Source of the DNA: Octopus vulgaris
Taxonomy: Eukaryota
NCBI GenBank assembly: GCA_951406725.2
Contig: OX597829.1
Location: 22,816,001-22,880,000 of the forward strand
Direction: 5' to 3'
Length of the DNA stretch: 64,000 nucleotides
The translations under genes and the position numbers were made by a program. How positions within the stretch are numbered: the stretch's first letter is position 1; each line of letters opens with the position of its first letter. The notes below the pieces were generated by a model that saw only the letters and a list, made by a program, of their open reading frames with translations, searched no databases and was not told the origin of the DNA. Below, in pieces: positions 1-64,000 of the stretch.

Positions 1-39
1 AGTCAAATGACTGAAACAAGTAAAAAGAGAGTATATTTC

Positions 40-720
40 GACAAATTTGTTTTCCGATTTTCTAATAAGAATGTTAAATACATGTACGTTGGTTATATTT
101 TTGATTGAAAGAGTCCGTTGTTAATCCGTATAATTTTTTTATGGTTACCCAAATTTATACATTTCAAATATATTTGGACAGTTTTGTTTCCTACTTTCTA
201 ACCAGAATTTAAAGCGTATATGTGTTGGTTATATCTTGGTTTGAAAGTGTTCCCCGTTAATCATGCATAAATGTTTATAGTTGATCCATTGTATGTTGAT
301 ATATTTGCCAGATATAGAGTGGAACTGACTAAGCAATTGCTATTTAAGGGATGTTATATTACTTTGATTCCGTTGTTCAGTTATCTTTAAATGTAAAGGA
401 GACACATTTTTTAATGCTCGTTAAGATGAAGAAAAATTCTCTGTAGCAGGCGAATAACTTTATCTAATTTTGGTTGCAGAATTTCTTTCAGGACGTATAT
501 GCTTTGGAGGAAATATTCTACAGATTCTTCTATATTTATTGAAATAATTCTCAAGAAGAATTACTTTACTTAAACACCATGGTGAGCAGCTTTGAACTTC
601 AAGATACAATGTCTCCATTTCATTTTGAAAATGGGTACTCAAACACATATCCTTAAATATGATAATCATGTTTGCTGGCTTCGCAAACACACAAGTGAAT
701 GTCTACAATTCCAAGAGACT
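40..720 (-). pseudogene. Decayed Penelope-like element fragment (thumb/linker and GIY-YIG endonuclease), possibly Naiad-like
   Basis: The minus strand reads PLNSNCLVSSTLYLANIST...IYA*LTGNTFKPRYNQH, matching the PLE motif CPLxGxCL...IY...YIGxTxxxFKxRYxxH. It is preceded by RIFPPKH. Several stops and frameshifts. Confidence 0.65.
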
Positions 721-1102
721 GATTAGACGAAAGTAAATAATATATCATTTATTGCTACTATGGTATAAAGTACGCGTTCTTTTGACAGTAAAAACTAAAC
801 GTGTCTGTATGTATGTATGTATGTATGTGTGTAAGCATACATATATACATGCACGCATACGCACATACGTACATACATACTTGTATACATACGTACATAC
901 ATACATAAAGTTGATGTTCCATATGCGTGTTTCAGCATGATTGCGAAGAGATGCCAGACATGATGGGGGTAAGCACACAGACCCGCTTCATGCCGCAGTA
1001 TATATTGTATGCCTCCGAAGAACAAACATCAACATTGAACGATGCCATACGGGAAAAAAAACGTACTTCTTAATTTTCTCTATATACATATATTATTATC
1101 AT

Positions 1103-1645
1103 TGAGTGAGAGAGCAGTGCATGCCATCAAAGTTACACTGGGGTAAAATATACGAAGCCCACATACGAAACCCTGATAAGGGTACACCAGGCACAAGCAT
1201 CACAGCCATATGTGCGCGACATCGTGATCTCATGTCAAGATAAATAACTCATGACTTGCAGGTGGGGTCCAGTTAGAATTTTCTTCAGGTCGAGTAGCCC
1301 ATCCTGCTCAAAAGGTCTCTGAATAAGGATTGTTTAAGAATATTGAACGAAACACCCATGTTTCCAGAGGTGAATTATTCAAACCCTAAAGATTTTCTAT
1401 CAACACATGGCTATGATGCTTCCCCACTACTTCTGCTCGTGGTCAGAGATGCACATATCGTCAGCCACCAAGGGACATGCTCAACTGGTTAAGGTCAAAC
1501 AACTGAGAAGCAAATCTGTGGTATCAAGCAGAATATTTACTGTATCCCATCTTTTATACCAAGACAAAACAATGTACATGATAACACTTCCAATCAGTTA
1601 ATATCAGAAGCCATGAAAGCCACTGTCTGGTACTGCATCAGGGCA
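1103..1645. mobile_element. Unclassified ~540 bp interspersed repeat (family C), copy 1
   Basis: Runs from TGAGTGAGAGAGCAGTGCATGCCATCAAAG to TACTGCATCAGGGCA. Homologous copies at 9183-9706 and, inverted, at 17452-17932. Abuts (ATT)n. Confidence 0.8.
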
Positions 1646-1696
1646 TTATTATTATTATTATTATTATTATTGTCGTCGTCGTCGTCGTCGTCGTCA

Positions 1697-1882
1697 TTAG
1701 CGCACCGGACGAAATGCTTAACGGTATTTCGCCCGTCGCTACGTTCTGAGTTCAAATACCGCCGAGGTCGAATTTACCTTTCGTCGTTTCGGGGTCGATA
1801 AATTAAGTACCAGCTGACCACTGGCCTCGATGTAATCGACCCATCCCCACCAAAATTGCTGTCCTTGGGGCAAAATTTGAAA
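1697..1882 (+). mobile_element. tRNA-derived SINE, family B (partial)
   Basis: Contains GTTCTGAGTTCAAAT (B-box-like) and the body CCGAGGTCGA...TTTCGGGGTCGATAAATTAAGTACCAG, which recurs in many copies (8677, 9715, 11370-11580 minus, 16557, 20330-20700 minus, 23200-23602 minus, 27350-27917 minus). Confidence 0.75.
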
Positions 1883-1989
1883 CTGTTATTATTATTGTTG
1901 CTGTTGTTATTATTGTTGTTGTTGTCGTCGTCGTCGTCGTCGTCGTTGTCGTCGTCATTAATATTATTATCTCTTTACATAGACGATTG

Positions 1990-2985
1990 TGCACTTGACA
2001 CACTCATTCTTGAGGACATGATTCTAAAACAACTTTTCGCATGCATTGAAGGCTTTTGGCCTGACCATCAGCATCAAGAAAACTGCGCTTGTCCATCAGT
2101 CCATTCGTGACCATCTTCCCACTGTTGTCCCTACTGTATATGTTGATGGGAAAGCATTAAAAACTGTTTCTTCCTTCACTTATCTTGGTTCCATTGTGTC
2201 CAATGATGCTAAGATTGATTAACAAATTGATTCCAGAATTGGGAAGGCTAGCTCCACTTTCGGCAAGCTTTATCACAGGCTTTGAAACAGCCACGACGTA
2301 TCGCCTTGACAACATTGCTTTATGGTGCTCAATCTTGGATTCTGTAGCGAAAACACATCAACAAGCTCGACACTTTACATATGTAATGCTTGTGTATTAT
2401 CTCCAACATAAAACTGAGTGGCCATATTCGTAACAGTGAGGTACTAACAAAATGCAACATATCAGGTGTTGAAGCCATCCTCATCAAAATACATCTTAGA
2501 CGGTCAGATCAACTCTCATGCATGAGAATCTGGAGCAACTTCTCTTTGGCCAATTCTCAACAGGAGGATCAGTTGGAAGGTCACTCTTATGCTTCAAAGA
2601 CAAATTAAAAGACAACCTGAAATGATGCAACATTCCCTTTTCTTTCTGGGAAAACAAAGCATCAGAACACAAGACCTGGCACCAGTCTTGCTTCTCCTCA
2701 GTTCAGATTTGAGCAAAGTCGACTCCAAAATAGGGACCAACTTCATGCAAGCATGAAGTCACGCTGGCAAAATGCTGCTCCTCTGAATGGAAACCTTACC
2801 TATCATTGCGGTTTTGTATCACAAAGCAAAGCAGACTTTGCCCATCCACTGAAGAAAACACATAGTAAACGATCCAGAAGCACTCAAGCAAACTGAGTCC
2901 TCAACTTGTTCCATTTATCAAAAGGTTTGCAAGACACCAACAGGCCTCAAGAGACACATTCATATCCATAGAACATGATTAACAC
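1990..2985 (+). pseudogene. RTE-like LINE 3' fragment (RT C-terminal region plus C2H2-like tail)
   Basis: Reads VYVDGKALKTVSSFTYLGSIVSNDAKID*QIDSRIGKASSTFGKL, RNSEVLTKCNISGVEAILIK and terminal CSIYQKVCKTPTGLKRHIHIH. Frameshifted. Confidence 0.75.
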
Positions 2986-3074
2986 TTTATTTCACTGAAC
3001 ACTCATTTATCGATGTCTGCATTTGTGCGTATGTATATATGTGTATGTATGTATACACACACACACACACACAT

Positions 3075-3105
<31 letters not shown>

Positions 3106-3142
3106 CACACACACACAAATATACATCCATAAAAAATATACA

Positions 3143-3457
3143 GGTAAAGACCCCATTCAGTCATGAATGACCATGAGATTGCATCTAGAAAGTTCCACTC
3201 CGAGGCACACGTCCGGGCAAGGTTGTTTATAGAAGACCAGCTGTCACCCATGCATACTAGCCTCCACACCACTGAAGTTATCCAAGGGAAAAGCAAAGGC
3301 TGATACAACTTGGCACCTGTGACGTCACATCTCATCTCTAGAACTGAGAGCAACATGAAATAAAGTGTCTTGCTTAAGAACACAACACGCAGCCCGCTTC
3401 GGGAATCGAACTCACAACCGCATGGTGATAAGCTCTACGCTCTAACCTCTGAGCCAT
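3143..3457 (-). mobile_element. tRNA-derived SINE (family D head, tail variant)
   Basis: The minus strand starts TGGCTCAGAGGTTAGAGCG...GAGTTCGATTCCC (A/B boxes). A related copy lies at 58605-58920. Confidence 0.7.
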
Positions 3458-3510
3458 ATATACAGACAATAGATGAGAGCTATTAATACATATGTTCATT
3501 ATAGAACTCA

Positions 3511-3551
<41 letters not shown>

Positions 3552-3681
3552 CCCTGAGGAATTTGATCTAAAAGTCCGAATTCTTCATCCGTAGCAAGGC
3601 CCGCGGCGTCCAGAGTGAATGTAAAAGAAATCCTAGAGGTGCTGATTTGGAGATAATAAGGCAAATAAATACAAATTAAGG

Positions 3682-3684
<3 letters not shown>

Positions 3685-3763
<79 letters not shown>

Positions 3764-3895
3764 ACACACGCACACACATTCACACAACATTCATATATAT
3801 GTATATATATGTATATAAATGTATATATATATATATACATGTCTACACATATGTATGTGTATATATATATATATATACATATATGTATGTGTATG

Positions 3896-3942
<47 letters not shown>

Positions 3943-4552
3943 ATATATAAATATATATGTATGCATATGTGCGTGCGTACGTGTGTGTGTGTGTGTATAA
4001 TGTATACAAATACATATGAGAAAATATATACCTGTATTATATATATATGCGTATACACACATGCTCATACACGCAAACATGCAATATATATTTACATACC
4101 TGTAAACTCATATATGCATACACACACTAACATAATCATATATGGATATATGTATACGTGCATAAATACATATATATATATATATATATACAAACCTACA
4201 TACATACGCGCCTGCGTACATATATTCATATATACGTATAAGCATATATGTAGGTGTTCTCATACATATGCACATACATACGCATGTATGCGCTCACATT
4301 TTCATAGAACGAAATATACGCATAATCATAAAGGGAGAACCAGAAAAGTGGGGTGGGGTGGGGGGTAGTGGGGCCAGTGAGAGAGAGGGAAAAAGATGAT
4401 GTGTGTGTGTATGTGTGCATACATATATATTCATATATAAATATATATATATATATAAAATATATGTGTGTGTGTGTGTATAAGTATATATATATATATA
4501 TATGCATATATAAGTATGTATGTATATATATACATTTATATATATGTGTATA

Positions 4553-4589
<37 letters not shown>

Positions 4590-4600
4590 TATATGCATAC

Positions 4601-4637
<37 letters not shown>

Positions 4638-4980
4638 ACTATATGCATACCTATATATATATATATGTATGTATATGTATATGTATATATGTATATAACT
4701 ATGTATATACCTATATATATATATATATATACATACATATATAAGTGTATATATGCATATGTACCTACATGTGCATAAACATAGACATACATGGCATACA
4801 TATTTATGCATGTATATATATATATATGTATATATATATATACATATATATGCATCAACATACATATGCAAGCATGCGTATGCATACGCAACACGCACAC
4901 AAACACACATGCGTATACACACTTATATATATATATGTATGTATAAATACCACACACACACACGCACGCGCCTATGCACA

Positions 4981-5011
<31 letters not shown>

Positions 5012-5070
5012 GTATACATGCACACGTGCATACACAAGCGTACTCATACACACACACACACACACACACA
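3685..5070. repeat. Compound (CA)n/(TA)n/(TG)n microsatellite field
   Basis: Seen directly. It is the source of the [12 protein letters not shown] ORFs. Confidence 0.95.
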
Positions 5071-5389
5071 GACGAAAATCTCTTGCTACACCCAACGATG
5101 GCACAATATTGAAGAATTAGCGTTTTATTTGTAAAGCGTGATAAATGGATCTGAACCGAACATTTATGTAGCTTTGATCTCCGCGAAACTATTCATTCTA
5201 TACACAAAAACCAATATTGACCATCTATTGATCTACTACTGCACCAATATAGCTTCCATTGCAATGATTGAGCTTGATGGGTTTTCGAATCTATAGGAAC
5301 CTCGAATATACTATTAAGAAATTGTCTTTGAAGTTTCACAGGGAAATATTTTTTTAATACAAGATCAAAACTTGTTGTCTTCTTCAATT

Positions 5390-5757
5390 ATGTGTGTGTG
5401 TGTGTGTGTGTGCGAGCGTGTATATGTTTGTGTGTGTGTGTGTATATGTTTGTGTGTGTGTGTGTGTGTGTGTGTGCGAGCGTGTATGTGTTTGTGTGTG
5501 TGTGTATATGTTTGTGTGTGTGTGTGTGTGTGTGTGCGAGCGTGTATGTGTTTGTGTGCGTGTGTATATGTTTGTGTGTGTATATGTTTGTGTGTGTGTA
5601 TGTGTGTGTGTGTGAGTGCATTTTATTTTAGTGTGTGAGGGCATTTTATTTCAGTGTGTGTATGTATGCTTGCGTGTGTGTGTGTGTGTAACTGCATTTT
5701 GCTTCTGTATGTGTCTAAGCTTGCATCTGTGTGTGAGTGCATTTTATTTCAGTGTGC

Positions 5758-5788
<31 letters not shown>

Positions 5789-5828
5789 AGTATTTGCGTC
5801 TGTGTGTGTGTGTGAATGCATTTCCTTT

Positions 5829-5872
<44 letters not shown>

Positions 5873-5913
5873 TTGCGTCTGTGTGTGTGTGTGAATGCAT
5901 TTCCATTTCAGTG

Positions 5914-5946
<33 letters not shown>

Positions 5947-6190
5947 ATTTGCGTCTGTCTGTGTGTGTGAACGCATTTCCTTTCTGTGTGTGTGTGTGTA
6001 TTTGCGTCTGTGTGTGTGTGTGAATGCATTTCCTTTCAGTGTGTGTGTGTGTGTGTGTGTGTGCGTCTGTGTGTGTGTGTGTGTGTGTGTGTGTATGCTT
6101 GCGTCTGTGTGTGAGTGCATTTTATTTCAGTGTGCGCATGTGTGCGTGTGTGTATGTTTGCGTCTGAGTGAGTGTGTCAGTGTATTTTGT
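5390..6190. repeat. Higher-order (TG)n minisatellite with recurring spacers
   Basis: TG tracts are separated by repeated GCATTTTATTTCAG, GAATGCATTTCCTTTCAG, TATTTGCGTCT and GCGAGCGTGTAT spacers. Confidence 0.85.
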
Positions 6191-6569
6191 TACAAGTAGC
6201 TTTGATGTGTGACAGTGCCCGCCCGCCCGCACATACACATACACATACAAACGCACAAGCACACAAACGCGCGCAGACGCACGTACAGACATATGGTGCG
6301 CGTGCGCGCGCTCGTATACTTACATTGATTATTAAATGCACACACGTACTTGCACACATATATATCTGAATATATGTACACACACACACACACACACACA
6401 CATACACACACACACATATATATAAACGCATGTGTGGCTGAGTGGTAAGAAGTTTGTTTCCCAACCACTTGGTTCCGTGTTCAGTTCCACTACTGCTATA
6501 ATCTGTGGCTGTGCAAAGCTTTGAGAGGATTTGGCAGGCGGAAAGTGATAGAAGCGTGCCGTATATAAT

Positions 6570-6629
<60 letters not shown>

Positions 6630-6664
6630 TACACACACACAGATATGTGTGTGTGTGTGTGTGT

Positions 6665-6873
6665 GTGACTGCGTGTGTACCGTTGGTGATTTTTTTTCTT
6701 CAGTCTTCCCTTCCTTGGATCTTTCCTCTTCCTATGTTTCTGACGAAGAGCTCCGCTCGAAACGTTAAATCCTCCTTCTTTCTTTCCTTTCCTGAGCGTC
6801 CAATAATACTATACTTGTTCCACGTCTTCGCGTTGTTGTGTTTTCTCTTTGTGTTTTCATGTTTGGATTAACT
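6665..6873 (+). mobile_element. Non-autonomous PLE pLTR-like unit with hammerhead motif (HHR family a)
   Basis: A ~210 bp unit between microsatellites. Homologues at 14804-15009 (-), 15408-15604 (+, diverged), 60925-61120 (-) and 61178-61266 (-, partial). Confidence 0.8.
6736..6770 (+). ncRNA. Minimal type I hammerhead ribozyme motif
   Basis: GTTT-CTGACGA-A-GAGC-TCC-GCTC-GAAA-CGTT-AAAT: canonical CUGANGA and GAAA cores, 4-bp stem II, palindromic AACGTT in place of stem III. Confidence 0.75.
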
Positions 6874-6876
6874 CTA

Positions 6877-6938
<62 letters not shown>

Positions 6939-7299
6939 GAGGGAGAGAGAGAGATGGATGTACCAATATGTGTGTCTTTGTTTTCTTGTTTATCCTCCAA
7001 CCACCGCTTGACAACCGGTGTCGGCTTGTTTTGTCCCCGTAACTTAGCTTTTCGGTTAAAGAATCCGACAGAATAAATAGCAGACTTTATAAAAACCAAA
7101 AACAAAACAAAAAAATAAGAGAAAAAGAACAATGTAAGTACATTGCGTTGAATCGTTCGTCAAAAATTCTCTAAGGTGGTGCCACAGCATGGCCGTAATC
7201 TAATGATTGAAACAAGTAAAAGATAAACGAAAAAGATATACACACACACGCATTTTTACACGCGCGTGCACACTCACATACACACGTCATGTGCAGTCT

Positions 7300-7705
7300 T
7301 TTACTTTTTTTCAGTCATTTGACTGCGGTCATGCTGGAGCACCGCCTTTAGTCGAGCAAATCAACCCCAGGACTTATTCTTTGTAAGCGTAGTACTTATT
7401 CTATTGGGTCTCTTTTTGTTAAACCGCTAAGTTACGGGGACGTAAACACACCAGCATCGGTTGTCAAGCGATGTTGGGGGGGGGGTGACAAACACACACA
7501 CACACACACACACCATCGCTTACACACACACACGCATATATACGACAGGCTTCTTTCAGTTTCTGTGTACCAAATCCACTCACAAGGCTTTGGTCGACCT
7601 CAGGCTATAGTAGAAGACACTTGCTCAAGGTGCCACGCAGTGGGAATGGACCCGGAACCATGTGGTTGGTAAGCAAGCTACTTACCACACAGCCACTCCT
7701 GGGCC
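7300..7705 (-). mobile_element. tRNA-derived SINE family A, near full length
   Basis: Reverse complement of AGGAGTGGCTGTGTGGTAAGTAGCTTGC...GGTTCCGGGT...CCTTG(G)GCAAGTGTC...CCAGCATGGCCGCAGTCAAATGACTGAAA. Confidence 0.85.
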
Positions 7706-7957
7706 TGTATGTGCATCTTTGTAGATGTGTATAATTGTATTATAAGTGAACAGTTTGCCTTTGTATTATATGTAATGTACATGTGTTATGAATACGCGCT
7801 GTGTATACGAGGAATGTATACATTATGTGTTTGTGTAAGATCTGTATATGTTCTGTTGGTGTTGATTGAATGTGCGTTTGTATGATGTCTGCGTTACAGT
7901 GACGTGTGTAGAGTGCGGGGCAGGGTAGAGAATTTATCGACTTCGAACATGGCCGTC

Positions 7958-8190
<233 letters not shown>

Positions 8191-8324
8191 ATATATGTAT
8201 GCATGTATGAGAATGCATACACTCCTACCGACCCCACCACACACACACACACATATACATACATACATACATATATACACATGCTTGTATGGCTATTTAT
8301 AAGGTTTGTTTGCGTGTGTCTGTC

Positions 8325-8415
<91 letters not shown>

Positions 8416-8676
8416 GTGTGTGTCGCGCGCGCGAGTATGTAAATATTGGAGCGACCTTGTGATATTGGTTCCGCATCAGCAGATGATTTCAAACGAACTT
8501 AAATCACTTTCCTGGCATCTCTGACCAATGTTCTAGTCAGGTCATAATTACACAAGTTGGATCATAATTCCCTGTACTCACTTAATTGACAACATCAATA
8601 ATCAATAATCAATAATTAACGACCTAATTTCACGGGTCACTGATTCATTAGTGTACTGCTCTCAATAATGAAAATA

Positions 8677-9153
<477 letters not shown>

Positions 9154-9182
9154 GTTGTTGTTGTTGTTGTTGTTAATATTAT

Positions 9183-9706
9183 TGAGTGAGAGAGTACTGC
9201 ATGCCATCAAAGTGACACTGGGGTAAAATATACGAAGCTCAGTATACCCGTCTGATAACGATGCACCAGGCATATGCATCATAAGCATATGTGCACGACA
9301 TGGTTATCTTATATCAAGATAAGCAACACACGATCTTGCAAGTGGGGCCCAGTTAGAATTTTCTTCTGGTCGAGTAACCCATCCCGCCCAAAAGGTCGCT
9401 GAATAAAGGTTGTTTAATGATGTTGAACAAAACACCCATGTTTCCAAAGGTGAATTATCCAAACTCCAAAAGATTCCTCTCAACACATGGCTTCTGCTCG
9501 TGATCAAAGATGCACATATCATCAGCCACTAAGGGACAAGTTCAACTAGTTAAGGTCAAACAACTGACAAGGAAATCTGTGGTATTGAGCAGAATATTTG
9601 CTGTAGCCCATCTTTTATACCAAGACAAAACAATGTACATGATAACACTTCCAATCAGTTAAGACCAGAAGCCATGAGAACCACTGCCTGGTACTGCATC
9701 AGGGCA
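9183..9706. mobile_element. Family C repeat, copy 2
   Basis: Colinear with 1103-1645. Confidence 0.8.
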
Positions 9707-10031
9707 GTTATAAAATGCTTTGCGTCATTTCGTCCATCTTTACATTCTGAGTTCAAATTCAGCCGAGGTCGGCTTTCCCTTTCATGCTTTGGGAGTTGAT
9801 GAAATCAGTACCATTTGATCACTGGCGTCGATGTAATGAACTTAATCCCTCTCCACGATATTGTTGGCCTCGTGCCTAAATTTGAAACCAATATTAAAGG
9901 CTGCAAGCTGGCAGAATCGTTAGCACACCGTGTAAAATACTGTGGCGTTTTGTCCATCTTTACGTTCTGTGTTCAAATTCCACCTAGGTCGATTTTACCT
10001 CTCATCTTTTCGGGGTCGATAAAAACAAGTA

Positions 10032-10548
10032 CCGTAAATCCTCGAGTATAGTCCGCCCTTGAGTATAATACGCAGGGGATTTTTAGGGGGCTGTACTTCT
10101 GAAAAATCTAAACCTTGTGTATAATACGCACTCCTCTAACTTGAATCGTGCGTAATTAAGCCAGCAGCACCTAGTCGAACAAACATTTCCGCGCATGCGT
10201 AATACAATAATGGTGGTGTTCTTAACTGTTATAGGGGAATGTAAATATGTTTGCAAATTGTTTTTGTTACATGTTATTCTGTGTTCTGAATAGTTTTATT
10301 TTAATAAATGTTGCTTACTGCAAGTTATGGATGATTCTTTTATGACTTCATTGCTTTCAGGCTTAGCTTAAGGTATTTTCGCATCCGACATCACAAAATA
10401 CGTCTGAATAAACATTGCTGGACAGCAAATAGAGACTCGGATATTGCTTAGAAAATATTTTTCATTTTTTAGCCTCGTATATAGTACGCACTAGGAATTT
10501 TGACCTTTAAATTTTGGGGGAAAAGCGGTTATACACGAGGATTTACGG
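10032..10548. mobile_element. Tc1/mariner-superfamily MITE (Tc2/pogo-like ends)
   Basis: TIRs CCGTAAATCCTCGAGTATA / TATACACGAGGATTTACGG (1 mismatch), TA on both sides, subterminal GTATAATACGCA-like repeats. Inserted into a family B SINE. Confidence 0.85.
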
Positions 10549-12037
10549 TACCCGAAATTTGCGCCAAATGTGAAACCAATAACAATAACTGGGCCCAATT
10601 GGCTCAAGATGCTGTAAAACAATTTATAACAACCCATCGCATAACAACAACAACATAAGCAACGGCTGTTTCATTTTTTTGGTTCAAGGCCTGTCATTTT
10701 ACAAGTGGAAAGAGTTAGTCGATTACATTGACCCCTGTACTTTACTGGTACCTCATATTTATAGACCCCGGAATGATGAAAAGCAAAGTCGACCTCGACG
10801 AGATTTGAACTTAGTATGTAAAGACCCAAAAGAAATAATGCTTAACATTTTTCCCGACGCGCCAAGAAATTTTAGGGGAACGGATAAGTAGATTACATCG
10901 ATCCTTGTACTTTACTGGTGGTACTTTACTTTATTGAGCCCGAAAGAATGAAACCCATTCTGGATTATCGTGATACACCGAAAGCCAATGTCATCTCTTC
11001 GTTCGTACTCTTAGTTCACAGTTGTATTGTTATTGTCGGTTCAATACTCACTCACATTCACCTTTCAAAAACATAAAATAGGCTTTTCTAACTATATCGA
11101 TTCCTGTTGTGTTCTACGCTATTGCAATAACACCGTCTGCATATGTTGACACAATCTTCCATTGCCCTGTTTCGAACGAGATATACTTTAAAATTTCCGT
11201 CCCCTGCGACAATGGGGTCGGAAATATGATCTGTCTGAGAAAAGCGACAGAATATAGGGCTCTTATATGGTCAGATATTTGCTGTGGCAAGGCACGACTG
11301 CGAAGTGGTAGTACAACACCAAAACAATGTTAGCAGTACCCAATTCTACCAAACCTTTCAGGAACCTATTTCTTTACTACCCACAAGGGGCTAAACACAG
11401 AGGGGACAAACAAGGACAGACAAAGGGATTAAGTCGATTACATCGACCCCAGTGCGTAACTGGTTCTTAATTTATCGACCCCGAAAGGATGAAAGGCAAA
11501 GTTGACCTCGGCGGAATTTGAACTCAGAACGTAACGGCAGACGAAATACGACTACGCATTTCGCCCGGCGTGCTAACGTTTTTTTTGTATTTGTATTTTT
11601 ACCAGCTGGACATCGAACCAAGCCTTGAGCAACTTAACCGGACGGAAGCCACTTAACATCATGCATTACCCCCACTAGATGTCATGATTTAAATCCTTCG
11701 TCTTGTACCAGTTAATGCGTGTTCCGCTGCCACGGCGGCTCCTGTACTTACGTGCCGACCATTTCAATTTTTTTGTATTCTCAGGCGTGACTGAGAGCTT
11801 TCAGAACAGAGCTTTTCTTCTTTGGCGAAGCAATCGACGACTAAAATGGGTTTGTTTAGAATATACGATTCTAAACACGAAGCAAAAAATTGAGAGGACG
11901 CTTTATCTTTAACGTGTTTCAAGGAATTGCTCTAATTTTTTCCCCCTTTTAGAGGTCATCTTTTGTTAACAGGTAATTGTTATTTGTGAGTTTTGTTGGT
12001 TTAATCCATCTTTTTACTCGATATTATGTTTCATACC

Positions 12038-12365
12038 GTGAAGGCGCGTGGCTTAGTGGTTAGGGGCATTCAGCTCATGATCGTAAGGTCGTGAGTTCAA
12101 TTCCCGGCGGCGAGTTGTGTCCTTGAGCAAGACATTTTATTCCACGTTGCTCCAGTCCACTCAGCTGGCAAAAATGAGTAGTACCTGTATTTCAAAGGGC
12201 CAGCCTTGTCACACACTGTATGACGCTGAATCTTCTCGAGAACTACGTTAAGGGTACACGTGTCTGTGGAGTGCTCAGCCACTTACACGTTAATTTCACG
12301 AGCAAGCTGTTCCGTTGATCGTATCAGCTGGGACCCTCGTCGTCGAAACCGACGGAGTGCTCCTT
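12038..12365 (+). mobile_element. tRNA-derived SINE family D
   Basis: Head GGCGCGTGGCTTAGTGGTTAGG...GTGAGTTCAATTCCC. Its tail CCCTCGTCGTCGAAACCGACGGAG is shared with 21451-21779 and 59828-60213. Confidence 0.8.
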
Positions 12366-12970
12366 TTCATACCTGCCAACTAAAAATCGTTGTAGTTGTA
12401 GTTTCGAAGAGTAAAGACAAATTGTGAAGAATATGTTGCAAGTGGAAGTTGACAACAGTCTCAACTAACTCCCCCACCCCGCCCACACACTAAATTTTAT
12501 TGACATCAAAGAAAAAGTATCATTTTTTCTTTCATTCTTTAAAAAATTAAAAATTCTACAAAATATCTTCACTGTAGCTAAATGCCTGCGATGTTTGCTT
12601 CAAAAGAAAAGAATAAGCAGAAATGCATTTTTTTCTTTCAGTATTTTTATTTTTTCTATTTCTTTCAGAAAGCATCACAAAACAAGAAAACGGTTTGCTG
12701 TGAGTAAAGCCTCGCTTCGTCCCACAACACATTGCAATTCTCGTGTATTTGTGAAGCCTAAACTTACTCGTTAACCTTTATGCAGATCATATGCTATTAC
12801 TTACTGCACGCTATCATCAGTTCTGTTATACTCCGAGCATTAGTTAAATGGACAAAATGTTTATTGAAGGAGTTGGTGTTTTGCTTTTTGGTTCCAAAGT
12901 CAGTCACATTCTACCAGGATTATGATTTCAACTATTCCAGACGATCAAAACTCGTGACAAAAGGGTGACA

Positions 12971-13038
12971 AGAAGAAGGTTGGAGGGTATATCAGCCGAA
13001 ACGTTAACAACAAACAAGATGACAAATATCCGTCGAAT
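12971..13038 (+). mobile_element. Truncated copy of the HHR tail of the tRNA-headed element (HHR family d)
   Basis: AGAAGAAGGTTGGAGGGTATATCAGCCGAAACGTTAACAACAAACAAGATGACAAATATCCGTCGAAT matches the reverse complement of 13803-13875. Confidence 0.75.
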
Positions 13039-13145
13039 ATACCTTCAAAAAGATAGCGGATAATTTAAACAAAATTTGACTGCTATTTACAGCTGATTGA
13101 TGAAACACGTATAGAACAGAAGTTGTGAAAGAGTAGCGAAAATTG

Positions 13146-13225
<80 letters not shown>

Positions 13226-13289
13226 CACACAACAAATTGAACGCCTTTATTACTGACTATAACGCATTGAGCTTGTACTCCATCTAAAC

Positions 13290-13512
13290 TAGGGGTTTCA
13301 GCCACTTTTTTGCCTATGGACCCTTTGATTTCCATTTTAACCAGGGTTGGAGGCCCTCATGGTCATTCGATGTCTAAAGACAACTATTATATCTTTATGA
13401 TTAAATATTATTAGGAATTGTATTAAAAAAATTATTGAAATGTTTTGTGTATCGCAGAAGCATAACCAATTTATTGCACATAAATTTTATGGGCTTCAGA
13501 TAAGAACCTCTG
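13290..13512. mobile_element. hAT-like MITE related to the 20180-21890 array
   Basis: Ends TAGGGGTTTCAGCC...AAGAACCTCTG. Internal CCTATGGACCCTTTGATT is the reverse complement of the array unit. Confidence 0.55.
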
Positions 13513-13789
13513 ATTTAAACACTATAATGCGGTAAGAAGCAGAACGAACATTCGTTGGAATGAAGAAGACAAGAAAACTTAATACGGGTGGCGAGAGCTT
13601 AGTTAAAATAATAACAAAGATAGAACCAAGTTAAATTTAAATCATTTTAAGATTTAAACGAAAAATGCTTACTGGGGCCGATTCATTTGACTAAAAATTC
13701 TTCAAGGCAGTACTCCAGGATAGCTGTAGTCTATCGATCGAAACAAGTTATAGGTAAAAGATGAAAAGATAAAAGACGACGACTCTTAC

Positions 13790-14025
13790 TTACATTATTA
13801 ACATTCGACGGATATTTGTCCTCATCTTGTTTGTTGTTAACACGTTTCGGCTGATATACCCTCCAACCCTCTTCAGGTGATTTGGGGAAATTTCGAACCT
13901 GTGTTCTCATTCCTAAGGTATTTTTCGATGTTATTATTATTATTATTGTTTAGGTCACTGCTTGGAATCGAACTCGGAATTTTGGGGTTAGTAGCCCGCG
14001 CTCTTAACCACTACGCCATATGCCC
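13790..14025 (-). mobile_element. Composite element: tRNA-like Pol III head, (AAT)n linker and hammerhead-like 3' part
   Basis: Minus strand: GGGCATATGGCGTAGTGGTTAAGAGCGCGGGCTACTAACCCCAAAATTCCGAGTTCGATTCC (A box TGGCGTAGTGG, B box GTTCGATTC), then AATAATAAT, then CAC-CTGAAGA-G-GGTTGG-AGGGTATA-TCAGCC-GAAACGTG. Confidence 0.7.
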
Positions 14026-14557
14026 GTGGGCATATCCGTCATTAGAAATACAACAAACATAACGCTGTCTTCATATTCTCCCGACTATATAAACCTGAAA
14101 CCGTGGGCATATGGCGTAGTGGCTAAAGACTCGTCACCAATAAGAATCTTTTAAAGAATTACTGCATTTTGTGCAAATGAAAAAACGGTTTCAGGTTTAT
14201 ATAGGCGGGAGAACATGAAGACAGCGTTACGTTTGTTGTATTTCTAATGACGGATAATTGAACGTAAAGGAAACGTAAAGGAAGCGAAATCATACTTCGC
14301 CCACCCGTTGAGGATGCAAATTGGTTATAATCATAAACTTGCTCGTAGTGAATGACACACGTTTACGATACGGTAAAACAGAAACTTATTATCGTTGGTA
14401 CAGATAAACTATTGTAAATTGGGTTAATCTTTTAGTGTATAAAAACAACAAGCAGCAGGTAACATCAACCGTTTTCTATTCTTAACTAATCGTGGACATA
14501 TCTGCGCATGACATTCCATTCTGTTGGTAATTGCATTATGTATTATGTGCGTATGTT

Positions 14558-14615
<58 letters not shown>

Positions 14616-14630
14616 GTATATGTATGTGTG

Positions 14631-14664
<34 letters not shown>

Positions 14665-14714
14665 TGTATGTATATGTGTATGTATGTATTTATATATATA
14701 TATAATATATATAT

Positions 14715-14803
<89 letters not shown>

Positions 14804-14807
<4 letters not shown>

Positions 14808-15009
14808 ATCCAAACATGAACAAAGAGAAAACACAACAACGCGAGGATGTGGAACAAGTATAGGGTTATTGGGACGCTCAGGAAAGGAAAGAAAGAAGGA
14901 GGAATCAACGTTTCGAGCGGAGCTCTTCGTCAGAAACATAGAAAAAAAGAAAAAGTCCAATGAAGGGAAGACGGAAAAAGAAAATCGCCAACGATACACA
15001 CGCGGTCAC
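14804..15009 (-). mobile_element. HHR family a unit (hammerhead at 14903-14937)
   Basis: Minus strand GTTTCTGACGAAGAGCTCCGCTCGAAACGTTGATT. Its 3' end GGATTAAC runs into long (TA)n. Confidence 0.8.
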
Positions 15010-15024
15010 ATATATATGTATACT

Positions 15025-15257
15025 CTTACTCTTTTACTCTTTTTCTTGTGTCAGTCATTTGACTGCGGCCATGTTGGAGCACCGCCTTTCGTCGAGCAAA
15101 TCGACCCCAGGACTTATTCTTTGTAAGCCCAGTACTTATTCTATTGGTCTCTTTTACTGAACCGCTGAGTGACGGGGACGTAAACACACCAGCATCGGTT
15201 GTCAAGCAATGCTAGGGGAACAAACACAGACACACAAACACACACACACACGCATAT

Positions 15258-15291
<34 letters not shown>

Positions 15292-15385
15292 GACGGGCTT
15301 CTTTCAGTTTCCGTCTACAAGATCCACTCACAAGGCTTTGGTTGCCCCGAGGCAATAGTAGAAGACACTTGCCCAAGGTGCCACA
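15025..15385 (-). mobile_element. SINE family A (5' truncated)
   Basis: Same body and tail as 7300-7705. Confidence 0.8.
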
Positions 15386-15407
15386 CATATATATATATAC
15401 TGTATAA

Positions 15408-15604
15408 TGTAACCACATGTGAATTGTTCGCGATTTTCTTCCTCCGTCTTATCTTCTATACGATTTTCCTCTGTTTCCGAAGAAAATCGTCTGCCCGAAA
15501 CGTTAAACCACCTTTCTTTCCTTCCCCGAGCGTCTACTAATACTTTTCATGTACCACAACCTCGCGTTGTTGTTTATTTTGAGTTTGTTCTTTTGGGGAT
15601 TTAC
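15408..15604 (+). mobile_element. Diverged HHR family a unit (degenerate hammerhead 15474-15508)
   Basis: GTTT-CCGAAGA-AAATCGTCTGCCC-GAAA-CGTT-AAAC, with flanks colinear with 6665-6873. Ends in (TA)n. Confidence 0.6.
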
Positions 15605-15674
15605 TATGTATATATATATATACATATATCATTTTATCTAGTTTCAGCTCACGAGCTGTAGCCATGCTGGGGCA

Positions 15675-15736
<62 letters not shown>

Positions 15737-15935
15737 ATATATACATACATACATACATACATACACATACGCACACACACACTCACACCCACACGCACAT
15801 ATATATAAAGTCCCATTTTTTCTTTTCATAGAAAACAAGATACAAAAATGAAAGCCGAAGTACACACTTAATACACACTTATATTACAAATGTGAAGTCT
15901 CTTTGTATGCGAGCGTGCCTGCGTGCATGTGTGTG

Positions 15936-15978
<43 letters not shown>

Positions 15979-16786
15979 ATGCATGCGTGCGTGTGTGTTG
16001 TGCTTATGTGCTATATTTATATATCCACTGACGATTACTAATATTCGCTCACTTATCAGCGTGAAACCATAGCATGATCAATATTTATACAGACACCTCC
16101 AACCACGCTCCCGTACGCGCGCGCACACACACACACACATGTGTACGCGCGTTAGAGAGAGAGAGAGAAAGCAAGAAAGAAAGATAGACAGAGAGTGGGT
16201 GGAGGGATGTATTTATATGGCGACTATTATGTCGACAGTAGACATCATAAATCTATAGAAGCAAGCATAATTATTTTGCACTCACCTCTCCGGGGAAACT
16301 CAGATTCGTCCTTGCGTTAAGAATTTTTTTTATTCGAAAGTAACAAAAGTTACATTTAATAATAAAGAAATTACCATAAATTACTATAAACACACTTGAT
16401 TTTTCTGTCCCCTATTTAAATTTATTTCCTTTCATCTATTCAAATTGAGTTACTTGTTATTTTCTTGTTCAGTTATTTTTGAAATATATTTATCAACTGC
16501 TGTATACATTTAATTTAGGCCTTTATGAGTTGAATTTTTATGGCGTTATTATTAATAAGGCGGCGAACCGGAAGAATCGTAAGCGCGCCGGGCTAAATGC
16601 TTTGCAGTATTTATTTCTTCGGGCTCTATACGTTCTGAGTTTGAATACCACCGGGGTCGACTTCGCCTTTAATCATTTGCAGATCGATAGAATAAGTACC
16701 AGTTGAACATTGAAGACGATGTAATCGACTGCCCCCCCGCCTCATCCAAAAGTTCAGACTTTGTGCCTATAGTAGAAAGGATTATT

Positions 16787-16797
16787 ATCATCATCAC

Positions 16798-16837
<40 letters not shown>

Positions 16838-16908
16838 GTCGTCATCATCATCGTCATCATCATCACCATCATCATCATCATTATCATCATCATCTCCATC
16901 ACCATCAC

Positions 16909-16943
<35 letters not shown>

Positions 16944-16950
16944 CCATCAC

Positions 16951-17000
<50 letters not shown>

Positions 17001-17007
17001 CCATCAC

Positions 17008-17038
<31 letters not shown>

Positions 17039-17190
17039 TCCATCACCATCACCATCACCATCACCATCATCATCATCATCATCATCATCATCACCATCAC
17101 CATCATCACCATCACCATCATCACCATCATCATCATCATCATCATCATCATCACCATCACCATCACCATCATCATCATCATCACCATCAC

Positions 17191-17237
<47 letters not shown>
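16787..17237. repeat. ~450 bp (CAT)n/(CAC) trinucleotide array
   Basis: Seen directly. It is an expanded tail of a family B SINE and gives the poly-Met/poly-Ile ORFs. Confidence 0.95.
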
Positions 17238-17380
17238 CCGTTATTGTTATTCCGCCGAGGTCGACTTTGCCTTTCGTCCTTTCGGGATCGATTAAATTAG
17301 GACCAGTTACGCACTGGGGTTGATGTAATTGATTTAATCCCTTCCACCAAATTTGAAGCCTTTTGCTTCCAGTGGAAAGA

Positions 17381-17451
<71 letters not shown>

Positions 17452-17452
<1 letters not shown>

Positions 17453-17931
17453 GTCTTGGTATAAAAGATGGGCTACAGCAAATATTCTGCTCAATATCAC
17501 AGATTTCCTTGTCAGTTGTTTGACCATAATCAGTTGAGCATGTCCCTTAGTGGCTGACGATATGTGCATCTCTGATTACGAGCAGAAGTAGTGGGGGAGC
17601 ACCATAGCCATCTGTTGAGATGGATTCTTATGAGTTTGGATAATTCACCGCTAGAAACATGGGTGTTTCATTCAACGTCCTTAAACAAACCTTATTCAGA
17701 GACTTTTTGAGCGGGATGGGCTACTCAACCAGAAGAAAATTCTAACTGGGCCCCACCTGCAAGGTCATGCGCTGTTAATCTTGATATGAGATCACCATGT
17801 CGCGCACATATGGTTGTGATGCATGTGCCTGGTGTACCCTTATCAGACGGGTAGTCATGATGGGTATAGTGGGCGTCGTATATTTTACCCCAGTGTCACT
17901 TTGATGGCATGCACTGCTCTCTCACTCACTC

Positions 17932-17932
<1 letters not shown>
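17452..17932. mobile_element. Family C repeat, copy 3 (inverted, truncated)
   Basis: Reverse complement of 1103-1570, flanked by (ATT)n and (AAT)n. Confidence 0.8.
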
Positions 17933-17969
<37 letters not shown>

Positions 17970-17994
17970 TGATGACGATGACGATGACGATGAC

Positions 17995-18051
<57 letters not shown>

Positions 18052-18184
18052 TCCACCGAAGTCTACTTTGTCTTCCATCCTTTCGGGGTCGATAAATTAA
18101 GTACCAGTGAAACACTGGGGTAGATGTAATCGACTAGTCTCCTCCCCCAAATTTCAGGCCTTGTGCCTCTAGTAAAAAGGATCA

Positions 18185-18435
18185 GTAGTTTAATTTTTAT
18201 CATGTGCTTTCACTGCACTACTGAGCACCGTTCTGTGTGCCTTGGACATGTGCTGTGGTTTGTTGTGGTGTTGTTATTTTTGCAATATTGAAAATGATTT
18301 GCATAGGATGTGTGCAGTGCCTAGAGGTGCTATTTTCTTTTTTGTTATATAATATAGTCGTTTGACCTGGTGTCTTGGTTATGTATTCGTTTGTATGTTT
18401 GGCACTTATTCTTTCGGTCTCTTATACCTAGCCGC
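18185..18435 (-). pseudogene. 3' end of an R4/Dong-like (restriction-like endonuclease) LINE
   Basis: The minus strand reads ...KIAPLGTAHILCKSFSI, resembling the terminal QKxALLGTAxILRxxL motif. Confidence 0.55.
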
Positions 18436-18491
18436 TAATTTACAGAGACGTAAGTAGACCAATATCGGTTGTCAAGCGGTGGTGGGGTAAA

Positions 18492-18551
<60 letters not shown>

Positions 18552-18720
18552 CTAAGACGGGCTTCTTTCAGTTTCCGTCTACCAAATCCACTTACAAAGG
18601 CTTTGGTCGAACAGGAACTATTGTAGAGGACACTTACCCAGAGTGCCACACATTGGGACTGAAACCAGGACCATATGGTTGGGAAGCAAGCTTCTCAACC
18701 CCCAGCCACACCTGCGCCTA
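18436..18720 (-). mobile_element. SINE family A (3' truncated)
   Basis: Head AGGCGCAGGTGTGGCTG on the minus strand, with internal (TA)(TG) microsatellite. Confidence 0.75.
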
Positions 18721-19626
18721 TGTAGTGTGTGGTGGTGGTGGTGGCAGTGGTGGTGGTGGTGGTGGTGGCAGTGGTGGTGGTGGTGGTGGTGGCAGTGGTG
18801 GTGGTGGTGGTGGTGGTTGGGATGATGAAGACAGTGGTCAATCTTTGTGGGTGTGTAGTTGTAGGAGAGATTGCCGAGTACACGAGGTCTTGTCATCTTG
18901 GAATATCTCTCCTATTTTGGAAAGATTTTCTTTCGTTCTTTCTTGCTTTCTTTTTGCTGTTGTTGTTGTTGTTGTTATGGTTGTTGTTGTTTTTTGCTTT
19001 TGTTTTACTTTTGTTTTTTAGTCGTTGGCACTGGCAAGCTGACAACTGTCAAAAAAATCCTGTTGACAGCTGAAGAGGTAAGGTATAAGTAGGAAGTAAC
19101 CAAACAAGAAGCAGAAGACGACATGAAAATATTTCTCTCTCTCTATTCAGTCGGTTGCCTCACAGAGAGAATGTACGAACGACATTTATTATCAGCAGAA
19201 CGAGAAATGACTTCTGTCGACAAAAAAAAAAAAAAAAATTTTGAAGAATAATATCAAAAAAAAAACAAAAAAAAAATTCTAAAAAAAATACCACGATGTC
19301 ATCAAACTTACCATCATTACCCAGCGACAAGTGGAATACGAAGTGATGTCAAGGTGCAAGATAGTAATGAAACTAAAAAATACAACGGCGCTGGTATCAA
19401 CAACAACAACAGCAACAGCAACTATATAAAAAAAAAGCAATGTGAAGAAGATTGATGTAATGAACGTGGAGGAAGTAGGTGGTGGTGGTGGTGTGGTGGT
19501 GGTGGGGAGACGGCAGCAGAAACGTGAGCGACACATCAACCGTGAAAATATCAACATGAGAGATATAAAAATACCGACAAGTTGAATAAGAACAGTGACA
19601 CCAAACCGATATCAGACAAAAAAAAC

Positions 19627-19646
19627 GTCGTCGTCGTCGTCAGCAT

Positions 19647-19703
<57 letters not shown>

Positions 19704-19816
19704 CATAATCACTACCACCACCACCACCACCACCACCACCACCAAGTAGTAATAATAATAATAATATTAATAATAATAATAACAATAACAATAATAACAA
19801 CAACAACAACAACAAC

Positions 19817-19848
<32 letters not shown>

Positions 19849-19870
19849 TAACAATAACAACAACAACAAC

Positions 19871-19908
<38 letters not shown>

Positions 19909-19993
19909 TAACAACAACAACAACAACAACAACAATAATAATAATAATAATAACAACAACAACAACAATAATAATAATAATATTAATAATAAC

Positions 19994-20048
<55 letters not shown>

Positions 20049-20090
20049 TTAATAATAATAATAATAATAATCAGCAGCAGCAGCAACAGC
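19627..20090. repeat. Compound trinucleotide array (GTC, CAT, CAG, CAC, AAT/AAC)
   Basis: Seen directly. Confidence 0.95.
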
Positions 20091-20179
20091 CATAATAACT
20101 GTTACATCGAGGAAATAGCTCCAAGACTTAACGTTTCGAAGTCCAAATATGAAACAGAAAGAGTTGCCGAGTCTTATAC

Positions 20180-21890
20180 CAGTGCTTCTCAACCAGAGTC
20201 CATATGAACCCGGGAAGGTGGGGGGTCTATGTAAGACCCTTTTTTTTTTTATTGTAATGGGGGAGGGTCCACGCAAGCAAAATAGTAAATTGAAGATCTG
20301 CAGTAGTATATTCTTTTTTACTCTAGACACAAGGGGACGAAATTTTTGAGGAGGGGACCAGTCGATTAGATCGACCCCTGTACACAACTGGCACTTAATT
20401 TATCGACCCCCCCCCCCCAAAGGATGAAAGACAAAAATCGACCGCGGTGGAATTTGAACTCAGAACGTAAAGACAGACGAATTACCTATTTCTTTATTAC
20501 CCACAAGGGGCTAAACACAGAGGGGACAAACAAGGACAGACATAGGTATTAAGTCGATTACATCGACCCCAATTCGTAACTGGTATTTAATTTATCGACC
20601 CCGAAAGGATGAAAGGCAAAGTCGACCTCGGCGGAATTTGAACTCACAACGTAACGCAGGCGAATTACCGCTAAGCATTTCGCCGGCGTGCTAACGTTTC
20701 TGTCGTATTTATTGCAAGAAACGGCTAGGTTTCTATCTCTACCATTTTACATAGTTCAATCTACACAAGTTAATGTGTGATAAACAAAATAGGAATTTTG
20801 AAAGACATTTCTATAAAACTAGTTTTTAAACATCGGGTGGCAATGGGGTCCACCATAATAGAATAGTAATAAAAAGAATCCATAGATAAAAAATAGTTGA
20901 GAGCCCCTGCTTTAGATGTATGTGTTGGTATGTATTGCAAGAAACAGCTGGGTTTCTTCCTCTAACATTTTACATTGTTCAACCCACACAAGCTAATGTG
21001 TGATAAACAAAATAGGAATTTTGAAAGAAGTTTCTATAAAACTAGGCTTTAAACATCGAATGGCTATGGGGTCCACCAGGATAAAATAGTTGTCAAAGGG
21101 GTCCACAGATTATGAATGGTTGAGAACCCTGCTTTAGATGTATACAATGATATGAATTGCAAGAAACAGCTGGGTTTCTTCCTCTAACATTTTACATTGT
21201 TCAACCCACAAAAGCTAATGTGTGAAAAACAAAATAGGAATTTTGAAAGAAGTTTCTATAAAACTAGTTTTTAAACATCAGATGGCTATGGGGTCCACCA
21301 GAATAAAATAGTAATCAAAGGAGTCTATAGATAAAAAATAGATGTTGAGAGTCCTTGCTTCAGATGTATGTATTGCAAGAAACAGCATAGTTCAACCTAC
21401 ACAAGTTAATGTGTGATAAACAAAATAGGAATTTTTAAAGATGTTTCTATGGATGGAAACACTCCGTCGGTTACGACGGTGAGGGTTCCGGTTGATCCGA
21501 ATCAACGGAACAGACTGCTCGTGAAATTAACGTGTAAGTGGCTGAGCACTCCACAGACACGTGTACCCTTAACGTAGTTCTCGGAGATATTCAGCGTGAC
21601 ACAGAGAGTGACAAGGCCGGCCCATTGAAATACAGGTACAACAGAAACAGAAAGTAAGAGTGAGAGAAAGTTGTGGTGAAAGAGTACAGCAGGGATCACC
21701 ACCATCCCCTGCCGGAGCCTCGTGGAGCTTTTAGGTGTTTTCGCTCAATAAACACTCACAACGCCCGGTCTGGGAATCGAAAGATGTTTCTATAAAATTA
21801 TGTTTTAAAATATCGAATGGCTATAAGGGGTTCACCAGAATAAAATAGTAACCAAAGGATCCATAGGTAAAAAGGGGTCGAGAACCACTG
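20180..21890 (+). mobile_element. hAT-like MITE with tandemly amplified 3' half and nested SINEs
   Basis: 5' end CAGTGCTTCTCAACC. 3'-end variants GTTGAGAGCCCCTG, GGTTGAGAACCCTG, GTTGAGAGTCCTTG and GGTCGAGAACCACTG recur at ~220 bp spacing. Imperfect 8-bp flanks TCTTATAC/CTTTACAC. Confidence 0.7.
21451..21779 (-). mobile_element. 5'-truncated SINE family D with 14-bp target-site duplication
   Basis: AAAGATGTTTCTAT at 21437-21450 and 21780-21793. Confidence 0.9.
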
Positions 21891-22019
21891 CTTTACACAA
21901 TCAGGGCAATGAGAAATACTGCCTTGGTGCATAGGCACTTTAGGTTAATTACCTGTGGTGCCACGGGTCTGGGAGTCCATTGCTAATCTATGTACGCTGT
22001 GGTTTACTACCTTTTTACC

Positions 22020-22414
22020 TTTTACTGTTTATATTTTATTTGTTTCCTCATTAGACTGCGGCCATGCTGGGGCACCGATTTCAATGGTTAAGTCGAGAAA
22101 GAAAAAAAAACGACCCCAGTACTTTTCTTTCTTTTTTTTTTTTTAGTAAGCTTATACTATCGGTCGCCTTTTGCCGAACGGCTATGTTATGGGGACATAA
22201 ACAAACCAACCTCGATTGCCAAGAGACGACGGTGATGATGGTGATGGTAGTGGTGGGGTGAGAACACATAAAAACCAAATGCACACCTGCACTCACCCAC
22301 ATGAAGGCACACAAACATACACTCACATACATACACACGCACATACACATTCACACACGCACACACACTCACACACATGCATTCACACGCACACATACAT
22401 ACACACACACACAC

Positions 22415-22455
<41 letters not shown>

Positions 22456-22610
22456 AGATTTGTTTTAGTTTCACCTACTGAATTCATTCACAAGGTTTTA
22501 AAAAGCCTGGTGCTATATAGAATACTTACACCCATAGCGCTATGGAGAGTGACTGAACCAGGAACCACGTGGTTGGGAAGCAAATTTTTTATCACCCAGC
22601 CACATCTGCA
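22020..22610 (-). mobile_element. Old SINE family A copy with expanded internal microsatellite
   Basis: Tail TCATTAGACTGCGGCCATGCTGG and head remnant GGAACCACGTGGTTGGGAAGCAA. Confidence 0.65.
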
Positions 22611-23908
22611 TCTAAATAGACACTATATCCCTTTCGCTACAGTATTTGTTTTGAGACACTCTGTGTTTCTTTCAATTAATTTTAAATATAACAAAGAATT
22701 TAGTTTCCTTTTGGGATTTGGTTTGCAAGATTCTTTATGTGAGTTCGTGTGTTGAAGCATATTCTGTTGTGTCTGGGGAGGGTCATTTTTTTTTGTGCCT
22801 TATAAGAATTTAGTAAAATAACTTCATTATCATTCAGTTAGTGTTAGGAATATAAATTGCGACTAAGGTTTGGTGGAATATTTTAATTCAAAACTTATCA
22901 AAACAAGACATTTGTACTCAGAACCAGAACCGGTTTCAGTCGGGTTAGTAACGAAAGGGATATAGGGCTTAAATATTTCTGTACCTGGGGAGGGGTACTG
23001 GGTTTTGTGTTGTTCGGGGATAGGGCTGCTGCGACAACACCGAGATCAACTGAAAAGGTACCAAGCTTTAAAAAAAGAAATAAACATTGAATTCGGTATG
23101 TTTGACAAAAAATTCCCTTCAAAGCGGTGCTCCAGCATGACGGCAGTTTAATGACTGAAACAAGTAAAAGTATAAAAGATAAAATATGGATCAATCTTTC
23201 CTACTCTAGGCACAAGGCCCGAAATTTTGGGGGAGGGTGCCAGTCGATTAGATCAGCCCTACAATGCAACTGGTACTTAATTTATCGACCCCAAAAGGTG
23301 GAATTTGGACTCAGAACATAAAGATAGACGAAATACCGCTAAGCATTTGGCCCGACGTGCTAACGTTTCTTATTTCTTTATTGCGCGCAAAGGGCTAAAC
23401 ATACAGGGGACAAACAAGGACAGATAAAGGGATTTAATCGATTGCATCGACCCCAGTGCGTAACTGGTACTTAATTTATCGACCCCGAAAGGATGAAAGG
23501 CAAAGTCGACCTCGGCGGAATTTGAACTCAGAACGTAGCGGCAGACGAAATACCGCTAAGCATTTCGCCCGGCGTGCTGATGTTTCTGCCAGCTCGCCGC
23601 CTTCAGACTATGGATCATTGTTGCAGAAATGTCATGTTAGCTGCAATATTTTAAAAAAGAACTTGGGGGTCAGAAGAAAGTAGGTGATCGATTTTCGATC
23701 ATCTTTCTCAGAGAAATGATCGAGTATTCAAATGGAAGTTGTATTGTTGATTGAACATAAAAAAAAAGAGAGAAAGAAAAAAAAAACTAAAGGAAAAGAT
23801 CGATTTCAGATCGAAGAACATGAAAATGTGACAGTTGTTGCAGAAAACCGAAGTGGCATAATTACAGAATCATAGCCAATTAGTGAGTTTCCTGTTGTTA
23901 CCCACGCT

Positions 23909-23961
<53 letters not shown>

Positions 23962-24039
23962 CAACAACAACAGTAGCAGCAGCAACAACAACAACAACAG
24001 CAGCAGCAGCTACAACAACAACAACAATCATAGCAACAG

Positions 24040-24215
24040 CGGAGGTGCAATGACCCAGTGGTTAGGACAGCGGACTCGTGTTCGTTAGAACGCGATTTCG
24101 ATTCCCAGACCGGGCATTGTGAGTGTTTATTGAGCAAAAACACCTAAGCTCCACGAGGCTCCGGCAGGAGTGGGGGAGAACCCCGCTGTACTCTTTCTCT
24201 CACACTTTCTTTCTA
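24040..24215 (+). mobile_element. SINE family D head (tRNA-like)
   Basis: GGAGGTGCAATGACCCAGTGGTTAGGACAGCGGACTCG...TTTCGATTCCCAGACCGGGC. Confidence 0.75.
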
Positions 24216-25052
24216 CTTCTGCCACAAAGAAGAGGAACCATGGTGTGGTAAAACTTTCAGACCCTAGTCCAGATTGCAAATCCTCTGTACCCCAGGATGG
24301 TTCAGCTCTCCACCCGTTAAAAGCCACAGTTTACGGAATGAGGATAGCAACATAGCTTCGCGCCCGTGCAACCGCCAGTCTATCGCGTGTTGTGGGTGGA
24401 TCTTCAAGTTGCCACACGCATTCTTAGTAACTTAGAGTAGGCTCGAATTAGAGATTATTCTTTGTGTCTAATGGCGTGAGTCCTGAATGGAAGAAGAAGA
24501 AGAAGAAGAAGAAGAAGAAGAAGAAGAAGAAGAAGAAGAAGAAGAAGAAGAAGAAACAACAACAACTACAACAGCAACAACAATCACAGCAACTGCAGCA
24601 GCAGCAGCAGCCGTCCAAGAATTTGGACCTGGAGATCTCCATTTCCAGCGACTTCGAGAGCCACCTCCCAGTGGTGTCGGACGTCAACGAAGAGCCCTTG
24701 ACTACAACAAGACGACCAAAGTTTTTTTCTTGTTCCATGGTCTGGGGTCTCCCGCCCCTAAGCCCTAGACCATTACCTAATCACTCTTACCCGTCTTGTT
24801 GCTTAACAACAACAACAACAACAACAATAGCAGCAGCAGCAGCAGCAACAGCAACAAAGACAACAGCCACTAAAATCAGAAACAACAACAGCAGGAGCGA
24901 TAATTTCATTACCATGCCAATATCGTCAACATCATGATCAACAGTAACAACATCAATATATTTCCAACAACAACCAGAAATTGTGTGGTTGTTCATGCTG
25001 CTAAAAATAGCAGCCATAAATCCTTCAAATCTCACTTATCTGTTTCTAAACA

Positions 25053-25470
25053 TGGGCGCAGGAGTGGCTGTGTGGTAAGTAGCTTGCTTACCAACCACAA
25101 GGTTCCGGGTTCAGTCCCACTGCGTGGCACCTTGGGCAAGTGTCTTCTACTATAGCCTCGTATCGACCAAAGCCTTGTGAGTGGATTTACTAGACGGAAA
25201 CGGAAAGAAGCCTGTCGTATATATGTATATGTATACATATATGTATGTTTGTGTGTCTGTGTTTGTCCCTCCAACATCGCTTGACAACCGATGCTGGTGT
25301 GTTTACGTCCCCGTTACTTAGCGGTTCGGCAAGAGAGACCGATAGAATAAGTACTAGGCTTACAAAGAATAAGTCTTGAAGTCGATTTACTCGACTAAAG
25401 GTGGTGCTCCAGCATGGCCGCTGTAAAATGACTGAAACAAATAAAAGAATAAAAGAAAAAAGAAAAGAAT
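25053..25470 (+). mobile_element. SINE family A, full length
   Basis: Complete head, internal microsatellite and tail with (AAAAGAAT)n. Confidence 0.88.
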
Positions 25471-27924
25471 AGGAGGAACATATTCAGTAATGTAGTTCCA
25501 GGTATATTGTGTCTAGGGGGGGGGAAAGTGTCGTTCCTGTCATGCGTTTGATCATGTGGTCATTGGATCATACTGGCCCAGGGCTAAAACTACAACAACA
25601 GTAGCAACAATAATAACAACAACTAGAAAACACACACAAAGTGCAACAATAACATATGGAGTGAAGACAGTCAAAGACTTTTGGCGGAGCTAAAATCAGA
25701 AGCCCATAAATTTTTAGAGACCCACTTCTGCAAAATGGAATAGAAATCTTTAAAGGAGTAGCAATTTCTCGGTCTTAGAGAATCTATATGTATTTGGCGC
25801 CTAATGTAAGGTTTTTCATTTCCGTTCCTCCGCTTGAATATTAGGGTCAAATTTTAGCACACAAGGCCCGCAAGTTTGGAGGAGCGGGTAAATTGTTTAC
25901 ATCGATCCCAGTACTCATTGGTTACTTATCTTATCGATCTCAAAAAGATGAAAGGTAAGGTCGACCAAGATACCCGTCAACTGAAGTTTTTCTTTGTTTC
26001 ATATTTGTTGGGTTTAGAGGAGCAGAGGGTAATTCCAATGACCCTTGCAGACCCCCCTCAGCCTGGCGAGAATGACCTTGTTAATGTTCATGTTAGGCTG
26101 TTGCAGGTCAGCCTCTGCAAGGAAGATATGAGCAAAGAAAAGCAGATTCCAAAGGGATAATGTTCTGGGGGAAGAAGGAACGAGTATAAGGATTAGTGCT
26201 GGCCTGCGGGGTGGGAGAGGAAGAAGGTCACGCTTCAAGGTTGATGAGAGGTGGAGAGACGCTCTGAGTGTTTCTGAGTGGAGGAGGTACAAGACCATTA
26301 AATAACGATACAAAGGACCGGAAGTTGGCGTTTCTGTTTGTAATGGAGCGCCAATCAGTCGAGTGGTCCTCGTCTTGATGCAGTGCAGGATATCTGTCTA
26401 CTTGCGGCGGTAGTCACCGAAAGTGGGGTTAAGCCTGCTTCGACCAACGAGTTCACCACGTCCTTCACGAAGGCCGACCGCTGTTGAGTTCATATTCGGA
26501 ATTTCAATGGGAATACACATTCACATGCTATTCCCGGTCACATGCAGATACACTTTGGTATAATGTGTTCCGTTAGTATCTCATCTTGCCGTCGATCGTC
26601 GACCGTCGCAGAGAATTCGTTGACAAAGTCACCGCAGTTTTTCGGAGCAGACGTAACCTGAGTTTGAAGCGGGTTCTACAGACCCGCTTTAACTAGGCTT
26701 AAAGGGTGTCTCACTCACAATGGTCTTTCGGCACATCGGACACCAACCCAGAATTTCTGAGGGCCTGTGTTATTTGCTAGATAGCTGCTGAGCCTACACT
26801 AGGTTTAACCATCCTTTTGACGGGTCTGGTTTTTAATCCTGTTGGGTTTCACCAGGAAAACCTAGTGGGGGTGTCAGTTTAGTTGCTGACAATCCGACTA
26901 AACCGACCTCAATGGACCTGGCTCTGCGGAAGCCACAATAGTGGTTACAGAGGGAAGACAGAGAGAAAGAGAGAGAGAGAGATAGACGGACGGACGAACA
27001 GAAGGAGAGACAAAAAGAGATATTCTCTGAGCACTCATCAGTTAGTCAAGTGAAAACTTGGAGCTTGCAACGCTATGCTTAACCATCCGTGAAATAAGCA
27101 AATAAGACGAAACATGAGTGACCAAGTCAAATGTTTCTGACCGTCTCCCACAAACGACATCATCCATTCGAATAAATTATTGCGAACGCGACCGTTTATA
27201 GGGAGTTAACAGGATCATGTTCGGTTATGGCTGTTGTAGAGTTTAACAAATGCATCTCGAATGATATTTATACAGTTAGCCATAAATTCTGGTGGTATGT
27301 ATGATTGGTCTGCGTAAGACATCTTGACAGAAATATAGATTTAAAATTTTGGCACAAAATCAGTTATTTCGGGGAATGGGAGTAAGTCGATTCCATCAAC
27401 CCGACTATTCAACTGCTACTCGTTTATGTTGACCCCGAAAGGATGAAAGGCAAAGTCGACCTCGACGGAATTTGAACTCAGAACTTGAGGATAGACGAAA
27501 TACTGCTAAGCATTTCGCTTGGCGTGCTAACGATTCTGCCAGTTCAGCGCCTTATAATAATAATAACAAGAAGACGAAGAACAGAAATAGTCCTTGAGCT
27601 AGTTTATTCTTGTCGAAATTCTTAGAGCTTAGGCAGAAACGCAGTCCAATCTCCAAGAATTAACTAGCTCAAGGGCTATTTCAGTTTGTCCGCCGTCAAT
27701 ACTTTCTACTATAGGCACAAGGCTTGAAATTTTGGTGAAGGAGGTAAGTCGATTACATTGGTCCCAGTGTTTAACTGGCACTTATTTTATCGACCCCGAA
27801 AGGATGAAAGGCAAAGTCGACCTCGGCGGCATTTGAACTCAGAACGCGAAGACAGGCAAAATACTGCTAAGCATTTCGCCCACTTGCTAACTAACGATTC
27901 TGCCAGCTCGCCGCCTTTAAGTTT

Positions 27925-27991
<67 letters not shown>

Positions 27992-28008
27992 TAAAAGTAA
28001 TACTACCT

Positions 28009-28052
<44 letters not shown>

Positions 28053-28062
28053 GCTGCTGCTG

Positions 28063-28145
<83 letters not shown>

Positions 28146-29189
28146 CAAACGTAAATTTCATCCAAATCGTGTCCAGCTCTAGTAACATACATTTCATCGC
28201 CAAAAGTGTAATACCATAAAAAATGCAATGGTGTACCCGGGGAGTAACAACGTCAACGAGTGCTTGCAACCGGGGTGGGTGTTGTCTGCAGGTATTTTCT
28301 TACCCACAAACATTTAATATTTTCTCACTCTCTCTCTCGAATTTTCTTCTCTCTCTTTTCCTTCCTTCCTTCCTTCCTTCCTTCCTTCCTTCCTTCTTTC
28401 CTTCTTTCCTTCTCCCTTCTCTTCCATCCTGTCTTCTCTTCTTTCTTTCTTTCGTTTTCCATTCCCTCCTCTTTCTTTTTTTCTTCTTCTCCCAGCCCAT
28501 CTCTCAGTCTTCTCCTCTTTCTCCTTCATCCATCAAGCCCCTCCCCCCTCCTCATCCCCACCCCGTCATTATCTCTCTTCTCTTTTCCAAAGAAGAGGAA
28601 GAAATAGGACATGTGTAGACGCTAGATAAACTGTTATTACTAACGTAATGTGTTATTTAAACATAAACTTAATAGTTAATTAGGGGATGGATTAGCATTA
28701 TGCTAAAACTCCCCCCACCCCTCCCTCACCCCCATCTTCTTTTTGTAACATCTTCCTGTTATGTAAACAATCGGGCCCCAGCTAATCTCCCACCGCCGCA
28801 GCCGCTCCCGCCGCTGCTACCTTCCTCACCACTTTTACTACGACCACCACCACCACCATAATCATAATCATAACCATAACCGCCGCCACCGCCACCACTA
28901 CCACCACCGCCGCCGCCGCCACCACCACCAAAGCCACCACCACCACCACCACCACCAAAGCCACCACCACTTTTCCATTTCTTGAAGTTATCGTTATTTT
29001 CAGACTCAATGACATTATTAACATTAGTATGTAACTCGTTTGCAATATTGTATAATTTTACTGGCTTCTATGCCAGTTCAATGTCCGTCCGTCAGTCCGT
29101 CTGTCTGTTTGTCTGATGTATACGCACACACACACACACACACTCCCTCTCTCTCTCTTTCTCCCTTTCCCTCCCTCTCCCTCTACTCA

Positions 29190-29234
<45 letters not shown>

Positions 29235-29432
29235 ATATATATATATATATGTATCTATGTGTGTATATGTGTGTGTATGAGCGTGTGTATATATGGATAT
29301 CTATCTATCTATATATATGTGTGTGTGTGTGTACATGTATGTATGTATGTGTGCGTGTGTATATGTATCTTTCTTTCTCTCTTTTTCTCCGTGTATATAT
29401 ATATATGTGTGTGTGTGTGCGTGTGTGTGTGC

Positions 29433-29495
<63 letters not shown>

Positions 29496-29505
29496 TATAT
29501 ATATA

Positions 29506-29692
29506 GGTGAAATTTAAAGAAAAACAAAAGACGAAGACAGGTGTATAAACAGCAAGCAGGTGAATTCGTTTGACGCTCGGGAAAGTGAAAAACACTTTTA
29601 CCTTTCGAGCCTATGCTCTTCAACAGAAAGGAATAAGATTAAATAAACAGAGAGAGAATGAAAAAAACTTGTAGATTTAACGGTCAAGCATG
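29506..29692 (-). mobile_element. pLTR-like unit with hammerhead variant (HHR family b; motif 29595-29630)
   Basis: Minus strand CTTT-CTGTTGA-A-GAGC-ATAG-GCTC-GAAA-GGTA-AAAG. Related to the pLTR of the 41473-46998 PLE. Ends in (TA)n. Confidence 0.75.
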
Positions 29693-29725
29693 CCGCGTGT
29701 GTGTATGTGTGTGTGTGTGCGTGCG

Positions 29726-30075
<350 letters not shown>

Positions 30076-30212
30076 TCATCTTCATCCCCGTCTGTCTTGA
30101 TAGACAATGGGTTGCGCCAAGGGTGGGGCCTACTTTGATGATGTGCAGCGTCTGCTGTGACTGAACAGTCCAATTCTATATATATGTATGTATGTATATA
30201 TGTATGTATGTA

Positions 30213-30271
<59 letters not shown>

Positions 30272-30299
30272 ATATATATACTATATATATATATACCTA

Positions 30300-30385
<86 letters not shown>

Positions 30386-30930
30386 CCAGTTCATCCTTAT
30401 CCGTCTTTATATATCTGTTTGTGCCTTATCCGTCTACGGCTTCTCTCAAACCGCTTCACCCATCCCATAACATCCAGCCACTGATATTTGTACTGCAATG
30501 AGTGCTTCTTCTAACCAAAAACATCTGTTTAACGAAGACAAAAAAGAAGAAGAAAAAAAAAAAGGCAAGAAACATCAGACCAACTTCGCGCAACACCTGT
30601 ACCAATAATCATATAATGTCCTAAATGGTTTCTCAGCAGCTTAGGACGGGAAGAGTGCTCGTAGGATGTCTGAATCGAAAGATGACGGTGAGTTCTTCTC
30701 TTTGTGTATGTGTATGTGTATGTATGCATGCATGCATGCATGTATGTATGTATGTACGTATGTATGTATGTATGTATGTATGTATGTATGTATGTATGTA
30801 TGTATGTATGTATGTATGTATGCATGTATGCATGTATGTATGTATGTATGTATGTATGCAAGTATGTATGTATGTATGTATGTATGTATGTATGTATGTA
30901 TGTATGTATGTATGTATGTATGTATGTATA

Positions 30931-31109
30931 CCGGAGTAAGCACATAAATGTGAAACAAGGTGGGAAAAAGAGTACTCAAATACCAGAGGTAGAATAATAT
31001 GCTTTATAAAAGCATCAGAAAGTTTTTTTTTAAACAAAACTGTCCGACGAATGGGAGCGTGAAACTCTGAGTAACAACCTTTGTTATATTTCTGCTGCTT
31101 TTAAATAAA

Positions 31110-31110
<1 letters not shown>
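30931..31110. mobile_element. Inverted pLTR-like unit (HHR family c), hammerhead on + strand at 31040-31077
   Basis: CTGT-CCGACGA-ATG-GGAG-CGT-GAAA-CTC-T-GAG-TA-ACA, between inverted arms GCTTTATAAAAGCATCAGAAA / TTTCTGCTGCTTTTAAATAAAG. Confidence 0.75.
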
Positions 31111-31144
<34 letters not shown>

Positions 31145-31198
31145 CATACTTACATATATACATACATACATACATACATACATACATACATACATACA

Positions 31199-31229
<31 letters not shown>

Positions 31230-31647
31230 CATATCATATCATATATAATATCATATACACTCACGCTGAATGAAATTGTATAATCAGAGATCCGAAATCA
31301 CTTGATGGTAGATTGAACATAAACAACTCGCATCTCGGAAAAAAGTTCTTCATTAGAGGAATAAGTTTGCAGCTACCGAAGACATGCAAACGTCCATAAG
31401 CAAAATCGAAAGGATTGAAGAACTGGAACAAGACAACTACACACGGGGTTGTTTTGGTCCGATGGTAGAACGTCTGTCAAGTTTTTAGAGAAGATTGAGT
31501 CCTGCTGGCTCACCTTCGACTTTTTGTATCCAAGTGATTATTTTTTCAAATCTAGTATTTCCGCTCCATTAATCAAGGTGATGCCACAACATAGTGACGG
31601 TCCAATGACTGAAACAAATAAAAGATAAAACAATATGAAATAAACAG

Positions 31648-32066
31648 GAGGCGCAGGAGTGGCTGTGTGGTAAGTAGCTTGCTAACCAACCACATGGTTC
31701 CGGGTTCATTCCCACTGCGTGGCATCTTGGGCAAGTGTCTTCTGCTATAGCCCCGGGCCGACCAATGCCTTGTGAGTGGATTTGGTAGATGGAAACTGAA
31801 AGAAGCCTGTCGTATATATGTATATATATATATGTGTGTGTGTGTTTGTGTGTCTGTGTTTGTCCCCCTAGCATTGCTTGACAACCGATGCTGGTGTGTT
31901 TATGTCCCCGATACTTAGCGGTTCGGCAAAAGAGACCGATAGAATAAGTACTGGGCTTACAAAAGAATAAGACCCGGGGTCGAGTTGCTCGACTAAAGGC
32001 GGTGCTCCAGCATGGCCGCAGTCAAATGACTGAAACAAGTAAAAGAGTAAAAGAGTAAAGAGAGAG
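31648..32066 (+). mobile_element. SINE family A, full length
   Basis: Near-identical to 47435-47885 and 54784-55210. Confidence 0.9.
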
Positions 32067-32069
32067 TAA

Positions 32070-33534
32070 ACAGCACAGTTATTAAAACAATGCTAAAGAA
32101 AAAAAACAACCATTTAATCCTCTGACTCAGATCTTATAACAGAATATTGGTTCACGAATCTCACTTTTTACGATTAAGATTTCATAACACTGTCTAGTAA
32201 GAATATCAGAATAGATGAGATATTCCCAAACCTGTCATCTCCCTTAATCCATCCCATTCTTGATATCTTGGCTTCTTGATGAGACTGAGGTCATCCCAGG
32301 CTGGTAGTCCCAGAGTCGCCATCATGCAAAGAGCCGACCAGGTCCACTAGTGCTCCCCGTTCTCCAAAATTTAATCCATTTACCCAAGCCAAAAAGGCAG
32401 CCCAGTAATCTGCCAGAAAAAGGATCTTCGTACAAGAACAGAATATTCGTACACCAACAGTATAATGACACCCTTGAGTAAGCTAAGAACAAGAAAGAAG
32501 AATGGGATTGTATGCATTAGTTGTTGGTTAACAAAGGGGTATAGAAAAGAACAGTAAATACCGAAGGAATTTGATTGTAAAGCGGCTGAGCAACCAAAAT
32601 GACTGATAGGATGGGTTGGTTATTAAAACACCAAATTCCGCAATCATTGACAGATGCAATTTAGCACGAAAACCAAGATTTAGCACACCACTTTGCCTCT
32701 CACAGGCGATAACAAATAAAGGAAATTTGATATGGTACTTTACCAAGAAGGCATTATGCAGCGCGATAGCTTGTTACTAGTGCGTTTTGTCCTATCGTTA
32801 AATTCGCTCATAAAACTTGCCTTGCTCATAAAACTCAGTGCTTATAGAAATAGATGCTCTAAATCCAGAAATATCTCTCGTTTTTCTTTGTAGACGACCT
32901 GAAGCTCTATGGGCTATGTGTCAGTCACCCTCCCCAACCATTAAAAAGAGAGTTACTTCTCTACAGACATTGGATTAAGATTGGTGCCAATAAAATGTGC
33001 AGCTTTGCCGATAAGATGAAGAAAACTTGCGCACATATCCAAAATATATAAAAAAAAAAAAGAAGCTAATTATGAACGGGGTTTAATAATCCAGCATAAG
33101 TTCATTTGGGTGAGGATCAGAAATGTCTTGGATAGGAAGAGAATGTCAAATTTTAATGGGGCCATTAATAAGAAGAGAAGTATCAGAATATTTCAACAAC
33201 ACAGAAAAAATGTCTGCCATCAAAATTTTCAGTCTATAACGTATGTATTGCTCACAAAAAGGCTTTTGTTACAATGCTTGTCTTGATTTCGTTTTCTGTT
33301 TTTGCAGTGTATTACTCTTACTCTCTTGTTTCAGTCATTTGGCTGTGGCCACGCTGGGGCACCGCTTTTAGTCGAGCAAATCGATCCCAGGACTTATTCT
33401 TTGTATGCCTAGTACTTATTCTATCAGTCAGTCTTTTGCCGAACCGCTAAGTTACGGGGACGTAAATACACCAGCATCGGTTGTCAAGCGATGCTGGGGA
33501 GACAAACACAGACACACAAACATATACACACACA

Positions 33535-33590
<56 letters not shown>

Positions 33591-34561
33591 TACGATGGGC
33601 TTCTTTCAGTTTCCGTCTACCAAATCCACTCACAAGGCTTTGGTCAGCCCGAGTTTATAGTAGAAGACACTTGCCCAAGGTGCCACGCAGTGGGACTGAA
33701 CCCGGAACCATGTGGTTGGTAAGCAAGCTACTTACCATACAGCTACTCCTACGCGTATTGTGAACACGTCACTAAAAGAACTTAACGAAATTGGTGTAAG
33801 AATCCCAAAACTTCTCAACCTTACTAGAAATGTCAATAGGCGCAGACGTGGGTGTGTGGTAAGAAGCTTGTTTCCCAACCACATGCTTCCGGGTTCAGTC
33901 CCGAAACGTGGAACTTTGGGCAAGTGTTTTCTACTATAGTCTCGGGTCGACCAAATCCTTGTAAGTGGATTTGGTAGGGAGAAACTAAAAGAAATCCATT
34001 GTACGTTTGAGTGTGTGTGTGTGTGTTCGTGTTTGTCTTTGTCCCTCACCACCACTTGACAACCGGTGTTGGTATGTTTACGCCCCCGTAATTTAGCGGT
34101 TCGACAACTAGAATGATAGAATAAGAACTTGGCTTAAAACGAAGTACTGGGGTCGATTTGTTTTTGACTAAAACCCTTCAAGGCGATACCCCACCATGGC
34201 CGCTCTTAATGACTGAAACAAGTGAAAAATTTAAGATTAAAGATCTATGGGAATATAGGCAAATTCTATTCGCAATTCAAGAAGTGCCACTGTAGCCTTA
34301 AATCTGCATTAGCATCATACAACGCCCGGATTGTAACATCGAAGTACCATTTCCAGCAGAGAAAAAATCTCATCTTTTTTCTCTCTATTTTGCAAGCTTA
34401 GAAATAAAAATATTATTGAAAAATCTAACGCTAGACACGAAAAAATAAAATAAAAAAAACTGACAAATCTCTGTCTCTGTCTGTGTGTCTGTCTCTGTTT
34501 GTCTGTCTGCCTATCTGTCTTTCTGTCTTTCTGTCTTTCTGTCTTTCTGCCTGTCTGTCTC

Positions 34562-34626
<65 letters not shown>

Positions 34627-34960
34627 CTATCTGTCTGTCTATCTGTCTTCGTCCTCTCCACCTCATTCCTTCTTTCCAGAAAACATTGGATAACCGAGTA
34701 CCGAAAATAACTTTCATTTTCATAACCTATATTATTGGAGCAACAGGACACGCACCAACCCGACTGGATCAAATCATGGCCGAACTTGGATTCTTGGAGA
34801 AAGAACACAGTTCCATAATTTATATGCTTTGATAGTATACCTCATAGGTGGATTATCAAAGCATTACAATTATCCAAAGATACTCAACCACTGGTAGCTA
34901 CTATACAATATCCAACCAAGATTTGGTACACCACTTTACCTCCCACATGTAAAACCAAAC
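32070..34960 (+). pseudogene. Heavily decayed R4/Dong-like non-LTR retrotransposon with nested SINEs
   Basis: FFVDDLKLYG (RT catalytic motif) at 32884-32913 and ITYIIGATGHAP near 34722 (RLE region). Interrupted by SINE A copies at 33315-33755 (-) and 33838-34245 (+). Confidence 0.6.
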
Positions 34961-35032
34961 AAACCAAATGTAGGTGACCACGTTACTTCGGACAATAAAG
35001 ATGTCAGATTTTATTAAAATTTAACGGCCAAA

Positions 35033-35315
35033 AGTGGAGGCACGTGGCTTAGTGGATAGGGTGTTGGACCCATGATTGTAAGATTGTGGTATTGATTCTT
35101 GAACCAGGTGACGCGTTGTGTTCTTGGGAAAATATTTCATTTTCACGTTGTGATATAGCCTCATAGGGCCGGTTTCCCCGTTTTCATAGTGATATGAAGC
35201 TGAAAAAAATTGATAATCCTGCAACGGACCGGAGTCCTATCCAAGGGGAAATATGAACACTATGAAAACGGGGAAACCGGTCCTATGAGGCTATATCACT
35301 CGGGAAGGGTCGTTA
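35033..35315 (+). mobile_element. tRNA-headed SINE with V-domain-like body and an internal 42-bp inverted duplication
   Basis: Head GGAGGCACGTGGCTTAGTGG, body CCTGCAACGGACCGGAGTCCTATCCAAGGGG, inverted arms 35150-35191 and 35258-35299. Confidence 0.7.
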
Positions 35316-35645
35316 CCCTTTTTTTTTACAACTACATTTGTCTTCCTTTATTTCTTTCACTCCTTTTCTCGCTCTCACTTTCGTTCTTTCTTTCTCTGTC
35401 TGTTTGTCTGTCTCTCCCTCTCGTTCTCTTTCTTTTTCTCTTCCGTTCTTTCTTTCTTTCTCTCTCCTACTCTTTCTTTCACTCTGTCTCTTTTCCAAAT
35501 CATACATCTACTTGATACCAATCCTTCACGATCTCACCCCAATTTCTCTATCACTGACACCCGAATCCTCTTTAAATAAAGCAATAAAACTTTATTAATC
35601 TTCGTTTGGCTAATTTTAGAAAACCTATATTTTCAAACAGCATGT

Positions 35646-35690
<45 letters not shown>

Positions 35691-35887
35691 CGTGTGTGTG
35701 TGTGTGCACGCGCGCGCGCTTTTATGTGTACGCGGGTTTGGTAATAAAAAATGGGAGAAACAAAACTTCAACATGAGTATAGATAATTTTTTTATTATTT
35801 TAATCGACAGAGAGTTTACAAAAAATGGTTCAATGGCAGGGAGTTTCTATGAATGCCGCAAACGTACTTGAACACACACACACACAC

Positions 35888-35977
<90 letters not shown>

Positions 35978-36769
35978 GCATATATATATGCATATATACA
36001 TACAAATATGTACTTACCTACATATATATGTATATATACATGCATATATGGGTATAGGACATAAAAAAAACGTTGAACACAATGAGAAACGAAAACATAA
36101 AAACAAAAACATAGAAACGAACAGCGAAAAGAAACAAACAGAGAAACGTGACGTGCAAGAGTATTCCCCTTCTTCGGTTGTCCCTCTTTCATCTACTCTG
36201 CGTTCGTAGGCAAGGACAATACGCGACTTCGTTGAAACAGTCCTTCCCGCAAAGCAAATTAAATAAAATTTAGGATTTTTTGCGGACGGTGAAAGTGGTA
36301 GCAAGAACAGGACAGTGAGAACAAAACAGTAAAAACAAACGGTGAGGGCTGCTAAGACAAGACGATAGAAAAATTATTATGAACGCTAGGATGACGAGCT
36401 TATATATATATATACGAGCAAAGTAACTAGTTCTAAAATCTCTAAACGTGATATAATTAGTAACAGTATTAGACGGTAACGTTTTTTTTTCCCATTATAA
36501 CATGGGTGAACTATAAAGAACACCCGTATTCTTTATAGGGGTTGAAATGTAGCAACATAGTTCTTTAAGACTTTGTGAATTTTTATCTACGATAAATTGG
36601 TTATACTACCGCAATGCACAAAGTATTTTACTAATTACTTTTATACAATTCTTAATGCTTAATTATAAAAATATGATAGGGATTTTTTAAAACATCGAAT
36701 GGCTATAGGGGTGGGGGGTCTAGCAGAATCAAAAGGATTCATTGGTAAAAATTGGCTGAGAAGCATGTT

Positions 36770-37300
36770 TTAGGCTTTGGAAGGTCATCATATCAAAATT
36801 CGGTGGCCTCGATATCAGAATGAGTGCTAGAATGTCAATTTTGATTCACGATGATTCCAACTGTGAAAAGAGGAAATGGTTCCACTGTTCCATTTATCTG
36901 TGGGGAGTAACGAGAGACCGAGATCACTTACGTCATCGGATTATTTATTCTAAACATTCTAAGGACGTGCACACACACCCATAGCTCGGCCATGTATAGA
37001 GACGACGGTTTTTGGCAACCTCAACCCGTATGAACGGCAAAGTTCAGGAAGGATCTGGTACAAAATTTTCAAAGAATTCGGCCTAGGTATAACAGTTAAC
37101 ACCAGTTTGACGCTAATTAAAAAAGCATTTCCTTAGAACCCGTAAGTATTATAAACTCTTTAACTTCGACAATGTTAAAGTCAGTTATTCTTGCTTACAC
37201 AACCTGGTTTCAAACACTAGACACTACAATAGACGCAAATACACACCTACACAACTTCCAATCCGTACCCCAACTTGTAACTTCCGAAATGCTACAAACC
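36770..37300 (+). pseudogene. Decayed PLE reverse transcriptase fragment (YRDDG type) with internal deletion
   Basis: VIGLFILNIL, MYRDDG, RKDLVQ-FKEFGLGITVNT, then KYYKLFNFDNVKVSYSCLHNL. Confidence 0.7.
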
Positions 37301-37502
37301 GCCGCACCAATAATAACCACGTAGCCTGAGTTGACTAATGGAGACCGAACATCTAGAAGCTATCTTGAATTTGTCACAAATCCCATTATTATTCTCTAGA
37401 TACCTGACGAGATAGAGTCGTCCTACGATCCCACGAAATCTTAAGTCATATGAAGCTGGGTCAAATTGTTATAAAGTAATATGTGTGTGTATGTGTGTGT
37501 GA

Positions 37503-37557
<55 letters not shown>

Positions 37558-38035
37558 TGTGTGAGTGTGTGTCAAACATTTGAACTAACCTAAAGTTTAT
37601 ACGTATGTATTTTGGATATGTTGATATATGATGTGTGCATATATATGCGTGCATATATTTGAGTGCGTATATATAACAAAATCAAATCAAAATAGTTATG
37701 AAATTAATAACACGTTTCACGTGTTTCAGTGAGCATCAGAAGGCAGATTTCATAAGGATTCCCTCACATAACATTCAATAAACACATCGTCAGAAGTGTT
37801 ATTCGAAATAAAATGTAGGACAACGGTCACCGAAAAACGTGTAAAGATGTTATGATAAAATAATTCCTCGATATAATTTCCAGCCTTTATTTTCGGTATG
37901 CATATTTTGTGATATTTTACCATCATTTTGTACAGAGCTTCCAAGGTAGATGAATGAATCGACAATCTCAAGTAACTTATTCTTCACAAAAATTTTAGGT
38001 TGGCTTACAAATAGCACCCCACGCAGGTTAATGCA

Positions 38036-38205
38036 TTACAACTTTTTTTTAAAGTTGATGGTCAAGCCAAAATCATCAATAACTGAGTCAAATGCAGATA
38101 CAAGAGATTGCAGACCTGTTACAGAATGACTGACAAGATCGCAATCGTTAGCATATAAAAGTTCCCTAATGAGTGAAGTAAAAATCTTCGTTTTGAATTT
38201 CGTAC
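38036..38205 (-). pseudogene. RTE-like RT fragment
   Basis: IRELLYANDCDLVSHSVTGLQSLVSAFDSVIDDFGLTINFKK (YADD-motif region). Confidence 0.8.
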
Positions 38206-38281
38206 ATACATACATACATATATACAAGCATACATACATACATACATACATACATACATACATACATACATACATACATAC

Positions 38282-38312
<31 letters not shown>

Positions 38313-38586
38313 CATACTTACATACATACACACACACATGCATACATACATACATACATACATACATACATACATACATACATACATACATACATACATA
38401 CATACATACATACATACATACATACATTCATACATACATACATACATACATACATACATACATTCATTCATTCATACATACATACATACATACATACATA
38501 CATACATACATACATACATACATACATACATTCATACATACATACATACATACATACATACATACATACATACATACATACATACA

Positions 38587-38616
<30 letters not shown>
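38205..38616. repeat. (TACA)n tetranucleotide array
   Basis: Seen directly. Confidence 0.95.
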
Positions 38617-40024
<1,408 letters not shown>

Positions 40025-40245
40025 AGAAACAATTGATACAGAAGATGGAAACTTTATTTTTCACAACGGTCGTTTCGACACATCCTGCACTGCTCTCTCG
40101 TGGTTGGGAAACTATGCAAAGAATTTCATTGTACTCCGCAGAGCAGAAATATCTCTTCAGGTGATATAATTTGATTTCTCGTTACACAATTGACGTTTCG
40201 CTCTTAATCTTAACAAGAGAATGTTGATAGCAGTTGTGTCTGAAA

Positions 40246-40599
40246 TCTCTCTATATACAAACGGCAAAATGTCTGTGTGTGTGTCCTTTATACAAATCCA
40301 CAATTTTTCAGTTAGAGAGCTCGCACTTTCTGTGGTCATTCAAAACCGTCCAAGGATGGTCGTGCATTTTCCCCAGTCACCACGCAAAGCCATTAAAAAA
40401 GCAATAGAGGTGACTTTTTTGTGAATTTTCTATCCAAAACCCAATCAAAATGCCCGAAACTTGATACCCAATTGAATGCCAGCTAGCTGCATGTGATTAG
40501 TCGGAGATTAGGACAGTACTCGCGTGTATGTGCGCACACACACAGCTGTATATGCATGCACTAGCACTATGACCCGGCAACGCCGGGTCATAGTGCTAA
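40246..40599 (+). mobile_element. Non-autonomous Helitron-like element
   Basis: 5' end A|TCTCTCTATATACAAA. 3' GC-rich hairpin GCACTATGACCCGGC-AAC-GCCGGGTCATAGTGC ending CTAA|T (CTRR). No TSD. Confidence 0.7.
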
Positions 40600-40682
40600 T
40601 ATATTATAGAACGAAATACGAATGGCCATTCTGCGTTCCTCCACATGTTTGTATATGGGTATTTGCATGTCAGTGTGTGTGT

Positions 40683-40714
<32 letters not shown>

Positions 40715-41329
40715 TTGTACATGTGTGTATATGTCTGACGGGATGCATGAATGCGTATGTCTGTGAATGTGTGCATGCGGCGTATGTGCACGTGTGTGTA
40801 TTTATGTGCATGTGTGTGCGAGTGTGTTTGTGTGTGAATGAAATTTCCCTTACCAAACAATTGTGTTAGCCCTAACACTATGTTAATCAATGCAGTTGTG
40901 GGTATACGTGTATGCATGCATGCATGTATGTGTGTGAGTGCGCGCGCGCGCAAGGTGTGCAGTGTGTAAGTGTGTGTATATAAAATTGATTCTGCTTTAT
41001 ATACTGTGTTTTTATGTGTTTATATCTATATATGTATGTATGTATGTTTATATGTGTATGTGCGCTTGTATGAACATATATACGTATGCGCGCGTGTCTG
41101 TGTGTGAGTATGGGTGTGTGCGCGAGTGTAAGTGTGTGTACATATGCGTTTGAGCGTGTGTCTGTGTGTGTGTAAGTGAGTGTATAATCTCCAGCGCCAG
41201 CTTTATATACACTAGTGTAGTTATGGATTAGATTTATAGTTTAAGAGTTTTAATCTCTTATGAATTCCATCCAGATGGTTTACACTGCGGAGATATAAAA
41301 CTTTCTAAACGGTAATTATATGCATACGC

Positions 41330-41401
<72 letters not shown>

Positions 41402-41416
41402 TATATACATATATAC

Positions 41417-41449
<33 letters not shown>

Positions 41450-41472
41450 CTTATATATGTATATGTATATAT

Positions 41473-42505
41473 AGGAATTAATCTTCTCTTTCGCTCTTAT
41501 ACGCCATTTGGTCTCAACTCTCCCCCTCCTCATCTAACCCCCCTCTCCCCCTCCTCACCTATCCTTTCTCCCCCCGACCCCCACTTCTTCAGTCCTTCAT
41601 CCTTTCACCCCTACTCCCCTTCCCTTCTTCCCTCTTTCTCCCTCCCTCTTCCTCTTCCCTCTGCTCCCTCACTCCCTCTCTCCCCTTCTCTCTCCCCCTC
41701 TCCCTCTTTCCTCCTTCATCCCTCTCCTCCCCTTCCTTCTCCCCATCCTCTCCTCTTCACCCTCCCCTCCCCCTCTTCTTCCCCTCCCCTTCTCCCCCTC
41801 TTCTCCCCTCCCCCTCTTCTCCTCACTACACCACATGACTTTACACATCACATCACATATGATGTGCCATACTAATACACACACCAACTAATACATACTA
41901 ATACGTACTAATACATACTAGTACATACTAATACTTACACCAACCCTATACATACACACGTCCAGACCCCGCATACGCACTTATACTCTCTCACACACAC
42001 ACACACACACCTATACATACCAATACGTACTAATACATACTAATACATACTAATACATACACCAACCCCACACATACGCACGTCCAGACCAATCCCACGC
42101 ACTGATACTCTCTCATACACACACACACACACACACACACCCTTATACATACTAATACATACACCAACCCTATACATACACATCCAGACCCCTCCCACGC
42201 ACTTTTAGCTGGTCCCTCAACCCTATTATCTCCCCTTATTTCGCTCTCGCGTCTCATGTTTGATCTTTGACCTCTGGCCGAAATCAGATCGCCATGTTGA
42301 TTCGTTAGCTACTGCACGCATTTTTTTCTCTCCTTCTTTCTGTGTTTTTCTCTCTCTGTGTATCTTTCTGTTGAAGAGCGTAGGCTCGAAACGTTAAAGA
42401 CTTGTTTTATTTATATTTCCTGAGCGCCATACTAATACAATTGTTCGTTTGTTTTCCACCTGCCTTCGTCTTTTGTTTATTTTCATAAAGCTTCCCGTTA
42501 TATAT
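41473..42505 (+). repeat. 5' pseudo-LTR
   Basis: Nearly identical to 45965-46998. The differences noticed are small indels in C/CT tracts. Confidence 0.93.
42363..42400 (+). ncRNA. Minimal hammerhead ribozyme motif, variant core CUGUUGA (5' pLTR)
   Basis: TCTTT-CTGTTGA-A-GAGC-GTAG-GCTC-GAAA-CGTT-AAAGA: stem I TCTTT/AAAGA, stem II GAGC/GCTC. Confidence 0.7.
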
Positions 42506-43122
42506 TATGCGCTCACGTGGTCTCACTTTCATCCTATATTCTACCAATACCACTATCAACACTTACCTCTACCTTGGATTTTCTTTACCTCTTGGATACT
42601 TACCATCGGCTGCACCTCTCTTTCGCGGATCAAAGTGACTTTGCATTGATGTGAAATCCTTAAAAAATATACCACGACGTCTACACATTTCTCACCTTGA
42701 ACTTTCAACCTTGAACTTGTTCGCATAAACTGTCCCGTTTGTTGTATTTTTATTTTCTCTTATATTACCACTTTTTTTACATTCATTTCATGCTTTCCAC
42801 ATTTTCCTGAATTTTTGTTCTCCTTTCCGTCTTTCTTCCCTCTCTGGATGTCCATACTCCGTTTCCTCTGCCTGCACCCCCCTTTTTTTGCCTCCCCCTC
42901 TCTCTGCTTCCCTTCTTTCTTTCCCTTTTCCGTTTGCCCCGTCTTTTCTGCCCCTATCGCTTACTTATCTAGTTTTTTCATACGATTATTATTTTTTTTA
43001 TTTTTTTTTTTTTGTTTTTTTGAACGTTTGTTTTTTCCCCTTTTTTTCTATTTTTTTCATACGATAATTTTTGTTTTTTGTTTTTTTTGTTTTTTCGAAC
43101 GTTTTTTTTCCGCTATCCCATC

Positions 43123-46100
43123 ATGCCGGATCCTAGGTCCTACCTCCTCACCCTCAATCACCGTTTGAAGGATCATCTACGTTCGCTTCCTGTATATCGC
43201 CTTCAGCCGTCCGTTAATCTCTCTCTACTTCTTTTTAAAAAAACCCGCTTCTCTAGCCATGTCTCTTTCCTAAGCCGCTGCCTACATCACCGACTCATCC
43301 CTAAAGGTTTCCGCCTCCACTTCCACCCTGCTCTCCACTCGGATTCTTCCATCTTACCCATACTCCGCACCACATCTTACCGCCTTATGCGGGCCACCAT
43401 TCGCTCCAATCTCTCCAAACTACAAGCCATCAACCGCCTTCTTCCTCCTGCTTTCTCCACCTTCTTCTCCTCTCTGCCGCCTCTCTATGCTCCAAACACG
43501 CTACGCTTCATTATCCATTTGAATCAACTCTTCCATCAATTTCTTTCTGATACCAAACTTCGTAAACTCCAATCACTCTTCCATTCCACCCTACCCGACG
43601 CCACTACCCCAACTCCTCCACCACCCTTCTCCCCTCCCGATAGGCTCCATCCACCCACACCTAACCCCACTGCCCCTCCCTACAACCCCTTCTCCCCTCC
43701 CGTTAGGCTCCATCCACCTACACCTAACCCTACTGCCCCGCCCAACCACCCCCCACACACCTCCCCAATCCCTCCCCCTCAGACCTCCACGAGACCTACC
43801 ACCCCTCCTACTTCTATTCCACCCACCCCTTCTCCACTTCCGTCTGTTGTTACCATTCCCCCCGATCTTCCCCTCTCTGCGGCTGAACGCTCCGTCCTTG
43901 GTAGGGGTCTGCGTTTCATCCCCCTCACTCCATCCTGTAAGGAATTCCAGACGCGAGTTGATGTCCACAGCTTTGTGCGCCGTGTCCGGTTGGGTGCGCA
44001 TTACCACGACTCGCCACCCACACCCAACGAAGAGGACGACTGCTTCACTGGCCTGGGCCGCCGACCATCCCCGTGGACGCCTGCCCCTGGCCAGATCCTA
44101 GCAGTGGATCTTTTCGCGGGCGCTTGTCAGCGTGCATTGGAGCGGTTCAACTTCTCCAGGCGCCAACGCCGCCTCAACATCTCCCCGGCTGAGCTCTTGG
44201 CTCTTCGTTCCCTCCAACGGCGCGCTGACATTATCATCAAACCGGCTGACAAGGGTGGAGCTGTAGTGGTGTGGCGCGCGGACCTCTATAGGGCCGAGGC
44301 TTTCCGCCAACTCAATGACACCTCCTTCTATTCCCCTCTGCCCTCTAACCCCACACGTAGCTACCAACAGACGGTATCCTCTACTGTCCAAGACCTCATC
44401 TCGTCCTCCCGTCTCCCCCGCACCGCATCCAACCTAATTGTGCGAACCCCACGTACCCCCACCATTTACTTCCTCCCCAAAATCCACAAACCCAACAACC
44501 CTGGCCGCCCCATCGTCTCCGCCTGTAACTGCCCCACGGAGCTCATCTCTAAATACCTCGACCGTGTCCTTGCCCCCCTAGTGGCATCTCTTCCCTCCCA
44601 CATCCACGATACCAACCATGCTCTCCGGCTTTTCAACTCTTTCTCCTTTCCTCCCGGCTCCTCCAAAATCCTTTTTACTATGGACATCCAAAGCCTCTAT
44701 ACTGTTATCCCTCACCACGAAGGACTGCAGGCCCTTCGACACTTTCTTGACCTCCGCTCTAACCCTGTACCTGACACCTCCACACTCATTCGTCTGGCCG
44801 AACTTGTCCTTACTCTGAACTGCTTCTCGTTCGCGGGCGAGTTCTACCATCAGGTCTCGGGAGTGGCCATGGGAACGCGAATGGGCCCCAACTATGCGAA
44901 CCTGTTCGTTGGCTATGTTGAGGCCCAAATATTCTCTACTTTCACTGGTCCCACTCCTGAACTATATGGTCGTTATATTGACGACATTATCGGTGCCACC
45001 TCACTCTCCCGCGAACATCTAGATTCCTTCCTCTCTTTCGTCCAATCTTTCCATCCAGCCCTCCACTTCACTTCCACTATCTCCAACACCTCTGTCTCCT
45101 TCCTCGACATTTCGGTTAGCATTCTTGACTCCACTCTTACCACCTCCATTCACTACAAACACACAGACTCACACTCATACCTCAACTTCTCTTCCTCCCA
45201 CCCAGAACACACCAAGCTTTCCATCCCCTATTCCCAATTCCTCCGTCTACGTAGGCTCTGTAGTGACGACCATGACTTTGAGACTCAGTCTCAACGTATG
45301 GCTCACCACTTCACCCTACGTGGATACCCCCTCACCACTATCCACACCGCCCTTGCCAGAGCACGGTCCGTGGACCGTGTATCTGCTCTCTCTCCCCGAA
45401 CCCGCCCTGTAGTCTCCCGCCTCCCTTTTCCCCTCACTTACCACCCCACGACCCTACGTCTCCAACGCACCATTCTTCGAGCTTTCCGTCGTCTCCAGTC
45501 CGACCCGTCCACTTCACACCTCTTCCCTAACCGACCCCTCCCCTCTTTCAAACGAGCCCACAACCTTCGAGACCTTTTGGTCCATAGCTCCTTCCCTGAC
45601 CCTACCTCCCAACCCGGCTCGTTCCCCTGCTCCCGCCCACGTTGCCGCACTTGCCCTTACCTCTCCAACACCACCCGCCTCACTAGCACCCACCATCGAC
45701 CCTATCCCATCATCCACTCCTTCACCTGCACCTCCAGCAATATTATCTATTGCATCTCTTGCTCTCTCTGCAATTCCTTGTACATCGGACAAACGGGACG
45801 CCGCTTGGCTGACCGGTTCGCGGAACACCTTCGTGACATCCACCTTGCGAACGACACACCGGTCTCACGCCATTTCCGCTCCACCGGTCACTCCTTGCAA
45901 CACCTATCTGTGTTCGGTTTGTCCTTACACAGAGGCCATCCGGATTCCCGTTTGCGCCGTGAACAGGAATTAATCTTCTCTCTTCGCTCTTATACGCCAT
46001 TTGGTCTCAACTCTCCCCCCTCCTCATCTAACCCCCCTCTCCCCCTCCTCACCTATCCTTTCTCCCCCCGACCCCCACTTCTTCAGTCCTTCATCCTTTC

Positions 46101-46368
46101 ACCCCTACTCCCCTTCCCTTCTTCCCTCTTTCTCCCTCCCTCTTCCTCTTCCCTCTGCTCCCTCACTCCCTCTCTCCCCTTCTCTCTCCCCTCTCCCTCT
46201 TTCCTCCTTCATCCCTCTCCTCCCCTTCCTTCTCCCCATCCTCTCCTCTTCACCCTCCCCTCCCCCTCTTCTTCCCCTCCCCTTCTCCCCCTCTTCTCCC
46301 CTCCCCCTCTTCTCCTCACTACACCACATGACTTTACACATCACATCACATATGATGTGCCATACTAA
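43123..46368 (+). CDS. PLE polyprotein: N-terminal domain, Pro-rich linker, reverse transcriptase, Cys linker, GIY-YIG endonuclease
   Basis: First ATG at 43123 (MPDPRSY). Motifs IIKPADKGGAVVV, YFLPKIHK, GRPIVS, TMDIQSLYT, GVAMGTRMGPNYANLF, RYIDDI, FLDI, CSRPRCRTC, NIIYCISCSLCNSLYIGQTGRRLADRFAEH and EQELIFSL...GLN. No internal stop. The C-terminal ~110 low-complexity aa are doubtful. Confidence 0.93.
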   Translation: MPDPRSYLLTLNHRLKDHLRSLPVYRLQPSVNLSLLLFKKTRFSSHVSFLSRCLHHRLIPKGFRLHFHPALHSDSSILPILRTTSYRLMRATIRSNLSKLQAINRLLPPAFSTFFSSLPPLYAPNTLRFIIHLNQLFHQFLSDTKLRKLQSLFHSTLPDATTPTPPPPFSPPDRLHPPTPNPTAPPYNPFSPPVRLHPPTPNPTAPPNHPPHTSPIPPPQTSTRPTTPPTSIPPTPSPLPSVVTIPPDLPLSAAERSVLGRGLRFIPLTPSCKEFQTRVDVHSFVRRVRLGAHYHDSPPTPNEEDDCFTGLGRRPSPWTPAPGQILAVDLFAGACQRALERFNFSRRQRRLNISPAELLALRSLQRRADIIIKPADKGGAVVVWRADLYRAEAFRQLNDTSFYSPLPSNPTRSYQQTVSSTVQDLISSSRLPRTASNLIVRTPRTPTIYFLPKIHKPNNPGRPIVSACNCPTELISKYLDRVLAPLVASLPSHIHDTNHALRLFNSFSFPPGSSKILFTMDIQSLYTVIPHHEGLQALRHFLDLRSNPVPDTSTLIRLAELVLTLNCFSFAGEFYHQVSGVAMGTRMGPNYANLFVGYVEAQIFSTFTGPTPELYGRYIDDIIGATSLSREHLDSFLSFVQSFHPALHFTSTISNTSVSFLDISVSILDSTLTTSIHYKHTDSHSYLNFSSSHPEHTKLSIPYSQFLRLRRLCSDDHDFETQSQRMAHHFTLRGYPLTTIHTALARARSVDRVSALSPRTRPVVSRLPFPLTYHPTTLRLQRTILRAFRRLQSDPSTSHLFPNRPLPSFKRAHNLRDLLVHSSFPDPTSQPGSFPCSRPRCRTCPYLSNTTRLTSTHHRPYPIIHSFTCTSSNIIYCISCSLCNSLYIGQTGRRLADRFAEHLRDIHLANDTPVSRHFRSTGHSLQHLSVFGLSLHRGHPDSRLRREQELIFSLRSYTPFGLNSPPSSSNPPLPLLTYPFSPRPPLLQSFILSPLLPFPSSLFLPPSSSSLCSLTPSLPFSLPSPSFLLHPSPPLPSPHPLLFTLPSPSSSPPLLPLFSPPPLLLTTPHDFTHHITYDVPY

Positions 46369-46998
46369 TACACACACCAACTAATACATACTAATACGTA
46401 CTAATACATACTAGTACATACTAATACTTACACCAACCCTATACATACACACGTCCAGACCCCGCATACGCACTTATACTCTCTCACACACACACACACA
46501 CACCTATACATACCAATACGTACTAATACATACTAATACATACTAATACATACACCAACCCCACACATACGCACGTCCAGACCAATCCCACGCACTGATA
46601 CTCTCTCATACACACACACACACACACACACACCCTTATACATACTAATACATACACCAACCCTATACATACACATCCAGACCCCTCCCACGCACTTTTA
46701 GCTGGTCCCTCAACCCTATTATCTCCCCTTATTTCGCTCTCGCGTCTCATGTTTGATCTTTGACCTCTGGCCGAAATCAGATCGCCATGTTGATTCGTTA
46801 GCTACTGCACGCATTTTTTTCTCTCCTTCTTTCTGTGTTTTTCTCTCTCTGTGTATCTTTCTGTTGAAGAGCGTAGGCTCGAAACGTTAAAGACTTGTTT
46901 TATTTATATTTCCTGAGCGCCATACTAATACAATTGTTCGTTTGTTTTCCACCTGCCTTCGTCTTTTGTTTATTTTCATAAAGCTTCCCGTTATATAT
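45965..46998 (+). repeat. 3' pseudo-LTR
   Basis: Direct repeat of 41473-42505, ending AAGCTTCCCG-TTATATA. Confidence 0.93.
46856..46893 (+). ncRNA. Minimal hammerhead ribozyme motif, variant core CUGUUGA (3' pLTR)
   Basis: Identical to 42363-42400. Confidence 0.7.
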
Positions 46999-47010
46999 AT
47001 ACATATATAC

Positions 47011-47041
<31 letters not shown>

Positions 47042-47134
47042 TATATATATATACATACATATATATATATATGTATATACATATATGTATGTATATATGT
47101 ATATATACATGTATACATGTGCATATGTATACAT

Positions 47135-47192
<58 letters not shown>

Positions 47193-47195
47193 GTA

Positions 47196-47600
47196 CAGGA
47201 TGAAATGAGTAAATTGTTGCCATTTTATATTTTTAACTTTGTGCATGCGCATTGTCTGTTTCGGATTTTGTTGACTACACAGTATAGTAGGGTCAGTTGG
47301 GTACTGTCTGTGAGAAAAAACAGCACCATGACACAATTCACTCTGCCAGAAACTTGAAAACGACATGCTGTATTGCTTCGCATTCATGCTGGAAGCTCCA
47401 GTACGAACATTTCAGAGTGTTTGGGTATCAATCTGAGGCGCAGGAGTGGCTGTGTGGTAAGTAGCTTGCTAACCAACCACATGGATCCGGGTTCAGTCCA
47501 CTGCGTGGCATCTTGGGCAAGTGTCTTCTGCTATAGCCCCGGGCCGACCAATGCCTTGTGAGTGGATTTGGTAGACGGAAACTGAAAGAAGCCTGTCGTA

Positions 47601-47667
<67 letters not shown>

Positions 47668-48225
47668 ATGTGTGTGTGTGTTTGTGTGCCTGTGTTTGTC
47701 CCCCAAGCATTGCTTGACAACCGATGCTGGTGTGTTTACGTCCCCGTCACTTAGCGGTTCGGCAAAAGAGACCGATAGAATAAGTACTGGGCTTACAAAG
47801 AATAAGTCCCGGGGTCGAGTTGCTCGATTAAAGGCGGCGCTCCAGCATGGCCGCAGTCAAATGACTGAAACAAGTAAAGAGAGAATATGTAGCGAGAGTG
47901 GTAAAAATCAAGCATCCAGTGAACAGCATGGTGTGTGGAGTGATCACAAGTGATTGCGACGTTAAGCTTCCATTAATTTTTCCCCCACACAGCCTCAGAC
48001 TCAACACGGAGGCCTACATCAAGTGCCATGTGTCAAGGGGGTGGCTGCTGGAAGACCTTATGTCGGGTAACAAAACTCTGCATCATGCCACACAAGCAGG
48101 AGAACCCAGTCATGGCTGTCAGATAATTTCTGCAATCACATCTGGCCGCCTAACTCCCCCAGACTGTAAACCCTCTTGATTATTATCTGTCGTGCACAGT
48201 TGAGCGAGAGACTAACAAAGCTCCT
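47196..48225 (+). pseudogene. Tc1/mariner-superfamily (DD37D/maT-like) transposon relic split by a SINE
   Basis: TA-CAGGATG start. [21 protein letters not shown]...ISECLGI, then KHPVNSMVCGVITSD, QNSASCHTSRRTQSWL and WPPNSPDC. Confidence 0.7.
47435..47885 (+). mobile_element. SINE family A, full length
   Basis: Complete head, microsatellite and tail. Confidence 0.9.
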
Positions 48226-48365
48226 TTGCGCGGGGTCGACGATTTAAGTACCAGTAAAGCACTGGGGTCGATTACGCCGACTGGTCCCCTCCCGCAAAAT
48301 TTCAGGCCTTGTGCCTATTGTAGAAGGGATATATATATAAGCATATACATAGTAGCAGCAGCAGC

Positions 48366-48415
<50 letters not shown>

Positions 48416-48530
48416 GAGTAGCAGTAGTAGTAGTAACAGTTTTCTCTGTTTATCAAGAAGAGTAATTACAATAAACACCACCACCACCACCACCACCACC
48501 ACCACCACCACCACCACCACCACCACCACC

Positions 48531-48583
<53 letters not shown>

Positions 48584-48695
48584 CACTTACGCTGCTAACG
48601 CTGCATGTGATGTTTTAGTTTAGTTGTTTTAATACCCACATCCCTGCTGTTACTGGTAAAGTTATAAAAGTAGTAGTAGTAGTAGCAGCAGCAGC

Positions 48696-48750
<55 letters not shown>

Positions 48751-48906
48751 ACGAGAAATAAACTTTAGGTTACTTCAAATATGTTTGTGACATATTTTAA
48801 CTCCTAAAGGCAATTTCACTGTAGTTTACCGCGGAGGAAAAAAATTTCTATTTATGGCAAACGTTGTAAAAACACTATTTGCAGTCAGTTCTACTTCTCA
48901 TATATG

Positions 48907-48950
<44 letters not shown>

Positions 48951-48967
48951 TACACATATATATATAT

Positions 48968-49032
<65 letters not shown>

Positions 49033-49039
49033 TACACAC

Positions 49040-49141
<102 letters not shown>

Positions 49142-49155
49142 TGTATATGTATATA

Positions 49156-49195
<40 letters not shown>

Positions 49196-49208
49196 TATAT
49201 ACACACAC

Positions 49209-49280
<72 letters not shown>

Positions 49281-49305
49281 ACATGTACCTATGCATATGT
49301 GTGTG

Positions 49306-49353
<48 letters not shown>

Positions 49354-49362
49354 TATATATAC

Positions 49363-49406
<44 letters not shown>

Positions 49407-49427
49407 TATACACACACATATATATAC

Positions 49428-49485
<58 letters not shown>

Positions 49486-49536
49486 ACATGTACCTATGCA
49501 TATGTGTGTGGATATATATATATATATATATATATA

Positions 49537-49723
49537 CCGGAGTAAACACATAAATGTGAAACAAGGTGGAAAAAAGAGTACTCAAATACCAGTGGTAGAG
49601 TAATATGCTTTATTTTAAGCAGCAGAAAAATTCAACAAAATCTGTTACTCTGAGTTTCTCGTTGCCGTTCATCAGACAGTTTTTGCTAGAAATTTTGTTG
49701 AATTTTCTGCTGCTTAAAATAAA

Positions 49724-49724
<1 letters not shown>
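49537..49724. mobile_element. Inverted pLTR-like unit (HHR family c), hammerhead on - strand
   Basis: ~35-bp inverted arms CTTTATTTTAAGCAGCAGAAAAATTCAACAAAAT / ATTTTGTTGAATTTTCTGCTGCTTAAAATAAAG. (TA)n on both flanks. Confidence 0.82.
49642..49679 (-). ncRNA. Type I hammerhead ribozyme motif with canonical core
   Basis: CTGT-CTGATGA-ACG-GCAA-CGA-GAAA-CTC-A-GAG-TA-ACAG: stem I CTGT/ACAG, GNRA-capped short stem II (one mismatch), stem III CTC/GAG, GUA cleavage triplet. Confidence 0.8.
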
Positions 49725-49808
<84 letters not shown>

Positions 49809-49869
49809 CATACATATACACACAGACACATGTATATATATACATATATATGTGTATCTACATATGAAG

Positions 49870-50036
49870 AAGCAGAAGATACTGTGCGTTAAAAAGCTTG
49901 TTTCCCAACCTCACGGTTCCGGGTTCAGTCTCACGGCGTGGCACCTTAGGCAAGTGACTTATAGACTACAGCCGCGGTCTGACCAAAACCTTGAAAATGA
50001 ATTTGGTAGACGGATACTGAAAAAAGCCTATCGTGA

Positions 50037-50114
<78 letters not shown>

Positions 50115-50230
50115 GTGTGTGTATTTTTGTATCTGTGTTTGTCACCCCACCATCACTTTACAACCGATGTTGGTGTGTTTGCGTTCCCCATAGCATAGCG
50201 GTTCGGCAAAAGAACCTGATAGAATAAGTT
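49870..50230 (+). mobile_element. Old SINE family A copy (3' truncated)
   Basis: Diverged head and body. Confidence 0.7.
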
Positions 50231-50449
50231 TTTCCTTGTTTCTGCCTGTCTCTGTCTTTCTTGTTTAATCTTGTGGGTTCGAGGTCGTTGTGAATACTTG
50301 GCAGAAGAAGAAGAAGAAGAAGAAGAAGAAGAAGAAGAAGAAGAAGAAGAAGAAGAAGAAGAAGAAGAAGAAGAAGAAGAAGAAGAAGAAGAAGAAGAAG
50401 AAGAAGAAGAAGAAGAAGAAGAAATGTTCAAGTGACCTAAAAGTGATTT

Positions 50450-51614
50450 GTTGTGGATTATAGTAGTGATTGAGACTGTTTTGAATTAATTCTTGGATAT
50501 CTCTTTTGAACGTATCATTTTTAATATTAGCGTGTATGTTATTCTAAAGTCGTGGTGGATATGTCATTTGTAGTAGATGCGTTCAAAAGGGGTCTGTATT
50601 TTGTGATAAAAAAACGACTCTACTAATTCGTTGGCTACATATTGCGTCGTCCCTGAATTGATAGAGGGGAAAAATTCTGAAGCTTGGATTTTTGTTGTTG
50701 GCGCAAATTTCGATGTGTTGTCTGAATGCTATTTTTCTGTTTTCCGGAATTTTGGTCTGAGATCTATGCAGAGCCATCCTTTGACGTAGACTGTTTTTTG
50801 TTTGGCCTATGTATTGCTCTTGACACTCAGAGCAGGTTAGTGCGTATATCAGGTTCTCCGAAGCACATATGAAGATGTTTTCCACTGTGAAATGTTGTCC
50901 CTGTTTGAAGGAGAACTCTGATCCCTCAATTAAATTGACGCATATCCCACAGTTGGGTCTTCCGCATTTTTTTTACTGACGGCTTCAGTGTCGTTGAACG
51001 TATTTGGGCTTGTGTTAGGAGACTTTTCATAGATTTGGACTCTCTCTTGTTTTTGTAATAGTGTGTATTTGGAGGATTAAGTTCATTCTTTGGTCCTTTT
51101 TTTAGCAGGGGGATGTTTTGAAGGATGGTGTCGAAGGCTTCATTGTTAAGAGGGTTGTGTGTGGAGATGTATGGTAGGACTTTTGGTTGTAAATCCTTCT
51201 TTAATTTGGGATGTCTGAGTTCGTGAATGTTGAGTTGTAGGGCACTCATGCCACCCCAGACACACCTGAATGAATATCCCCTTCAACCTAGCAAAAATGA
51301 TCTGTACTATAGTTTCTAATGCAAGCGCCAAGGACACACAACTACATGAACTAAATGATACACTCATCACCAGGAACTACCCACCTTCACTAATTGATAT
51401 ATGCTTTCAACGTGCCCTACAACTCAACATTCACGAACTCAGACATCCCAAATTAAAGAAGGATTTACAACCAAAAGTCCTACCATACATCTCCATACAT
51501 AACCCTCTTAACAATGAAGCCTTCGACACCATCCTTCAAAACATCCCCCTGCTAAAAAAAGGACCAAAGAATGAACTTAATCCTCCAAATACACACTATA
51601 ACAAAAACAAGAGA
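50450..51614 (-). pseudogene. Second Neptune-type PLE fragment (thumb, Cys linker, GIY-YIG) with inverted duplication
   Basis: Minus strand CGRPNCGIC...ICASENLIYALTCSECQEQYIGQTKNSLRQRMALH. Plus strand SCHPRHT*MNIPFNLAKMICTIVSN. 51043-51245 is inverted relative to 51412-51614. Confidence 0.85.
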
Positions 51615-54310
51615 CAGTTTTTGTTATAGTGTGGGACGTAATTTGCAGTGATTTGTAATAAAACATTTAAGAGCAGCTTATACTTAATGGTAGTTTCTTC
51701 TTTTTTTTTTTTGATTCGCTGTCGCCTCGTTGTTGAACACGCATATTTATAAAATGGAAATATTTTAAAATTAGGTTCATTCCTGCCTAGTACTGTATGT
51801 CCATTTAATGGAATTTTGCTAGTACTCTTATAATTGATTTACTCTGTAGCGGCATTCGTGTGCATCGTTACAATCCGGTTTGCCCTATATAGTTTTTTTT
51901 TGGAGAGCCCTAATGTATATAATTTAGGTTAAATTCTGGGAGTCGCAAATAAACTTTCTCTTAATTCAAAGTTCTGTATATTCTTTAACATGAAATGTAA
52001 GCTCCAAGATAATTATGAGCGTCTTGTACAATCTAGTATTTCATATTTTGTGAAACTGGGTTGGGAACTTTTTTATGAACGTTCTCGTAAGTATATTTTT
52101 CAATGTCTAATGAGGCTTGCTTGCGATGACTTGTTGATTCTTCCAAAACTCTTTTTATTCTCTTCGTATATTAACGATTATTTTTTTAATATGCTTAAGT
52201 ATTTCGGCATTTATATTATTAGATGTTTAATACATAAAGCAAAACTTCCTTCTAGGTTTATGTTTTTTTTATTATCCTTAGATTTTGAATATTTATACGT
52301 TTTGCCCTTTCTATAACATTTGTAATTGGATTCATTGGTAATGGTCTTTGAATAAATATGTTTTTCAATTTGTGCGGTCTTTTATCACATTTTGCGGTAC
52401 TCGATATTATTGTGCAAGTTCTTCATGCTAAGTTGAATATGATATTTGCTCTTGAATATTAAAAAACTGAAAGAATGTGAAAAGAAGACAATAGTTTGAT
52501 TACGCGTGCTTATAATAGATATCTACGAGGGACGTTCAATAAGTAATGCCTCTGACCCACTTGCAGTTGTTTGATCTAGCTGAAAATTTGCATGTGCAAT
52601 CATTTATATCTCTATAGAGTAAATGGCAAATTACAGCTCTGAATTAATTGTGGTTTCTGATTTACAGGTGTTTGAACTGAGTCAAGTGTGAAATGGAGCC
52701 TGTTGAGTGTCGAGCAGTGATCCGGTTTTTGTATTTGAAAGGACGCACACCACGGGAGACTTTTGATGAAATGAAAGTAACTTATGGTGATGATGCCCCA
52801 TCATATGACCTTGAGGTGAAGATTAGTACCGGGTCTGTGGAAACTATCATTCATGACCATTTGCATATGCAAAAGGTGTCTGCCAGATGGATTCCCAGGT
52901 TGCTCACGCCTTTCCAGAAGCAAGAACGCGTCGAGTGCTCGAGGGTGAATTTGGAGATGTGGCAAGAAGATGAGTCAAAATTTTTCAAAAGACTGATTAC
53001 ACAGGATAAAACCTGGGTCCATCACGATGATCCAGAGACCAAAGCCCAGTCAATGCAGTGGAAGCACCGTGACTCACCCCCTCCAAAGAAGGCAAGGGTG
53101 CAGCCCTCCGCTGGCAAGGTCATGCTCACAGTCTTCTGGGACCAGGACGGAGTAGTGATGACAGATTTCCTGGAAAAGGGTACCACAATTACAGGAGCCT
53201 ATTATGCTTCACTTTTGAGGAAATTAAGAGAAGTTATCAAAATCAAGAGGCGGGGCAAGATCCGCAAAGGCATCCTCCTCCTGCAGGACAACGCTCCGGT
53301 CCACAACTCGCTTGTCACCAGATCAGAAGCACATGCGTATGGCTATGAACTCCTCCCCACCCCTCTACTTTCCTGACCTTGCACCCTCTGATTTTCACCT
53401 CTTCCCAATCATGAAGTTGTTTTTGAAAGGAAAGCGTTTCCCAGATGATGCAGCCTTGATTTCTGAAGTCACGTTGAGGTTGGAGGACCAAGCTGGGTTC
53501 TTCTACAAAAACGGTCTCCAGAGCCGCATCAAACGATGGGAGAAATGCGTAACTATGGGTGGTTCCTATGTAGAAAAAGACTAATAACTGTGCCAAGTTT
53601 CGTTGCTCTACTGCTATGGGAAGTGGGTCAGAGGCATTACTTATTGAACGCCCTTCGTATTTTTATCTGGCTATCTATTTTCATAATGAAAATGTCTAAA
53701 TAGTGGTATTTTCTTCAGGTTGAATTCTACTGTGGATTTAAACTTTTTAATTTATATTGCTAATGATGAGAAGATTTTTTAATTCCATATTGTTTAACAC
53801 GATTATCTATCCAAGCATGAAAAATTAAAAAAATCACTTAGATGTTTTGTATTTCTTTCCGGGCGGTTGTAAATGTGTTTCTAAATATTTATAAAGATCA
53901 TAATTTTTCATCCCATGGCATCGCATACTCAGCTGGCGAAAGTGGACGCTAGTTTTGGGCCCATTGCAATCTCCGATGTATGTCGCTATACTGAATCATC
54001 GAAAGCGAGATAATTATATTGTAATACCTAAACATTTTTTCAATGCACTCCAGGTAAGTAACAAGCCAATATTTAAACGAACTGATTCAATAGTCACGTG
54101 AGATATTAGTGTATAAATTTACAACATGAAATGGAACGGTAATTGCATTTTGGTTCACTGATTTTGGTGATTGATTAATTATATCTAGATAATCTTCTAT
54201 AAAACCGCATACGTTTGAAGTAGGGCTTCCATAAATACTTAAAGAACAAATTAATGAATTATATAGCCTTTGTGTTTCATATGCAGAACTTAGTCTTAAT
54301 TTCAAATCTG
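51611..54310 (-). pseudogene. Older decayed PLE (RT to endonuclease end) interrupted by a mariner
   Basis: Minus strand FHVVNLYTNI, IAMGPKLASTFA, LDIFIMKID, then the mariner, then DIYYKH and NIIFNLA*RTCTIIS. The reading continues across the mariner insertion. Confidence 0.75.
52526..53657 (+). mobile_element. mariner (D,D34D) element, internally deleted and frameshifted transposase 52693-53584
   Basis: 37-bp TIRs CGAGGGACGTTCAATAAGTAATGCCTCTGACCCACTT / AAGTGGGTCAGAGGCATTACTTATTGAACGCCCTTCG, TA TSD. Motifs WIPRLL, TQDKTW, QDNAPVH and PDLAPSDFHLF. Confidence 0.95.
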
Positions 54311-54311
54311 T

Positions 54312-54635
54312 CTGACAAGAGCAGGATCATAGAGATCCTACGGCGTGCTGGTCTGCCTACTATGATAAAAATCCTCATTGATAGAAATTTACGTTGATTG
54401 GACCATGTACACAGGATAGACAACAGCAGACTCTCCAGACAACTCCTTTACTCTCAACTATGCAAGAGACCATGGGGGACCTAGATTGAGATTCAAAGAT
54501 GCTGCAAAAAAAGAATGTGAAATGGAAAGGGATTGATCGTAAATAAATGGCAAACCTAAGCGAAAAACCGACCAGTATGGAAAAAGCTTGTCAAGTCATG
54601 CTAAAACTATGAACAGTCTGACAACAGATATTAAA
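54312..54635 (+). pseudogene. RTE-like LINE 3' fragment
   Basis: EILRRAGLPTM...LR*LDHVHRIDNSRLSRQLLYSQL...PRLRFKD. Confidence 0.7.
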
Positions 54636-54654
54636 ATAATAATATATGTATATG

Positions 54655-54706
<52 letters not shown>

Positions 54707-54733
54707 TGCGTGTATATATGTGTGTGTATATAC

Positions 54734-54783
<50 letters not shown>

Positions 54784-54786
<3 letters not shown>

Positions 54787-54965
54787 CGCAGGAGTGGCTG
54801 TGTGGTAAGTAGCTTGCTAACCAACCACATGGTTCCGGGTTCAGTCCCACTGTGTGGCATCTTGGGCAAGTGTCTTCTGCTATAGCCCCGGGCCGACCAA
54901 TGCCTTGTGAGTGGATTTGGTAGACGGAAACTGAAAGAAGCCCGTCGTATATATGTATATATATA

Positions 54966-55003
<38 letters not shown>

Positions 55004-55210
55004 TGTGTTTGTCCCCCTAGCATTGCCTGACAACCGATGCTGGTGTGTTTACGTCCCCGTCACTTAGCGGTTCGGCAAAAGAGACCGATAGAATAAGTAC
55101 TGGGCTTACAAAGAATAAGTCCCGGGGTCGATTTGCTCGACTAAAGGCGGTGCTCCAGCATGGCCGCAGTCAAATGACTGAAACAAGTAAAAGAGTAAAA
55201 GAGTAAAGAG
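54784..55210 (+). mobile_element. SINE family A, full length
   Basis: Complete, with (AAAAGAGT)n tail. Confidence 0.9.
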
Positions 55211-55490
55211 TATATATATATAAGCAATAATAAATCTCTGAGTGAGAATTAAGCACGACATCGTGAAGTATATTTACCATCTAAACGTGGCTGACACATA
55301 TGAGACGATGCTACTGTAGTTTATGGCCCCAGGAAAACATCTCCTCCAGCTGGCTAACGACACAGTCTGTGCCCGGTCAGTATTCGCGAATGGAAATCAT
55401 CGTTCCCATCTCTAGCCTGACGTGATACACTCGGACCCGGGTTTCTGAGTAGTAACTCGTCATCAATATATATATATATATATATGTATC

Positions 55491-57110
55491 CTATCAGAGA
55501 TGCCCGGCGTTGCCAGTGTTACATGCAATTGAAGAATTAAACTTTTCTGTTATATTTTCTCTAATGAACTGGAATACCTATGATTCGAATTTCATTAAAT
55601 TTGCAGATGAGGGTTCTTTCCCTTTTTACACACCCAAAAAAATTCTAATCATGACACATGTATCCCATACTACTGATCTTTATGCGCAGATTCCAAAATT
55701 CCAGTCTTATGGAACCTGTTAAAAGGATTTTGCTCCTGAAAAATGGAGGTCATGGAGCTTTAAAATGTGGGAGTTAAGGCCCCTATTGGGGGTGGCTGTC
55801 TTAATGTCAACCAGACAAGTTGAATTGTTGAGAATCTTTTTTAACTTGGATCTTATATCTATTGTTCAAATTTCTTTGAAATAGGAAACATATGTTTGTT
55901 CACTGGGGTTGTAAAAGAGAGCAAAGCTACAGGAAACCAAAAGACGAATGATCATAATAAGCAGTCAGCTACCCTACCCTAGTCGTTACTATTCCCCAAT
56001 GTAGGACTCCTCACCATGCAGGTGACAGGCACAGCCGTAAGATGCATTACGGATCTATAGCAATTGGAAGGGCGTGACCCAAATCAGATAAACATTAACA
56101 ACTGTGTGACGTGGGGGCTAAGGAGAAATGAAAGTGTCACCTCTGGAGTTTGCAAATGACCACTATACCGATAGGTATCTGGACAGAATAAATTTACAAT
56201 CTATAAATGCCTTTGAAAAACCAGTCACTCATCTGGGGAGGCCTTCAAATCAATGTTACCATCTGGGGACTATGTGTGATCCAGTGATAATAAAAAGACT
56301 CAAAGGCGGTCTGCAACCAAATAACTTTACTCAACACTTTACAACTGAATCAGTGGAGGCAAAGATGCCTCTCCTTTACTTGACAATTTATGCACCACAT
56401 TGCAGAAATCACAACCAAAGTATATCTCAAAGCAAATCCTTACACTGTTGTACCATTGAATTACAAATATTGCTCATCTTTTATGCTCGGGTGACCCTAC
56501 AGCTTCCAAGAGTACAACTGTATTTGTCTTTGCTTAGATAAAATGACTAAATTGTGGGTGTTAAGTCCCCACGAAGGGGTCTTTCTAACTTGTAAGAAGA
56601 TGAAATTTTATAAATATTATTTCATTTGTGGTCTAATATCTACGGTTAAAATTTCATCAACAGCAAAAATATATGAATTTTCATGGGGGTTATGGCCCTT
56701 ATACATAGAATATAATTTCCAAGTTTCATAAAGATCCATTCAGTACTTTTGACTTAATTTTGGATCATAAAAAATTACTAAAATTTGGGAGTTAAGGCCC
56801 CCATTAGGGGGTCTTAGAATTATCATGAGAAGTGGAAACTTTGAGAATACGTCTTCATGTGTGTCAATTACCCCCCACCACCACCACCATATTGCATTAT
56901 ACTCGCCCTTATGCATTGAATGTAAGTTCCAAATATCATAAGGATCCATTCAGTTATTTTGGTCCATGGAATTGTTGGAAACATACAGCATTATCCTTCT
57001 CCCTAGGCTTGGATCTTGTGTTCGAAATTTCATTAGGATCGGTGTAGTAGTTTTCGAATGTATAAGTAACACACGAACACACATAAAGACACTGACTTTT
57101 ATATTATAGA
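55491..57110 (-). mobile_element. Helitron-like non-autonomous element with internal repeats
   Basis: Minus strand 5' end A|TCTATAATATAAAAG. 3' hairpin CTGGCAACGCCGGG (shared with the 40246-40599 element) followed by ATAG. Internal repeated GGGAGTTAAGGCCCC motif. Confidence 0.55.
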
Positions 57111-57154
57111 TATGAATATGCACATATACATACATGTATATATATGTATGTGTG

Positions 57155-57205
<51 letters not shown>

Positions 57206-57412
57206 AACATACAAAAAGATAGATTGATAGATAGAGCTGAGTGGGCAAACAAATATGAGACACTGCCTAGTGTTTATTTTTATTTTGATAAGCCTGGTAC
57301 TTATTCCATCAGTTTCTTCTTGTCAGTAAGTTATGAGGATGTAAATAAACGAACAGCAGTTGTGAAGCAGTGATGAGGGAGAAACACAGAGACAAAGACA
57401 CACACATACACT

Positions 57413-57453
<41 letters not shown>

Positions 57454-57696
57454 AATTGATTTCTTTCAGCTTCTGTTTACAAAATCCAATCACAAGGCTT
57501 TGGTGGGTCTGAGGCTATAGCAGAAGACACATGCCAAGTCATCACACAGTGGGACTGAACCCAGGACCATGTGTTTTAGAGCAAAATTTCTTACCACATG
57601 AAATTGGTTGTGTAGTTCTCAAGTTTTAGGGATCCACACAGACAGACAGACAAACACACACACATTCTCATCTTTATATATATATATATAGATATA

Positions 57697-58455
57697 TTGG
57701 GTCATCCCATAAATAATGCGGTTTTTTAATACGTCTTTTATTTTTCAAAATTAAGATAAACAAAGTTCTTTTTTAATCTAAAATATACTCGCCTTCATTT
57801 TCTATAATGCTCTTCCATTTATCTAGTAGCCCTTCTTCCAAAATTCACTTGTCCGTGACGAAAAATACTCCTCCAGTACTGTTCTGACCTTTGTCTACAG
57901 AATTCATATTTTTTCCGTCCAAATGATTTTGAAAACTGCAGAATAAATGATAATCAAATGGAGCAATGCCCGGCAAATATGGGGGGTGGGGTGGGGAATT
58001 GTGTCCCATTCAAACTGTTCCAGCCTTTGGAATATCATCCTCGCTGTATGTGACCGAACGTTATCCTTTCGTTCTGAAACCAAAGATGGTCGTTTTCTGA
58101 TGGCATGCAGGTGTCGATGAATAGTTGAATGATTAAATCCAAGCTTCTCTGCTAGTTCCTCAACAGTTACAATGCGATTTTGTTCCAACAGAGTTTGCCG
58201 GATGTCCTCATCGAACACTACAGATCTTTCAGGACGTGGCTCGTAGTTTCCGGCTCGGAATTACTGCAACTACCGTTGACACTGGCTTACGCTTCTTGTC
58301 CGATCCCCATGTACTGCATTAATATTCCTCACAATTTCCATTGTGTTGTTGCCTTTATTGAACTCATAAAGCAAAATTTGTCGAATATACTCCTTTGTTA
58401 CTTCCATTATAACTCTAAAAAAATAACTGTTAAAAATCAAACTGCACTCTTCAAA
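57697..58455 (-). pseudogene. Decayed, internally deleted mariner
   Basis: Minus strand MEVTKEYIRQILLYEFNKG, TVEELAEKLGFNHSTIHRHL and DNVRSHTA. End TA-TTGGGTCATCCCATAAATAATGCGG. Confidence 0.8.
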
Positions 58456-58505
58456 ACTATATATATATATATACTCTCACGCCTATATCTACGCCTATAT
58501 CTACG

Positions 58506-58604
<99 letters not shown>

Positions 58605-58918
58605 GTATGGGAGACCTCCTTCGGTCATGAATGACCATGGGATTGTACCTAGAAAGTTACCCTCCGAGGTACAAGTCCGGGCAAGGTTGTTTATGGAAGG
58701 CCAGTAGTCGGCCATGCATACTGGCCTCCCCCTCTCCACGACACCAGTGTTATCCAAGGGAAAGGCAAAGGGGCCGATACAGTTTGGCACCTGTGGCATC
58801 ACAACTCATTTCTACAGCTGAGTTAACTGGAGCAACGTGAAATAAAGCAGCCCGGTCCGGGAATCGAACTCACAACCTCACGATCGTAAGCTCGACAATC
58901 TAACCACTGAGCCATGCG

Positions 58919-58920
<2 letters not shown>
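58605..58920 (-). mobile_element. tRNA-derived SINE (same family as 3143-3457)
   Basis: Head AGGCGCATGGCTCAGTGGTTAG...GAGTTCGATTCCC. Confidence 0.78.
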
Positions 58921-58997
<77 letters not shown>

Positions 58998-59499
58998 TTC
59001 GCATTCCACGCATCCCAACCATATACGGTCGTAATCACGACGTCTGACTGCAAATAATTTCGAGTCACCAGGAGATGGCATTTCAATATATTTGGTCATA
59101 AAATATTTGTAAGCATTGCTTTTAGGTTTATATTAATGTATTTTGGGTAGGTGATTGAAATTACAGATTTTGTATCTAAAGTTCTTTACATACTAAAATT
59201 CTTTATAAGTCAAATATTTACGGTATAATCTCAATAAAGTTAACCGATTTCCCGTCATTATTTTATTTTTTTATAGTTTTTATCTTTTATTTTTCAGTCA
59301 TTAGACTGAGGCCATGCTGGGGCACCACCTTGGGGAATTTTTAGTCGCATGATTCGACCGTAGCAATTAGTGTTTTCGCTAAGCCTAATACTTATTCTGT
59401 CGATCCTTTTTGCCGAACTGCTAGATTACGGGACGTAAAGACACCAAATTAGGTAGTCAAGCGATGATGGGGAACAAACACACACACACATATATAAAA

Positions 59500-60706
59500 T
59501 GCTTAACAAAAAGTAACTTACTTATCTAAATTCTAACATCATCTCCTTCGAAATAGTCACCCTACACAGCAATACACCGATTCCAGCGTTCCTGCCAATT
59601 TTGGAATCGGCCAGCCAGTCGTTTTACGTAAGCGAAACGAAGACCTACGATTTGCTCTGAACCCCGACAACTGTGTTAAAATGGCAACCTTTGAGCTGCA
59701 TTTTCATCTTGGGAAAGAGATGGCAGTTTGCGGGGGCTAAATCTGATGAATAGAATAGGTGCAGAAGCGATACCATGTTTTGAGCGAGAAATCCACGAGT
59801 GAGGAGAGCTCAGTGACAGGCTATATTGTGGAAGCGCTCCGTCGGTTACGACGACGAGGGTTCCGGTTGATCCAAATCAACGGAACAGCCTGCTCGTGAA
59901 ATTAACGTGTAAGTGGCCGAGCACTCCACAGACACGTATACCCTTAACGTAGTTCTCGGGGATATTCAGCGTGACACAGAGAGTGACAAGGCCGGCCCTT
60001 TGAAATACAGGTACAATAGAAACAGGAAGAAAGAATGAGAGAAAGTTGTGGTGAAAGAGTACTGCAGGGATCACCACCATCCCCTGCCGGAGCCTCGTGG
60101 AGCTTTAGGTGTTTTCGCTCAATAAACACTCACAACGCCCGGTCTGGGAATCGAAACCGCGATCCTATGACCGCGAGTCCGCTGCCCTAACCACTGGGCC
60201 ATTGCGCCTCCACTGACAGGCTATATTATCATCGTGAAGAATTCAATTCTTCGCGCACCACAGATCTCGTCGCTTTCGCCGAATGTCTTTCCTGTAGAAC
60301 TGTAGAACTCTCGATCGACGGTTCAGCCCTTGGGGACGCGTTCTTGATGCACAATAACGCAGATGTCGAAAAGAAATTATGAACACGCTCTTGATTGAGC
60401 TGCGGCTTGTTGTGCGCCCGTGCCACACGAAACATTGTGTACGACCCATTTGCCTTGTCACCGTAAAACTTGTCGAAGCATGCTCAATGTCTCTGAAGCA
60501 GACCTACCAAGTTTAACGCAGAATTTCACGTTGGCTCTTTGCTCCAACTTCTTGTCCATTGTCCATGACAAAAATGGCAGAATACAGCGTGATCGCAAAA
60601 ACACAAATTTCACAACTTGCAAAAGTAAACACAGCGATGCCGCTCGTCACACTGCACCATGTAGCGCGTACGCAATCGTATGCTGCCACCTTTTGATACC
60701 ACTTCG
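59500..60706 (-). pseudogene. Decayed mariner split by a SINE
   Basis: MDKKLEQRANVKFCVKLGRSASET, HDDNIACH, YSSDLAPANCHLFPKMK and FQNWQERWNRCIAV*GDYFEG. 5' end TA-CGAAGTGGTATCAAAA. Confidence 0.8.
59828..60213 (-). mobile_element. Full-length SINE family D with 14-bp TSD
   Basis: TGACAGGCTATATT at 59814-59827 and 60214-60227. tRNA-like head GGAGGCGCAATGGCCCAGTGGTTAGGGC...TTTCGATTCCC. Confidence 0.92.
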
Positions 60707-60751
60707 TACATAATACATACATACTGACATATATACATATATATATATATA

Positions 60752-60871
60752 CCGGAGTAAACACATAAATGTGAAACAAGGTGGAAAAAAAGAGTACTCA
60801 AATACCAGTGGTAGAGTAATATGCTTTATTTAAAGCAGCAGAAAATTCAACAAAATCTGTTACTCTGAGTT

Positions 60872-60875
<4 letters not shown>
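60752..60875 (-). mobile_element. Truncated HHR family c unit (3' half of the hammerhead only)
   Basis: Near-identical to 49537-49660. Breaks within stem II. (TA)n on both sides. Confidence 0.8.
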
Positions 60876-60924
<49 letters not shown>

Positions 60925-60928
<4 letters not shown>

Positions 60929-61120
60929 ATCCAAACAAGAAAGCACAAAAAAACACAACGACGCGAGTATTATTATAGTATTTTGGACGGTCAGGAAAGA
61001 AGGAAAGAAGGAAGGTTTAACGTTTCGAGCGGAGCTCTTCGTCGGAAACATAGGAGAAGGAAAGATCCAGAGAAGGGAAGACAGAGGAAAAAAATCGCCA
61101 ACGGTACACACGGGGTCACA
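60925..61120 (-). mobile_element. HHR family a unit (hammerhead 61014-61049, core CCGACGA)
   Basis: Minus strand GTTT-CCGACGA-A-GAGC-TCC-GCTC-GAAA-CGTT-AAAC. A second partial copy lies at 61178-61266. Confidence 0.8.
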
Positions 61121-61284
61121 TTTTGAAAAGGAAAGGATATATATATATATCTATATATATATATATATATATATAAAGTTAATCCAAACAAGAAAACAAA
61201 AAGACAACAACGCAAGGATGTGGAACAAATAAAGTATTATTAGACGCTCAGGAAAGAAGGGAAGAATATATATATATCCTTTTC

Positions 61285-61590
61285 TTTTTGACCCTTTTCA
61301 AGCCTAGCCAGGCTCATGGGCCCGGTTTCCCGGTTTCTGTGGCTTATGTGTTCTCCCCAGCTCGACGGGACGCCAGTCCATCATAGCGTTAATCAAGAAA
61401 CAGGAAGAGAGAGCGAGAGAAGTTGGGGGGCGAAAGAGTACAACAGGGGTCGCCACCACCCCCTGCCGGAGCTTCGTGGAGCTTTTAGGTGTTTTCACTC
61501 AATAAACACACACAACGCCCGGTCTGGGAATCGAAACAGTGATCTTCCGACCGCGTGTCCTCTGCCCTAACCACTGGGCCATTGAGCCTA
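61285..61590 (-). mobile_element. SINE with family D head and V-domain-like tail
   Basis: Head as in 59828-60213, but tail GATGGACTGGCGTCCCGTC...GAAACCGGGAAACCGGGCCCATGAGCC. Confidence 0.75.
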
Positions 61591-61630
61591 CACACACATA
61601 CACACATGTATGTATATATATATATATATA

Positions 61631-62008
61631 TCGTCCAAATTATCGATGAGAAGGAGAAGACAGAAGTTAAAGAGACAACAAATCGTAATTAGAGGATTCA
61701 AGTTAAATGTGAGATTAAGGGAGTGGAACTATCTTTGACGTTTCGGAGACAGGCTCTTCTTCAAAAAGTCAAGCAAAGGTATAACGAAGACGAAGAAAAG
61801 AACGGGCGTTACATACATGTTTACGTGTAAGCATGCGTAATTGATTTTGGTGCCTATATGGTCACGAGGAGCCATAAACGCTCTCTCACCTTCTCCACCC
61901 CCCCCTCGTTCACTCCTCCCGCCCTTGACCCAGCGGAACTTCGAGGATGTGACAGCTGGAGGGAGAGAGAGCTGCACCAACAACCAGCTGGTGCTCGCTG
62001 CGGCTGAG
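61631..62008 (-). mobile_element. ~380 bp pLTR-like unit with hammerhead-like motif (HHR family e; 61733-61768)
   Basis: Minus strand CTTT-TTGAAGA-AGAG-CCTGT-CTCC-GAAA-CGTC-AAAG, bounded by (TA)n and (TATG)n. Confidence 0.55.
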
Positions 62009-62054
62009 TATGTATGTGTGTATGTAGATACGTATGTATATGACCTTGTATACA

Positions 62055-62086
<32 letters not shown>

Positions 62087-62130
62087 AATGTGTGTATATA
62101 TATACATGTGTGTATATATATACATGTGTG

Positions 62131-62190
<60 letters not shown>

Positions 62191-62294
62191 TAGAGAGAGA
62201 GATATACATACATATATATTCATATTTATGTATACATATATACTATATACATATAGTACATATATATGTATATATGTATGTATGTATGTATCTA

Positions 62295-62374
<80 letters not shown>

Positions 62375-62375
62375 C

Positions 62376-62407
<32 letters not shown>

Positions 62408-63476
62408 GTATGCATGTATGTATGTATATATGCGTGTATGTAATGGAGAGTGAAATTTTATGTGCACAGCGTATACGTGCACGTGATGACAGCATTAGGA
62501 ACAAAAAAGTTCAAAATCAACAACTATGGTTTTTTCATAACAGAATTGTGTGTGTATGCATACGTGCATAAGTGCACGTGTACGTGTGAGTATGTATGTG
62601 TTGTGTGGGCATGTATGCGTGTGAATGCATGTGCTTGAATGCGCGCATGTGCTTACGCGTGTATATGCGTGTGTGTGTGTGTGTTAGCGTATGCATGTGT
62701 GTGTGTGTGTGTGTGTGTGGTTGACTATTGATAAATAAAGGTACGTAGGAACAAAAAACCGAGAAGGTCACCTGACTCTCCCTCTGTCTTTCCTACATTT
62801 CATCTCTTTCTTCTCTCTCTCTCTCACTCTCTCTCACTCTCTCTCACTCTCTCTCTCTCTCTCCCTCTCTTTCCCACCCCCTATATTCTCCTTTCCCATT
62901 TTCATCTCTCTTCCTCCCTCCTCTCTCTCTCTCTCTCTCTCTCCCTGTTGTAACATCACACAGTTTGACCCCAAAAATAACTAACACCTGTTACTATTCT
63001 TTCGTTTCTCAAATATAAAGAAAAATTCCGACTTTATAGATATGTACACACGCACGCACGCACGCACGCATGCACGCACATTCATACATATATACACACA
63101 CATACATACATAGATACTTACACTCATAGACACATTCATAAATACATATACTCATACTTGTGTGATACATACACACACATACATACATACATACATACAA
63201 ACAAAACATATATACATGCATACATGTACATATTTATACTCTGCATATGTATACGAACATGACTGTGCATGTGTGTATATGTGTGAGTGTATGCGTGTAT
63301 GTCTGTGTGAGTGTGTGTGTGTGTGTGTGCACACACATGCATACATACCTTATACAATGAGTAAACATTTCTACATACACACACAACTGTGCATATATAT
63401 GTATGCGCATATATATATATACATATATAAAACATTATATCCATTTATCTTTCTATCGATATATTCATATACATGT

Positions 63477-63519
<43 letters not shown>

Positions 63520-63752
63520 TATAATCATACGCGCACACGCATCTCTATAATTTCGTTGATAAACGCTTGCTTTTCTCCACATGGTATATTAACATAAACA
63601 AAGTATTTTCAACTAATGAATATTCATGTTAATTATCGCCCAGTGAAGACTGGAGCAGGAGCCGTTACGGTGAACAGAACAAAAAGAAAGAGCAGTCTTT
63701 TGACACATTATCTAGAAGCAAGATGTGAGATCTTGGCTTGCAGCAAACCTTG

Positions 63753-63867
<115 letters not shown>

Positions 63868-64000
63868 CGAACATAATGTTTGTTAAAATATGTTTTCGAC
63901 GTGTTTCAAGCGCTAAAAGCAAATTCATTGTAGTTACCTTGGAGAAAAATTCTCTCACATTAAAAAGGGTGCGAGTGTGTAAATGTGTGTGTGTGTGTGT

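Follow-up and report, generated by a model that had tools for sequence, protein, structure and literature searches.

How does a Penelope-like element (PLE) regenerate its pseudo-LTR, the repeat that precedes the full unit? This has been stated to be an open question (PMC2377424), and both tandem formation and microsatellite bias have been named as targets for an in vitro system (PMC8557442). A literature search, with Repbase, Dfam and bioRxiv supplements outside its scope, found no copy-level evidence for pseudo-LTR regeneration, and the only reconstituted PLE that it found was Poseidon (PMC11167929), with no Neptune equivalent. Here, we describe an element in a 64,000-nucleotide stretch of Octopus vulgaris DNA (“the window”) and its relatives elsewhere in the genome. 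The class of element is known and common, and this one may be among the octopus PLE annotations; PLEs are abundant in octopus, with 31 recently active families annotated, and neither Neptune nor hammerhead is mentioned in the supplement (PMC13282606). While the family type is known, this family makes pseudo-LTR regeneration directly testable, and it is an unusually good test case.

The element spans positions 41474–46997 of the window, a placement that is right to within the TA microhomology at either end. The repeats are ~1.03 kb long, the full unit is 4.49 kb, and the UTRs sum to ~1.2 kb. The features referred to below are as follows:

29822–30033, + strand: sister-subfamily mini-unit of ~210 nt, sharing 90.6% identity with the final 210 nt of the repeat (alignment)
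41331–41473, no strand: left (TA)n-rich target flank (tract reading, repeat alignment)
41474–42503, + strand: 5′ repeat (“pLTR”), read as a 5′-truncated second pass of the unit that begins within EN-coding sequence (repeat and copy alignments)
42282–42296, + strand: putative transcription start cluster (equivalent to 46775–46789, peak 42288/46781), with run-off of ~210-nt mini-units (17/89 5′ ends)
42363–42400, + strand: hammerhead-like motif of minimal type with a U6 core, cleavage predicted after 42395 (fold, pattern)
42494–42505, + strand: putative RT initiation site, CCCG followed by TTATATAT, microhomologous to the (TA)n target (40 copies, 3′ junction counts)
42504–43122, + strand: 5′ UTR, pyrimidine-rich, with the donor cluster of ORF-less deletion derivatives at 42791–42803 (copy comparisons)
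43123–46368, + strand: single ORF with a helical N-terminus, Pro-rich linker, telomerase-like RT, Cys linker, GIY-YIG EN and 118-aa low-complexity tail
44974–44985, + strand: RT catalytic YIDD, aa 618 (motif reading)
45628–45654, + strand: C-x4-C-x2-C linker, aa 836–844, a Neptune/Nematis-type Zn-finger-like motif (motif reading; PMC8557442)
45739–46011, + strand: GIY-YIG endonuclease core with IIY..CxxC..YIG, R, H, E and GLN (motif reading, Pfam)
45966–46996, + strand: 3′ repeat, comprising the ORF end and a 3′ UTR with C/T-rich and AC-rich tandem tracts, start-site cluster, hammerhead and initiation site (alignment)
46856–46893, + strand: the U6 minimal hammerhead-like motif again, cleavage predicted after 46888 (repeat alignment, fold)
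46997–47191, no strand: right (TA)n-rich target flank, within a TA-rich tract from 46992 (tract reading)

Coding capacity, classification and age

One open frame runs uninterrupted from the ATG at 43123 to the stop at 46368 and encodes 1,081 aa. Every motif that the original prediction had assigned to it, i.e., YIDD, the Cys linker and GIY-YIG, can be located. The EN residues are IIY-C-x2-C-x2-C-YIG at aa 874–889, R898, E901/H902, and GLN at aa 961–963. Pfam RVT_1 matches the ORF above threshold (31.9 bits against a cut-off of 29.6), and Pfam GIY-YIG gives a weak match below its cut-off (17.3 against 22.6 bits, E 0.006). An AlphaFold model of the protein, built with 48 sequences, has a mean pLDDT of 87.5; when it was used as a Foldseek query against the PDB, ranks 1–10 were all telomerases. 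Judged by this model, the RT has a telomerase-like fold. No relative was found when the PDB was searched by sequence with the ORF protein alignment. Among 8,000 candidates scored, 234 proteins are homologous at E ≤ 1e-20, the top one with ~55% identity. The linker pattern, C-x4-C-x2-C with 24 aa to the following C, is common to 108/120 homologs. By contrast, the tail beyond EN is 96–139 aa long here, while its median length among 106 homologs is 6 aa.

By its testable features, the element is an EN+ PLE of the Neptune type. It has a telomerase-like RT ORF, a C-terminal GIY-YIG domain with a Cys pair, R, H, E and N, and partial tandems or pseudo-LTRs with frequent 5′ truncation (25/40 copies). 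The Neptune assignment had been predicted from the outset, and it agrees with the telomerase-like fold and with a linker spacing and RT block that match Neptune rows by eye; in the DKG-RT1 block, ~52/94 residues match Neptune1_Ap, as against about a third for PoseidonFr, again by eye. Neptune has been called paraphyletic, and its linker is described as CX2-5CxxC with a long spacer to the next Cys, a spacer that is short in Nematis (PMC8557442). Naiad/Chlamys was rejected as an assignment, since EN is C-terminal here rather than N-terminal. A 3′ tail of 30–40 bp is an optional feature of EN+ PLEs in the literature; no such second class of 3′ end occurs in 40 copies or among 89 sampled 3′ ends.

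Close relatives are numerous. With a 1,761-bp ORF query, the best 40 of 3,629 candidates are all full-length matches, and five other loci equal the self-hit score. An exact 34-mer near the 3′ end has 1,912 genomic matches, with none for the reversed control, and a 5′ UTR site pattern occurs 159 + 13 times. The start codon is kept in 28/40 best copies, 13 of which read through EN; the corresponding figure for an older second copy set is 2/33. Distinct variants of the RT-EN core number 24 synonymous per 450 sites and 28 non-synonymous per 1,311 sites, a ratio of ~0.4 by hand arithmetic. The two repeats of the window, 41474–42503 and 45966–46996, align at 99.7% over 1,034 columns with no substitutions and three one-base homopolymer indels, refining the earlier description of two ~1 kb pLTRs with a few small indels. 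The ties across 1,761 bp and the repeats without substitution are in keeping with the youth claimed for the element. On these sequences, it is intact, very young and recently multiplied, with well over a thousand close copies, and its present activity is plausible.

Could the duplicated repeat, or the apparent youth, be an assembly artefact? Mis-assembly of the repeat had been named in the original prediction as grounds for abandoning it. One insertion with an identical flank does recur on several small contigs (L108–L111), and homopolymer indels could be sequencing error. Against this, dozens of loci on different large contigs, with differing flanks and 5′ ends, have one architecture, and both the exact 3′-end matches (absent from the reversed control) and the five tying loci contradict it. 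We consider an artefact extremely improbable.

A fixed 3′ junction and scattered 5′ ends

All 40 best copies reach a common 3′ point, CCCG/TTATA; 39 then enter host DNA, and one continues into a further unit. Within the element, this point reads TTATATAT, a match to the (TA)n target. The (TA)n flanks reported for the element are present as TA-rich sequence at 41331–41473 and 46992–47191. The proposal of TA-directed insertion is supported more widely: (TA)5 is found at the junction of 84/89 position-sampled terminal copies, as compared to 110/2,133 background 30-mers from the window. Within (TA)n, a target-site duplication is not readable; two non-TA insertions (L038, L042) show none. TA tails of older relatives host newer insertions (L054, L064; L172, L222).

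The 5′ ends, by contrast, scatter. In the 40 best copies, 15 stop in the body and 25 carry a truncated upstream partial unit. Nearly half of these upstream repeats (12/25) reach into ORF sequence, and one copy (L050/L160) consists of a 1.2-kb partial unit and two full units. A hard copy-length limit of 6.07 kb, suggested by these 40, was rejected because a further set of copies includes 5′ repeats of 1.76 kb and 2.1 kb (L210). Since the 5′ ends scatter and the 3′ point is fixed, the 1.03-kb “pLTR” of the window represents one truncation point of a second pass. The predicted 5′ repeat is therefore present, but not as a terminal repeat of fixed length; its left end lies within EN-coding sequence.

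For a closer view of the 5′ ends, 90 of the first 100 listed 34-mer pattern sites, on one contig, yielded 89 terminal copies. Their 5′ ends fall in 46889–46992 (4), 46790–46888 (19), 46770–46789 (17, with 7 at 46781) and 46565–46769 (1), and 48 lie farther upstream or past the fetched edge. AT/TA sites fail to explain the drop upstream of 46770, because 32 of them lie in these 205 nt that are empty but for a single end. We infer an RNA 5′ end near 46781/42288, ~80 nt upstream of the hammerhead core. Transcription of Drosophila virilis Penelope likewise starts inside the pseudo-LTR (PMC2377424). MFE folding of 42288–42800 did not reveal structure in excess of expectation (z 0.76).

Of the sampled copies of this subfamily, 40/89 are mini-units of at most 220 nt. 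The original prediction saw the element as the likely driver of “family b” mini-units, which we take to mean units like that at 29822–30033. This is only partly supported. The subfamily makes mini-units of its own, but the 29822 unit belongs to a sister subfamily (~89% identical) in which 13/30 loci begin within 7 nt of the same start point. The longer copies of the sister subfamily encode their own RT/EN, with 78–89% aa identity, so trans-mobilisation of the 29822 unit by the ORF described here is no more than a possibility.

A hammerhead had also been predicted in each repeat. A minimal hammerhead-like motif is present in both, but the core reads CUGUUGA, with U where the conserved A6 is expected, and Rfam has no hammerhead match in 42250–43130 even at E ≤ 10; nor is there a hammerhead among the 150 of 274 whole-window matches listed. 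The predicted fold is a minimal type I hammerhead with stem I UCUUU/AAAGA, stem II GAGC/GCUC and a palindromic ACGU, and the motif keeps the stems, the extra base after A9, G10.1-C11.1 and the palindrome. The features of minimal PLE hammerheads have been described, together with poor cleavage in vitro (PMC4209133). Genome-wide, the U6 pattern occurs 19,311 times and the A6 pattern 5,244 times. In 31 aligned motifs, whose core columns were fixed by the search pattern, the free positions (7, loop II and H17) are variable and inner stem I is kept; one distant family replaces both partners of a base pair in stem I and again in stem II, a compensatory pattern. No clear pile-up of 5′ ends is seen at the predicted cut (4/89 at 46895–46901, none at 46889). 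A natural A6C variant is reported to be slow (PMC3088659), the hammerhead was dispensable for the in vitro insertion of a Poseidon PLE (PMC11167929), and a literature search that left most subscription journals outside its scope found no report of A6U hammerheads.

The second pass and the ORF-less derivatives

Ends of the second pass differ from those of the first. In copies whose upstream repeat reaches 46789, none of the second-pass ends lies at the start site (0/24 and 0/21, i.e., 0/45, with one segmental duplicate left out of the set of 21), as compared to 17/66 for the first pass (Fisher p 7e-5, the two samples having come from different queries). Because second-pass ends never stop there, the sequence upstream of the start site appears to be copied from the 3′ repeat. 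Upstream repeats extend to 2.1 kb, far past the start point, and the unit's 3′ end must therefore be the source of that sequence.

The two repeats of a copy also resemble each other more than they resemble those of other copies. Across 25 copies, the median number of substitutions is 1 between the repeats of one copy and ~9 against other copies. Variants found in at least two of these copies are present in both repeats in 35/38 cells; of the private variants, 10 are in both repeats and 22 in one only, with many of these 22 being alignment noise. A second set, larger and older (44 copies, restricted to unique sequence), has 51/72 shared-variant cells concordant and 21/72 discordant, and its private variants are in both repeats in 4 cases and in one in 74. 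Many of the discordant cells, and ~50 of the within-copy differences, trace to L346 and to L351, an old copy. The variant 46937 T>C occurs in the 5′ repeat only in two independent insertions (L336, and L345/L346, which are one insertion duplicated) and is terminal in one solo copy. L346 carries the 3′ end of a different subfamily, which suggests either a switch between molecules or recombination at a later time.

These data bear on whether the repeats could have arisen by LINE-like copying of a linear read-through RNA, or by tandem insertion in a neighbour's TA tail, with the repeats later made alike by gene conversion. Pseudo-LTRs have been described as products of tandem insertion (PMC2377424), older relatives do receive insertions in their TA tails (L054, L064, L172, L222), and the 46937 variant seems to be inherited in a position-specific manner. 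However, tandem insertion would produce both a TA spacer and a truncation of the downstream copy. The partial tandems examined instead share one seamless TTATATATTATGCG at their internal junction. Moreover, private variants are found in both repeats, and read-through copying is not matched by any full-length class ending at the start site. We regard this origin as improbable.

A further group of copies lacks the ORF altogether. At 15 loci, the 5′ UTR is fused to the 3′ UTR, with donors mostly at 42791–42803 (outliers at ~42766 and ~42881) and acceptors across 46531–46836. Several of the 42791 cases came from a pattern that selected for this position; the ORF-less kind accounts for 5/40 loci not selected in this way. 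We rejected the idea of one exact donor, at 42791, since the donors form a cluster and the pattern had favoured that position. Splicing or a lariat origin was rejected because acceptors vary over 300 nt without a GT/AG consensus. Four loci are tandem arrays of 480–490-nt units (L161, L163, L164 and L165), with 5, 2, 2 and 2 identical junctions, respectively. The junction differs from lineage to lineage, and the arrays stop at the usual 3′ point. Each unit has one type I hammerhead and no ORF, and is ~99% identical to the intact parent. As a guess, the clustering of donors might mark a protein-bound RNA segment beside the RT. Non-LTR retrozymes have been derived from PLE repeats by phylogeny in a preprint (10.64898/2026.07.22.740005).

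A proposed route and its comparison with known systems

The reading that we favour, and on which we would put an even chance, is that the element rebuilds its 5′ repeat through more than one round of reverse transcription on one 4.49-kb unit of RNA that is probably circular. Multi-round copying is supported by the fixed 3′ end and scattered 5′ ends of 40 copies, by upstream repeats that reach into the ORF, by the matching repeats within copies, by start-site stops seen in the first pass only, and by the repeated identical junctions of the ORF-less arrays. Variation of the hammerhead at its free positions and the compensatory stem changes also speak for this reading. A circle route has been proposed for PLEs (PMC4209133), and internal initiation has been demonstrated for a Poseidon PLE, at non-homologous sites (PMC11167929). 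Five steps can be envisaged. First, transcription would likely start near 42288 in the 5′ repeat, as the run-off cluster suggests. Second, the two minimal hammerheads, with their U6 core, are predicted to cut as a dimer, freeing a monomer that would then be circularised. Third, a nick in (TA)n DNA, likely made by the GIY-YIG nuclease, would free an end that anneals to the internal UUAUAUAU and serves as primer for the RT; the fixed junction and TA flanks are seen here, and the chemistry is that of known PLE biology. Fourth, RT on uncut linear RNA would run off at the start site, which may account for the ~210-nt mini-units observed, and RT on a circle would go round a whole unit and usually continue for another 0.4–1.6 kb, which would yield partial tandems whose repeats match, as observed. 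Fifth, occasional slips of the RT from the 3′ UTR to the 5′ UTR near 42791–42803 would delete the ORF, and the products would be small retrozyme-like elements copied round several times; structures of both kinds are seen, and slippage is their presumed cause.

The circle is weakened, in our view, by the fact that start site, cleavage and circle are all deduced from DNA, and by the U6 core. The 46937 variant, being in the 5′ repeat only, is not predicted by a pure circle. The lack of a clear 5′-end pile-up at the predicted cut, the foreign 3′ end of L346 and the discordant shared-variant cells also count against it. Multi-unit arrays can also form by unequal crossing-over following insertion.

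A route with no covalent circle is a serious contender, if a less probable one. Here, RT would start internally on a linear transcript. Having reached the 5′ end of this RNA, it would jump to a homologous 3′ repeat, on the same molecule or on a different one, much like the strong-stop transfer of LTR elements, before copying the body and a further stretch. This accounts equally well for the matching repeats and the ~210-nt run-off units. The ORF-less junctions at 15 loci show that distant parts of the element can be joined, and the chimeric L346 and the 5′-only 46937 variant fit switching between molecules. An active hammerhead would be unneeded, in agreement with the U6 core and with PMC11167929. 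On the other hand, the second transfer would always have to succeed, given that start-site stops fall from 17/66 in the first pass to 0/45 in the second, and the five identical successive junctions of L161 are simpler on a circle. Overall, the circle appears to fit best, transfer between repeats fits nearly as well, and read-through or tandem insertion with conversion fits poorly.

More tentatively, the circle can be extended to a living PLE family with a ribozyme-made circle, rolling-circle RT, (TA)n-UAUAUA priming, a U6 variant and ongoing birth of retrozymes. This reading would include ~19,000 natural U6 hammerheads, and retrozymes arising by RT slips onto one 5′ UTR spot. If true, the family would document in a genome, for the first time, the full path from an autonomous PLE through its pseudo-LTR to a retrozyme, and its enzyme would be a microsatellite-directed, template-homologous RNA insertion enzyme. 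The family supplies an intact Neptune-type ORF, an exact initiation site, a predicted start, a hammerhead variant and near-identical ORF-less derivatives; each step is therefore testable with simple constructs.

Compared with known systems, the element is closest in layout to the Neptune clade (Neptune1_Ap, Neptune1_Nv; PMC8557442), with which it shares one ORF with RT followed by C-terminal GIY-YIG, a CX2-5CxxC linker that lies far from the next Cys, a pair of Cys between GIY and YIG, partial tandems and a bias towards microsatellites; the hammerhead-like motif in its repeat also resembles the minimal form of that clade. It differs in its U6 core, in UTRs of ~1.2 kb in total, in the 96–139 aa tail past EN, and in having no 30–40 bp optional tail class among 40 + 89 3′ ends. 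Penelope of D. virilis (PMC2377424) is alike in its start within the pseudo-LTR and in the variably truncated copy that precedes a full unit; it differs in that no intron was identified in the element described here. PAc, the Poseidon of Anolis carolinensis (PMC11167929), is alike in its internal RT start downstream of the hammerhead, AT-rich targets and tandems. However, PAc belongs to the clade without the Cys linker and has two start sites that lie in an AC-rich stem-loop within its ORF and are non-homologous to the target, whereas here a single putative site lies 620 nt upstream of the ORF and is homologous to the (TA)n target. Lastly, the ORF-less derivatives resemble non-LTR retrozymes (PMC7229834; 10.64898/2026.07.22.740005) in having one type I hammerhead per unit and an origin in PLE repeats. 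They differ in holding 290 nt of 5′ UTR, in ending at the initiation site of the parent, in carrying the minimal U6 hammerhead, in being known from DNA, and in their ~99% identity to an intact parent.

Other repeats in the window

Besides the intact Neptune-type Penelope-like element (PLE), the window contains several shorter or degraded repeats, listed here with the base at hammerhead core position 6 (A6, canonical, or U6) where it applies.

6733-6820 (+), short hammerhead-bearing unit, older PLE family, canonical A6 core
about 13876 (-), unit of the same kind, canonical A6 core
about 14933 (-), unit of the same kind, canonical A6 core
29497-29630 (-), unit of the same kind, U6 core
about 61764 (-), unit of the same kind
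50586-51282 (-) and 51270-51626 (+), broken fragment, another PLE family
38851-39797 (+), mariner transposase remnant, frame-broken
52681-53581 (+), mariner transposase remnant, frame-broken
7487-7740, 15026-15291, 47628-47878 and 54750-55206, dispersed repeats
1255-1567 with 17451-17763, dispersed repeat pair

The fragment at 50586-51626, recognized by protein similarity and a Pfam GIY-YIG match (E 9e-6), has the same Cys linker and endonuclease as the main element (36% identity, 67 aa), and lies beside a partial duplicate of its own sequence in inverted orientation. The mariner remnants were recognized by matches to Pfam Transposase_1 and HTH_48. The dispersed repeats, including the pair, have a length of 250-310 nt and 84-93% identity, and are probably SINE-like families.

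Duplicated insertions and reading-frame variation among copies

Five genomic copies of the main-element family (L045, L108-L111) represent an identical insertion with an identical flank on several small contigs (C35, C36, C44), one of which, C35, carries it twice; this repetition reflects either a segmental repeat or an assembly duplicate. Copies L345 and L346, separated by 50 kb on contig C2, are a single insertion duplicated together with its 5' flank, with the 3' end of L346 deriving from another subfamily.

Two parts of the ORF vary in frame.

43232-43246, T5-A7-C3 run, codons 37-41
46012-46368, Pro/Ser/Leu tail downstream of the endonuclease, without a stop codon after that domain

The run has one A fewer in 7/30 copies in one set and 7/29 in another, and the ORF ends at 49 aa in many copies; the run may be a mutation hot spot, a sequencing error or a slippery site. 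The tail spans 96-139 aa and is likely neutral, because its reading frame changes among copies.

A candidate intron in the 5' UTR

42636-42970, AG-free stretch, 335 nt, main-element 5' UTR

This stretch, with zero AG dinucleotides, is closed by a polypyrimidine tract, followed by an AG at 42971 that, judged from sequence, could serve as 3' splice site for an intron in the 5' UTR. Penelope and Chlamys-3 have a 5' UTR intron, and the candidate counterpart in the main element would end at this AG.
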